From Neodothiora populina (taxonomy: Eukaryota), in NCBI RefSeq assembly GCF_041146345.1, contig NW_027191405.1:992001-1056000 (forward strand): 64,000 nt of DNA, written 5' to 3'. The notes under the pieces are model-generated. The model had not been told where the DNA came from and ran no database searches. It saw nothing but the letters and a program-made list of their open reading frames with translations. The translations under genes and the position numbers were made by a program. Positions 1-64,000 of this stretch are shown one piece after another (the first letter of the stretch is position 1; each line of letters starts with the position of its first letter).

Positions 1-964
1 ATTTTGCTAAAGTGCGAGTCTGGAGGGGGGATAATCCAGAGAGAGGCGCCTGGCATTTTCTTCTTTTCTTTCCTGGGTGTTCTGTGTGTTGAGCAAAAGT
101 AGTGTACGGTAATTATGTAGAAGTCTTGATAGTGGTGGTGCTGGAGCTGCATTTATGTAGGTAGTCTGGTAGTGTACAAGTACCTGCACTGTAGGTAAGC
201 ATGCGACGGGATTGGTAAGTTTCGCCGGCAAAGCTTCCTAGATAGATAGTTCTATGCACAATGCACTCTTCTGTACAACTGCTGTGCTAATGTAATGTCA
301 AGGAGATCTGGCTTGGCACATGGCGGGTTCTCGGATTCTTCACGCCGCGGGCTTCGACAATGATACTTGTAATTAGAGTAGATGTGAGGTACTTTACTCG
401 TACAGTAAGGTGATCAGAGCAAAGTGCAGTGCAGCGCAAGGGCACAGTAAAAGATACCTTAACGTGAAGTCTGGGTGGTCATTGTTGCACGTCGGAAACG
501 CTCCCTTGCTTCGAATCATCCAGCGGAACAATACACGGCATTCCACATCCATCAGATCAGTGCCTGCTTTGCACAAGATCATGGTCGCGCAGAGTGGGAT
601 GAACTTTGTACACCTTTTTTAACTCCTCATCATCATCGACAACCTCTCGGATCTTTCCATATCCCGAGTATTCTCTGTTGATTCGCGGTCCCTGAATCTG
701 ACCCTGACCTTCCAATAGCACTCACCCACGACGACCGACTGCGACGCGTGAGGACCCTGTTGACTTGCCTGCTCTCGCCTCTGCACCACCGTGCTTTCGT
801 GCTTGTCGCGTCTGGGGAAATTTCCTGTCCACAGTACAGTACACGCACAGCAAATCATTGGGCACAGTCGCAGCGCAGCGAGAGAGCCAGGGCCAGAGCA
901 GAGTGACAAGGCTCACCCAGTGAAGCTTCCGCGCAATTCGCGCCACGCCAGACAGACGCCGACC

Positions 965-3327
965 ATGTCCTCGTTCGCCATGTCGCGCACAAATGTGCCG
1001 CAGGCTTTCGTCTCCAGCTATGCTCCACGCATCCGCACCTATGCCAATTCATTACTCACTCCAGCCACCCAGCCGCCAAACGTCATCGCGCCATTGAGGA
1101 CTAAGCGCGGCACCACGGCCATCAACTACTCGGAAGACCTGGACACGGACAGCATCGACGACAGCGATGCCCCGCGCAGGCCGACTGGGCTGCGTAGTTT
1201 GCGCCAGAACGACTCGCAGGTCGGACAGGTGGTGCAGCACAAGGAGATCGGAAAGGAAGTGGACTCACCCGTCGACGTCCAAGGCATATGGAGGGAATGG
1301 ATGGGAAAGCCCAAAAAGGCGCTCACGGAGAAACAAGTCCACCTCCAGGCCACACTGCCTCTCAACCTCGTCCCCATCCGCATCGATCTGAACATCAGCA
1401 CCTTCCAGCCTGAGCCTCCGCTGCCGAAACCAAACAATGCGCGCGAGCTGGGAATCGACGAGGCCTCGCCCGCCTACAAAGCGCCCGAGCCGACGCCAGA
1501 GTACCGTCTCAAAGACTACTTTCTTTGGAATCTACACGAGGCGCTGATGACTCCTGATCAATTCGCAAAGGTCTTCGTCGACGAGCTTGACTTCCCCGTA
1601 GACCGACGACCCGCCCTGGTGATCCAGATCACACAGCAGATCCGGCAACAGCTCGAGGACCACGCCGCAGTCGCCCTCCATCCTCTCTTCAATCCATCGG
1701 CTGCGCCCACTGTTGCAGACACGAGAGCCCCGTCTCAGCGACCTGGTCTGTCACGCGATCAGTCAAACACCCCTATGCAGACTCCCTCGGTCAACCACAC
1801 TCTGACAGACGGCTTCAATACACCACGGAACCTTGCTACCCCGATACAACCACCGGCTCTATTGTCTGCTGTCACAGCTTCGGCGCAATCCGCCGTTCCC
1901 TTGCCGTACAACCCGGACGACGCTCAGAGGTGCATCGTCTCTCTGTCGGTGAATCTTCAGAACAGCTTGTACACAGACAAGTTCGAGTGGTCCCTCGCCC
2001 ATCCGCCTGGCTTTGCTGAGATGTTCGCGAAACAAACCTGTGCCGACATCGGCCTGTCCGGTGAATGGGTTCCTGCACTGGCGCACGCCATCTACGAAGC
2101 GGTGTTGAAGCTGAAGAAAGAGGTAATCGAAAACAACGGTTCGTTACTCGGCATAATCGGCAGTGGCATCAACGCATGGGGCGAGATCGACAACGAGGCC
2201 GCTGAAGTACACGGGGATGGCTCACTTGCACTTGGCGAAGGCGCCGGCTGGAGGTTCGACAACGAAGACTTGGGAGCTGAATGGCAACCGCGTGTCGAGA
2301 CGCTGAGCAAGGAAGAAATTGAGAAGCGCGAGGGCGATCGTGAACGCCAGATCAGAAGGTTACGGCGAGAGACGGCCGCGCGAGCCAACAACTCCTACCA
2401 AGCCACGCCGGGTGGCTTGGGAGATTACTTCGGCAATGGTCTAGGCACACATGGAGGCGAAGAGGAGAGAATGGGACGAGGAGAGCGGAGCAAGAAAAAG
2501 CGACGGTTCAGGTCCCTCAGTCCCGTCACTCGTGAAAGTCCAGATCTCAATGCTGCCTTCGGTGGCGAACAGGGCAAGCTCAGCGAACAGGAACGACAAA
2601 TATGGCACTGTAGCCATTGTCGAGTCTGGGGTACTGCTGTGTGGGCAGTCAGAGACGGGCCCTATGGAGCCAGGGTGAGTTTGACCCAATCCTTCCAATT
2701 TACCCGATCCCAGCAGAATGCGAAAAGACTAACATGCTATTTCCCAGACGTTATGCAACAATTGCGGACTCCTCTATGAGCGCGACAAGCGACTCCCACC
2801 CTGGTCGAAAGATCTCTACGCCAACGAACGCCCAGCAGGCACCGCACGGTGAGTACTTCTCGAAGCCAGCAAAGCACATGTCCTCCCAGACAAAGCGATA
2901 CCCGCTGATACTGACAGAGTACAGCCCTGAGCCGCCTCCACAACAACAACAGCAGCAGCAACAACAACAGATACAACACCGAACCTCCGTGCCACCACCG
3001 CAGCAAACTCCTCACACGCCCTCAGGATTCGTCCCGAACCCAGCGCGGGCCCTCTCCCAACAACGCTCTTTCCAAGACCTCTCAAATCTACCGGACGTCT
3101 ACGCGGCTACTTTACGCGGGGGCGGACCAGCCATGTTCGAGGAATATGCCATTGAAGGCGAGGACTTGGACTGGACCAAAGTCACAGACCCACGCGAGCG
3201 CAAACGTCTACAAAATATCATTAATGGGCGCAAGTACCGCGAGCGTAGATTGGCCGCCGAAGCCGCTGCCGTCGGTCAGACTGGTGCTCAGGTCGGAGTA
3301 GTGGGCAGTCCTGTTCCCGGGTTTTAG
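965..3327 (+). CDS. SFH1: RSC chromatin-remodelling complex subunit Sfh1 (SNF5 domain) with C-terminal GATA-type zinc finger; the short isoform ends at 2852
   Basis: The N-terminus reads PQAFVSSYAPRIRTYANSLL, and two SNF5 repeats are present (LVPIRIDL...KDYFLWNLHEALMTPDQFA; LYTDKFEWSL...ADIGLSGEWVPALAHAIYE). Removing intron 2675-2747 (GTGAGT..ACTAAC..CAG) joins CSHC-x20-CNNC. A second putative intron at 2849-2924 leads to an exon ending at 3327. Confidence 0.92.
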
Positions 3328-3849
3328 CACAAGAGACTTGGCTTGTGCAGATGCATACCTCACACTGCTGCTAGATTACTTCTTCTGCCTTTTCAAGTGG
3401 AGAAGTGGGGAGGGAGAGGGACGGGCGTGTAGTCACATAACGTACGATGCAAAGCGCAACATGACGAAGGCGAAGAAGAAAAGACACGAATGTCAAAGGG
3501 GTGACAGATGCGATAAAACGAGACAAGACGACACTCGATTTCGTTTCGCCTTACAAAAGGATCCTCGACATTGAATTCGACATCGGTATCGGCATTGATA
3601 CTCCATGGTAGATGATGGAGAGCATAGAAAGTATCATTATCTCCGTGTGACTGATGACATTACATCTTCCTTCGAAAAACCCCAGCTACTTTAATTCAGA
3701 TGAAGAACAGCGAGTCCCTCGAGAAGCATTCTATTTTCTGCTTCGTTGTCCTTTGCAAGATTGACTAGCAGACCAAAGAGAGATTCGACCCTCCCAAGCA
3801 TTCATTTTCCAGTCATTCACTTCAAATCCACTCAATTCGCCAAAGCCCC

Positions 3850-4575
3850 TCACTCCGCATCCTCGATCCTCCTCGCAGTCGCAGTTGGACCCTCGGAATG
3901 CTGTGCAGTCAAGTTAGTATGCCTGCTTCTCGTTCAGAAACCCATCGACTGGCAACGACGTACCTCTTCGGCCTTTCTCTTGACTCCGGCCCCAATTGCA
4001 GGCGAAGGCAGAGGCCTTCCTGCTACACCCTGGGGTCTGAACCCGACGACATTCTTATCCCCCACAACGCTAATGCCGCAATTGATGACAAGATTGACGT
4101 TCAATACGGGTCTGAACCCCTTGACGTTCGTCTCGGCCTTTCCAGCGGTGACACCATCTCCAGCAGCACTGCTGTCAGCACTGTCGTTCTGGGTGGCATT
4201 GATAAGCATCTGCCTCTCGGCTTCAGCTTTGGCGTTGAGACTCTGAATCGCGGCAAGGAGTAGTGCAGAGAAGCGCGTGGCGTCTGCCAGAGCGGGACTG
4301 GCAATCAGGTTTCCCTGTCCCTGGACGTTGGTCTCGGCGTTGAGTGTCAAGGTGATAGGGGAGGGATCCTTTATGATTGACGCCTCATCATCATCATCAT
4401 CTTCTTCATCTTCATCGTCAACATCAATCTCGTCTTCGCTGTCGCGCATCTCGTCGACTTCGGAGTATGCTGGTGGCGCCACTTCTGGTATGTCGGACTC
4501 TGCTTGTGTCTGGGATTGTAGATTGCGTGCGCGCTCGATCATGATCTTGCGGGTCGCGTGGAGGAGGGAGTCCAT
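3850..4575 (-). CDS. Hypothetical acidic fungal protein
   Basis: ORF of more than 200 codons with a PPAY motif, an acidic tract and TLNAETNVQGQGN / NLVINCGISVVGDKNVVG segments. Intron 3963-3901 (GTACGT..CTAAC..CAG) gives a last exon HSEGPTATARRIEDAE*. Confidence 0.75.
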
Positions 4576-6301
4576 GGTTTTGGCCCTTGTGTTCTACACT
4601 GGACTCAAAGAAGGTGTCTGTGTTTGTGGCTGACTTGTGCAAAGAGCAAAGATGGAGGTATCTTCGGATATGCTTTTTGTTCTCAGGAGGACTGGCAGAG
4701 GGGCATACAGAGAGTGGATCGAAGGTGTTTTGTGCCTTCCTGAAGCTTTCAGAAGTAAGACAGGCAATCAAGAAAAGTAGGAAAGAACGTCAGAAGACAG
4801 TATAGGCAGGTAGCCTTTCTGATTCACACAAGCGAATGGGCAGTGGTTGAATGCGAATAAGTAGATGGTTCGAACACTAAGACAATAGAACAGGCTATGC
4901 TTTCACTTATTTGACTTGTAGTATGGTCTCGAATGCGACATCAATGGATCCTTTATATGCCATTTCCTATGCTATGCAAAGCGACGAGTACACAGTGACA
5001 CCAACCTGTTTTGATACATCAATAAGAAAGAAGAACCAAGGTCAACGGAAGAATAGAGTATGCAGCAAATAGTTACGTGTCAAGCCAAGGGGGGTTTGTA
5101 TTGTTGGTTGGCTGGTATCCTATTGTCAAACTGCGGTATCGTGCATTGCTATTGTCGTCGGGCTTTGGCATAGCCTATTGTCGGATCAGACGCACAAGCA
5201 ACCCAACCACCCGACAAGTGGCTCATGGCCTTCCGACCTGCTTCCTATTGTCGGCGGCGTGTACAGTAAATACAGTACAGTAGTTCTCCCTGACAACTAC
5301 AGCACAAGAACAATAATATTACTCTGGACAAGTACATATGCCCGCCTGACACACCTTGAATCAATTACTCATTTCGGGCCGATCACTCACGCGCTCACGC
5401 GTACAGTACAGACCTGCAGACGGCTTAACAGAGCCGCCATTGATGCGGTCGGACGGGCTACCCCTGCCGTGCAGCGGGCGGTAAAGCTGGTGCAGGAAGC
5501 GGTTACTACCTCCAGATAGCGAGATGCTTTCGTTGCTAGGTCCTCATGCAGTCCCTTTTTCTCCAATGTCCTGAGTAAAAAACAAAGATCCACCCGCTCC
5601 CCGGCCCATGCGCTTCACGGTGTCTCTGTCGTTACATTACACTTTGAGTTGATTCCGTCCACTGGAAAGGAGCCGGAAGGATATTAGCTCTTTTATTTGT
5701 GCGATCCGGCGTGTCTTCTGACTTACTGTCCACCGACAGCAGAAAGATAGAGAAAGACTAAATGACTCGGGATACCTGTTATCTCAACCTGGTCTCAACC
5801 GCCAATAATGCTGTTGCTCGCATGGTCAGCTGCCACACAAGCACGCGGGATCAAGGATCAGTCAGTCACACTGGACTACTTGTATCTGTCGACACACCAT
5901 CAACAAACCCTCCTCCCACGGACAAGGCGATAGCTTCACAGCTCCCTTTGCCTTGTATCAAATCGGCCTGACTTGCCGAAATCTGGGGAGAGGGAGAGAT
6001 GGAATGGTAGACCTTGCGCCGGCTCGCTTGGCAGGATAACTTCAGCTCGTGCCGTCATCGCCGTTGTCATCGTGGTTTCTCATTGTTTCCTTGCACCTTT
6101 CTCAAACAAGTGTAGAGTGTGTGTCTGTCCACCGCTTCTCATGCAACTCGTCCGCACTTAGTACATTACTAAGGCTGCAAAGGAGATCATTGATCCGCTA
6201 AAGGAGTGTCTTGTCCTGCTCCGTACTGACTTTCATTTCTTCTTTTCTTTATTGTTGTGTATTACCGGGCTGGCTTCCTGAGCTCTTCCGAATCTTCGAC
6301 C

Positions 6302-7265
6302 ATGGCGTCCTCATCGTCTTCCAGTCGATCTAGTCGTCACCACCAGAAATCGTCCTCTCTGAATCGTGCCTCGATTGCTGCTCAGAAAACTGAAATCATC
6401 ATTCATGTCTATGACCTCCTTCCGGTATGTCAAATATATACATAGGACATCGGGCATCTCGAAGATAGATGGAGACTGATTCTGAACACAGCCTGGACGC
6501 CTTTCCTCACTTCTCTGGACCTTTGGAGGGTCACTTCTTCACTCCGGCGTTGTCATCAAAGGCAAGGAGTATGCATACGGTGGTCACGACCGGAAAGGAG
6601 TAAGCGGAGTATATTGGACTCGACCAAAGCTCGAACCTCCAGGTGGTACCTTTAAATGCGAGATCTTGCACGGTTTCACATTTCAGACGGAACAAGAAAT
6701 CAATCAGATTATATGTGAGGTACGACATACTGCCAGTAGTCTCAGCAAGCGATTGTGACGAAAGGTGAGCAGACTTCAGAATGCTAACGTGAAACATCGA
6801 CGACAGACCTCTAGCAAGTTCCAGGGCACCTCGTACAACCTTCTCTCGAACAATTGTAATCACTTCACGTCTTATCTGGTCGAGCAACTCACCTCGAAAC
6901 CCGCTCCCACCTGGATCAACCGGGCCGCGAGCATTGGTCTCGCCATGCCATGCGTCGTGCCAAAGGAATGGGTGTCACCACCTGACCACGAGACCGCAGA
7001 CGGCGAATTGCTGGAGGAAGATGAAGAAGATGACGACGAACATGATGAGGACGATGAGAACGCCGCCATGTTGGCTAGCGATCGCAGACGACGTCGCAGG
7101 GAGCAAAAATCACGTTCACGCTCTTCGTCTGGCGCCACCACTCCTCGGCATAATAGGCTCATGAGTAGAGATCAGACGCCTCCGCCCCGAGTTGTCAGTG
7201 TGAAGGACACCAGTGGCCGACAGATGCCTGCCAGTGAGCGGGCACCCTTACCGAATAAGAAATGA
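6302..7265 (+). CDS. PPPDE/DeSI-family (DUF862) desumoylating/deubiquitinating isopeptidase
   Basis: Exons 6302-6424, 6492-6719 and 6807-7265. Motifs HVYDL, LLHSGVVIKGKEYAYGGH (catalytic His) and YNLLSNNCNHF (catalytic Cys), plus PTWINRAASIG. Confidence 0.92.
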
Positions 7266-8117
7266 CTCCCGGCCGCGAAGCGCAAGGAACGAAGCCGAAA
7301 CGCCAGAGTGTTCTCTGCTTGCAACAAGGACCAAGACACCAGTCAGCGCAACTGTGTTGTCATGCCTCGCATGATTGGATGCGATGCCTTCCAGGACACT
7401 CAAGGTGACAGTCAACGTCACTGCGTCTCTTCTGCTCCTCCTGTTGTCGCACCTCGCATGATTGGTTGCGACGCCTACGAGCCTTGATGCTTCGCCATTA
7501 TCCGGATGATCAAATTATCGACTCCTCCGCCCGCATAGCAGGGCTTTGGAGAAAATGCAGTGCTCATTGACATTATGAGCACGCTCACTGCGAACAGTGT
7601 ATACAGCGACGTTTGTTGTTCATGTCTACTGGTTACCACATAGCCGAACAGCGGAGCCACGCGATGACAGCCCCGTTCCGGACCACAACAGCCTTCACTA
7701 TAAACGCTGCTAGAAGTGTAATACGCCGGCCAGCAGCATCCCGCTGCCGTCGTCCGAACGCGCCGTCATCGGGGCTGGATCATAACGCCACTAAAAACAC
7801 CACAACCTTCTCCGTGAGAGCTGGATGCCCTAGCATGTTCACAAAGAACCATAATCAATCGTACATCCTCGACACCCTCTCCGCAATGGCATTCGATTGC
7901 GCGAGATGCAGCAAGACCACAACCCACTGCACCCACAGATGAAGCTCGGCAGCAATGAGCGGGGACAAGAGCGAGATGCCAAAGTTTCGAACCTCTTGAG
8001 ATGACCCTGACTTCGAGTCCAATGAGAAGCCCCATTAAGAAGCAGGGAAATCAAACATGATGTGCTCTTCCTCATATACACAGGTGTGTACTCAGAAAGT
8101 ATGATATCAAGGGTTCA

Positions 8118-8453
8118 TTGAAAACCAAGGACGAATACCAGAGTCCGGGGGGTGTGGATGTGCTCGAAGAGGACGTCATTATATATGCAAGAATGAAAAC
8201 TGAGAAAGTCAGAGAGGGAGGACTCGAAGCCCAGAATAAAGGGCTCGAATTCTGCAGAGCTATATACAGCTTTGTCGGGAGGAGAGCAAGGATAGAGAAG
8301 GGGAAAAGAAATGCATAGGCTGAGGTCTGCAGTAGACAAGCTGTACTCCAGTAGTAAGAACGAGACATAATTTCCCATCTCAAAGCATACATGAAAGAAT
8401 AACTACAAAGATCGAATTGTGAGATAATCATGGAGAAGGCGGAGGGGAACTAG
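8118..8453 (+). pseudogene. Possible decayed coiled-coil coding remnant
   Basis: One frame reads protein-like (ARIEKGKRNA*AEVCSRQAVLQ**ERDIISHLKAYMKE*LQRS). All internal stops are TAG/TAA, compatible with CAG/CAA-to-stop transitions. Confidence 0.25.
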
Positions 8454-8589
8454 TTACTATACACACACCACTTTACTTCTCTACTTCGATAGTAATAGTA
8501 ATAGCCACTAGCAAAATTAACAATTAACTTTCTAGACTTATCGGATTTTGTCAATTATAGAAAGCTAAGGTATGTGATGTGTTATCAAT

Positions 8590-9426
8590 CTATATACATG
8601 AACGATGTACATTTAGAGCAATAGGCGACGCCGAGATCCTTTTCGTCGCTTTTACTGTTCTGTACTGTACATGCATGACTTTCTCGCTTCCCTGCCTTTC
8701 TGTAGAATACGCCGAAAGTATGTTTGCCCCATCTATCTGTGTGGTATACTGTACATCCCGCCCAGGTCTAGCTTTCGCTCTTTTGACGTTTCGATACTAG
8801 CTAAGCTGACTATGGGGATGGCGGTCATACATGAATGGCTGGACGAGCACCAGCGACCGAGTGACCAAAGTAATCCGATGAACGGACGGACATGCCTGTT
8901 CGCCATACACACAAAAAGGCAAGACTTCATTAGGTCCTTTTCTCTTGGTTGGCCCCATTTCATCTTTCGAGACACTACTCGATCGAGGGTATCTGCTCTC
9001 TCTAAGTCTTGCTGTTCGGTTGCTTGATGACGAAGTCTCTCTGTTTCTTCAAATGTCTACAGACTCATCGGAATCAGATTTAGTGGAGGGCTGTCCCGCC
9101 GTAGGAGCTATATGACCGTGGAATTTCCGTGAGGAGGGACGGGGGAAATAAAAGACGGCGTGACTGTTCTGTTTCATCACTCCGGCGCTGGACCATGGTC
9201 CTTCATCATGTTCTGGACTAGGCGACAGCCGTTTGTCACGACCGACTGGAACATGTCGGCGTGGGCAACATCGGTTGGTAATGATATGCTCGAACGTCTC
9301 ATGCCCTTGAAGCAGCTCTGCTTTCTCGGGCTCCATCGCTAGCGAGTGGATGGCTATGTTACTTCCTCTGTATCTAGTGTCGTGGTATTCCGTGACGCTG
9401 TGCGAGAGATGGAGGAAAGCGTCCAT
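8590..9426 (-). pseudogene. Possible pseudogene or orphan gene
   Basis: A single 279-codon frame from ATG 9426 to TAG 8590 with only two internal stops (TGA 9051-9049, TAG 8799-8797). No recognisable domain. Confidence 0.3.
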
Positions 9427-9646
9427 GCTACGTGCATGGCGAGGCCAGAGAACCGTGCTTTAATTTGTGATTGTTTTCTCGAAAGAGGCCAGCGTTTAGA
9501 GGTCATCAGATATGACTTCGTGTCGAGTTTGACTCATCACAGATGACATCTGCTTTTGACGCCGTCGGCCATTCGAGGCATCGATTTGTATGCCTGGAAT
9601 CGAGGCGTGAAGAGTTTGGATCTGCTCTCGGAACGTTTCACGAGAA

Positions 9647-11464
9647 TCACGGACCGGTGAGTATCACATGTCCTCCTCCATTTCTCGCATCTTTCGGCGG
9701 ATGAGCGAACAGAGGTGCATTAGAGTGTACATGACCCACGTTTGCACCTTGCATGAAGTTGTTGTCTGGCTTGAAGTTCCATTGTGAGTGTCGTATCATG
9801 ACTCCTGCTGGCGTTGTCATTGGTTCCTGTGAAGTTGGAGCTGATGTAGCCGTAACATTGCTGTTGGGGTCGTTGCTGGGGTTACTCGTCGTGGTGCTCA
9901 TGTGAGTGTCGTCATCCTCTTCGTCATTCTGGAAAAAGAAGTACTGATTGCCGCAGGCCGGAGCATCGTCGACACGCGGTGGGATTGAATTGTAAGTTGG
10001 TATGTCTCCGACGAACTCGGGGTATTCGTTGAGGAAAGCCACATCGATTGACCAGAATCTGATGTTGTATAGACGCCGCACTAGCTCGGGCGAGAATTGC
10101 AAAAGTCGAGTGCGCTTGTCTTCGATGAAGGTATCGGCAATGTCAAAAGGCCAGATGAAGCACGCGCTCGAGCTGAAAAGCTTCAAGAAGGACTCGGAGG
10201 AGTAGTAACGATCTTGGTCGAAGACAATTCGCTCACGGACACCAGGCCTATGTGGTGTCAGACAGGACTCAGTAGATCATAGCTTGACAGCATGAAGGGG
10301 TAGATCTCTACTTACCAGACAAAGTAATCGATATCTGCACGATGTGGTATATGCATTTGCGACGGTCGAGGCCTCATGAACTTTGGCTCCATCGTTGCCG
10401 ATGCTTCCGTACCTTGGGATTGTGCCTGTGGCCACACAGAGACATAATTGTTAGCCACATCTCCCTGCCGTATCGAACCAAAACACAAAGGGAATCAAAT
10501 CCGAGCTCACCTTCATCGTCATCCACATCGACCAAAGAGAAGAAAGTCTTGCAGTTGGGTTCCACGCTGTGAGGACAACTTCGTCAACCTGCCTCAGACA
10601 CGCCCAAAGCGCGTGATTCGCATCGATAAAAGCGATAGCATGATCCCAGCCATAGAAGAAGACGGTCATCAAGATGTGCTGGTCCACTGATTCTGGAGAT
10701 GCCACAGTCATACTGTGAAGCTGCTGCACTCTTTTACAAGCATCTGCGACCATATTGCCAGCAGCAATCCACGGAGCAGTCGAGCGTCCATCAGACTTGG
10801 CAGGCTGAGCTGTTGCTGCAGGGCCTGTATGAGAATACCCCAGCAAAGGATCTGGTAGCGCAGACGGTCCAAGTATGCTCGCATTGCTATAATCCTTGAA
10901 TGTAGGGAGGACATTGTAAGCAGACGCAGACGTGGACATCATGTCCAATAATGAGACTGAATGCCCGGCTGTTGACGTATTGCCGTCGGCGCCAGGCATG
11001 ACATAGGAGTGAGAGATGCTTTGGGTACGAACAGATCCATGTTCGTTTTGCTCATCCGATTCAGGAGACTGGAATTTGATCTCATTACGCTCGCGTGTGG
11101 TGGTTGTCGAGGCATCCTTGGCATCCTTGTCAAGATCAGCTAGACCTGCTTGAAGGAGTGACTGCAACTGCCGCATGCGCTCGACCTGACGGTCGATTTT
11201 GGCCTGGTCCTGTTCGTGCCGTAAGATCAAGTCCAAGACTGTCTTGGTTTCGTCGGCCTTCTGGAGACCATTGAGTCGGGCTTCAAGCCGGCGTAGGTTC
11301 TCGCGGTCCTTCTCACGCTTGCGTCTTTGGCATAGTCGGTCTTGTTCGCGCTTTCTGGCTCGCCTTTCTTCGACTGTGCTGTTTTTCTCATCCTTTACGT
11401 TGGCTGGATCCGGCAAGGTCGTCTCACTCCTTTGGACCCCCGTGTTACTCGAGATACCAGACAT
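9647..11464 (-). CDS. bZIP-like transcription factor with DUF3425 domain
   Basis: The basic region RRARKREQDRLCQRRKREK is followed by heptad leucines. After two introns (donors GTGAGC at 10510 and GTAAGT at ~10314) it reads RPRPSQMHIPH..IDYFVWPGVRERIV...FIWPF...FWSID, typical of DUF3425. Confidence 0.85.
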
Positions 11465-13347
11465 GGTTGAAAGATCGACGAGCGGTCGTCAAGCCAATGA
11501 TGCGTGCATTCACTCCCTACAGAGCTCCATTTACCACCAACAGAATGCCTCTCTAGCAGTATATGTCCAAGTGCTGTTCAATTTCGAAAAGAGATGGTGT
11601 TGGGATAGAGCTGGTATGCAGGAATTGCGCAATGTATAAGCCGTGGTAAGTTTGGGGCCAAGGCTCGCCCCCGGAGACAAGTACCTGATGCCGGCGGGGA
11701 AGTGGCACAAATAGAGTTCAACCAGTGCGCAGCTAATACGCCTCTAGGCTTTCTCACAGGCCATGGTTCGCGAAAGAGGAAATCCATTAGGAGACTTGAG
11801 CTCAGGGCCCGCGGTGAAACGGGTAGCCTGTGGATCTTACACCAAAGTCTAGATATCCGTTGAGCAGTTTCTGTCAGATTTGGGTATTCAGGTCACGTCT
11901 GCAAGTGGACTAGAGTCCACGGAGTCCGCTTAACACGTCCTTTGAGACAAGGTGTGCAACGGTCCGATACGTACAGTAAGTCACTTGAGGAAGAGGAAGG
12001 CGTGTAATGGGGACATCTATACGTGTTATGTCGGCGAATCCGCGAGTCAATTGAAGGAAAAGACATGTCAAATACTCGTATCCTGGAGATATTTGAGCAA
12101 AGTGTAAGTCCGCAACCAAGCTGCAGCATGTTCCTTACGTGTTATAGATGCCTAGATGCACTACTCGTTGTGCTGAACGCCAAAATCAACAACGGGCGGA
12201 CTTGTACAGTAGATCTACACGATCAGTACTTCGGTTCCCTGCTTTTCGATAGGGCGTAGGGATTAGTGTGCAGCACCAAGCGAGCGCAGCAAGACTCCTT
12301 GTTTCTGCTCCGCCCACGTGCATAGCGACTTGCATATCCCCACCACGATCTAGGTATGTGCATGCTGTAATTGTACATGGTAAGGGGAGTGGAGTCCGAG
12401 CGGCACGAGACATCAGCAGCCATTCCAATAGCTCTTCCGGCTATGTCATGCTGCCCTGTGGTACGGAGCAGTACTTTGTGCAGTAGCGGGGATTTGATTA
12501 GTGATTAGAGAAACAAGATTAGAGAAACAAGCTCATTTTTCGTGTTGAGGAGTAGGGTCCGAGAGAAAAGTGCAAAGAGTTACGATGCCCAGTCGGATGT
12601 GAGAGCCCGGTCATGTTGTTACAAATAACGTCTAACGGCGTCCCTCGTCTAAAAGGCAAACCAAGCATTCGGGACAGTACGAATTCAGAACGGACGTCTT
12701 CGCTTCCTGCATCCGAGTCTGGATTGATGCGATTGAGACATGTGCAGCAGACTTCTCCACGGGTGTTCGGGTGCCTCTGGCTGCATACATGGACAAAAAA
12801 GGGCGAGATATAGCACGGCGATAGATGCAAATATTCCATATACTGTCTCATTTTTAGCGCGTCTAAAGTATGATCTTCCGCGAGCGAGGATTTCCTGTCT
12901 GGTAATTACACATAGCCCCATACTGCCTCGTCGCATCGTCATTTGTCGCATCTGCATCGACCTGGGCTCATCTGCAGTCTTTCTATGCAAGTCTGCCCTG
13001 GAGATGCGCAAATCTGCTACAAGGTCGTAGTCTGATCCTACCCTCGTTTCCGCAATGCACTTTGTCGCACATCTTAGCAGATTCCGATGCCGATTGAGAT
13101 GAAAATCGCGACCGCAACGCTTGTTCCCGTGAGATGCGGAATGTCTCCGTTCATGACATGTGAAAATCCAGCAGTTTGCCGCGTAGCAGTCTGAAGGTCT
13201 CGAGGTCTATATCTGGCAAAGCGAGCATTTTGGGGTGTCCGTACGGCGAGCTCGACTCTGTCCTTTGCCAGTAGCATTTGATCTTCGCACTGATCAGGGG
13301 TATATGGTGTCCTTGAACTTTCCTTCCTGCAGCCACGGCTGCCATCC

Positions 13348-13707
13348 TCACACGTGTTTTGTCGAGCCAATGACGTCTCCTCTGACTTTGGTCCAATCTA
13401 TGCTCGCGTCCATCTCTTCATCGACAAGGCCGCAAACAACGACGTTGTCGCCTCTGACCATATATAATCCATGCGCAGTCTCCACGCTCGGCTCGGGGTC
13501 ATCGGCGGGCCGTATCACGCGTTCCACGGTTTCTTTCAGAACAAGATTCGTTACTTGATCGCATGACACGAGAGTGCCTGTGAGTGTTCGTCCATCTACG
13601 GTGATAATCAGGATCTTCTCTGCAGAGGCCAAGTCAGTATAGGATCATTCGTGCTGGTTGTCTCTCGGGTGTGATGGCGTACTGTTCATGTATGAATTGA
13701 GAGACAT
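13348..13707 (-). CDS. LSM8: U6 snRNA-associated Sm-like protein Lsm8
   Basis: Exon 1 is 13707-13683 and the intron is 13682-13620. The protein reads MSLNSYMNKKILIITVDGRTLTGTLVSCDQVTNLVL...GLYMVRGDNVVVCGLVDEE. Confidence 0.95.
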
Positions 13708-14210
13708 TGTGACTGAGTGCCGCTGGAGCGCGTTTGCGCCTGGCCTGATGACCCGCGCGTAGAAACGTCGACTTTATCCAAATTATGCGAGCCTGACGCA
13801 GGATGTTGTTCGTCCAGACGTGTAGTCAATCTTTCGAAGTGTAGCCAAGCATAGGAACTGCAATCGAGATCTGTTGTTGTGGGTAGAATGATGGAATGGA
13901 GCTCACAGAAGTGCAAGGATAAGATTGGTGGTATACAAAGATCAGATCAATAGCACAAGGTGGGCCGTGCGTAATGCACCTTCCTCTCCCGATCTTCGCC
14001 GCAACATGTGTGGTGCCATAGTTAGTACGGAGTTATTGGTCCCAAGATATATAATTCAAGGTGGTGGGAATTGTATATACTGAAAAGTAGGAAGGCACCA
14101 TCGGACGCCGTGTTCAGTGGTCAAAGGGTGATACGGGTTTCCAATACATGGATTCTGTTGCGTGTTTGCGCGGCTTTTGATACGTTACAAGCGTCTACAA
14201 AATTACAAAC

Positions 14211-16580
14211 TTAGTTCCACAATCTAATTGTGCCATCCGCGCCTGCACTCAACAGCCAAGGTTCGCGAGGATGCCACTCGATGTCGAGTACACCTAGCTC
14301 TCCAGTGACTTTGTGGCCCTTCAAAACCTTGAGGGGTACGATGGTGGCATTCTCCAAACTGTCGCCAACAACCTTGCCGTGGAAGATCTGTACACTGCCG
14401 TCGTCACTGGCGTCGGCGAAGAGAGGGTATTGTCCAGCGTTAGGGTGGTAGCGCACACTTCTGATAGCCTTTTGATGGTAACGTAGAGTTTTGTATGGCA
14501 TTGGTGAGAGGTCGAGATCGTGCCAGAGCAGGCGACGGTCGTATGAGCCCACAAGCAAATTGTCTCCACCAGGATGGACGTCGATGGAGCTGATCCAGCG
14601 AGCACCAGGCTTCAGCTCCTTCTCGAGCTTCTGCTGCTGTAGGTCATACAGTCTGATCGACTGTCGCGTGGCTACGAAGAACAGAGGCTTGTTGGGGTGG
14701 AAGGAAGCAGTTTGTGCCAAGCCCTTCAGACGACGGAAAGGATGTTGCGTCAAGTGTTTGCTGAGCGTGTGGATAGCGATGGCTTGCGAAGCTCCCGTTG
14801 GCGATGTGGTGCTAAGGTAATCACCGCGGCGATGCCAATTGACGACCTTGATCAATGCTCGAACGGTGCAAGTGACGTGGACACCCTGGCTGACGAGCTT
14901 CGCGGAAGGTCTTGACCATGTCGCCGCTGGAATCTTTCGTTCTCCAGCCACGGTCGTGGTGGCGGGATTTGCGGCATAACCAAAACCAGCATCGAGAACA
15001 CCATGACTTACAGCCTCAACATCGGGAGAAGAGAGATCCGGAGGTATGATGAAGTACACGGTCTCTCCCGCAGCAGCCGCAATTATGAAGGTTTCGCGAG
15101 TTGGTCGCCATTTCAGGGTGTTTACTGCTTCTTCCGAGTCCAACTTGACGGACCATAGTTGACGTCCCGAAAGCAGCTCCCACACTCTGACTGTGCCATC
15201 ATCACCGCCGCTCGCAAGGTATGTACCAGACGGGCTGACGGAGACGCAGCGGACGCGTCCTTGATGGCCTCGGTAAAGCGTTGCGCAAACGGTGGGGAAA
15301 GGTCGAAGATCGTCAGGCGAAGGAAGCTTCGGCAGAAGAGATTCCGGGTCGATGTTGAGCTTACTTCGGCGAATACGGGGAGCAAGATAAAGGTCCAGAC
15401 ACCTCTCAAACTTCTCCTTGATGAACCTAGCATATCCGGGAACTTTGCGCAGGGCCGAGTGGTCTTGGGGCAGGTAGTCTTTCTCGCGATCCTCTTCGTC
15501 GGCCTCCTCCCAAGCCTTCTTCTCCTCGGGGTCAGGAAGATACTCTGGTGGGGGATGGTAGGACTCCTCGTAGCCAGGAGGTGGCAGCTTGGGCGCGGGA
15601 ATGTTCATTGGGTGATCAGGTCTCGGGGCCTCGTCTGCCCAAATGTCGTAACGCTTGACATCAGGATCCTCGATCTCATCCTCATCGCTAGGCTCCTTGT
15701 AAGGCTTTATCCTGCCTTCCTTGATAGCCTTGACAATCTTCATCACGCGCTTGTGCTCGTGTTTGCTGGGGATGAATCTTCTCTTGGGCTCGGGCGCAGC
15801 GCTCAGAGGCATAATTTCCTGCTCATGAGTGAACCAATGGACCATGTCTGGGTAGGGGTCGTATCCTTCGGCAGGAACCTCATTTCTTGTGACTTGTTTG
15901 AGAACTTCGAGCTCTTCGCGTGTAAGCTCGAGAGGTTTGCCCGTGGCAGGATCGGTCAATCCTGTCCAGCCTTGAGGCAGATCTATCTGGTCAAGCAGGG
16001 CATCGAGAGCATCACCCTTGGCGGGGCGCATGATCTTCTTGCCGTTGATATCGTAACCAATGTGTGGGTATGAATCGTAGTATGATGTGGGAATGTTGCC
16101 AATTGTGTTGCTGGTGACGGGCGCATCTGAGTCGTCCGAGTCGTAGACGGGGTCGATCTCCTTGTACACGTATCTTTCGTTTCCATTGGCATCCGTCGTG
16201 ACAGTGTAGTTGGGCCGAAGCTCTTCATCGACGTCGTCGAGATCAATTGACGTTGTCTCTCCTTCTGTTTTCCGCTGCGACTTTGCTGAGGCGGAGTCGG
16301 TGGTCTTGAGCCTGCGGAGCTGTTCTCGCACATCGTCCTCCTCTTCGTCATCTTCCGAGGGTATCTCGTCGCTGTCCAACTCTTCTTCGTCGTCGTCCTC
16401 ATCGTCTTCTTCTCCGTCATCGTCGAACTCGTCGTCTCCTTGCAGGCTTTCGTCTTCCGAGTCGCCCTCGGACAGGATGCCGTCTAGTGTGCCATGTGAC
16501 AATTCGTCTTTGGCTGGCACTGGCTCAACGACATCTCGGACCGAAGCCTTGCGCTTACGACTCTGTGCTGCAGGCGCCAT
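14211..16580 (-). CDS. ERB1: Ribosome biogenesis protein Erb1/BOP1
   Basis: Intronless. BOP1NT motifs [50 protein letters not shown] and [12 protein letters not shown], followed by C-terminal WD40 repeats. Confidence 0.97.
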
Positions 16581-16909
16581 GTCTGTACGTGATGGTATGG
16601 ATGCGAGCAGAGGAAAAGACTGCACAGTTTAATAAAATGTCTCTATGGAAAGTCCAAGCGTTTGTCCAAAACCAAAACTTCCATCAAAACTTGTTCTTAT
16701 CTTATCGCCTGGCTCGTCTTGGCAATCCGGGTCCATCAGTGATGCAGCCTGCATGGACCCCGTCTTCCCCCATTGTCTTCTAGGCTCACCATTACAGTGA
16801 CACGCGGTATCAATAGATTCTGTGCGGCGCATGATACATTCATGACCTTACCCTCTACCGATACTATCGCTGCTTTGTGTCCATTGTTCGTATTCAGGGT
16901 GGAATCACC

Positions 16910-18000
16910 ATGATGAGAAACACAACCACGGATTATAGACGTGCCTGTGACCTATGTCGTACGCATCTCCGCTCTCTTCCCCGCAATATAATGCTACCTA
17001 CTTTTAATATGCGATCTGAGCAGGCGCTGACCATACTCTTCAAGGTAAGAGGAAGCTCAAATGCACGGGTGAAATTCCCACATGCTCTCGATGCGAGCGC
17101 ATAGGCGTAGTGTGCGTGTACTTTTCGCAGAAGCCTATGGGTCGGCCGAAGAAGAGGAAGTTGTGTGGCAAAGAGGCTCTCTTATCCTCCGAGTCCACAT
17201 TTCCAACACTTGACAATCATACCCGTCCTGACCATATCCCGGACTCCGATGTTGGTGACACCACAACAGACTCCTACATCCCAGTCATTCCGAACAGCAA
17301 CACATCCTCGTCCGACGTAGCCGCATATATGATGGTAGAGGATAAGTTACAGCTACATTCCAGCAACGACATGGTCGCAGGTAGCCAGTCGTGCGTCTGC
17401 TTGTCTGCTATGTACCTTACATTGGCCAACCTCCAGTCAATGCAGGACTTCACTTTCCCACCCAGTCTGCACTTGCTACGAACGGCGACAGCCACCGGAT
17501 GGGATGTGTTGCATTGCGGGCAGTGCCCGATCCTTTACTTGAGTGCCATGCAGAACATACAACTTCTAGGCCTCTTGATAGTTAGTCTTGCGGAGAGATA
17601 TGACAAGCTCCTCAAGTCCATCGACGATGAGACAGAACGCTGCGACGCGGCCAATGAAATGAAAACATTCCGGGTAGGAGACACGTCGCTTGCAACTGCC
17701 CACATGCACACTGGACAGCTCGATTGCCCTGCCTCATTTTTGATTGAACTTCAGTCTTCCGAATGGCGCACTATGGTGAAGAAGGTCATTAGAGCCGACG
17801 TACACGGCAGCAATGGTGAGGGTAGTCTTGCACTGCTCAATCTGATCGACAAGATGGAGGAGCGGCAGCATGGTTGGCACGTCGCGCATCCCGTCCGCGA
17901 TGCGCCGCCTTGCGAAAGGCCATCCGCAGGAGAACAGCCAATGTGCCTGACGCTTGTCCGTGAAGCGAAGCGGATTATAAGATCCTTGGATTTCGATTGA
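16910..18000 (+). CDS. Zn(II)2Cys6 fungal transcription factor
   Basis: Removing intron 16959-17044 gives [33 protein letters not shown]...MGRPKKRK. A C-terminal CxC...HCGQC region follows. Confidence 0.88.
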
Positions 18001-18854
18001 AACGTGCCAATGACTGCTGCCATTAAGTCCTTCTTAATTTATTCAATGCGGCTTGACGCCGTCACTCTACGGATCATCCGCTGCTTTGCATCTAGTAGAC
18101 GAGGTAGGAGCAGGCTGCGGCACTCTGAGAGCCTCGGCAGCTATTCCTAAGGCATCAATCGGATGTTGTTCATTGCAGGATTACCCTTGTGCCGTGGTGA
18201 TAGAGGATGGACGAAGCTGCAGTTCGAGATGGCAAAGGCTGCGATTCAGGTTATTGCACTGCCTTGGAGATGGCATTACTGGACGGCGTAGAACTAGATT
18301 GCACTCGAGGTGGTGGCAGTCTGGCGCTATTATCGGCAACCTTAAGCGCAGCGCTGAAGTCTACATCGTCCCCACCATACTCGACGCCTATGCTGGTCTA
18401 GCTGTGAGGTCGGGACGAGCGCCACTATTATGCAAGATTCGCAGCACCGACGAAGAAGTGGTGGCGGTCTGGAAGTTCAATACCCCTGGTGGTGGAATTC
18501 AATCGTGACTGTATATGAAGCTAGGTCTTCATACCTTACAGCTCTAAGACGTTTTGTAGTGTCACCGTACAGACCTGAATCGGGTACAAAAGTACGTACA
18601 TTACCCTTAACGCACGCGATCGTACGCGTGGTGGTCAGATCCTGATGATGTCAGACAGGCAAATGCTTCGCTGTTCGATTAGAATGCCTTAGGGTAAGAT
18701 GTCTTGCAGAACAGAGTGATTGTATGATGATACAGATATGAGCTTTGTCTTTCACCTTGCCCAGTCGTAGTATCGTCAATGATCCGCAGATCAGTCGTAC
18801 TGTACTTGTAGTAAGGATACCTTTGCCTTATTTTGCACCATCGCCAATTGGGTA

Positions 18855-20660
18855 AGCTCGTCTACCCCATAACGGATCGTACCCATAGTGGATCGCTTTC
18901 GCGTCGCGTGTTCTACCATACTTTCTGTCTATTATCTACTTTCTATACCACAACTACGTAATTACAATGGATCAACGCGAGGCTATGCTTCAACTTGCTC
19001 TCAAAGAACTCAAAAAGCACCCTGAAAAATCAATGAAAGGTGTTGCGCGTGAATTCGGCGTACCATATACCACCCTTAGTCGTAGACGCGACGGCGGCAC
19101 TACTCGACGAGCAAGTCGAGAACAATTACAGAGATTGGCTCCAGATCAAGAGGCCTTCCTTGTAGACTGGATCCTGGAGCAAGATCAGCAAGGATATCCA
19201 CCCTCGCATCTACGTGCTCGCGATATGGCTATTCGCGTGCTTCGCCTCTGTGGTGACACCAAACCCTTAAGTACTCAATGGATTACAAAGTTCATCAAGC
19301 GGAATCCACGCGTCGCCTCTATTATAGGCCGTAGAATTGAGGCCTGTAGAATCAATGGCACCTCGCAGACAGCAATCCAGGACTTCTTCGACCGATTCAA
19401 GCAATTCGAACAAGAATACCAAGTACAACGCGAGAATATCTGGAATATGGATGAGCATGGAATCGCATTAGGTGTGTGCACCAATTCCCAAGTACTTGCT
19501 GCCTCTACAAAGCGACGTACTTATGTTAAGAGTCCACAGACGCGAGAATGGGTATCTATTCTCGAGGCAATATCAATGACTGGACAAGCAATTAAGCCCT
19601 TGATTATCTTCAAAGGCAAAGAGCCACAGAGCAGCTGGTTTGAAGAGGATTGTCCAGACTGGACGTATACAACCTCTGAGAATGGCTGGACGTCGAATAA
19701 TATTGCAATTAACTGGCTGCGATACGTGTTTCTCCCTCAGACAACTCCAGCGACACCATCTACGCGAATCTTGCTTATGGATGGACACGGAAGTCATATT
19801 GATATCGACTTTCTCTGGACTTGTAGAACAAACCAAGTCTACTGCGTATTCCTTCCAGCTCATACCTCTCATGTCTTACAACCATTGGATCTTGGAGTAT
19901 TCTCTCCGTTGAAGCACGCGTATCGAAAAGGCATTTCTGAGCTCTCTCACCTCGACGACGCAGCACCAGTCAAGAAACAACGGTTTATCTAATGCTATAG
20001 CCTCGCACGACGTCAGGCATTGACAGAAAGAGTTATTCGAAGTGGCTGGAAGGCAGCAGGGCTCTCTCCATGGAATCCAGACAAGGTATTGACGTCGTCA
20101 CAAGTCAAGCAACAACCTATTCGTCCAATTACACCTCCAGACAAGATACAGACTCTTGAGCCTGCTATTTGTACTCTAAAGAGCTCACAACAATTGTATC
20201 GTAGCGTACAGAGCTTACGAAAGAGCTGGAAGGCAGATCGAGCGACTGAAAGAGACATGAGATTGATTCTACAAAAAGCTGGTAAAGCAATCTCTCAGTT
20301 GACGACGACGCAAGCTATTCTTCAACAGCGAATACAGACACAAGGCTCACAACTACAACAAGCTTCTTCAGGATTACGTAGACGAGTAATAGTTGATCCA
20401 AATACGCGTTTTGCGAATATTGAGGACATTCGGAAGGCAAAGCTTGAACAAGAAGCTCGTGAGGTACAGAAAGCCACAAAACAGCAGAAATCTGAGGTAA
20501 AAAAGGCTGTAGGAGCGATAATTAGCCATCCAATAGAGACATATCTTCATGAATGGCAAATTGATTGAATGGTTGTATTATAATTACATAGAGTGAGTCC
20601 GAAGTTGCGCAGCTCGAAGCGATCCACTATGGGTACGATCCGTTATGGGGTAGACGAGCT
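18855..20660 (+). mobile_element. Fot1/pogo-family (Tc1/mariner superfamily) DNA transposon, 1806 bp
   Basis: Perfect 44-bp TIRs (AGCTCGTCTACCCCATAACGGATCGTACCCATAGTGGATCGCTT) at 18855-18898 and 20617-20660, flanked by TA at 18853-18854 and 20661-20662. Confidence 0.97.
18967..20568 (+). pseudogene. Fot1/pogo DDE transposase with one in-frame nonsense codon
   Basis: HTH-psq region (GVAREFGVPYTTL), CENP-B-type HTH, and catalytic WNMDEHG, LLMDGHGSH and QPLDLGVF motifs. TAA at 19990-19992 interrupts an otherwise continuous 533-codon frame. Confidence 0.93.
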
Positions 20661-21538
20661 TACGCCAATGCCACTCTTACCCCTTTCGATAGTAAATGAA
20701 TTTGCACCACATCACGTGACTTGCCCTTCTGGAGCATCCGTTGTTCCAGGTGGGGGTGCATCTAGAAGTTCGGCGCCGAGTCGGGATCTGAGGTGTCTGA
20801 GGCTTGAGGCTTAGGCGGAGACAGTGTTAGCGGTACCCTGAACGCTGAGGTACAAGTAAGGTACCTGTACATTGCCAGATCGGAGGAGGGCTGAACGAGC
20901 GAGCGAGCGTGTGAGAGTGAAAGTGGGTGACGGAAGGGACTTGCGACTTCTGCTTCTGAACCGCCGTGCCGTCACGTTACTTGGCTCTTTCACAAGTCGG
21001 CCACCATCCACCATTTCGCTTCGTCTCCCTCCCTCTTTGTCCTGGACGTCTGTGAGCATAGTGATTATTGTCGATTGATACTTTATTGATTAAAGTCGGC
21101 GAGCCAGATCCACTGCCGGCAGACGGACTGTTTCCCCCATTTCTTCCCTCACGACTCTCCTGACCTGTCGTTTGGCCGTCATTTGCGCGTGATAAGAGGG
21201 GCAAGAGCACAAGTGAACAAAGAAGGCGCTCTCCTCCGCTTGACTGCTGGATCGAGTGATACCCTCCGCTACAGCGCCACTGCTTGCAACCTCATCCATA
21301 CAAAATTGCATTACCGGACCGGCGCCTGCACCTTTAGTCATCATCCTCATCATCATCATCGTCGTCGTCGTTCATCATCATCCGTGTGGACAATACAGCT
21401 CTACTCTGTTCAAATTGTCGAGACTTAGGTCGATTGTCCTCGATTTCCTCAACACCGGCAGACAAAGGCAGCTGCCTTTCGCACCTTCCTGCTCTCTCGC
21501 CCTCCTTCCATTCTCGGAACACCTCTTCGCCTTTGCGC

Positions 21539-22680
21539 ATGTCTTCGGCGCCATATGATGGACATCATTTCCCGACCCCTCCTTCAACTGCTGGTCTTAC
21601 ATCACGCATGCCCACTTCGGATATGAACAGTTCCAATCCGTCTACTATGCAGGATTCGCCCTCATCCGCTATTACGCCTTCTACTGCGAACAAAGACGCC
21701 ATGGATCAGGGTGACACTCCAATGACCGACGCGCCAGATCATCGGAGAAGTGACCATGAGCGACACCATGAACAGCCAGCTCCCTCGGCGCCTTCTCCTC
21801 TACCCTTGCTCTGTAGAACACGTAAGAATCCCCTTCATCATTGCTGCATTGAGTGACACCTCTTCTGTTGCTTTATGCGCTGGTTAACATTGGATCTGAA
21901 TGACAGCGCACCCGATTTCGCGGCCTCACCCATCGCAGAATCTTGTCTCGCTTTACTCTCTCGATGCAATCGCTTCCACTGTTGCTAGAAAAGATCCCAT
22001 CACTGGTGAAAAAATCAACAAGCTTCGCAAATCGTACGAAGGCAAAGTCAAGACTTTTGCCCTCCCAGGCAAGAACAAGCCGACCGATCGGCCTGGTGAG
22101 TTGATGGGCCTCATGGAATGGCCAGAAGAGGGATGGTATGACCAGAGAGTTCATGGCAAGGAACTCGAACGCTGGGAGTCTCTTCCCGTCATGGCGAAAC
22201 TCGGTAAAGCTCTGCAGATGAACCCTGGCAAGTTGCCTGCCGAAGAGCACGACAAATGGAAGAACTTGATCGCATTCGACGACACTGCTGCGAAGACCCC
22301 ATCCCTTGCGCCTTCTAGAACCCCGGCACATCAGGCTATGCTCAAATCACAACCTACGTCTATGCGTGCGTCGGCTCCCGCCTCGCCGCGTGTGGGTCAA
22401 GGTGTACGACCTGATCGGCCCAACAAGAAGCGTCGTTATGACGAGAGCAGCTACCATGGTTACAATGATGGCTTCCATGACGACGATGGCTACTCGACTG
22501 GCGGCTTGGATGATAAGCGCAGTTCCGCAACCAAAAAACGTCGAAAGGTATGCGAACCCTCTTCATAACCTTGTATCGGTGTGCTGAAATTACGCATAGG
22601 ATTTCTCTCCCAGCTATGACGGCTCCAATTCCACCTTCAACAACGGCGTTCTCGGCCTCGGGCTCAAGAGTTCGTCCTGA
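21539..22680 (+). CDS. ROX3: Mediator subunit 19 (Rox3)
   Basis: Exons 21539-21821, 21907-22547 and 22600-22680. Motif RPHPSQNLVSLYSLDAIASTVARKDPITGEKINKLRKSYEGKVK..LPGKNK. Confidence 0.92.
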
Positions 22681-23730
22681 TACACCTCCTGTTCGACTTC
22701 CTTTGGACCCCCTTACTACAATTGGGTTGATCGAAGGGAGTCACTAGTCCGCTCACCAAAGACCCAAAAAAATTAGCATGTTATTTTGCCTGATACCCGG
22801 CGCATTGCCTGTTGCTTTTGTTTCACTGTACTTTTTGTTCCATACGCGCTGCTGCCATTTTATGGGCTTGCGCCACTCCTCTGGTTTTGGGGCGGCCGAT
22901 GGGGATAAGGGGTGTTTTCCTGGGTTTGCGCAGGCGTTATCGGTTATTGCTTCTATCCTTTAACCATCGTATAAACTTTGGTACTGCGACCAAAGACGAC
23001 GAGGGGACATGACACGGTAGGAAAGGCAATGCCGACGTTGACGAGAGATTTTGCAGACGCGACTCGGCTGTTTCTGATTCTCAATGACTGATTATTCTAG
23101 GGTAGAAAAGAGAAATGAAATGTCCAAAAAAAAATCCAAAAATTGTAAAACGATAATTCAATAAATTCCACAAAATCCTCCATCACGAAATGCCTTGCCC
23201 ATTGTTCTTTGTCTGACGGTGGACGAACGGTCAAGTCGGTCGCGTTTGCAACGTCCCTGTTCTTCCACGTATCAGTGATTCGGCAATGTGCATTCATTCT
23301 CCGTCCGTCCTCGTCCTCATTACATACCCTTGTTATGACTATCCGGCGCCTCGAAATCCAGCAGCCGAAGCACGAAAAGATCGCATGCGACGCACCCACT
23401 TGATGTCCTTCAGGTTTCGTGTCGAGAGTGATGGCAACCCTGTCCTTTATGGCTCCACTGGTTCAGACGGACTTCCAGCTTCTCTCATTGCTCGCTATTA
23501 CAATCATTTTCTTAGCCTGATGCCTGCCCTCCAGCATGATTATGTGCATTCAGTCTCTCGGGCGAGTGTCTAGAGTATGGCTAATTGGACGATCCTGTTC
23601 ATGATACGATTACCGAGACTCTCCTGAAGTGGTTACCTAACAAGAAACACTTCTGATACCGCCTTTCCTTTATCTCCTTTTTCACGTTCATCAAACATAA
23701 AACGCACTCTTGTATTTCCCCGTTTTTTTT

Positions 23731-25331
23731 TCAAGACAGTAGATCCATAACACTCATACCACGACCCCGCCTCTTCTCCTCCTTTTCCTCTCCTTCTGTC
23801 TGCCCCTTATTTCTGTTTCCCTGCCTCTCTTCGCCCCACCACCCCCTGCGATCGGAATTGAGCATCAGTAACGCGGCTGTTACTTCGTGATCTAGTTCTC
23901 TTTCGCGGGTGGACTGTTGAGTCTGGTTCTGCTTTTGCTGCTGCTGCCGTTGTCCACTTCTTCCTCCGTCTGAGCTGTGATCGTTATCGCTGTCGCCGTT
24001 GAGCGCCAGATGCTGGATCTGCTGCTGTTGCTGCTGCTGTTGAGAGCCCGGGCCTCTACCCAGGACTGTCGGAGACGAAGACGATGCAGGATCTTGCGGG
24101 CCGAGAGCGGGGCTCGTGAGAGCGAATGAGGTCGAGTTCAAGAACCCGACTAGAGCTTCTTGGGCAGAGTGATTAGGTCCGAAGAATGGAGAGGTCTGGT
24201 TTGATGCGGGCATGTACGGTGAGAATGAAGGTGAGGGATGCGTTACCGAGGAGATGGGGTAGTGTCTCTGTTGCGGTTGGTATTGTTGGAATTGAGGTTG
24301 GTATTGGGGTTGGGGGAGCGTGGTTGGGTGGATTGAGGGAGAAATGAGGGGTGTCGGTGTCGTTGATGTTGGATATTGTGGTGAGGCGTTCAAGGGGGTG
24401 AAGTGAGTGAGGGGAACTTGTTCGTCTTGCGCGGGAACCGTGGTCACAGCAATATCTGTGTCGTTGTCGTTCTCGTCGTTGTTGGTCATGGTCTCGTCTG
24501 CGCCGGTGGAGCGACCATCGCTGTCGTATTCCATGGGCTCACCATCCTCGACATCTGCGGCTGGAGTCTCACTTGTTCCGACTTCGACATTGGACGATAA
24601 GCTTTCGGCGCCGGTGGCTCGATTTGCCGCCTTGAGGTCGCAGATACAGCTCTCGAGGTAAAGAAGATACTCGATGCTGGCCTACATTTGGCAAAAAGTC
24701 AGTCTCCCCATACCAGCAACGATGAGAGTGGCAAGGTCATTCGTACCTGTATAATCGCCAATTTATGCATCTCGTGGCCCCTACAAGCAGGAATCAAGCC
24801 CTTGAGCACACCGAAGTCTTCGTTCATCTTGGATCGTCGCCGCCGTTCGATAATGCTGTGAGCCGTTTTGCGAGCCATCTTACGGCCCGCAGCAGTCGCA
24901 TTCCCATCTCTGCCGCGTTTCCCTCTTCCGCTCGTGGTACTGTGGTTGCGGTGTGTGGCAGCCTCTTCGTCACCTACGGACTGCTGCTCTCGGGAATCGC
25001 TACCCTTTGGCTTCACCTGTATAATCTTCCTCGATCGTGACGGTGGCGGAGGCAAAGTAATGTCGCCACCACTGGCCTTCTTCGCAGAAAAGGTATCGGA
25101 TGGAGCTACATGCTTTTGTCGCTTAGAAGGCGGTGCGACGGGAGGGTCAGGATGGTACGATGAGTCTGAGGCATTACTAGGTGATGGAGGGGATGGAACA
25201 AGATCGTCCTCGGATTGCTCGGCATATGCAGACGGAGGCAATGCCAACGCAGGCGTCAACCCGATCAATTTCTCCTCGCCATGTAGATCGGTCGACGAGG
25301 CAGGGGTTGGCGGTAATCGTGCTTGTGGCAT
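23731..25331 (-). CDS. bHLH transcription factor
   Basis: RKMARKTAHSIIERRRRSKMNEDFGVLKGLIPAC..MHKLAIIQ, then intron 24746-24682, then ASIEYLLYLE. The C-terminus has EVTAALLMLNSDRR and GMSVMDLLS. Confidence 0.9.
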
Positions 25332-26766
25332 TGTAACAGCCCAACCGAATGATATGTACAAGTGCGAGGAATGTGAAATCGGTTCAATTGGTAGTAAGGT
25401 AGATTATTATTGTTATAGGAGGGATTGAACAGAAACAAAGAGCGAGGAGAGGAAAGGGAATGACTACGCTATCTACCTTACCTTCATTTTCTGAACTTTA
25501 CAACGTTACCTCACAATGGACGATCACATGTGTGGTCGTGTGCTGCGACTTGACAGAGTCTTTGTACATGCTCAAGTGCTGAGTTGAGATTCGCTCATAG
25601 CTCGTGCCCTCGTGCCCGCATCCTGCGACGCTCATTGGCTCCGTCATGGCTCCTTCAGTTGTGCTCCTAGAAACTCTGTTCAGACCCTCTACGAAGTTGT
25701 GGATTAGGGATCCAAGCACGTGTCCGTTTTCACTTCTCTGAGTCGAGTCGAGTTCAGTCATTCTGCATATCTGTTTGAGCTAACCTCGCTCAGAGGTGTC
25801 GTGGGAGCTACGACATCAACGTTGGTATGTCCGAAGTGCTCTCAACGTGAACATAGACGGGCCGGACAATTTTGCGACAACTTTCCGTTCAACGCATGAG
25901 GAATTGCTGCAACATGACATGAGGACTGTCTCATCCGAGCTTGAGCTGTAGCAAATATTCAGCATAGAGGCCATCTGAGATCATTCAGATTCCTTGGTGT
26001 GAGACGCTTGAGGACAAAAACAAAAGAAATTGCAGCTTCTGTGGATCGAACACAGTACCTCCAGATACCGCACAGAATGCTTTAATAACCAAAGTGGAAC
26101 TTCAGTCTGGCGCTCTCCCAAGTGAGCTAAAGCTGCTTCGCTGAATCATTTCGAAAAGGTTAGTGTTTATATTCCTTGCGTTATCTTGTAATGACATCAA
26201 TACAAGGCTACTATCGCAATGTAATCAAGTACTAGAGATGCCAGGCGGGATCGATTGTCACTGATGGATCATAGCAGACGGGAAGGAGAGAATATGTCTT
26301 GGGTACTCTGCAAAACAACCACGACCTCGCCGAAGGGGTATACCTGAACTCTAGACCATTAAAGTCCCAGCCTTCCAGCCAATCATCCCTATCTTAGAAA
26401 CCGCCAAATGCAACCACCTATAAAAAAACATTAGGGTACGTATGTGCTCTCGAACAAACAAGAGAAAATTGCATGTGAATGAGCCTTATATCAAATTTAA
26501 GGGGAGAAGGCAACTCGCGTCCCAATCGTGCGATGTGGACCAGTGAACAATCTTGGCTTCCGAGAATGCGTAAACACCAACTCCAGAGTGCTGATCGGTC
26601 TTTTGTGTGCTTCGCCCAGGGGTATAAAGTGAGCAGACCAGACATAAAATTTGATCACGAACAATGAATGTCGATGATGCCTTGGGAGGTGGCAGATCTT
26701 TCAAAATTAATCATCAGGATTTTGCAGCCTCGACCTCAGCACTGACAAGGAACTGCTATTGGCAAG

Positions 26767-28903
26767 CTATTGATATCTCTGCCAGTCGTGGGGGAGCCCG
26801 GCGGAGCTGCTAGGCGGCGGTGCCCATCCCTGCATGCCACCTTGTTGAGCAGGGCTGGCTTGAGGAGCCATGTTGAAATGTTGGGGGCTGGGGCTGGGTT
26901 GATACATGCTACGATTCATGCCCGGGAAAGCATTGCTCATAGGGTTCATCGGACCATAACCCATTGCGCCTCCCATTTGCGATGGTGGTGGCATTGGTGA
27001 TTGCTGCGTCTGCTGCTGCATATGCTGGTTGTACTGCGGAAGATGATGCGCCTGAGACAACGGAGAAGGCTGTGGCTGCGGAGGAGGCCACATCTGCCCT
27101 TGAGGATAACCATAACCCGGGGTTGGCTGTCTCTGCGACATGGAAGACATGCTCATCGCAGGTGACGTCTGATGCATCTGCGCGGATGGCAACTGCTGAT
27201 GGATCGACCGCACAGGCGACGGCATAGCGTTGTGCTGATTTGGTTGCTGCGGTGGGAGTATGCCATGCTGGCTAGGGTTCATGTTGGATATGCTGTGTGA
27301 GCGCTGGGGCGACTGCATGTTTTGTGGTGCTACCGAGCTCATATCAGCCTCAGATGGCATCTGGGGTTGGGGTGGCGGTGTTGGTGGCTCATGAGGTCTT
27401 CGCCAATAATCGTGGTAATACTCGGAGCGCACAACTCGCTGCTGAGTCAAGGACTTGTTGAAGTCGGCGGCTTGAGTGGCTTGATTGAAGATTTCGGGCG
27501 CACTGCTCGGCTGAGTGCGGTCCACATAAGCGGGACCGGAGAGTTCCTGTCGTGGACGTATGATGTGACTGAAGTCGTTGGCTCTGGGATCATCATCCGG
27601 AGTCATAGCGACCATGGGCACAGGCGCAAGAGTGTGGGGATGTATGCCGGGTGGGACAGGGCCGAGTCCACGACCGTCGCTGTAGATGATGTCTCCTTGG
27701 GGCATGGCAGTGAAGGCACTGACAGTGCTAGCCTCTGCAGCGGCTGCTTCTCTCTGCTTTGCCGCACCAGGTCTCTTTTCTCCCGCAGCATCTTGCTCGG
27801 TGAAGCCTTGCGATCTAGCCTTGGATTCCCAATAGTCATCGCGTACGCGACGGCCGTTGACGATGACACGACTGCCGAACTGGCGGAACATGGAACGTGC
27901 GGTGACGATGGCAATTTGTCTCGATCGGTACGAGTAAGGTAGAATTTCCTGGTGGATGAGGTTGTCCTTCTCGGCTTGATTGGCAATAATCTTGAAGAGC
28001 GATCGGTTCTTGTTGAACAAGAGGTACGAGTCTCGGTAGCCAAGCTGGCGCGCACACTCGGTTGCGAGCATAAAGAGCTTCTCGCCGCGATTGGGTACAT
28101 TGAATGTCCTGATGCGGTACTCGCGGCCGTCAAGCAGATAACCATTCAGAGTCACCTTTTGCTCTCCGGCGTCATCGATCTCGCGCGGAAGGTATTCGTC
28201 GCCCTCGGGTCCTACCTGGTCCGTGGTGTGATCTCTCACAGTCGGAAGCGCCTTGACGACAGCGGCCTTGCCACCAGAGCTTGGAGTGGCGCGCTGAGGT
28301 GAAGCGTGGCTGGGCGAGGACTGATTGACGCCGTGTCCCTTAATCTGAGGAGTATGCGCCGCAAGTGGGGACGACATTGGTAATTGCTGCGGTGCCATCA
28401 AAGGGCTGTCGGCGTTTTTGGACTTTGGTGGTCTGCCTCTTTTTCGCGGCTTGGATTCGTCTATGAACGGCACGTCGATACAGTTAGCTTTGCGTGGACG
28501 GGCAAGTGGTTGCGAATAAAGCAAAGAATGGACTCGATCGTACCCGCGTCACCTTCACCCGCAGCCAGCAGCGCGCTATAGTCTTCCGGCGATCGGCTGC
28601 GCTTTAATCCGCGTGAGTTGTGTTTTGTCGAGGATGTATTGGCGTGGTTATTCTGTGCTGCATCGGACGTCAGTAGGGTGCTGCTGCTGCTGTTGTTGTG
28701 TTACAAAAAGGTGCAGTCAAGCAGGAAGGTAGAGAAGAGCAAGCAAGTAAAACAGGCAGGCATGCGATCAAAAGGGCAAGCGAGAGCGCGATGAGGCAAC
28801 GACGCGAGAACGACGCCGCAAGAACGGTGCGAGACGGTCTGAGGTCCGTACCGGCATTCAAAGCATTTAAAGCAGCAGGATTAATGGTTCCTGACGGGTC
28901 CAT
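26767..28903 (-). CDS. NPL6: RSC/SWI-SNF subunit Npl6 (Rsc7/Swp82)
   Basis: Start MDPSGTINPAALN, then an exon with SRGLKRSRSPEDY. The core reads DDAGEQKVTLNGYLLDGREYR..FMLATECARQLGYRDSYLLFNKN..TARSMFRQFGSRVIVNGRRVRDDYWE. Two 5' introns. Confidence 0.92.
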
Positions 28904-31900
28904 CCCGTGGATCCGTGGATGGGTTAGTAGTCACAACGGCGACTGTACGATATGAGATGCAGACAGCTTCCCATGTCTCCCCAATCGACGCGACGACCAA
29001 TTGTGCTTCGAGATGTGAAGCTCAAGCCCGAAGCCTCGGCCCTGCGCTGCGCGCGGTGGCTTGAGCGGTGTAGCAGCTGTGCGACGACGAAAGCCCAGAG
29101 CAAGCGTGCGCTTCAGAACACAGCGACTCAGACGAAGGTTTGACTACTACGACCTTTGGGGGACCTTGTGGACTTGTGCTGCCAGGGATGATGTTGACGA
29201 CGATGATGGAAGGATGATAGTGGTGATAGTGATGATGGTGATGATGATGATGATGCTGATGCAGCAAAGAGTGGAGATAAGCTCGCGGGACGAGATGTAA
29301 GAACCGGGATCCAGGTGCGGAGGAAGACAAGCGAACACTTGCCGCAAGGACCTGTTGGAACACACCTAATAATTTTTCCTTTGAAAGGACTGCAAAGAGA
29401 AGACGCAAGGCTGACGCTTCTACGCAAAGACGCCTTTCCCAGAACTGCGGGCGGGAAGCAAGTGCAACCTGAACCCTCGGACGGGGTGACGTTAGCTTTT
29501 GACTCTGGGACCACTCGAGGGGACTGTACAGGTATCGCATTGCATCGCATCACTGAACGGGAATCACTGACCCGTTGACGTCGGCGATCCGAGGCTGAAT
29601 TGTCCGAGCGCCTCTCGTCTGCCAATCTGAACTTAACTCAGGCCGACTGAGCCAACTTACAGTACCTTGCCTCGCTGTACCGTGACCTGAACCTTGACCT
29701 ATCTTGGCTTGTTGTATCGAGTCAAGTAGGTACTTAGTTGTCTGCATGACGAGAGGTCAGGTTCACCATCATATACTCTTGTACTTGTGATATTCGCGTC
29801 CGAATGTGCTCGTGCTCTGCACGCCTTAGGCCACAAGCCTCTATTATATGGTCACTGCACCATGATAGACGACTATATCTAGCAGCTAATGCGCCGCTGG
29901 AGCGATAGGGGAGACAGGGGCAAGCAGACATAACCAAAGTGATTGGCGCATTCGACGACCTCGAAGTAAGGAGCGAATTAGTCCGAGTCATGTATGAGAA
30001 CATACCTATCGCAAGACTATTTCACACAATCTCCGCTAATCAATAAATAGACATCGCACACCGAAAAGGGGCTTGTTAGTGCGCATATCGAGGCAATGCT
30101 GCTATGAACCTAGCCTGTGCCTCTGTTGCACCTGCCAACTGACCGGCTCCATCTGACAGTGTCTCGCTCATGTGGCGTTGACGCCCTTATCCCTTTGCTG
30201 TTCAAGTGAGCGAAGATCGCGCCCGCGGACACGGGGTGTGAGTAGCTATACGACCTTTCCTCTAGTGCAAGTAGTCTGCCAATCATCGTTTCCGCCTCAA
30301 ATGCCTCTGGAAAACAAGACTCGAATTTGCTCTCCTGTGACCCAATTTATTAGCTCTGATAGAAAGGCATTACAATGTCTATCGCAATCGGCCTCTGAGC
30401 TCTAGAGTATCATCCGCCGCGCCGTCGCATCCTATCTGGTATCTCTGTCGGACGCTCGCCTCCTCCCGCACTATCTGGCTGCATGTCCCTCACTCAAGCA
30501 AGGCAGGCAGCTATCGAATCATCAGCGCTGATAGACGTGCATAGAGTATCACGCGCGCGCCCGCAGCAGGGTCCATCAGCGAATGTTCGTCATCAAGCTA
30601 GCCTCTGTTGGTGTCGGATCTTCGATATTCTCGCAGGCCATGGGATGATTTCAGGGAACCACGAAGAGTCGCCTCGTCAGGACGTTCCATTTTGGGCCTC
30701 GAGGAATGTTGCTCACCCCGCGGCGACGTTGATGGAGTTGAAGCGAAAACTTACTCTTAGATTAGCGCGGCTGGAGTTCTGTGTACTCGAGAAGTCAATG
30801 ACCGCTCCACTTGTGTAGTAGTAAGCCACTCGCTAGCGACAAATAGATAGAGTGCAGCCACTGCTGTATCAATCCCTGCATCCTACGCTTCAAGTATCTA
30901 TTCACCCACGTGAACGCTGTCGCCAAGTCGCAATAGCACTCCACTGCAGCTAAAGTCAAGGTTGCGGGCCTCGCCCGTCGCATTGCGGGAGTGCTAGCGA
31001 AGGTTTCAGGAATATCTTACACAGCACAGTCGCCATAAACAACAAGCACTCTAAGCAGGGCATTAGTTTCTCCGAAGCGATCAGTTCCGGCGTTACAGTA
31101 TAATTGAATCACTTGTCCTAACCGTTGACTGTACCCCTGTCATGAGAGCATATCGCGACAATCTCTCGTTTTTCAGAGATCAGGATGCGGCTGCACAGCT
31201 GCCTGCTCGGAGCTCATGGAGACGTGCATATGGGCTGTAGCAAAGCGTCGTCGATCACCCGTTTGTGGATAGCGACATTCTAAGCATATGGTTCTCGCGA
31301 CATGGCGCTGGGAATGTGATCTTCCTCGGAGTCTACAAAGCTACGCGCTCTCAATCGTGACGGAAATGTTTTGCAGCAATGACAATATGCTGCGGATGTT
31401 GATATTCGGAAGTCTGATCTTGGCACATGTCTTTTTCCAGTCACCAAGTAATTATTCGCACTTGGCGTCCGCTGCCTTGTGCACGAACTGCTGGTAAACG
31501 TTCTATAAGCGGGACTAAGGACTACTCAAATGCGAAGGTTCACAATATATATCATGCATTTCCCCTGGCTGCACCAGCATCAGCACTGTTGTGCGAAAAC
31601 TCTGTAATTCATCAAGCTCACTAGCAAGCTCTAAGGCATGTTTATCGACGACGTGATAGCGCGTATGCAAAGTTATGACGAGAAAGCTCCGGCAGGTCGA
31701 GACGGGACCACGTGAATAGATAAAGCACGTAATTTACAGGCTGGGAGATTCAATGAAACGTAGTGACCATGCTCAAGAAGCCCCACTGGAACAGCAGTAT
31801 GTGCATTGAAGCTTTTGAGACTTTTATCTTAAGATAGCAATCTGTACGGTGGAGTGGCTCATCCGGAGCAGGTCTTTGCCAACGGATGGCACCAGACTGA

Positions 31901-32203
31901 AGCAATGACCACGGTGTAATATAGACGAAAATCGTTGAACGATGCATGCATCTGTTCAATCCAGCCAGCTCTACCTGCTCATGATCTCTTCGATAATCAG
32001 CCGCAACGTTGTAACAAACTACTTCACTCGCCTGCATTCGTAGTTTCTCTATAATCGGCATCCTTGGTGCAGACTCATGTCTGATGGTTCCTGGACATGA
32101 TGGACCACATAGAATTAGCGAAATGAACGATCAAGGAGAAATCTCAATATGTTGCGTCGATGAGAGATTGTAGATTGATATGTTTGATTGAAGCCTGCAA
32201 ACA

Positions 32204-33200
32204 TCAAGCATACGGATCCAGACCTTGCACAATCTTACTTGTGTCTTCCTCACTGATATCATGGAATCGCTCTTCATGGAGAAAATTCAGCATATACTTG
32301 TGATGGTCCCTCCAATCACACTCAAGCCTCGCTGAGAGTGTACGTCGTAATACTGATATAAGGGTAGGGGGTTTCGGTGTTCCGTCTGGATATGCCATTT
32401 GGCGGATCTCCATCCGATCGTACTCGCTCTCAAGTAAGCTATAGGCAGGCTCGTCAGTATCGGTGCTGACCCGATCCGCGATATGATAATTACCTCATGG
32501 CGTTAGAATCCTTTTCCAAAAGCGATAGGAGAAACTGAGGTCCATGCTGGAGTAGCAATTCCAAGCAAGCAAGCTCCATTTCTGCTCTGAACGCAGCGCA
32601 CTGGACGGGTGCTGAAGAATTTAGGATGTCCGGACCATTCACCCGTAATTGGTGTAATGATAACGTCAGGGAGAAAAGTAGAACTAAAAGAGATGTGCAG
32701 GGCAAGGACCTGATGAGCGTAGCCTGGGAACCACCAGAGCCTTGACAGACTTAGCAAACAGTACTCCCAACACCTGACATAGAGTGCTTCTTACCAACAT
32801 CTTGTAACCGGAAAAGTAGGCACAAGCCTGTGCTATGTATCTTGATTGATCGAGGTATCATCCATCCTTGTTTTCCTTCTCGTTCGCCGATATGGACGCA
32901 ATTGTGCTCGAGACGACCAAGGATATCCCACCGCCGTTGTACCTCTGACACGGTGGAGTATTTTGAGGCTTCTTGGAAGAGACTAGGAAACATGTTCCGA
33001 CTGGAAGACGGAAACTGGGACTGAAGTAGGGCATTGGTGATGGTGTTTTCGAAGCTGCGCAAGATGTCGTCGAAATTTCGACACACAAGTCTCAGGTTGC
33101 ATAAAGTCCTTTGTTCCCATTCTACCTTTGTGATGGTGTCTATGATTAATTCTGTTGGAAGCCTAACGAGTCCAAATTCGGAGGGAGTTGCTATGGCCAT
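32204..33200 (-). CDS. F-box-like domain protein
   Basis: N-terminal LVRLPTELII...LCNLRLVCRNF. Two introns (donors GTAAGA and GTAATT) join ORF segments in frame through PKPPTLISVLRR to the stop at 32204. Confidence 0.75.
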
Positions 33201-34849
33201 TTTGAGTATGCCGCCGCTGGGAGTGAGGTTGTGTATGAAGTCTGAGTTCATGGAATGAAAGTGCAAAGATCATGAATTTTCCAGCGTATTGATGCTCCAT
33301 TTTGTCTTGTAAAGGCCATTGGAAACACCTTGATGGAAGAACAAGCGTCATGAGCTCGGTTTGCTCACTGTTTTTGGAGGTCGGAAGGTACTGTAGATGA
33401 ACTTCAACAAGCACCTTGATGGTCATGTACGCACAGCACAATACGAGCACATGTTATCCCCAAAAGCCGTAAATGTCATCGTACTCCGGGCTTCTCATAT
33501 CGTGATGGATTGCACTGTCGGTGAACTTACGGTGCGCAATTCACTCATCAAGCACGCAATCTTGCCATTGACAGTCTGTCAGAATCGTGCCAGCAATACA
33601 GCATCACGATGTTGGACTTTGGTCTTGTGTTCAACAAGGCGAAATGCGGTCGCTGAACGTTACTGGTAATACAGACTCTCATCAGACTGATTGTGGTTAC
33701 GGGCTCCAGAGAATCTTTTTCGTCATATCCTGCTCATCTCTCCGACAAGATGCCAATGTACAGTAAATTCAATGAGAACATCACGGTAAGCGATAAATAC
33801 CGCATGAGCTCTGACTAGCTTCGCCTGAGCGCTGAGCAGGCCCATAGGTGTGAGGTGCATCTCGGGATGTCTCATAGGCAAAGGTCGGCAGTCAGACAGT
33901 TCCGATCCGGGCGCAACGGCCACTCATTCATGAGGTAATAGTGGAAGTAGAACTACAAGTACAACTTGAAGCCCGTGCTACGCCAGTCTGTCTAGTAGGT
34001 ACCGTAAGAAAAGGTTCGGTCACGCAAAACATTTTGAGACCGAGAACACCTTGGCGACTATTTACACTTTAAGCCTCATTCCGCATCCAGAGAAGTAACA
34101 CCAACATTGTGATAATGATGAACGATCACTTTCGACAAGGTATACCGAAGGGAATGAACACTCTGGGCTGTTTCAGGATGGACATCTGTACTTGTACTTT
34201 CATGCCCAGGGATGCAATAATTACTCGCTGCCGCTCGCCCGCAAGAAAATGACGCGGCGTGAAGAAGACTGGGGGTTAGCACGCGACCGGTTGCGGGCGG
34301 TAGCTGGACTACTCTTAGCCTACCCTCCTAGCTGGTTCCGCTGGGTTTCCGAGCAAAGACACGCCTCTGGAAATGCATGACAATTGACACGGGGAGAGTT
34401 GACGAGTAATTGTAATATAAAATGTGACGCACCTCTAGGGCATACAGCAAGCTTCGGATTCGCACAGTCGTCGGGCACATCAAAGCGGGGTCTTCTCGGA
34501 GCCTTTACCGCAACACACTGCACATGCAAATTGAACAATCAACAGCGACTCATCTCACACGCAGTCAGCCGGATAGGAGAGGCGGAACGAGCCCGTAGAC
34601 TGTGGGACCAAGGAACGCCATCTCGTTGCGGAGCTGGAGACCCCGGAATTACCCTTATGAACAGTGGGGTAGTGTGAACGATCGACGAGCCATCCCTTAA
34701 TACAGATAGGTCAGCGGGATCCGCATTGCTTGTGGTTCCCGCCGTTTTCCAATCTTCTTCCAACACGACGAATCCCTCCATTCACGCAAGTTTCCATCTA
34801 GTTGAACAGCGACTCTATTGTAAAAGAAAGATCCCGCACGCAGGAAACA

Positions 34850-37650
34850 ATGTCCGATCTGGCACTGAACAGCGACGGCCCGGATCCGATAGGGCTCGAC
34901 GGTCTGAAGAGGAAAGCGACCGACGCTGGCCTGCCTGCCAATGGATCGCGGCCTCATAAAAGCGTCAAACGCCGGGCGTCCAAGGCATGCCAGTCTTGTC
35001 GCGCCAGAAAAGTTCGGTGTAATGTCGTGGAACAATCGCCGTGTACCAATTGCAGATTAGACGAAGTTGAATGTATCGTATCCGAAAGCAAACGCAAACG
35101 GTCCGTAGATGCAGCTTACAATCACTTATTTGTTGTGTAAAGCAACTGCTTATGATCATACAGGAAGTGGTCGAAACCTGGCAATGAAGATGCAGAAGCG
35201 CAGTGCGAGTCTAGAACCAGAGAAAGCAATGCATCCGCCTATTCTCCGTCAAGTGTCCATGGAATAAGCAAGTCAAGCATCAGCTTTCAAGATTCTGGCA
35301 GTCATCATGTTCCACACTCTTTATGTGAGTATAAGCAGCCACATTGGAATTTGATTCGAGCAAATCGTACTAATAAACCGAAGATCAAGATTTAGAACCC
35401 CATTCATTTCAAGATGGAGCGCGTAGTCGAAGTCACGCACGTTCAATCTCGATACCTCAGGACCCCATTGATTCCACTGCCGTCCCGTCAATGGACCGCA
35501 CTGCGTCGTTCACTGTGAATAAGCCGCAGTCGCCGGTGTCTTTGGCTAACTCTCTACCATCTTTCATCAAGGCGATACCCACAAAATACGGTGTGGACGA
35601 CATTGCGTACTTGGTGAAGAAGGGTGCGCTTACTCTTCCTAGCCCGCCCTTGCGCAACGCTCTGTTGGAGTGCTTCATGAGATTCGTCCATCCCTACATG
35701 CCTCTGTTGGATCTACATGATCTACTGGATACAATCGAGAGAAACGACGAGAACACGGCCATCAGCCTGCTTTTGTTCCAGGCTATCATGTTTGCGAGCA
35801 CGGCATCCGTAGATATCAAGTATTTGAAGGCTGCGGGATATATGACTCGCCGAGACGCGCGGAGAGACTTCTTCCAGAAGACGAGGGTGCGTATACCAAG
35901 ACTTTGCGACTCACGCGCCAATGGCTAATCTGCGAATCAGCTCCTTTATGATTTTGATTACGAAACCGATAGGATATCCTTGATCCAAGCGCTTTTGCTC
36001 ATGACTTACTGGTATGAAACACCAGACGATCAGAAGGATAGTCACCATTGGATGGGTATTGCTGTGTCGCTGTCACATACCATTGGGCTTCACCGGAATC
36101 CCGAACGCTCCAACATGGGCTCTAAGCGAAAGCGGCTTTGGAAACGCATATGGTGGTCTACCTTCATGCGCGATCGCCTGATCGCTCTCGGTATGCGTCG
36201 ACCTACTCGGATAAAGAACGAAGACTTCGATGTGCCGATGCTGGCTATGGAAGATTTCGACATCAAAGTTCGCCCTGCTACCTCATCATCTGTGGTGAAT
36301 TGTAAGCTGCAATACGACACCAACATGCAGCGAAACCTGGCTATCATGTGCATCGAGAAAGCCAAGCTGTGTATCTGCATCAGCCACGTCCTTTCGACTC
36401 AATACTCGGTCCTACACAACAACCACGGTCTCCAGAACAGCGATGGCAACACCAAGAGTACCATGTTACTTGTTGCACGTAAAGATGATCCCGAAGGAAG
36501 CGAAGTGCGATCGTGCGACGAGAGACTGCGCCGTTGGAAGTCAGAGTTGGCCCCGGAGGCCGAATATCACAGGGCGACCGCGGAGGGAGTCGCACGCGGG
36601 GAGGACTGCGTCATGCTCAACCGCTCGTTACTTCACATGGTCTATTTTGCCACGCTATCTGCACTGCACCGGCCGCAGGTGCTACCGTCAACAGCCTGGC
36701 CTGCTCGCAAGGCTGCTCTTGAGGTGCTCGACACGTCGCGCAAGACAGTCCGCTACGCTGCCAACAAGATCACGTCGATTGCACAAAATCTCGCGGAGAC
36801 AGATCTCGTCCGATTCCTGCCGACATCAGGCATTACTGTGCTACTACCAGCCATCATCATTCATCTGCTGGACATCAAAGCTCCCGAAGAGGCCACGCGG
36901 CGAGCAAGCCTGCAAGGATTTTGTCAGTGCATGCACATCCTCAACAAGCTGCGCGACATCTACGCGGCCGCAGACTACTCGACCGCATTCCTCGAGGCAG
37001 CAATACGTAAAGCGGAGATTACACTCCCAAAAACGGACAGCGAAGCGACGGCAAAGCAGCACAACATGCCCGTCAAGGATCAGATGCGGATCAACAAGCA
37101 GATCGCGGGACTCTCGCGTGGAAGGCTCCCTCGGGTCGAAGACACAAGTCGTCTGACGCCGCCACCAGACATCGGCGCGACGAACATATCAGAGACAGCC
37201 ACAAATGCCGCAACCGCAGCCGCCGCTGCCGCCGCCGTCGCAGACATCACCCCCGGCATCGAACCCACGCCAACCTCAGACGAGTACCTAGCGCAATCTC
37301 TAACGCGCATGCTGGCCTCGACGCCACCAGACTCCGACAGCCAGTTAGACACCAGCTTCGGCGGCGCAAACCCCGCAGCAGCAGCGACAACGACAACAAC
37401 AACAACAACAACAACAACAGCAGCAGCAGCAGCAGCAGCACTGGGCAGCTACGACCTCGGCGACTTCGAGCCAGACTTCGACGCTCTAGTCAACCTCGAC
37501 GCGGCCGGCGAGGCGTTCGCGCTAGACGATGGCGCCTTCCCCGTCATGGCTGGCGAGGGCGCGGGCTTCTCGCTCGATAACATGGATTGGATGAAGGGGT
37601 TGACGGAGCTGGAGGACGCCGGGCTGTTGGATACCGAGACGCCTTTTTAG
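34850..37650 (+). CDS. farB: Cutinase transcription factor 1 beta / FarB (Zn2Cys6 plus fungal-specific TF domain)
   Basis: VKRRASKACQSCRARKVRCNVVEQSPCTNCRLDEVECIVSESKRKRKW, and middle-homology region LLYDFDYETDR..QALLLMTYWYETPDDQKDSHHW..LWKRIWWSTFMRDRLIALGMRRP. Three introns. Confidence 0.9.
37375..37440 (+). repeat. Coding compound microsatellite (GCA)n(ACA)n(GCA)n
   Basis: Encodes a poly-Ala/poly-Thr/poly-Ala tract in the FarB C-terminus. Confidence 0.9.
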
Positions 37651-38263
37651 TACAAAGATCTGCGATATGAAAAACGAGAACGGGGGAAATATCGAGAAAG
37701 GGTTTGATGTGAATGGAACATGTTTCAAAAAGGAGGGACGGGAGGTTTGGAGGGGGGGTTTTCCATTGTACATAAGGTTTTCTTCTTTTCTTTTCGATGT
37801 GTGCATATAATTTATCATCTCTCACGAGCGATAAAGAAAGCATGGGCACGGGCACAGAGTGGGGGCATGGATTGGAGAACGAGATAGACGGGTCAGGGGA
37901 GCATTTTTTTCTGCGTCTTTATTTCCTTATTCAAAGGGGATGTTTACATAAACACGAAATGATCATACATGCTACTGCAACAGTGTGGTAGGCTTGTTCT
38001 CACCACTTCGGTTGTCCTCTTCTTATACCCTGTAGATTCTTCGTCCTCCCAAGATGCATCATGTCAATGCTGGAATAAATACATGCTTCTTGCCCAAGAT
38101 AGTCACATTGCTACGCTTTTGAAGTGGGCGTTTCTTTTTGTTGTCAAAGCTATGTATAGACAATTTTACAAAGGCGCGTATGAAGTTACTCAGTCCAGAA
38201 AGATACTCGAGGTCAAAAAACAAGCTGCAGCTGCAGATTCGGATGGTCGGCTTCATCTCGCTA

Positions 38264-40717
38264 TCACGCAGATCCGTTGTCGATACCGCATTTCCTGAGC
38301 GTGTTCCTTGCCGTTGTAATTTTGAGCCCGACTCTGTTTGGTTGGGATTGCGTTAGCGACTTCATGTCAAGCTCAAGGGAACGATCATGACGGCAATAAG
38401 AGTCAAGACAAAAGGAACGGGTGGAAGGGCGAGTGAGACAAGATCAAAAAATGGAACAAGAATCATAAAGGAAAAAAAATTGCTGACCTGGCATCCAAAT
38501 CATAGCTGTCCCATCGAGCCGCCTTCTCAAGCCACTCGGAGCAAACGACCAGATCCGGCTTCGAGGCACGCTCGCCGCCAGACTCGACCCACAGGTTGAC
38601 AGCCATCTCGTAGTGCGCAACAGGTAGCGTCCAATTGTCTCTGTGGCCACCTCGGATCTCAGCCCATTCGTGGGAGAGCAGCTGTGTGCGTAATATCTCC
38701 TTTGCTTCTGCCGTGCGGCTGAGTCTGCTCGTTGTGACTGCACGAAGGAAAGAGAGGATTGCTTGTTCGTCGAAGCTTTCGCTCTTGGTCGTCGTCGTCG
38801 TTGTTGCTTCGTGCAGTACTGCGAGACTGTGCTCCAGGTCTTCCGGTCGCATTCGCTTGTATCCGTTCCAGAAGTATATCATTTCCTCTACTGGGGCGAC
38901 GCCTACAGCGTCTACGAAAGGGAGATGAAGTTCCGTCGCTCGGGCTTCCCACTTGGCAATCTTGCGGGTGACGAAAGCGTCGAAGGGGAGTTGTTTGGCC
39001 ATGAGACGCTTCTTGCCTGCATGACTGGGAACGCTTCGCAGGAGTTTGGTGGCCTCTTCGGCGTGCTTTTTGGCTTGCGGCGGATTCGTGATTTTGTTTT
39101 CCCTGTACATCTGCACATGGCAGCAGCCAGCAATGTAAAAGTACAAGCCATGAGACCAATTGTTGAGCTTCACGCATGTGAGGAAGGCATCGGCGCAGTC
39201 TTGGTAGCGGTGTAGATACATGCTGTTCAGACTGCGCTCGAACCATTGCAAGGCTTCGACTTGCTTGAGCGGACTTTTGTTCTTGCGAGGATCTCCCACC
39301 TCGAGCGCGGATTCGAGCTTCTTGTCGCCAGCTAGCAGTCGGGCTTCTTCTAGCAGCCACAATCGTGATTGCGGAAATCTTGAGCGCATTCTTGCGAGTA
39401 GCGCTCTCAGTCTTTGCTCCGGATAGGCGCTTTGAGAGACGATGTCACAGAACCCTACCATACCATTGTAGTAGCCTAGAGTGACCAGACCTGCCATAGC
39501 CCCGTTGATTCCGTTGATCTCGGCATGTCTTATCGCCCGCCAGAGCATGGCGAGACCCTCGTCACGGTCGCCCTTGAAGCCCACGACGTATAGTAATTTG
39601 GAGAATGCAGGTGGGACCATAGAGAGCAGCAGCTGTAAGATGCCGAAAGATAGGTTCATGCTCGAATGAATGAACAAGTCGATGGGATGTTGCGTGAGCT
39701 CGTCGAACACCGCATCTTCAAGCTCAGCACTTTGTACGGTCGCACCCTCCGACTCGTCCGACTTTAGGTCTAAGTTGTCCAGTTTCGATGCAAGCTTTTC
39801 GGATTCCAGATGTCCTTGATAGCTGGCAGGAGTCGAGGAGTCGAGATCTTCGTTTGCGTCCTCGAAGTCCATCTCTTCATCGTCCGAGGAAGCCTTCGTG
39901 TCGCTCTTTTCTCGGTCATCAGCCACCATAGGGGGCTTCTTCATACTACTTGTAGAAGCTAGCGATAACCTAGAACTGTTGACCGAGTTTCCGGCGACGC
40001 TCATCGAGCTTCTGGTTCTCAGATATCGCTTTTCGGCATCGGCTATCGCCTGTAGTGTCACGTAGGCCTTCCTGAGCTTGTAGAATCCTCGCAGACTCTC
40101 AGAGAGACTTTCTGACAAGACAGCAACGACGGCGCCCATGAGCTGCGCTTCAGCTTGGCACACTGCATACTCGCTACCAGCAGGGTAGATGTTGGACTTA
40201 TGAGCGTGCCGATGCGCAACTCTCTGGGACTGATAGGCAGAATCCTCGGCGGCGGACAGGGCTTCGGCCGCTTGCTTCATCACCTCGGGTTCGAATCCTA
40301 GACAGCCGAGTGTAAATGGACTGGTGTAGAACCAAGGAAGAAAACATCAAACGACCTACCGAGAGTTGCTCTTATGAAAGCCACAGTACCTTTGCCCAGC
40401 TACTTGAATATGTACTGAGCATGCGTTTCTTGCAATAGCAGAAGAAGAAGCGCCTTCCGGATTTGCTTACCTTGTGGAAAGGCGAGTTGCCCTTTGACAG
40501 CAATGTGTCGGCAGTCTCGACATCATCGTTCAAGATATGCAAAACAGAAGCCAGAGCGTCTTCTACTACAAGAAAAGGGCATCAGATGGCAAGATCGCGT
40601 GAACTGATTTATGGGTGGATACGCGGCAGACGTACAGGCTTTCGGCTCATCCAAGGCAGTCAGCGATTGCGTAGAAGCGTTCTTGCTTGCTCCGAGCCAT
40701 CCTCCCACTCTTTTCAT
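38264..40717 (-). CDS. IML2: Inclusion body clearance protein Iml2 (TTC39/DUF3808 family)
   Basis: ILNDDVETA..GNSPFHK..ATLGFE, IYPAGSEY..AEAQLM, PPAFSKLLYVVGFKGDR, KQLPFDAFVTRKIAKW and YDLDARVGLKI. Four introns. Confidence 0.93.
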
Positions 40718-41079
40718 TATTGTGGCAAGAAACGAGATGTACTCGAAAGTAAGCGAATCCGGGTGTTCCAATGAAGCCGAGTGCAGTAAGAGAAACAGAC
40801 ACAAACAAAACAGCAATGGAAACGAAGAATCAGCAAGCCTGTTCACCGACAACAACCCTTAAATTTACACATGTACAAGTATATGATTCTTTCTGGGAAT
40901 GTAGTGGTCAGACGAAAGGTAGAGAGAGATGCACGTGGAAGTCGATCCTGAGTCCAGCCGCCCATCATTGCCCATCAATGATGTTGTGAAGCCCGGACGG
41001 CCTGGATCGGAGAAAATGATAAGGTAAGCCCGTGGAGTAAGCGGGACGTCATTGTGGATGAGATGAACCTAGGTGTAAG

Positions 41080-41131
41080 GAGGTAGCCTTATGAGGTAGC
41101 CTTATGAGGTAGCCTTATGAGGTAGCCTCAT
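41080..41131 (+). repeat. Four 13-bp tandem repeats GAGGTAGCCTTAT in the divergent IML2/SEM1 promoter
   Basis: Three exact copies plus a final GAGGTAGCCTCAT. Confidence 0.95.
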
Positions 41132-41534
41132 GAACTGAATGCGCGATTTTGGGGGAGGGAATGGTAGGACTTTGGGTGGGCTCAAACTAGACCTTAGACA
41201 GTACAGTATCTTGGGGTGTTTGTCTTGTTTGCCCAGTGTGTTGCGCGTATACCTTAAGCTACAAGTGTGAAGTACAGCTCGGGACTTGGAAACACCGATG
41301 ATGATGGCTTAACACTGAGCTACTGTACACTAAGTACATCTATCACGCTGATACTCAACTTCATAACGCACATCATCAACCCACGAAATCAATATACCAC
41401 ATCGCTCCATCGACCCAGAGACACTTACTAAAGTCTTACCAATAGTCCACACATAGACCACACGACATTACCAAGTGCCCTCACACCTGGCAATCCACCA
41501 GACACAATCAACACCAACCACCAAACCACCCACC

Positions 41535-42007
41535 ATGTCCGGCGCAGCAGCCCCCAACAGCGCAAGCACAAAGTCGACCACCAACGACTCCAAGGACGTC
41601 GCAGCAGTACCAGCGCAGAAGCCCGTGGCGCAGCTAGAAGAAGACGATGAATTCGAGGACTTTCCCGTAGAAGGTACGGCCCCCCCTCACACCCTTGCCC
41701 TCCCCTCTCTCGCTTCTCTCTCGCGCGCCTACGAAGAATCCACAAAGAGCGACAAACTGACAAGAAGACCGAGAATCCAGACTGGCCCGCGGAAGAAGAA
41801 CTCGGCTCGTCGGCTTCAGGCTCAGCATCAGGCACGACGCACCTGTGGGAGGAGAGCTGGGACGACGACGATACGAGTGATGATTTCTCGCTGCAGCTCA
41901 AGTATGTCTTTACTTCTCTTTCTGTCACTCACTCCCCCAAAAGAGAAGTCGATGGAGGCTGATTTGAGAATGACAGAGAGGAACTCGAGAAGATGGGTGG
42001 CAAGTGA
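41535..42007 (+). CDS. SEM1: 26S proteasome subunit Sem1/DSS1
   Basis: Exons 41535-41673, 41781-41901 and 41977-42007. Reads LEEDDEFEDFPVEDW...HLWEESWDDDDTSDDFSLQLKEEL. Confidence 0.96.
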
Positions 42008-42572
42008 TTCTTTCGCTAGCGGCGCCGTACAAACGTGTACCTTAGGCTGGTAATGTAACTTCTCCCCGTCTGCTGGTGTTCAAGAGATATAGCATCAGGA
42101 CGGAGCAGACGAAGAGAGAGGGGAAACAGAAGGGAGAATCGAACCTGAGATTCCGATGGAAAACATGACAAAAGACCGTCGAGGAGAGAAGAAAAAAAGG
42201 ACACTAGATTGATGAGGGGCCGATGAATGCCCTGCTCTATACTGCAAACTACAACATTCCCCTAATGATGACGATCCGGACGGGGAGGGGTTTGTGCACG
42301 TCAAGAGAGAAGAGAGTCTCGAGTCGATGGTTATCGGTGGGAACTACATCACAGTCATCATGAAGTGAATTGCGAGATAGGCAGTATTCGACATGACCAC
42401 AAAAATTATAAAAACATGAAAAAAAAAACGTTTGTTGGTATTGTTTCTTCTTCTTGGGCCAACTATAGACTTGATCTGTCGGCTCCTCTTCCTTTTTCAT
42501 ACCCCAGAGCCCGTGTCAGACAAAAGATAACCTCGAATTTCATCTCATCGTTTCTCTCTCCCTCTTGTTCTT

Positions 42573-43372
42573 TTACTTACTGGAGAGAGCGGCGACACCA
42601 GGCAGTTCCTTGCCCTCGAGGAGCTCGAGAGAGGCACCGCCGCCGGTAGACACGTGGCTGAGCTTGTCCTCGACACCGTACTTGGCGGCGACGGTGGCAG
42701 TGTCACCACCACCGATGATGACAATCTTTCCGTTTTGTGCGGCCTCGACGGCGGCGTTCATGGTGCCCTTTGTGCCGTTGGCGAACTTCTCAAACTCGAA
42801 GACGCCGGGGGGGCCGTTCCAGAGGATGGTCTTGGCCTCGTCGATGGCGGCCTTGTAGGCCTTGAGCGACTTCTCGCCGCAGTCGAGACCCATCCAGCCG
42901 TCGGGGATACCCTCCTCGTCGGTGGCGGTCGAGGTGTTGGCGTCCTTGTCGAACTTGTCGGCGGTGATGTAGTCGCAAGGGAGAACAATCTTGACGTTGT
43001 TCTTCTTGGCCTTCTCGACGAGGTCCTTGACCGTCTTGCTGCCGGCCTCATCGAACAGAGAGTCGCCGATCTTGACACCCTCGAGCGTCTTCTTGAAGGT
43101 GAAGGCCATGCCACCGCAGATGATGAGGCTGTCGACCTTGCCGAGGAGGTTGTCGATGAGCTGGATCTTGTCCGAGACCTTGGCACCACCGAGGATGGCG
43201 AGGAAAGGACGCTGGGGGTTCTCGAGCGCCTTGGCGAAGTACTCGAGCTCCTTCTTCATGAGGAAACCAGAGGCCTTCTGGGGGAGGTCGACACCGACCA
43301 TGGAAGAGTGAGCGCGGTGAGCGGTTCCGAAAGCGTCGTCTGGGAGGCAAGGTTAGTCGACCAATCGTTGCG

Positions 43373-43404
<32 letters not shown>

Positions 43405-43994
43405 GCTACTCACTGATGTAGACATCACCGAGGGCGGTGAGGCCCTTTCGGAACTCCTCGACCTTGGCCTTATCGGCCTTGACCTTCTTGCCCTCGGCGT
43501 CCTTGCTGCTTCCCTCCTCCTCGGCGTGGAATCGGAGGTTCTCAAGCAGGACAATACCGCCGTCAGTGACGGAGTTGACCGTCTTCTCGACCTCAGGGCC
43601 GACACAGTCGCTGGTGAAGGTGACCTTCTTGCCCAAAAGCTTCTCGAGCTCGGCAACGACGGGCTTGAGTGAGTACTTGGGGTTCACCTTTCCGTCGGGA
43701 CGGCCCAAGTGCGACATGAGGATGACGGCCTTTGCGCCATTGTCGACGGCGTACTTGACGGTGGGAAGAGCACCGACGATACGCTGGTTGTTGGTGATAT
43801 TCTTGTCGGCATCAAGAGGGACGTTGAAGTCGACCTGAGAGGGCACATTGTCAGCTGATCTTGTCCTTTCCTACCATCCGACAACGAGGCAGCAAGAAGT
43901 GGTTGATGCCTGATCATAAACAACTTACACGGATCAGGACGCGCTTGCCCTTGAGGTCGACATCGGTGATGGAGAGCTTGCTGGAGAGAGACAT
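42573..43994 (-). CDS. PGK1: Phosphoglycerate kinase
   Basis: [29 protein letters not shown]...[41 protein letters not shown]. Introns at ~43929-43835 and ~43412-43340. Strong codon bias. Confidence 0.99.
43374..43402 (-). repeat. (CAG)n microsatellite in PGK1 intron 2
   Basis: About nine TGC/CTG units on the + strand. Confidence 0.9.
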
Positions 43995-44571
43995 TATGCA
44001 GATCTAGTCAAAGACTGTATATGAAGGAGTTGCAGTAGAATGTCAATGGAGTGTTGGAAAAATGAACAAATGGATGGTGGTGATAGAGTTGGTTGAGTTC
44101 GGGGTTCGGTAGCTCTGAATTTGTATGCAGCGATGCTTTTCCTAGTGAGGTGGCATGAGAACAGCACATGGTGGGGCAGACAGCAGACATCACCAAGTGG
44201 GGGGACAGAGGAAGGCAAATGCGCAAATGTCCGAAGTACCAACGACAGTTGGCTGAGGCCTGTATCATCGTACTTGTATGCCTCAACCTTCGATCACGGA
44301 TGACAGGTATTTGTGTAAAGAAATTGTTGTTCGACGAGGTAGGTAATTGTTCTCGTCTGCCTCGCTCGACTTTGTAACAGAAATGCGCCCGAAACACCTT
44401 GCGCGGAAGCAATAGGCCAGCCTGGCCAAGACCAAGAAATTCGCCGAGCCCGAGAAAACATCACCCCAACACGCAGTGTGGAGAGCGAGGATGAGATGAT
44501 ATTCCGCGCATGATCACGTCGGTCAGCCACAACACTCGCAATCCTCCTACCCCTCCTTACAGCACCTGCAT

Positions 44572-45710
44572 CTACACTTCGTCTGACGAGTTTGTCAAGG
44601 AAAGATATGCGGTCCATGCGATACCGATACTGGAAACAAAGGGCTGCGAATAAACCGATTAGCATATTATCGGTGATAACAAAGTGCTGCTGCTTCTTCT
44701 TACAATTTGAAATTGAATCGGAATGACGCGGAAGTTGAGCATCTGCACAGCCGGCCATACTATGTAGTTTGCCTTGAGTGCGGGCACGTAGACGTCCTGG
44801 AACTTCCTGGCCACCGCCTTGCGACCACCTCCTTCCGCCACAGTCATAAAGGTAAAGAAGCATCCGAGACCGACCGGGGCGAACAGCAGCTGGTCAAATG
44901 CTACTCGCTTGAGAGCGGGCAGCGTACCTGCAGTGCTGGTCAGAGGGAATGTGCGACTCAGGAAGGCGAACCATCTGAGCTGGATTGGCGCCATCATGAA
45001 ACCGTATGCCATGAATCTGGTCAATCTCTCAAAGTCAAAGGGAGGAGGGAGATGGCTAGACTCGGGGATCAAGTCCTCTTCGGGCCATGGTATCTTGCGA
45101 TCCAGCTCGTGGATCTCCACGGCGTAGAAGTCATCGTCGTTTGCTCCACCGGGCTTTCGAACCGCCCGTTCTCGGATCGCTGTCAAGGTTTGAGCAACAG
45201 TGTCTGCAACGCCACCGAGTACCTGCCACATTGCCCTTGTGTAAGTGATCCTTGCTCATAGACACACATGGCTTATCAAAGGCGAGAGGTGAAGAGATAT
45301 GAGAAGAGAGTGATAAGGAAGACGAGGGACGATGTGGATGAAGCTTACGGCGTTGGTGATCATCGTGGTGAGCACTGTGAGCATAGCATGTCAGCAGCAA
45401 CATTCATAGCAATCCGAAGTTCCATCATGCCAATTGTACATACCTGGTCGACGACCATAATAGACATTGTATCTCCTCACTAGAAAACAGACACTTGAAT
45501 CAGCTTTGATGTTGCATACAGCATGCACTACACCGTGACGTATCCGGCTCGTATATGATGCGCGGGAAGGAGCATAGTACCGAGTAAACCCAGCATGATG
45601 AACTCGACAAGAAAAACAATCAGATGGAGCAAAGGATAGCGACCCTTGATGAAGGTGATGTATCGTGTAGGTATCTGGCCAGTCGGCCGTCGGTCAAACA
45701 CAGTTGGCAT
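44572..45710 (-). CDS. Mpv17/PMP22-family membrane protein
   Basis: YYGRRPVLTTMITNAVLGGVADTVAQ, FDFERLTRFMAYGF, KRVAFDQLLFAP, ANYIVWPAVQMLNF and AWTAYLSLTNS. Four introns. Confidence 0.92.
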
Positions 45711-46791
45711 TGTCTTGTGTCTGTGTGTAAGTGTCGTTGTTTTTCCTTTTTGGCACTTGCACCAGTGTCGCAACAAGTCCGAGTTGCGCTTAGGTTGTCT
45801 GCGCCCGAATGTGGATGTGCTGAAGTCACCGTAATGGAATCGGTTGTACAGTGAGGCGGCTGTGATGTCACCGTTGGCCTGTCCGACTGAAATGACTGAC
45901 GGATGTCAAGGTACTACTACTGACTGCACTGCAATGTGCTTCGGGCGCGCTCGCTCTACTCGTATTCGTGGCGACAGCAAACCTTCGCGACCTGCGCGAT
46001 GAATATTCAGAGTAATGAAGGGGAACGAAAGGGTAGAACAAAGAAGAAAGGTTGAAATGCCCGGGTCAAGTGATGCGGCATAAAAACCGACAGACGGAAA
46101 GTGATTCTGTGGCCTCACTAAGGTAGCCTCAGTAGGGTACTGTGCCTTAGGTAGCCTTCGGATGTTGCGACAGTCACACACAACGTGCGCGTGGCGCAGT
46201 CTCGGCCTCCATCTCCCACCCCCAGATTTCAACTTCCCGAGAGCCGATCATGAGTGCATTTCACACACGATTTACACACGTTCATCTCGCTTGATCACTT
46301 ATCTTTCATTGCGTTATTTGTGATGATGGTGTAATTAGTAGTAGCAGTGAAAGATCCTGGCTTGTTCACTTTCTATAGTGTTTTATTTTGGTAGTTATCC
46401 ACTCTGCATCTCTCAGCGCCAGCTGCTGGCCTCGCGCCTTCACCTCTCAATGTCTCAAAGACATTGCATTGCGACTCTGGAAGTCAAGGCTATGCTTTTG
46501 TCTCAACAATGAGCTGGAAGGAACACACAACCCCTACACCCTGTACAACACTGCTTTTCGTAATGCAACTCATTCTCGCTGATATGCACCAACCTGATTT
46601 GAACGCCTTGCTTGCACTCTGCCGCTTAAGACAGGCACGTGATTTTAATAACATCGCTTCCATGTCGTAGAAACACCTACTGAATGTGCAACTCTATGTC
46701 CTTTTCGACAATCGTGCTTACATCTCACCAGAGGACCGCCAGTCCACGACCTTCCTTCGCATGTTTTTGTCATTTACATCTTACTTTCTTT

Positions 46792-49700
46792 TCACGCAGC
46801 ACCTGCGTTCTTCGCTGCAATCTTCTGGAACAGTGACTTGAGCTTCGATCCTGTCGTTCGCTTGTCAGCGCTTTTGTTTTGAGGCCAGTAGTTCTCAGAC
46901 AAGTAATTCCTACTCGTATGTTAGCAACACTTTCGACAAAAGTCATTTCATTGGTGACATACCAGAGCTTCTCCTCGACGGCACCGCCCTCGCGCTTGCC
47001 CTGAGTCTCGAAGAACTTGCCCGCCGTCTGCAGAGAATCTTTAAGGATATTTGCACGATCCTTGTCGTCGGGCACATGGGTCTTGGTAGCTTTCTTGACG
47101 CGTATGAGACAGTCTCGGATTGGCTCAACAAGCTTACGCATGGGATCCTCAGTGTGCGATGTGTGCTTACTTGTACCGTTCGTGGGCGCTGCTCGTGGCG
47201 AGTTCGCCAGCCGGTGTGGTTTGTTGCGTGCGTCTGACTCTCGGTGACGCGGTCTGTCCTCGCGATCACCAGTGGATCTGCGATGCGAATGGGCAGGCGA
47301 TCCTTTATGGACGCCAGAGTTAGGAAAGCGCCGGTCGATAGAGTTGCGGTGCTCGCTTTTGTGCCTGTTGGAGTCTTCGCGCTGCAGCTTGCGTGATGCT
47401 CCAGGAGCTGGACTTGCCGAGACACTACCTCGGCGGTCGTGGCGGCCCTTGCTCGCCAGGTGCTTCTTGTTGTTGCGATGGTGGTTCTCCAGAGCCCTCT
47501 TAGCGGCCATGTTGGTTCCATTGCTGGTCTTGTCCTTGAGTACGCTGAGCAGGTAGTTCGCACGCCGGACCAAGTGCACTGCGCCAGGTGACTTTGCATT
47601 CTTTTCATCGCCCTTGGTGCGTTCCTCTTTGACCCCGACTCTATGCTCTTCGAGGAAGAACTTGTCTCCCATTCCGAGCTCAGTGTCATCACGGATCGCC
47701 ACCCAAGCGCCGTAGCCGTGTCTCGCAATGCCTACGCAGAGCATGCCATCTTCTCGTGCGCCCCAGGGACAGGAGTAGTGAGCAGGTTTTGAGGCTTCAG
47801 GAATGCGGAAGTTGCGCCAGTCACCGATGGACTCGGTCACCTCCTTGAGCATACGCATCTCGATGGGTCGTTCGGTCAAGGTCTCGGCATTCAATCGCTT
47901 GACACCTTTGAAGTCGAACAACACAGCCTTCTTGTCTTTCTTAGTGATGGGCTTATTTGATTCGCGCTCGAGAGCATGAACGCGGTCGATCTCCTCTTGT
48001 AGTAGACGCTGACTGGTCGACACGACTTCGTCGAGAGTTGCTTTGAGGATGTCGATGTCTCTGCCGATAAGTCTGGCTTCTTTGACCAATTCTTCTCGTC
48101 GGTCATCGATGGAACCGAACTTCTCGTGAGCACGGATCAAGTTTCTGACTTCCTTCTCATTCAATGGTCGCTTTGGGTCACGATCGGTGTTCGACTCGAC
48201 ATCAGAGTCAATGTCTGCCGCAGCTTCAGCCGCAAGATCGCGGGCTCGCTTTTTAGCAGCCCTCTGCTCGCGGGAGTCTTCGTTGGGCGCCTTACGTTTC
48301 CGGGGCTGATTTTGCTCGATGACTTCCTCAAGGTAGCTCTCGTTCTCCTTGCGCTGTTCTTCGGCCTTGATCTTGTCGAGCTCGTCTTTGGGTATGATTT
48401 CATCCCACTCGAGATCAAGTTTAACATCTGTATATTCAAAACTCTTCAGGAAATCTGCGCCACCAGTGGCAGTGATGCCAGCACCTTGCTCTGTATTGTG
48501 AATTTCGGCATTCTCAAGAACGGCGTCAATGTCCAGCTCTTCAAGCTTCTTCTGGTTCCCGGACTGCTCAAACATCTTCTGCCCGCGACGTCTGAGTATG
48601 CGAGAAATGTCATCTGAGGAGACTGGCTCATTGGTGCCAACACCTGCGGCATCGAGACTTGCCTTGAGCATGTTGGCTTCCTTCTCGGTGATGGCTTGGT
48701 GGATGGTGATGTGCTCGAGGATCAGCTTATTGCGGGCACGCTCCAAGACTTCTTCTTCCACAGTGTCTTTCGAGACGAGACGGTAGATACTGACAGGATT
48801 CTTCTGTCCAATGCGATGGGCGCGAGCCATGGCTTGGAGATCAGCCTGGGGGTTCCAATCGGAATCGAACAGGATGACGGTGTCTGCTGTCATAAGATTG
48901 ATGCCGAGACCTCCAGCACGGGTGGACAAGATGAAACAGAAGTCCTTGCTGTCAGGGGCGTTGAAGTGCTCGATGGCTTGACGTCTAGGCCCAGAAGCAA
49001 TCGTACCATCAAGTCTCTGATACTGGTGTCCGCGCAAGTGAAGATAGTCGCCTATGATATCCAACATCTTGACCATCTGGCTGAAGATGAGGACACGGTG
49101 GCCATCTCTTTTCATCTTGATGAGGAGTTGATCGAGCAACATCATCTTGCCGCTGCTAGTGACAATAGCTTTGAGCTGATCTTCTCGACTTGTGCTGCCA
49201 GCCAAGATGCGATCCTCGGCGTTAGGAAACATGAAAGGATGGTTGCTGGCTTTCTTGAGTTCCATCATGATATTAAGAAGCGACTGCTTCTGACCGCCTT
49301 TTGTGCCAGAGTTGAGGGCGGCATAGTTGCGGGTGAGGATGTTCTTGTAATATTCGAGCTGGACGTCAGACAACTCAACGCGAATGATCTTTTCGGTCTT
49401 GCCAGGAAGATCGCTGGTAACGTTCTCCTTGACGCGACGGATCATGTAAGGTGAGATAGCGGTCATGAGCTCCTTCAGTGCTTTTCTTGTGGCATCTGAA
49501 TCATCTATAGGAATGTCATCGTCGATGTCGATCACTCCAGGCATGAGGAAATCCATGAGGGCAGAGAGCTCCTTCAGCTCATTCTGTAGAGGTGTGCCAG
49601 TGATAAGCAAGCGACACGGAGCACCAAAGTCCATAAGCTTAACGTAGAGCTGAGATTCACGGTTCTTCAGTCTATGTGCTTCATCAACGGCCATGAACTG

Positions 49701-51719
49701 CCATTTGATCTGGGATAGAAATGTTGAGTCAAGTAGAATGTATTCGTAGGTGGTCAACATGACGTTGAACTTGACCTTCTTGGGGTTGTTATCCACCAAT
49801 AGCTCCCAATCTCGAATGATCTTACGAGAGGCTTCATTGCCGTTGTAGACGACATAGTTGATATCTGGCGTCCAATGATTGAATGTCTCAGCCCAGGCAG
49901 GCATAGTAGAGAGAGGGACAACCACTATGAAAGGTCCCTCTTGACCACGATCATGCTTGAGCCAACTCATGAAGGACACCGATTGGACAGTCTTGCCCAA
50001 TCCCATCTCGTCAGCCAGGATGACGTTGTTGCCCTTGCACCAGTTGTGCGCGAGGAAATTGACTCCAGCAATCTGGAAGTCTCTGAGTGTGCCGTGCTCG
50101 ATGTAGTCGGGCTGGTTGCGAAAAGGTTTGTAGGGAGAGCGAGTGGCCGGGTTGGATTCACGCTTGTCGGAATAAGGCAACTTCGATGAGCGGTCTAGGT
50201 ATCGGTCAATCTCGCCCTGAGCCAGTTCACTGACGAGAGTGCCACTCTCCCAGGTGCAACAGTCGTATGGCAGAGCGCGCCATTTGACGTAGTATTCGGT
50301 ATCATCGTCCCCTTCTCTTGAGCCGATGACTTTCTCGACCTTCATATAATCGGCGAGAGCATCAAGGTATGTCTCCCGATCCAGGATCCACTTCTCGCGC
50401 TCTTCGGGTGCCACGTCAGGATCCTGGAGGAGAGCCTGCTCTTCCTGGACAATCTTGCGGTAATAGTTCTCGAGACGGCGATAGCCACGGTACGAGGTGA
50501 GCGCCGTCCAAGGCTCCCAGGTGGCATGGTAGTGTGCTTGGCCTTGCCATTTGATCTGCGGTACTGTTAGAATGCCAATGGTGAGTGTGCAAGGAGAAGG
50601 CTTTGGATGTGAAGACATACAAAGAACTCGTAGTCGTGCTTATCGGGATGTTTTGTGTCTACGACAAAGTCAGTATGTTCATGCAGCCAACATTTCCAGA
50701 CCATGATGGGGACTTGCCTTTACCCTCAATCAGTCGGTGATTGAGAACGATGTCAATCGCGGGAGCATCATTCTCGGCGCTGGCCCAGTAGTTAGGCGTG
50801 AGGTTCTCAGAGTCATCTTCCTCTTCGAAGTCGTCCCCGTCATCCTCGTTGTATGTGGTGACTTTGGCAGCTCTCCTGGTAGAGAAGCGGACCTCGCTCG
50901 TGGTAGGGGTCCCCCGTGATGATGCGCCTTGCAGTCTACGGCGATGCTTCTTTGCGAAGTCGCGGCCACGAGCTCCTCCATAGGTATCAGAGTCCGAGTC
51001 GGAATTGGAAGCGGTAGGCTGGCGAGTGGAGGATGGTCGAGTGGAGGCTAAGAAAGGATCAGCGGAGATCAGACAGATGGCCGATGAGGTGGAAAAGGCT
51101 ACCTGGGCGCGCAGACGCAGCTGGCCTCATCCTCTTGCGGGCTCTGGCAGTGTTCACATCAGAGCCCGACTCATCGTCGTCTTCAGAGCTATCGATCTAC
51201 ATAATCAGTCACAGCACCACTACTGGTTTCAGGGGCTAGAATACACACCACTCGGCGCGATGGGCGAGCGCGTCCCTACAGAAGAATTAGATTCACGAAA
51301 GAATTGAAAGAGCGGTGGAAGTTGAGACGTACGCTACGACGGAGCCCGTATAGCTCAGGGTTCTGTTGCATGTATTTGTCGTCATCTACATCGACCTTGC
51401 GCTTCCTGGGTTGTGATGAGGTTTCTGATGACAAGCTGTTTCGACGAGACCCGTTGCTCTGGGGAGAAGGAGGCGATTCGGCAGCGTATTCGGCGTCTTC
51501 GGAACCGGCGGCGTCTTCCTCGCCTTCTGACTGCGAAGTGACCATATCCTGCATGTCCTCGTTCGCAAGGACCTCCTCCTGCTGCAGGTCTGTCGATGGT
51601 AGATTGGACGGGAGGACATCATTGACGTCCGAGAGTTCGCTGTCGCTACGCGAAGGTTGTGCGGCCGCGATTGGGTGGGGTGTTTCCGTAGGTGGAAGGG
51701 AAGGATCTTCAAGATCCAT
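46792..51719 (-). CDS. CHD1: Chromodomain-helicase-DNA-binding protein Chd1/Hrp3
   Basis: NPELYGLRRS, tandem chromodomains, a SNF2 ATPase (ILADEMGLGKT, DEAHRLKN, SDWNPQADLQAMARAHRIGQ) and a SANT/SLIDE region. Five introns; the last exon ends AAKNAGAA*. Confidence 0.97.
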
Positions 51720-52992
51720 AATGAAATCGCAAAGTAGAGAGTGTGATCTCGCGTATAGACAGCTATATGGAAGCGATGGTCAGCGTGATATCTCAAGACG
51801 CGGTGAGTCTGGCAGAGCGAAATCTTCAGAGAGTGGTCGCGGCAGTCTGGCGACTCGGATCCCCCAGAGAAGTATAAAACAAGTTGCTCAGAAGACGAGC
51901 AGGACCATATGGAAGATGGAATAGATATATTGCATGCGGGAGTGATGAAAGTGATGGAGGCTTAGACGATGTGAAAAGACGCAGCAGAGGGGTCTGAAAG
52001 AGTAATAGAGGAAACAGCAGAGACAGAAAGAGCAGAAAATCTTACTCCGAAAGAGCTACCGTGACTTTGGACAATGAAAGAGGTCAATATCAAGTCGACA
52101 ATAGACCAGTTGAGCGCGACAGAAAAGACGCCAAGAGCGTGCGAGAGCGGTTTGTCACACGCGATTAAGAAAGGAGAGGCATCTACTTGCCATGTCCCAG
52201 CACTGTGTGATGCACTGGAAGACAAGGAATGTGAGTATCAAAGTAATTAATGTGGTGTTTGGGGGGGAGTGGGTGGGTGATGATAATCGGGAGAGAAGGT
52301 GGAGGAAGGCTGTCACTCTTCTGGATCTCGCGGGCCTGTGTCTGTCTACCAGCAGCAGCAGAAGACGTGCACCCTACCTGCCTGCCGTGAAGTGAGCGAA
52401 GCACAAGCACAAGCGTGAATTGCCAAGCCAAGACCGGACAAGCCAAGACTTTGCAGCACGAGCCATGGCCATGCCGCAGGGCTGTCGCCAATTGCCAATT
52501 GCCAATGCAGCAGAAGCAGCAGCGAGACAGCAGCCAATGACCGAGTGTCAAAGTTTTGCGGTAAGCAGGTGCAGAAGCTGTGAGGCACACAAGCAAAAGA
52601 TATCTGCCCCTCCACTGTGGGCTGCCACTTTTTGCATTTTAGGGCAGTAATGGCGGGATTTGTGGCCCGAACTGCCCACCATGCAGCCAGCAGTCAGTCC
52701 AGTCAAGCCAGGAGTAATCTGTACCTTGCTTTTGCTTACCTACCGTCCCTTCCTATAATTTACCCTTATACTTAGCATACAATCACCCACCTCCCTGGTG
52801 TTTTGTAGTGGGCCTGTTTGCTTGCCTTTCTTTTTTCTCAGGACACGACACCGCCTCCGCTCGCCTTCCCACTGCCGCAAACCGCAGTCTGCGCCTTCCC
52901 ATAATTTTTCCACAGGCATCACGACACTGCCGTCTCGACAGACTTGCTCACTCTCAACCCTCTGTCGACATCAGCCAGGCACACCCGCGAAC

Positions 52993-55186
52993 ATGTCGGA
53001 CAAGTTGACTCGGTACGTTGACGTCCACAGACACACATGCCGTCGCGCAAATATGAAAATTCAATAAACAGCATACGCTGATGCAATATATCACAGTATT
53101 GCCATTATCAACACTGATAAGGTGAGTTTTACCATGCGGGCTTCGCACCTGCCTTGACAAAACATTGACAAGCGCCTGCTGACACTTTACTCAATAGTGC
53201 AAACCCAAGGTATGTTGAGATGCACTCCCTACCGCGAGTCTCATCTCACTTGGCCAAATTATCCCTCCGCTACCCTCACCTCGGACATCATCCTCATCTG
53301 ACTTGGCGCGTAGAAATGCAGACAAGAGTGCAAAAAGTCCTGTCCCGTCGTGAGGACAGGCAAGCTCTGTATCGAGGTCACCCCCGAATCCAAGATTGCC
53401 TTCATCTCCGAGCGCCTCTGCATTGGTTGTGGTATTTGCCCAAAGAAATGCCCCTTCGACGCCATCAGCATCATCAACTTGCCCACCAACCTTGAGTCAC
53501 AAGTCACCCACCGATACTCGGCCAACAGCTTCAAGCTCCACAGGCTACCCATGCCCAGGCCTGGCCAGGTCCTAGGTCTTGTCGGTACCAACGGTATCGG
53601 AAAGAGTACTGCGCTCAAGATTCTCAGTGGAAAGCTGAAGCCCAACCTCGGCCGCTACGACAACCCTCCCGACTGGGAGGAGATCCTCAAGTACTTCCGT
53701 GGTTCTGAACTGCAAAACTACTTCACCAAGGTTCTCGAAGATGACCTCAAGGCTGTCGTCAAGCCCCAATACGTCGACCAGATCCCCCGCGCCGTCAAGG
53801 GCACAAAGCGTAGCGTTGGCTTTCTTTTGAAGCAGCGTTCCCAGGTCGAGCCAGAGAGACTCCAGGAGATCCTCGACGTCCTGGAACTCAACCAGGTCAT
53901 TGACCGTGACATCGACCTCCTTTCCGGTGGTGAATTGCAACGTTTTGCGATTGCTATCGTCTGTGTCCAGAAGGCTGATGTGTGAGTCGATTTTCAAAAC
54001 CATGTTCATCCGTCTCCTTTGCTCATCTCCTTTTCTCAGGTACATGTTCGACGAGCCGTCATCTTTCCTCGATGTCAAGCAGCGTCTCGCCGCTGGTCGT
54101 CTGATTCGCAGTCTCCTTGGTCCTGACCGCTACGTCATTGTCGTCGAGCACGATTTGTCTATTCTCGACTACCTCTCTGACTTCATCTGCTTGTTGTACG
54201 GAAAGCCCGCCGTCTACGGTGTCGTGACTCACCCCTACTCCGTTCGTGAAGGTATCAACATCTTCCTTGATGGTCACATCCCCAGTGAGAACTTGCGATT
54301 CAGAGAGGAATCTCTTCAGTTCCGCATCGGAGAGGCCACGGATGATTTCATGGTCGATAAGCAGCGTGCATACAGCTACCCCTCGATGTCCAAGACATTG
54401 GCCGGTTTCCACCTTGACATCGAGACCGGTGAGTTCACCGACTCTGAGATCCTTGTCATGATGGGAGAGAACGGTACCGGAAAAACCACCTTCTGTAAGA
54501 TGCTGGCTGGTGCCCTGCAGCCTGACGGAACCACGCGCATTCCTCCTATGAACATCAGCATGAAGCCCCAGAAGATCACCCCCAAGTTCACCGGTACCGT
54601 CCGCCAGCTCTTCTTCAAGAAGATCAAGGCTTCTTTCCTGAACCCTCAGTTCCAGACCGACGTTTACAAGCCTCTGAAGATGGACGATTTCATCGATCAG
54701 GAAGTCCAGAACCTGTCCGGTGGTGAATTGCAGCGTGTCGCCATTGTCCTCGCACTAGGTATCCCTGCCGACATCTACCTAATTGACGAGCCTTCCGCCT
54801 ACCTCGACTCCGAGCAGCGCATCGTCGCCGCTCGTGTCATCAAGCGCTTCATCATGCACTCGAAGAAGACTGCCTTTATCGTCGAGCACGATTTCATCAT
54901 GGCCACTTATCTTGCCGACAGAGTCATTGTCTTTGACGGTCAACCATCCGTCAACTCTCGCGCCAACACGCCCGAGTCTTTGTTGACTGGATGCAACAAA
55001 TTCTTGAAGAACCTTGATGTCACCTTCAGACGCGACCCCAACTCTTACCGTCCTCGTATCAACAAGAACGACTCCCAACTCGACCAGGAACAGAAGTCTG
55101 CTGGAAACTACGTAAGTCTTTTCGGCTTTGATGATTTGGCGACCACTAACTCGTGCATTCAGTTCTTCCTGGAGGATGACTCCTGA
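52993..55186 (+). CDS. RLI1: ABCE1/Rli1 Fe-S ribosome recycling ATPase
   Basis: Exons 52993-53012, 53097-53121, 53198-53209, 53314-53981, 54040-55111 and 55163-55186. [15 protein letters not shown] and [13 protein letters not shown]e-S motifs, plus two ABC domains. Confidence 0.98.
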
Positions 55187-55988
55187 AAGGCGTCCCACGC
55201 CATTCTCAACCCCGAGCCAGCGACAGCTCGAGCATCAATGCAAAGCGCACGACCTCCCACCGCCGTCGTCGCCGATCCCGCCGTCGTGGACGTTGTGGGT
55301 ATTGGTCGGATAAAGTCGTAGGACCTGATGCCGAAGGCGGCGACGACGATGACGACGAAGAAAACGAGCAGGACTGCCGTTAGAGGCGCATCAAACCAAC
55401 AGCGCCGCGGTGAAGAAGTGCTTGGTCGACATCACAATAATGAGGTCACAATATAGCGGATGCAAACGCATCAGTGACGCGACACGACCCGACAACTCAC
55501 GCAGGGATGACTGTATGGTTTGATGTTCACGTCCAGAGGTATACACACGTGGTGGGCAGGTCAGATAGCAGATATGAAGCAAGACGCGGTTCTTCCAAAA
55601 AGTTAGGTTTACTGAAAACGAGAGATTTTGCTTTTTTTATTCCGCTCGAGGCTCCTCTCCGTGATATATCCTCTGCTATAAGAGCGTTTGTTCTAGTATC
55701 AGACAGTGAAGTATGAAGTGTTGAGGAAGGCAGGCACTTTTTGACTCTTGCTTGAGGTTTCAGGTATTGAATACGCACCTTCCTGCACGAACAACGACCA
55801 ACGATCAAATCTCGAGCCCGAGCTTTGCCACGAATAAGGGGGGTAGAATCATCATGACCACGAGCTACTACTGTGACATCAAAGGAAGAAGACGCACCGT
55901 GGTCGCGCAAGTCTCGAAATTGAGATCAACACACCTCTCCAACCAGACGCTTTTCAGCCTGCAAGCGAGAAAAGCGACCTGTCGTTTC

Positions 55989-55989
<1 letters not shown>

Positions 55990-56033
<44 letters not shown>

Positions 56034-56040
56034 TTTCTTT
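55990..56040 (+). repeat. (TTTC)n microsatellite
   Basis: About ten TTTC units just downstream of the PRP40 stop. Confidence 0.95.
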
Positions 56041-56055
56041 GTTCGTCGGCTCTTC

Positions 56056-58638
56056 CTAAACTTCTTCAATCTCACCTTCCTCACTGCCCGACTGCAGCGC
56101 GACTTCCTCTTGATGAGCGGCTGCAGCGGCGGCTGCGGCTGCGGCGGAGGAGGGATCTGCTGCTGCTGCGCCGGCGGCGGAGGGGTTTGACTGTTGTGCT
56201 GGGGTGACGGAGCCGTCGTTACGAGAGGATGTGCGCTCGCCGCGGTCGAGGCGGGGTCTCTGATTTTTTCCGTTAGTCAAAGATCAAACGTCGCTAGGTT
56301 TAGCTGTAGAGATGGGGAAAAGGGGGAGGAAAAGGAGAAAAAGAACAACGGACCTTCGCCTGTCTCCTCGAGTCCTGCTCCGCGCCACCGCCGGAGCCTC
56401 TCTTGCCCGAAAGACTCTCCGGTCTGCTCGGCGCGTCGCTGCTGTCTCCGTAGTCGAGCTCGCTGGCTTTAGCGCGTGGGTCGGCACGACTGATGTACGA
56501 GCGCTCGCGCTCCGCCTCGCGCTCTCGTCGCTCGCGGTCGTAGACGCTGAGACTGACCTGGCGCTCTCGCCTGTCGTCCCGCTCGTATCGGTCGTCGCCG
56601 CGCAGTCTGCGCTCGCGAGGCGGAGGCGAGAGGCCCCCGACGCTGGATGACGGGCGATATTGTCGCTCGCGCTCCGTGGCGGCTCGGCGGCGGTCTGCCT
56701 CGTAGGGATCGCTGTTGTCGCGGTTCGGGCTGCGGCTGCCACCTCCGCGCCGGCGGTCTCGGTCGCGACGCGAGGCGTGCCGGTCTTCTCGGGCTCGTTC
56801 GCGCTCGCGGTCGTGGCGGCGCATGCGTTCGCGCTCGGCGGCGTCTTCTTTGAGCCGGTTCATGTGCTTGTCGAAGGCGAGCGCGCGGTCCTCGTCGCTG
56901 CTCACTAGACTGAATTCTTCGTAGCGCTCGACGCGAGGTCGTACCTCTTCCCATGTGTCCCCGATTGCGACGGGGGGCTCGAGATGCTTGATTCGTGAGC
57001 GCAGCGCGTCGATAGCTTTGCGCTGTTGGCGCTTGGCGTCGCGTTCCATGTCTTCTTCGCGCTCGAGGGCGCTCTTGTGCAGGCGTCGGAAGACTTCCTC
57101 GAGGAGCGGCTTGGGGAAGGATCTTGCGCGTCGGTCTGACATGACGGGGTCCAGGTATTCTTCGAGGCTTGTGGATGGCTCGACGCGGAAATGCAGGTCC
57201 TTGAGCAGACTCTCGATGTGGATGCGGATGTCGTGCACTTCTCGGTCGAAGTCCTCGAGCATATCGAAGAAGAGATCTTGAGGCGTTGATCCGTCCGCCA
57301 CGCGGTCTTTGTGACCGAGGTTGTCGAGAAGAGCAGTGTATCGTGCATCGCCCTCGACCAGGGCATAGACTTCCTTCCACATGGTGCTGGGTGTGATTTT
57401 GCAGTCTTCACGGAGTTCCCTCAATAGCGCGACAAAGTTCTCTCTTGCCTTGCGCTGCTCTCTGGCCTTGATCTGAGCCTTGTGCTGCTTCTCGTGGTGA
57501 GCGTCGTTCCATAGTCTTCGCATGTACTTGTCGAATTGATGCAGAGGCTCCGAGGGTGGCAGCTGCTTGTATTTGTCGTCACTCTGGAATTCAGGCAGGC
57601 TCTGTAATTGCTCGCGTGTCTCGAGCCACTGTGACTTTGCTGTCAAGTTGAGAGATTTGAGGAGGTCAGCGACGCCAGAGACGGCGGCATCGTAGTCCTT
57701 TTGACGCTTCTGCTCTGCATCTTTCTTCAGATCCAGAATGTACTCGTCCAACAGGCGCTTCTTCTCCGCCTCGTTCTCCGTGGAGCGGAAGATGGCCTCG
57801 CCTTCCAGAACAGGACGAGCGGTTCTCCAGCGGGTGTAGTGCTTGATCTCGGGGTGGGTGGCCAGCATAGCACGGAAGTCTGCGCGCAGCTTCTTGATCC
57901 GTTCCTTCTCTTTTTCCACGTCTTCCTTGACGACATCTTCGAGGTACTTCTCGAAGGCGGCCTTCCTGTCATTGGGCTCTTTGATGGCGCGGTATTGCGG
58001 GTCTTGAATGGTCGCGCGCATCGCTCTCTCCCAGGACCATCCGGGCTGGACACCAGCCTTGCGCAAGAGCTTGGTGAAGGCGGCCTCTGCCTCTGCCAGA
58101 CTGCCGTACTCGGGCCCGCTGGCGACTACGGCCATGGGACCACGGAATCCACCACCATCGTCGCGGCGGTCGTAGAAAGGTCTTCCGTCTCGGGGAGGTC
58201 TCTGGTCACGCGAATCGCGCTGGTCTCGCTGGTCTCGCTGGTCTCGCTGGTCCCGGTGGTCGCGCGAGGCTGGCTGCAGCTGGAAACTGGATGAGACGAA
58301 ACCGTCTTGGGGAGGTGCTGCGACGGGCGCTGCTTCCCATCCGTCAGGTGGAGTCCACGAGGTCTTGGTCTTGTCGTCCTTGAGGAAGTAGTAGACCCTT
58401 CCTCCGTCCGCCGTTGTTTGCGCCCATCCTGTAGCGCGCTATGTCGGACACATATGGTCAGCCGATGCAGAGCAGACAGCACTGTTTGATTCGGAACACT
58501 CACTTGTGCTGGAGTCAGTAGATCGTCAGGGACGATGTAGGTGGTGACTTTTGTCTGAGGATTGTAGTAGTATGGCTTGTTGGTCTTGGGATCGGTCAGT
58601 GTCTGCCACACAGGAGGCATCGGCGGTAGACCGTTCAT
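56056..58638 (-). CDS. PRP40: U1 snRNP-associated WW/FF-domain protein Prp40 (FNBP3)
   Basis: Two N-terminal WW domains, FF repeats (AEAAFTKLLRKAGVQPGWSWE..DPQYRAI..RKAAFEKY), an RD/RE-rich tail and the C-terminus SGSEEGEIEEV. Two introns. Confidence 0.93.
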
Positions 58639-59164
58639 CGTGATCGCAGTATTGGTGCGATATGTCACGAGTAGACGTTTGGGATAATACAAGAAACAGT
58701 ATCAAAAGATTACTGCTCTGTACTGCTCATTCACTGTAACGTTCATTGATGTCAAGGAACACTTCACCAAAATGATTATTGCCATAATTACCTCTCAGGC
58801 CTATACCTCTAAGGCCTATTCAGGTAAGGTTGCCGTAATCACGGACCACATCCCGTCCGCTCGGATGATTACTGGGGCCGTATACCTTTTCGGAATTGAC
58901 CTTATAGCAATGAACAGGGTCCCCCTCTCGCTGCATTGTCCCGTGCTGTACACATGCAGTACCTGAATCAGAAACACCGACTACACTTCTGTATCAAATA
59001 TATCTCGCCTTTCAATTGACCTTTGTCACGACCAGTAGACGATATACTGTAATTGGTGCAACTCAACACCCTCGTGGATTGCACTGATACCCCAAGTATT
59101 TGTGTCGTAGAAGACATGCTACAACCCTCACGATAGTATACCAATACACCTCAACACCGCATAT

Positions 59165-60981
59165 ATGCCATCTCTCGCAGCCAGCGTGCAGCAACCTGCA
59201 CTGACATTTCCAGACGACTTACGTCTTGAGCTCCTGATCCTCGCCCAAGACGATTTCAATGTCGCATCCCACGTGTCCAAAGGGCCAAATGCTCTGGTAA
59301 CGCCACGTGACACGCTCTTCTTTGGTATCAATCTTGGGCGACCGCAACTAAACAAATTGCTCAACGACTGACCGCAACAGAGGAATTGCTCCCCGTACAT
59401 GTTATTCTCCGTGGAAACATCGACTCCGATGTATTCGAGGACATTCTATCTCGCACTGAAGTAAGCGTTACAGCGAATGCAACTTCCGCAGCCCCTCCAC
59501 CACGTGCCCATCATGGAGGCAACGAGGTCGCGGAGAAGCCGCTGAGGGCCTTATTGGACTCTGCAGCTCTCATTGGAGATGATGCCGTTCGAGGCAAATC
59601 AGATTCTGAGGACTCTCCTGAATATTACGCTGTATTCAAGGCGGAGCTCTACCTCAAGTATCCTCCTGCAAAGCTTCACAAGCCAGCGGTGCATTTCAAC
59701 GCTTCTGTCGCTCTACACCCTGCGGCCAAGTCTAACGACTCGACCCCAATGGAGTCGGAGTACCTCATGAGCGGTCTGCCAGATACGGAAAACCTACTCG
59801 GAAGTCTAGCTCTGTCCTTGGGATCAATCACTAGCCCTGGAGAAGCACTTAGTCTCCCCGCCTCTCGACTGACTAAAGTTGCACCGCGCGCCTCCTTGAC
59901 TAATGTCGATGCTCGGCCCCTGCGCATCTCCTCGAAACTCATTCCAATCACTCCCATGTTGATGATGCGAGTCGCGTCCACGGCATCAACGCCCATGTCT
60001 GAGCCCGTGGCAACCCTAGATCTTGAACTCACAAGATACGTGGACTGCAGCGTTGAAATCCAGAGTGTCAAAGTCAAAGCAAGTCACCTGAGTGCAGAAT
60101 GTTTGACCGAGAGTTTGCAATCATCACTTGTTCTGTACCCCGGCGATCGAAGCTCGCTGATGTACAAACTACTGGAAGATGATGAGTGGGCCACGGCCAA
60201 CTACGCCGACCATGCGCTCGACATCGACGTTGTGGCAATTGCCCGACTGACTGGGTCTTGCAATCCACGTTTGAAGGGTCAGTGGAGAGGCACTATTGAT
60301 CCTTTCGTCGGAAAAAGATTGAATCACTGGCAGCGTCCGGGCAGCTCTTCTTCGCGCATGTCGCAAGATATGGTAGCATCCCGACCACTTGGAAAGCATC
60401 TGAGCATGACTGGTAGACCTCAGAGTACGCTAGGCTCCGATCTTGGTGTGACCTTCTCCTTCAGCGGTCCCCCGAATGTGCGCAATGGCGAGACTTTCTT
60501 TCTCGATATATTCATCGTCAATCGCAGCATGCGCAGGAAGCGCTTGGCCATCATCGCCGTACCACATCCAGCCAAAAGTCTTCAGTCATCCACGTACGGG
60601 CCTCGACCCTTCACCGCGGATTCTAATATATCTACTTGGCGTCATGAAACTGCCGAGGCCGTTGTGCAGAGTAAGAGTCTGTTTTACCAGCATAACAGGC
60701 GCCAGAACGATGGAGCGGAGGTGATATGTTTGAATGCAGATGTCCGCATTGGGTGAGTAAAGCCACTTCTCTTTCTTGCTTCTGGATCTGATCCGTGGAT
60801 TAGACCACTACCTCCTGGGACATGCCACAATGTTCAGCTAGAGTTCCTTGCACTCTCGCCAGGGTTTGTGAGCCTCGCGGCACTGCACATCATCGATCTT
60901 GAAACAAAAGAGACAATCGAAGTCACAGATCTTCCAGAAATCGAAGTGTTGGATTCTGGTAAAGATATGTTACAGATATGA
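59165..60981 (+). CDS. TRS65: TRAPP II complex subunit Trs65
   Basis: RDTLFF, intron 59325-59380, EELLPVHVIL. The C-terminal region reads GVTFSFSGP..FFLDIFIVNRS..VICLNADVRIGPLPPGTCHNVQLEFLAL..IIDL. Confidence 0.82.
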
Positions 60982-61086
60982 CTCGACTGATCGATCGATG
61001 TTCTCGGTCATAAGCGTACTGTACATGTCGGACAAGCCGGCTTCAAGCTTATATTTCTGGGTGTCCAAGTGTGACATGTCAAACGG

Positions 61087-62310
61087 CTAGTCAGCTCTCC
61101 AACGTATCGCCCAATCGCCCTTTGCAAAACTCGGTTCCACTACAGCTCCGTTCATGACAGCTTCGCAGAGTCTTAGTCCGTCATCTGAAGTGGCTGCCTT
61201 GCCACCTTTCTCTCGCTTCTCCTCTTTATGCTCCTGTCGCAGCCCGAAGACAACTGCCCGCCTCGCCGCGCAGCGGACCATCTCTCTCTGATCCGCCTTC
61301 TTCTGCCCTTCCCTGCGTTTCAGGATCATCTCCGGAGTTTCCTCGATGCGCTCTGCCCAACCCTTTTCTCCGCCAATACTTCCATTGACCAAAGACTTTG
61401 ACTGCGCAGGTCTGACGCACAGCGGTATGCCACCGTCAGGGCCTTCCTCAGCCTCAGGTACTGCCGACATGGAGGCTTGATCCTCTGAATGAGTTGATCC
61501 TAGGTCGGTATCTGAGCCGCCACTACTCCCCTCCATATCTACGCTCTTCCATACCTCATCATCAGGAACGCCCCGTCTCGCGCGATTCTTCTTCCGGCCA
61601 AATACCTTCTCGGGATCGGCGTTTGAGCCAAAGATGAGTTCTTCAACTTCACTGCAGGGAACCAATATCCTAGGATCACCCTTTACTTTCTTGCCTTTGG
61701 CGACTTTACGCACCTCTCGCTTAGCACCCGCCGCTGCCGATGCCGCCGCCGCCTCGTCAGACTCGATGTTGTCAACTTGTACACCCAGAGCCTCACGACC
61801 GTCGAGCAGAGCCGCAAAGGCAGCTTCGATCTGTCGGTCTACAGGCCTGAGCTTGTGGCGTTTACATCTGTCCGAGCAGTATTTCACTTCGGTCGACGTC
61901 GACTTTTTCCGAGATCCTAGAGACGAGAAACGTCAAAAAAACCCCCATAGGCATAGATATCATCTCCCTCATATCTCACATATAATATCTAATCATATAA
62001 AGCACCAAAACTACAAGTTCAGCTTTCAGAGAAACATACCGATCGTCCTTCCGCATGAATGACAATACCGCGCTTCAGTGCCTTGCGTGAGATAATACGG
62101 CGGTGGAGTCGCGGCCGATTTCCTGGGCCGTGAACCTGTCTTATGTTTAGTAAAGCCAATCAGAGACTCCGCTTCTTGTTCTAGACGACGGCAAGATAGT
62201 ATGATATGAATGTGCACAGTAGTGTTTGTTTCTGATTCAACGTACAGAGGAGGGCGATGAGGCAAAGAGGAGAGGGGGAGGGGGTTCTCACATGAGTCCA
62301 TCCAACTCAT
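61087..62310 (-). CDS. Conserved fungal protein with CxxC...YCSDRC (DUF2256-like) zinc-binding motif
   Basis: The spliced sequence reads MSWMDSW|SRPRKSAATPPPYYL..RYCHSCGRTI|GSRKK..VKYCSDRCK. The C-terminus reads REMVRCAARR..VVEPSFAKGDW. Confidence 0.82.
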
Positions 62311-62450
62311 CTTGTCGTAACTTAATAACCACCCCGCCTGAAGCAGTTCTATAGGGACGTGTCTTCGGTGTGTTCCACAGGACAATCAGTATACGCGGCA
62401 GACGTAGAACAATGTATGTGATACAATGCAGCAGCAAGTGAAAGATTCTG

Positions 62451-62475
62451 TGCAGTGCAGTGCAGTGCAGTGCAG
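62451..62475 (+). repeat. (TGCAG)5 pentanucleotide repeat
   Basis: Direct read; lies upstream of the DUF2256-like gene. Confidence 0.9.
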
Positions 62476-63153
62476 TACTGTAGTGGTGTAAGTATAGGTG
62501 TACCTAGGTGCGTGCATGCAGTCACCGTTGTTGCCTGGCTGGCTCAAAGCATCACGTCACCGATGATCGCTTACGGTACCTGAGGCTACCTACTTTGGCG
62601 TTTAAGCTTCTTGCCTTACCTTACTGTATTACCTCACCTTACTTCGAACATCTCACTTTTGCTATCGATCACATGTTGTACTGTAATGTTTGGAAGATTG
62701 CTATTGATCCTTTCGCCGTGGACAAAAGTGGGAATGGATTAGTATGGAGGGAGGTGATATCTTCAGTGAGTGCCGTTTTTGTCTATGTGGCTACAGTGAG
62801 CTATCGTATCGCATCTGGATGTGTAGATTGAGGTGGCATGATAGAGTGGATTTGTTTCGTGATTCGAGATGCGGTCATGGGCATACTTTGCTGTCTCTTC
62901 ACTGCTCTTGCCAACGCAACGATCAGTATGATCGGTTATGCATGGGTAGTCAATGTGCGTGCGTGCGGTACAATTGTTTGCGAAACCTGAGTACATGGAA
63001 CTTTCATCTCTACTTGCAGCAATGAAGCATACGGCCCAGCAAAGACACCAAGGTTGTATAAGGTATGTATGATATATTTCAGATCAAAACGCCGTCGACA
63101 TGAGGTCCGGAAAAACTATAAATCCACCAGTCAAAACTTGAAGACATGCAAAC

Positions 63154-64000
63154 TCAGCCTCCAAAGTCCTCCTCGATCTCGTCTTCGTCCATGGTCGCGA
63201 CAAATGCTCTTCGCACGAATGCCAGCCATGCCTTGTTGTGTTTCGTGTGCTTCTTCTTCTTACCGTGCTTGCCCTTGTTTTTCTTCTTTTTCTTATCCTT
63301 ACCTGAAGCATCAATGGCTTCTGCCTCGCTTTCTGCGGGTGTCTCGACTTCTTCTCCTTCTTCATTGATTGCAAGATCCGGCATGTCCTTCTTCTTGCTC
63401 TTCCCCACTGTGCCGATTCTTTGGGCCAAGTCGAGGACGCTGCGCATCGACAGGTCGGTCAGATTGTAGATCTTGTCCTCCTGTGTGTCATACAAGACGT
63501 CGTAGTGGAACTCCGTCGGGTGAGGTTTGACGTCTCGGTCTTGAGGCTTCTTGCCCTTGTGCTTTCCCTCGCGCCATTTCTGTTCCTCGAGCTGTTCCTG
63601 AGTTATGACGTTGAAGTCATTGTTGATTTGAGTCAGGTTGGCGTAGTACTGGGTGAATTTGGTGAGCGAGAGAGCCTGTGGAGAATATGCTGGTCCTGGA
63701 GGTGCGGAGCTCGAAGGCGGGTTGGGCACGGTGAAGCGCTGTCGCTTGGGCTTCTTAGGCTTCTTTTTCCTCATGTCGATATCGACGTCGCCCGCAGCCT
63801 CGATCTCGATCTCGTTCAAGGCTTCCCTTGTTGGTGTGTCTTCAGCAATGAAGAAACTCGACCACGCATCTGAACCTTGAGTCTGCAACCCAGTGATGTT
63901 GTATTCGAATACACGAATCGTTGGGAAGTAGTTGGGCACGACACTGGGTGCAGCAAACGATAAGCTGAAGCGCTCTGCGTAAGCTCCACCAATCGCTTCC
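63154..64000 (-). CDS. PPN1: Endopolyphosphatase Ppn1, 3' part (5' end lies beyond the window)
   Basis: IGGAYAERFSLSFAAPSVVPNYFPTIRVFEYNITG, PPGPAYSPQALSL..QYYANLT and WLAFVRRAFV. Confidence 0.9.
   Translation of the reverse strand, partial: EAIGGAYAERFSLSFAAPSVVPNYFPTIRVFEYNITGLQTQGSDAWSSFFIAEDTPTREALNEIEIEAAGDVDIDMRKKKPKKPKRQRFTVPNPPSSSAPPGPAYSPQALSLTKFTQYYANLTQINNDFNVITQEQLEEQKWREGKHKGKKPQDRDVKPHPTEFHYDVLYDTQEDKIYNLTDLSMRSVLDLAQRIGTVGKSKKKDMPDLAINEEGEEVETPAESEAEAIDASGKDKKKKKNKGKHGKKKKHTKHNKAWLAFVRRAFVATMDEDEIEEDFGG

Follow-up and report, generated by a model that had tools for sequence, protein, structure and literature searches.

A coding-like tail with an internal duplication behind the UGA-CU stop codon of a PPPDE/DeSI gene in Neodothiora populina, a candidate for translational readthrough

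Introduction

In Ustilago maydis, the stop codon UGA with CU after it is described as sufficient for readthrough, and an A after this core is described as stimulatory (Stiebler et al., 2014, PMC4207609). Ribosome profiling in Neurospora, as reported, identifies UGA-C as the leakiest tetranucleotide (PMC12790415), and the account available for yeast has UGA-C favoring Cys-tRNA (PMC4748822). Fungal A-to-I editing is described as strongly preferring a U at position −1, and so UAG and UAA; in the same description it is reported in Sordariomycetes and Pyronema and listed as not found in Aspergillus or Botrytis (PMC11156358). The h-type pheromone precursors, as characterized in PMC3068285, need a C-terminal CAAX motif and (LI)GC(TS)VM repeats.

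Here we analyze a PPPDE/DeSI gene of Neodothiora populina that lies in a stretch of 64,000 nucleotides (the window; contig NW_027191405.1, positions 992,001 to 1,056,000, of assembly GCF_041146345.1). An initial annotation, made from the sequence of the window, had proposed that the reading frame behind the stop codon of this gene (the tail) encodes a tandem peptide repeat under selection, which is reached by readthrough or else belongs to a small repeat-peptide precursor or a relic of one. Positions are those of the window, and all features of the gene lie on its + strand.

Results

The gene has three exons: exon 1 (6302–6424), which begins with the ATG at 6302; exon 2 (6492–6719), which encodes the N-terminal half of the Peptidase_C97 domain; and exon 3, whose coding part (6807–7262) ends in a conserved DTSGR..ERAP motif. 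They are separated by two GT..AG introns of 67 nt (6425–6491) and 87 nt (6720–6806). The spliced product of 269 aa is identical to the N. populina protein P0001, carries the NCNHF catalytic motif, and matches Peptidase_C97 (PF05903) with an E value of 3.7e-37 and 127.9 bits (Pfam cut-off 29.2); judged by these features, it is an ordinary member of the PPPDE/DeSI peptidase family. A Pfam scan of 20 ORFs of the window identified the neighbors of the gene as housekeeping genes, and SNF5 was found among the ORFs upstream of it. The window also contains, at 18889–20568 (+), a Tc5/pogo-type transposase ORF (DDE_1, HTH_Tnp_Tc5) whose frame meets a TAA at 19990 and then stays open for 191 codons; this is probably a broken element.

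Behind the stop, as the initial annotation had stated, the frame stays open for 73 codons past TGA-CTC up to a second in-frame TGA at 7485–7487, past which the coding score drops, and translation reproduced the peptide that had been quoted. An open frame of this length is ordinary: at least 73 open codons follow the stop at 6 of 63 proxy gene ends of the genome and in 3 of 37 relatives. The first 22 codons of the tail (7266–7331) are coding-like, contain a basic cluster and an in-frame GTG at 7308, and give the tail a basic and hydrophilic start (GRAVY −0.67). They are followed by repeat copy 1 (7332–7391; 20 codons, 2 Cys) and repeat copy 2 (7392–7478; 29 codons, 2 Cys, 9 + 18 extra bases). 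Both copies keep two short blocks, QDT..SQR-x-C-V and PRMIGCDA-F/Y, and the spacers vary in length. A candidate third, degenerate copy in the first 22 codons was rejected, as 1532 and 1959 of 2000 shuffles scored equally well. Protein, DNA, and exact-pattern searches found the tail as a single copy in its own genome. The consensus of the peroxisomal signal PTS1 is an SKL-like tripeptide; the tail ends in Tyr-Glu-Pro, and so the extended product is not a peroxisomal isoform.

The stop itself is the TGA at 7263–7265. With the CTC that follows it, positions 7263–7268 form the UGA-CU readthrough motif of PMC4207609, with AAA directly 5′; the third base after the stop is C, and so the optimal form UGA-CUA is absent. 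The UGA-C context to which the initial annotation had pointed is thus present, and what it had overlooked is the fuller UGA-CU core and the GTG at 7308, upstream of copy 1. TGACT occurs at 7 of 401 ORF ends of the N. populina genome and at 0 of the 37 relatives, and because it is this rare, the context and the tail appear to have come together in this lineage. A protein search with exon 3 plus the tail, read through, as the query matched 357 proteins. In the 120 homologues listed among them (124–396 aa), no alignment passes 72% of the query, and 78% is where the repeats start; the closest homologues (P0002–P0005, P0009, and P0017) end at most 1–2 residues from the position of the N. populina stop. 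Because homologues terminate at the same place and none of those listed aligns into the repeats, TGA 7263 is, on the evidence of these protein alignments, the ancestral stop of the family.

We found no stimulatory RNA structure near the stop (z scores of −0.68, +1.06, and +0.89); an Rfam search returned no element, and by eye there were no compensating pairs common to both copies. A 12-base inverted repeat (92%; 7232–7243 and 7579–7590) flanks the stop and the entire tail, probably by chance. A survey for a nuclear UGA suppressor tRNA, which covered 8 of 11 pattern matches, found none, and the sole UCA anticodon among 30 loci (from 64 tRNA matches) lies in an AT-rich, mitochondrial-type cluster. 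An ARAGORN "SeC(TCA)" call at positions 23–115 of L185 (G000:C2:1308402) proved, on alignment to Rfam, to be an intron-bearing tRNA-Val(CAC), which makes it a trap for searches of this kind. Mitochondrial-type tRNA clusters that are AT-rich (22%–32% GC) and differ in gene order and spacing were seen at six loci on contigs C9 and C10; two distinct mitochondrial genomes may be present in the assembly, and one of them is perhaps foreign. A TGA-CTA followed by 584 open codons (L179, G000:C3, minus strand) was considered as a second case of readthrough and turned out to be an ordinary intron, with a GTAAGT donor 40 bases upstream of the TGA-CTA and CTAAT..TAG after it.

Sequencing run X2, which is listed as "DNA?", yielded contigs that skip both introns, and one contig ends in 18 non-templated A's behind position 8384. 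The skipped introns and the non-templated poly-A end lead us to read run X2 as spliced, polyadenylated RNA. Genomic DNA has no run of A's behind 8384, and the 18 A's hint at a poly(A) site there. One X2 contig spans 6805–8384 without a joint, and it includes exon 3, the unedited TGA with no other letter at the stop, and the tail. This evidence comes from one data set and the same sample, in the form of contigs from which rare forms are dropped and which do not prove a single transcript; it indicates that the TGA is no assembly error and that the tail most likely lies within the 3′ untranslated region of the PPPDE mRNA, of which the remainder extends from 7488 to 8384. By these contigs, the leader would measure 368 bases or more (5934–6301), and the message would continue for some 1.1 kb past the first stop (7266–8384). 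Runs X3–X5 have no coverage of the tail. In the interval 6690–6834, run X2 contains both spliced and unspliced contigs of intron 2, and intron 1 appears in a spliced contig only; retention of intron 2 may be frequent, and it would cut the peptidase domain. At 8146, within a run of G's, the assembly is two G's shorter than an X2 contig, a possible homopolymer error of the assembly.

The two copies of the repeat allow constraint on the tail to be assessed within a single genome. Over 20 aligned codons they differ at exactly the seven synonymous third positions that the initial annotation had listed and at three residues (N/H, M/A, and F/Y; 5 bases), and their gaps, of 9 and 18 bases, are multiples of three. 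The 7 synonymous changes fall on 12.2 sites and the 5 non-synonymous changes on 47.8 sites (dS 1.09, dN 0.11, dN/dS of about 0.10; Fisher p = 0.001 for copy 1 versus copy 2), in a test made on 20 codons of one hand-made alignment, at a site picked post hoc from a very large scan. When 12 substitutions were simulated under neutrality, at least 7 synonymous codons in a stop-free frame arose in 0.5%–1.1% of runs if any of the six frames was accepted, and in 0.06%–0.18% of runs in a given frame. Stops on the antisense strand, which had also been noted, are present in two of the three frames; the third (7248–7514, in codon register) is open and has a coding-model score of 0.054. Among tandem duplicates in 800 kb of the genome, synonymous-type bias was found in 4 of 11 within long ORFs and in 0 of 9 non-coding ones, the latter being a weak control because the scan was ungapped and caught just part of the target, which it recovered over 35 bases.

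Composition provides a second line of evidence. We trained a Markov coding model on half of 212 long ORFs of this genome; the model is noisy, as a genuine exon, exon 2, scored −0.014. The tail scored 0.211 per codon, compared with a coding mean of 0.146 and a non-coding mean of −0.084, and it outscored 75% of 645 held-out coding fragments and, among stop-free non-coding fragments, 170 of 170. Scores were negative in both remaining sense frames over the tail. Across 16 model orders and splits, the score of the tail was reached by 0–3 of 169–190 non-coding controls and by 0–1 of 30–39 GC-matched controls. One of 57 real post-stop stretches scored higher; it begins at a branch-site-like CTGAC and is probably the end of an intron. 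When the tail was divided into ten-codon blocks, 7 of 7 were positive, and the block with the second stop was negative. The 22 codons from the stop to the repeat favor coding with a likelihood ratio of 3–10, and the 14 codons before GTG 7308 do so with a ratio of 1.6–6; this coding lean of the codons between stop and repeat is what readthrough predicts. With a dN/dS of 0.10 and a coding score above that of the controls, the tail bears coding-type constraint, and it looks protein-coding on two partly independent counts, copy divergence and composition.

Relatives of the gene were collected at 47 related PPPDE loci, of which 3 have no stop inside the contig and 7 are duplicates, leaving 37 distinct relatives; all are distant (41%–75% identity in the best segment), and they include a few that match over just the first half of exon 3. 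Tail-like sequence was found in no frame at any of the 47 loci (best E value 0.61), and in none of the 37 distant relatives are the frame of the tail and the TGA-CT conserved. At six related loci the protein has a C-terminus like that of P0009 and P0017 from Aureobasidium. If this C-terminus is a guide to their assignment, the tail is probably lacking even in members of the same order. In ten of the relatives a conserved gene, which we take to be an Ola1/YchF-type GTPase, lies about 2 kb upstream of the PPPDE gene on the opposite strand. A weak tblastn match of the tail that recurs upstream of the PPPDE gene at several loci was set aside as chance; a conserved gene occupies the other strand there.

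Searches beyond these loci gave the same picture. A phmmer search of 1.84 billion representatives found no genuine homologue of the tail, its two matches being repeat proteins of more than 1,300 aa with summed weak stretches, and spurious. Word searches in a set of 5.8 billion found none at 40–128 aa and confirmed 0 of 14 candidates at 129–2000 aa. Of 451 pattern matches in metagenome contigs none was confirmed; viral contigs contained no match to the tail, the ESM Atlas offered no usable match (a lead of 0.76 for the repeat part is within chance), and Pfam gave nothing above the cut-off for the tail. Among the papers listed in our literature searches, none dealt with this tail or with readthrough of a PPPDE gene in fungi.

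Discussion

The interpretation that we favor, and consider likely while leaving real room for doubt, is that UGA-CU readthrough makes a minor 343-aa isoform of the PPPDE protein. The UGA-CU core, the coding-like composition from the stop onward, and the RNA contig that includes both exon 3 and the tail support this part of the initial proposal. Because UGA is followed by CU at 7263 and the tail is constrained, membership in the UGA-CU readthrough class is probable; readthrough itself, its rate, and the inserted residue we infer by analogy with other fungi. Most ribosomes would halt at UGA 7263 and release the usual PPPDE/DeSI isopeptidase of 269 aa. Because the UGA-CU context would weaken recognition by the release factor, a near-cognate tRNA would be accepted in a minority of cases, inserting Cys most likely and otherwise Trp or Arg, and translation would go on for 73 codons to the UGA at 7485. 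The tail would have been born from 3′ untranslated DNA in this lineage; a 60-nt unit within it would have duplicated long ago, its amino acids since being kept by selection.

As to what the tail might do, our guess, which we put somewhat short of an even chance even if readthrough is real, is that it serves as a mostly unfolded address-and-docking module. A basic, import-like cluster (its PAAKR is presumably equivalent to the start of the c-Myc import signal) would be followed by two Cys-bearing motif copies that bind a partner twice, and a small pool of the enzyme would in this way be sent to another place or substrate. Conserved short blocks with spacers of varying length seem to fit a pair of short linear motifs within an unfolded tail better than one folded domain; an AlphaFold model of exon 3 plus the tail, made without an alignment, was uninformative (pLDDT 47). 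Alternatively, the tail might be a degradation signal, or its Cys residues might form a metal or redox site.

A more ambitious version of the readthrough interpretation, which we regard as tentative and rather doubtful, is that the tail is a new, readthrough-only repeat domain, in which the gain of a leaky UGA-CU exposed 3′ untranslated DNA to translation, and a 20-residue Cys motif duplicated, which selection maintained up to near-saturation of its synonymous sites, the pair of motifs forming a new kind of element, for docking or for metal/redox chemistry, through which a SUMO/ubiquitin isopeptidase is redirected. If this is true, a readthrough-only repeat domain without a counterpart in the protein collections searched would have been invisible to annotation. 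On the readthrough interpretation in general, readthrough would be a route for new protein sequence to arise and persist in filamentous fungi, and a SUMO/ubiquitin-editing enzyme would carry a long, lineage-restricted tail with no peroxisome signal. As a matter of method, two repeat copies in one genome can expose selection on a hidden extension without sequenced relatives.

Several other explanations must be weighed against readthrough. The tail could encode a separate 59-aa protein that starts at the near-cognate GTG 7308 (which has an A at −3), either by ribosomes that re-initiate once past the PPPDE stop or on a nested transcript of shorter length. The initial annotation had objected that the first in-frame ATG, which does lie at 7362, is too far downstream for an independent ORF to account for the repeat; GTG 7308 removes this objection, as every conserved codon of the repeat lies downstream of it. 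Higher-order models give the 14 codons before this GTG no more than a weak coding signal (likelihood ratio 1.6–1.9), as such a protein would have it, but lower-order models score them as coding (ratio 3.4–6.1). A GTG-started protein would moreover need three coincidences, namely the PPPDE frame (1 in 3), 14 stop-free codons (0.53), and UGA-CU (7/401), and word searches found no small-protein homologue of it. We consider this explanation unlikely.

Unlikely to a similar degree is that the tail is a relic, either of a former constitutive C-terminus that arose by loss of the ancestral stop or of a captured gene fragment, which a recent nonsense change has cut off. A relic would account for the coding composition and the old signature of selection without present-day readthrough, and since the relatives compared are all distant, close ones may still have a sense codon at 7263. 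However, the new nonsense change would need to land on the site of the ancestral stop and in a CU context, there is no fused form among the 120 homologues listed or among longer proteins, and the 73 codons contain no frameshift or extra stop. The TGA is also present in the RNA contig, so an assembly error does not explain it. The recent nonsense mutation that the initial annotation had allowed for is disfavored because homologues stop at the same place.

Chance is, in our estimate, distinctly unlikely: a tandem duplication in a GC-rich 3′ untranslated region would have diverged neutrally, its differences happening to fall on third positions. About 10% of stops (6/63) have open frames this long behind them, some 270 diverged non-coding duplicates are expected per genome, the site was singled out post hoc in a very large scan, and conservation was not found. 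Against this, GC-matched controls fall short of the score of the tail in most splits, and a rough estimate, which leaves the coding score aside, comes to about 1e-4 per genome as the product of some 0.24 for proximity to a stop (an assumed factor), 0.0015 for bias in frame, 1/9 for two gaps that are multiples of three, 0.37 for 22 open codons, and 0.017 for UGA-CU. We do not set the probability of chance as low as this product, because the criteria were chosen after the site was seen.

Alternative splicing could place the tail on a minor isoform if a candidate intron at 7194–7280, with donor GTCAGT, a branch-like AATGAC over the stop, and acceptor AAG, removed the stop and joined exon 3 in frame to the tail, swapping the C-terminal motif for the repeats. 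Donor and branch site agree with the consensus in 5 of 6 letters each, the phase fits, the branch site would also explain the TGAC at the stop, and rare forms are lost from contigs. Equally good candidate introns, however, exist at 99 of 212 long-ORF ends, the two real introns of the gene have 6/6 branch sites and CAG acceptors, the exact donor hexamer occurs in 0 of the 15 distinct relative sequences listed, and run X2 lacks the 7194–7280 joint, all of which makes this explanation very unlikely.

Stage-specific A-to-I editing of UGA to UGG (Trp) in sexual development is highly improbable. Stop-loss editing is described as giving C-terminal extensions in Fusarium (PMC13123824), but the base before the A here is G instead of U, and in run X2, one RNA set with no stage given, there is no A-to-G change or other letter at the stop.

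The least credible explanation is a precursor of a pheromone or a ribosomal peptide (RiPP), from which the repeats would be cut out as small peptides: tandem short Cys-bearing repeats, the letters IGC and CVVM, which resemble parts of pheromone motifs, and one Lys-Arg pair early in the tail speak for it, but the tail ends in Tyr-Glu-Pro with CVVM internal rather than in CAAX, its repeats read IGCDA-F/Y instead of (LI)GC(TS)VM, and the single KR precedes the repeats with no Kex2 site between the copies, and so the pheromone proposal of the initial annotation falls. Dikaritins and other Kex2-processed repeat RiPPs have a UstYa gene in the cluster, a signal peptide, and KR-flanked cores. The 8 UstYa (PF11807) matches in the genome lie on contigs C4 and C13, with none on C14 and none among the 20 ORFs of the window, and by eye the basic, hydrophilic start of the tail shows no signal peptide and the tail no KR-flanked cores.

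Compared with h-type precursors, the tail resembles HPP1, as presented in PMC3068285, in its short tandem Cys-bearing repeats with the letters IGC, and differs from it in lacking a C-terminal CAAX, (LI)GC(TS)VM repeats, Kex2 sites between the copies, and an ATG of its own before copy 1. It resembles FgDBF2 of Fusarium graminearum in that a longer isoform would come from sequence behind the annotated stop; the Fusarium cases described there concern edited UAG in Sordariomycetes, whereas the stop here is UGA, whose A follows a G, the fungus is a Dothideomycete, and no edit is seen (PMC13123824). The long readthrough extensions of insects, as set out by Jungreis et al. (2016, PMC5100048), likewise show a coding signature right after a conserved stop, and the exclusions on the checklist given there (a downstream ATG, splicing, coding on the antisense strand, and a recent nonsense change) are the same as ours; the insect signature was obtained from alignments of many species, whereas ours comes from composition and from two copies in one genome.

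In its mechanism the proposed isoform is like the readthrough isoforms of Ustilago Tpi1, Art1, and Rpe1, which, in the description of PMC4207609, share with this locus UGA plus CU, have an in-frame extension on the same mRNA, where the tail most likely lies here too, and need no RNA structure. Unlike those cases, the sixth base is C rather than A, and the tail runs for 73 codons, with an internal duplication and no terminal peroxisomal signal. Tails of the Ustilago type are described as adding a peroxisome signal and recurring across fungi (PMC4207609), whereas this one was not seen in relatives, and it sets the N. populina protein apart from other PPPDE/DeSI (PF05903) isopeptidases, as it is present in 0 of the 120 homologues listed. 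The mechanism, UGA-CU readthrough, is thus already known; what appears to be new, judging from the sequences compared, is a long, non-peroxisomal tail of this kind on a PPPDE enzyme.
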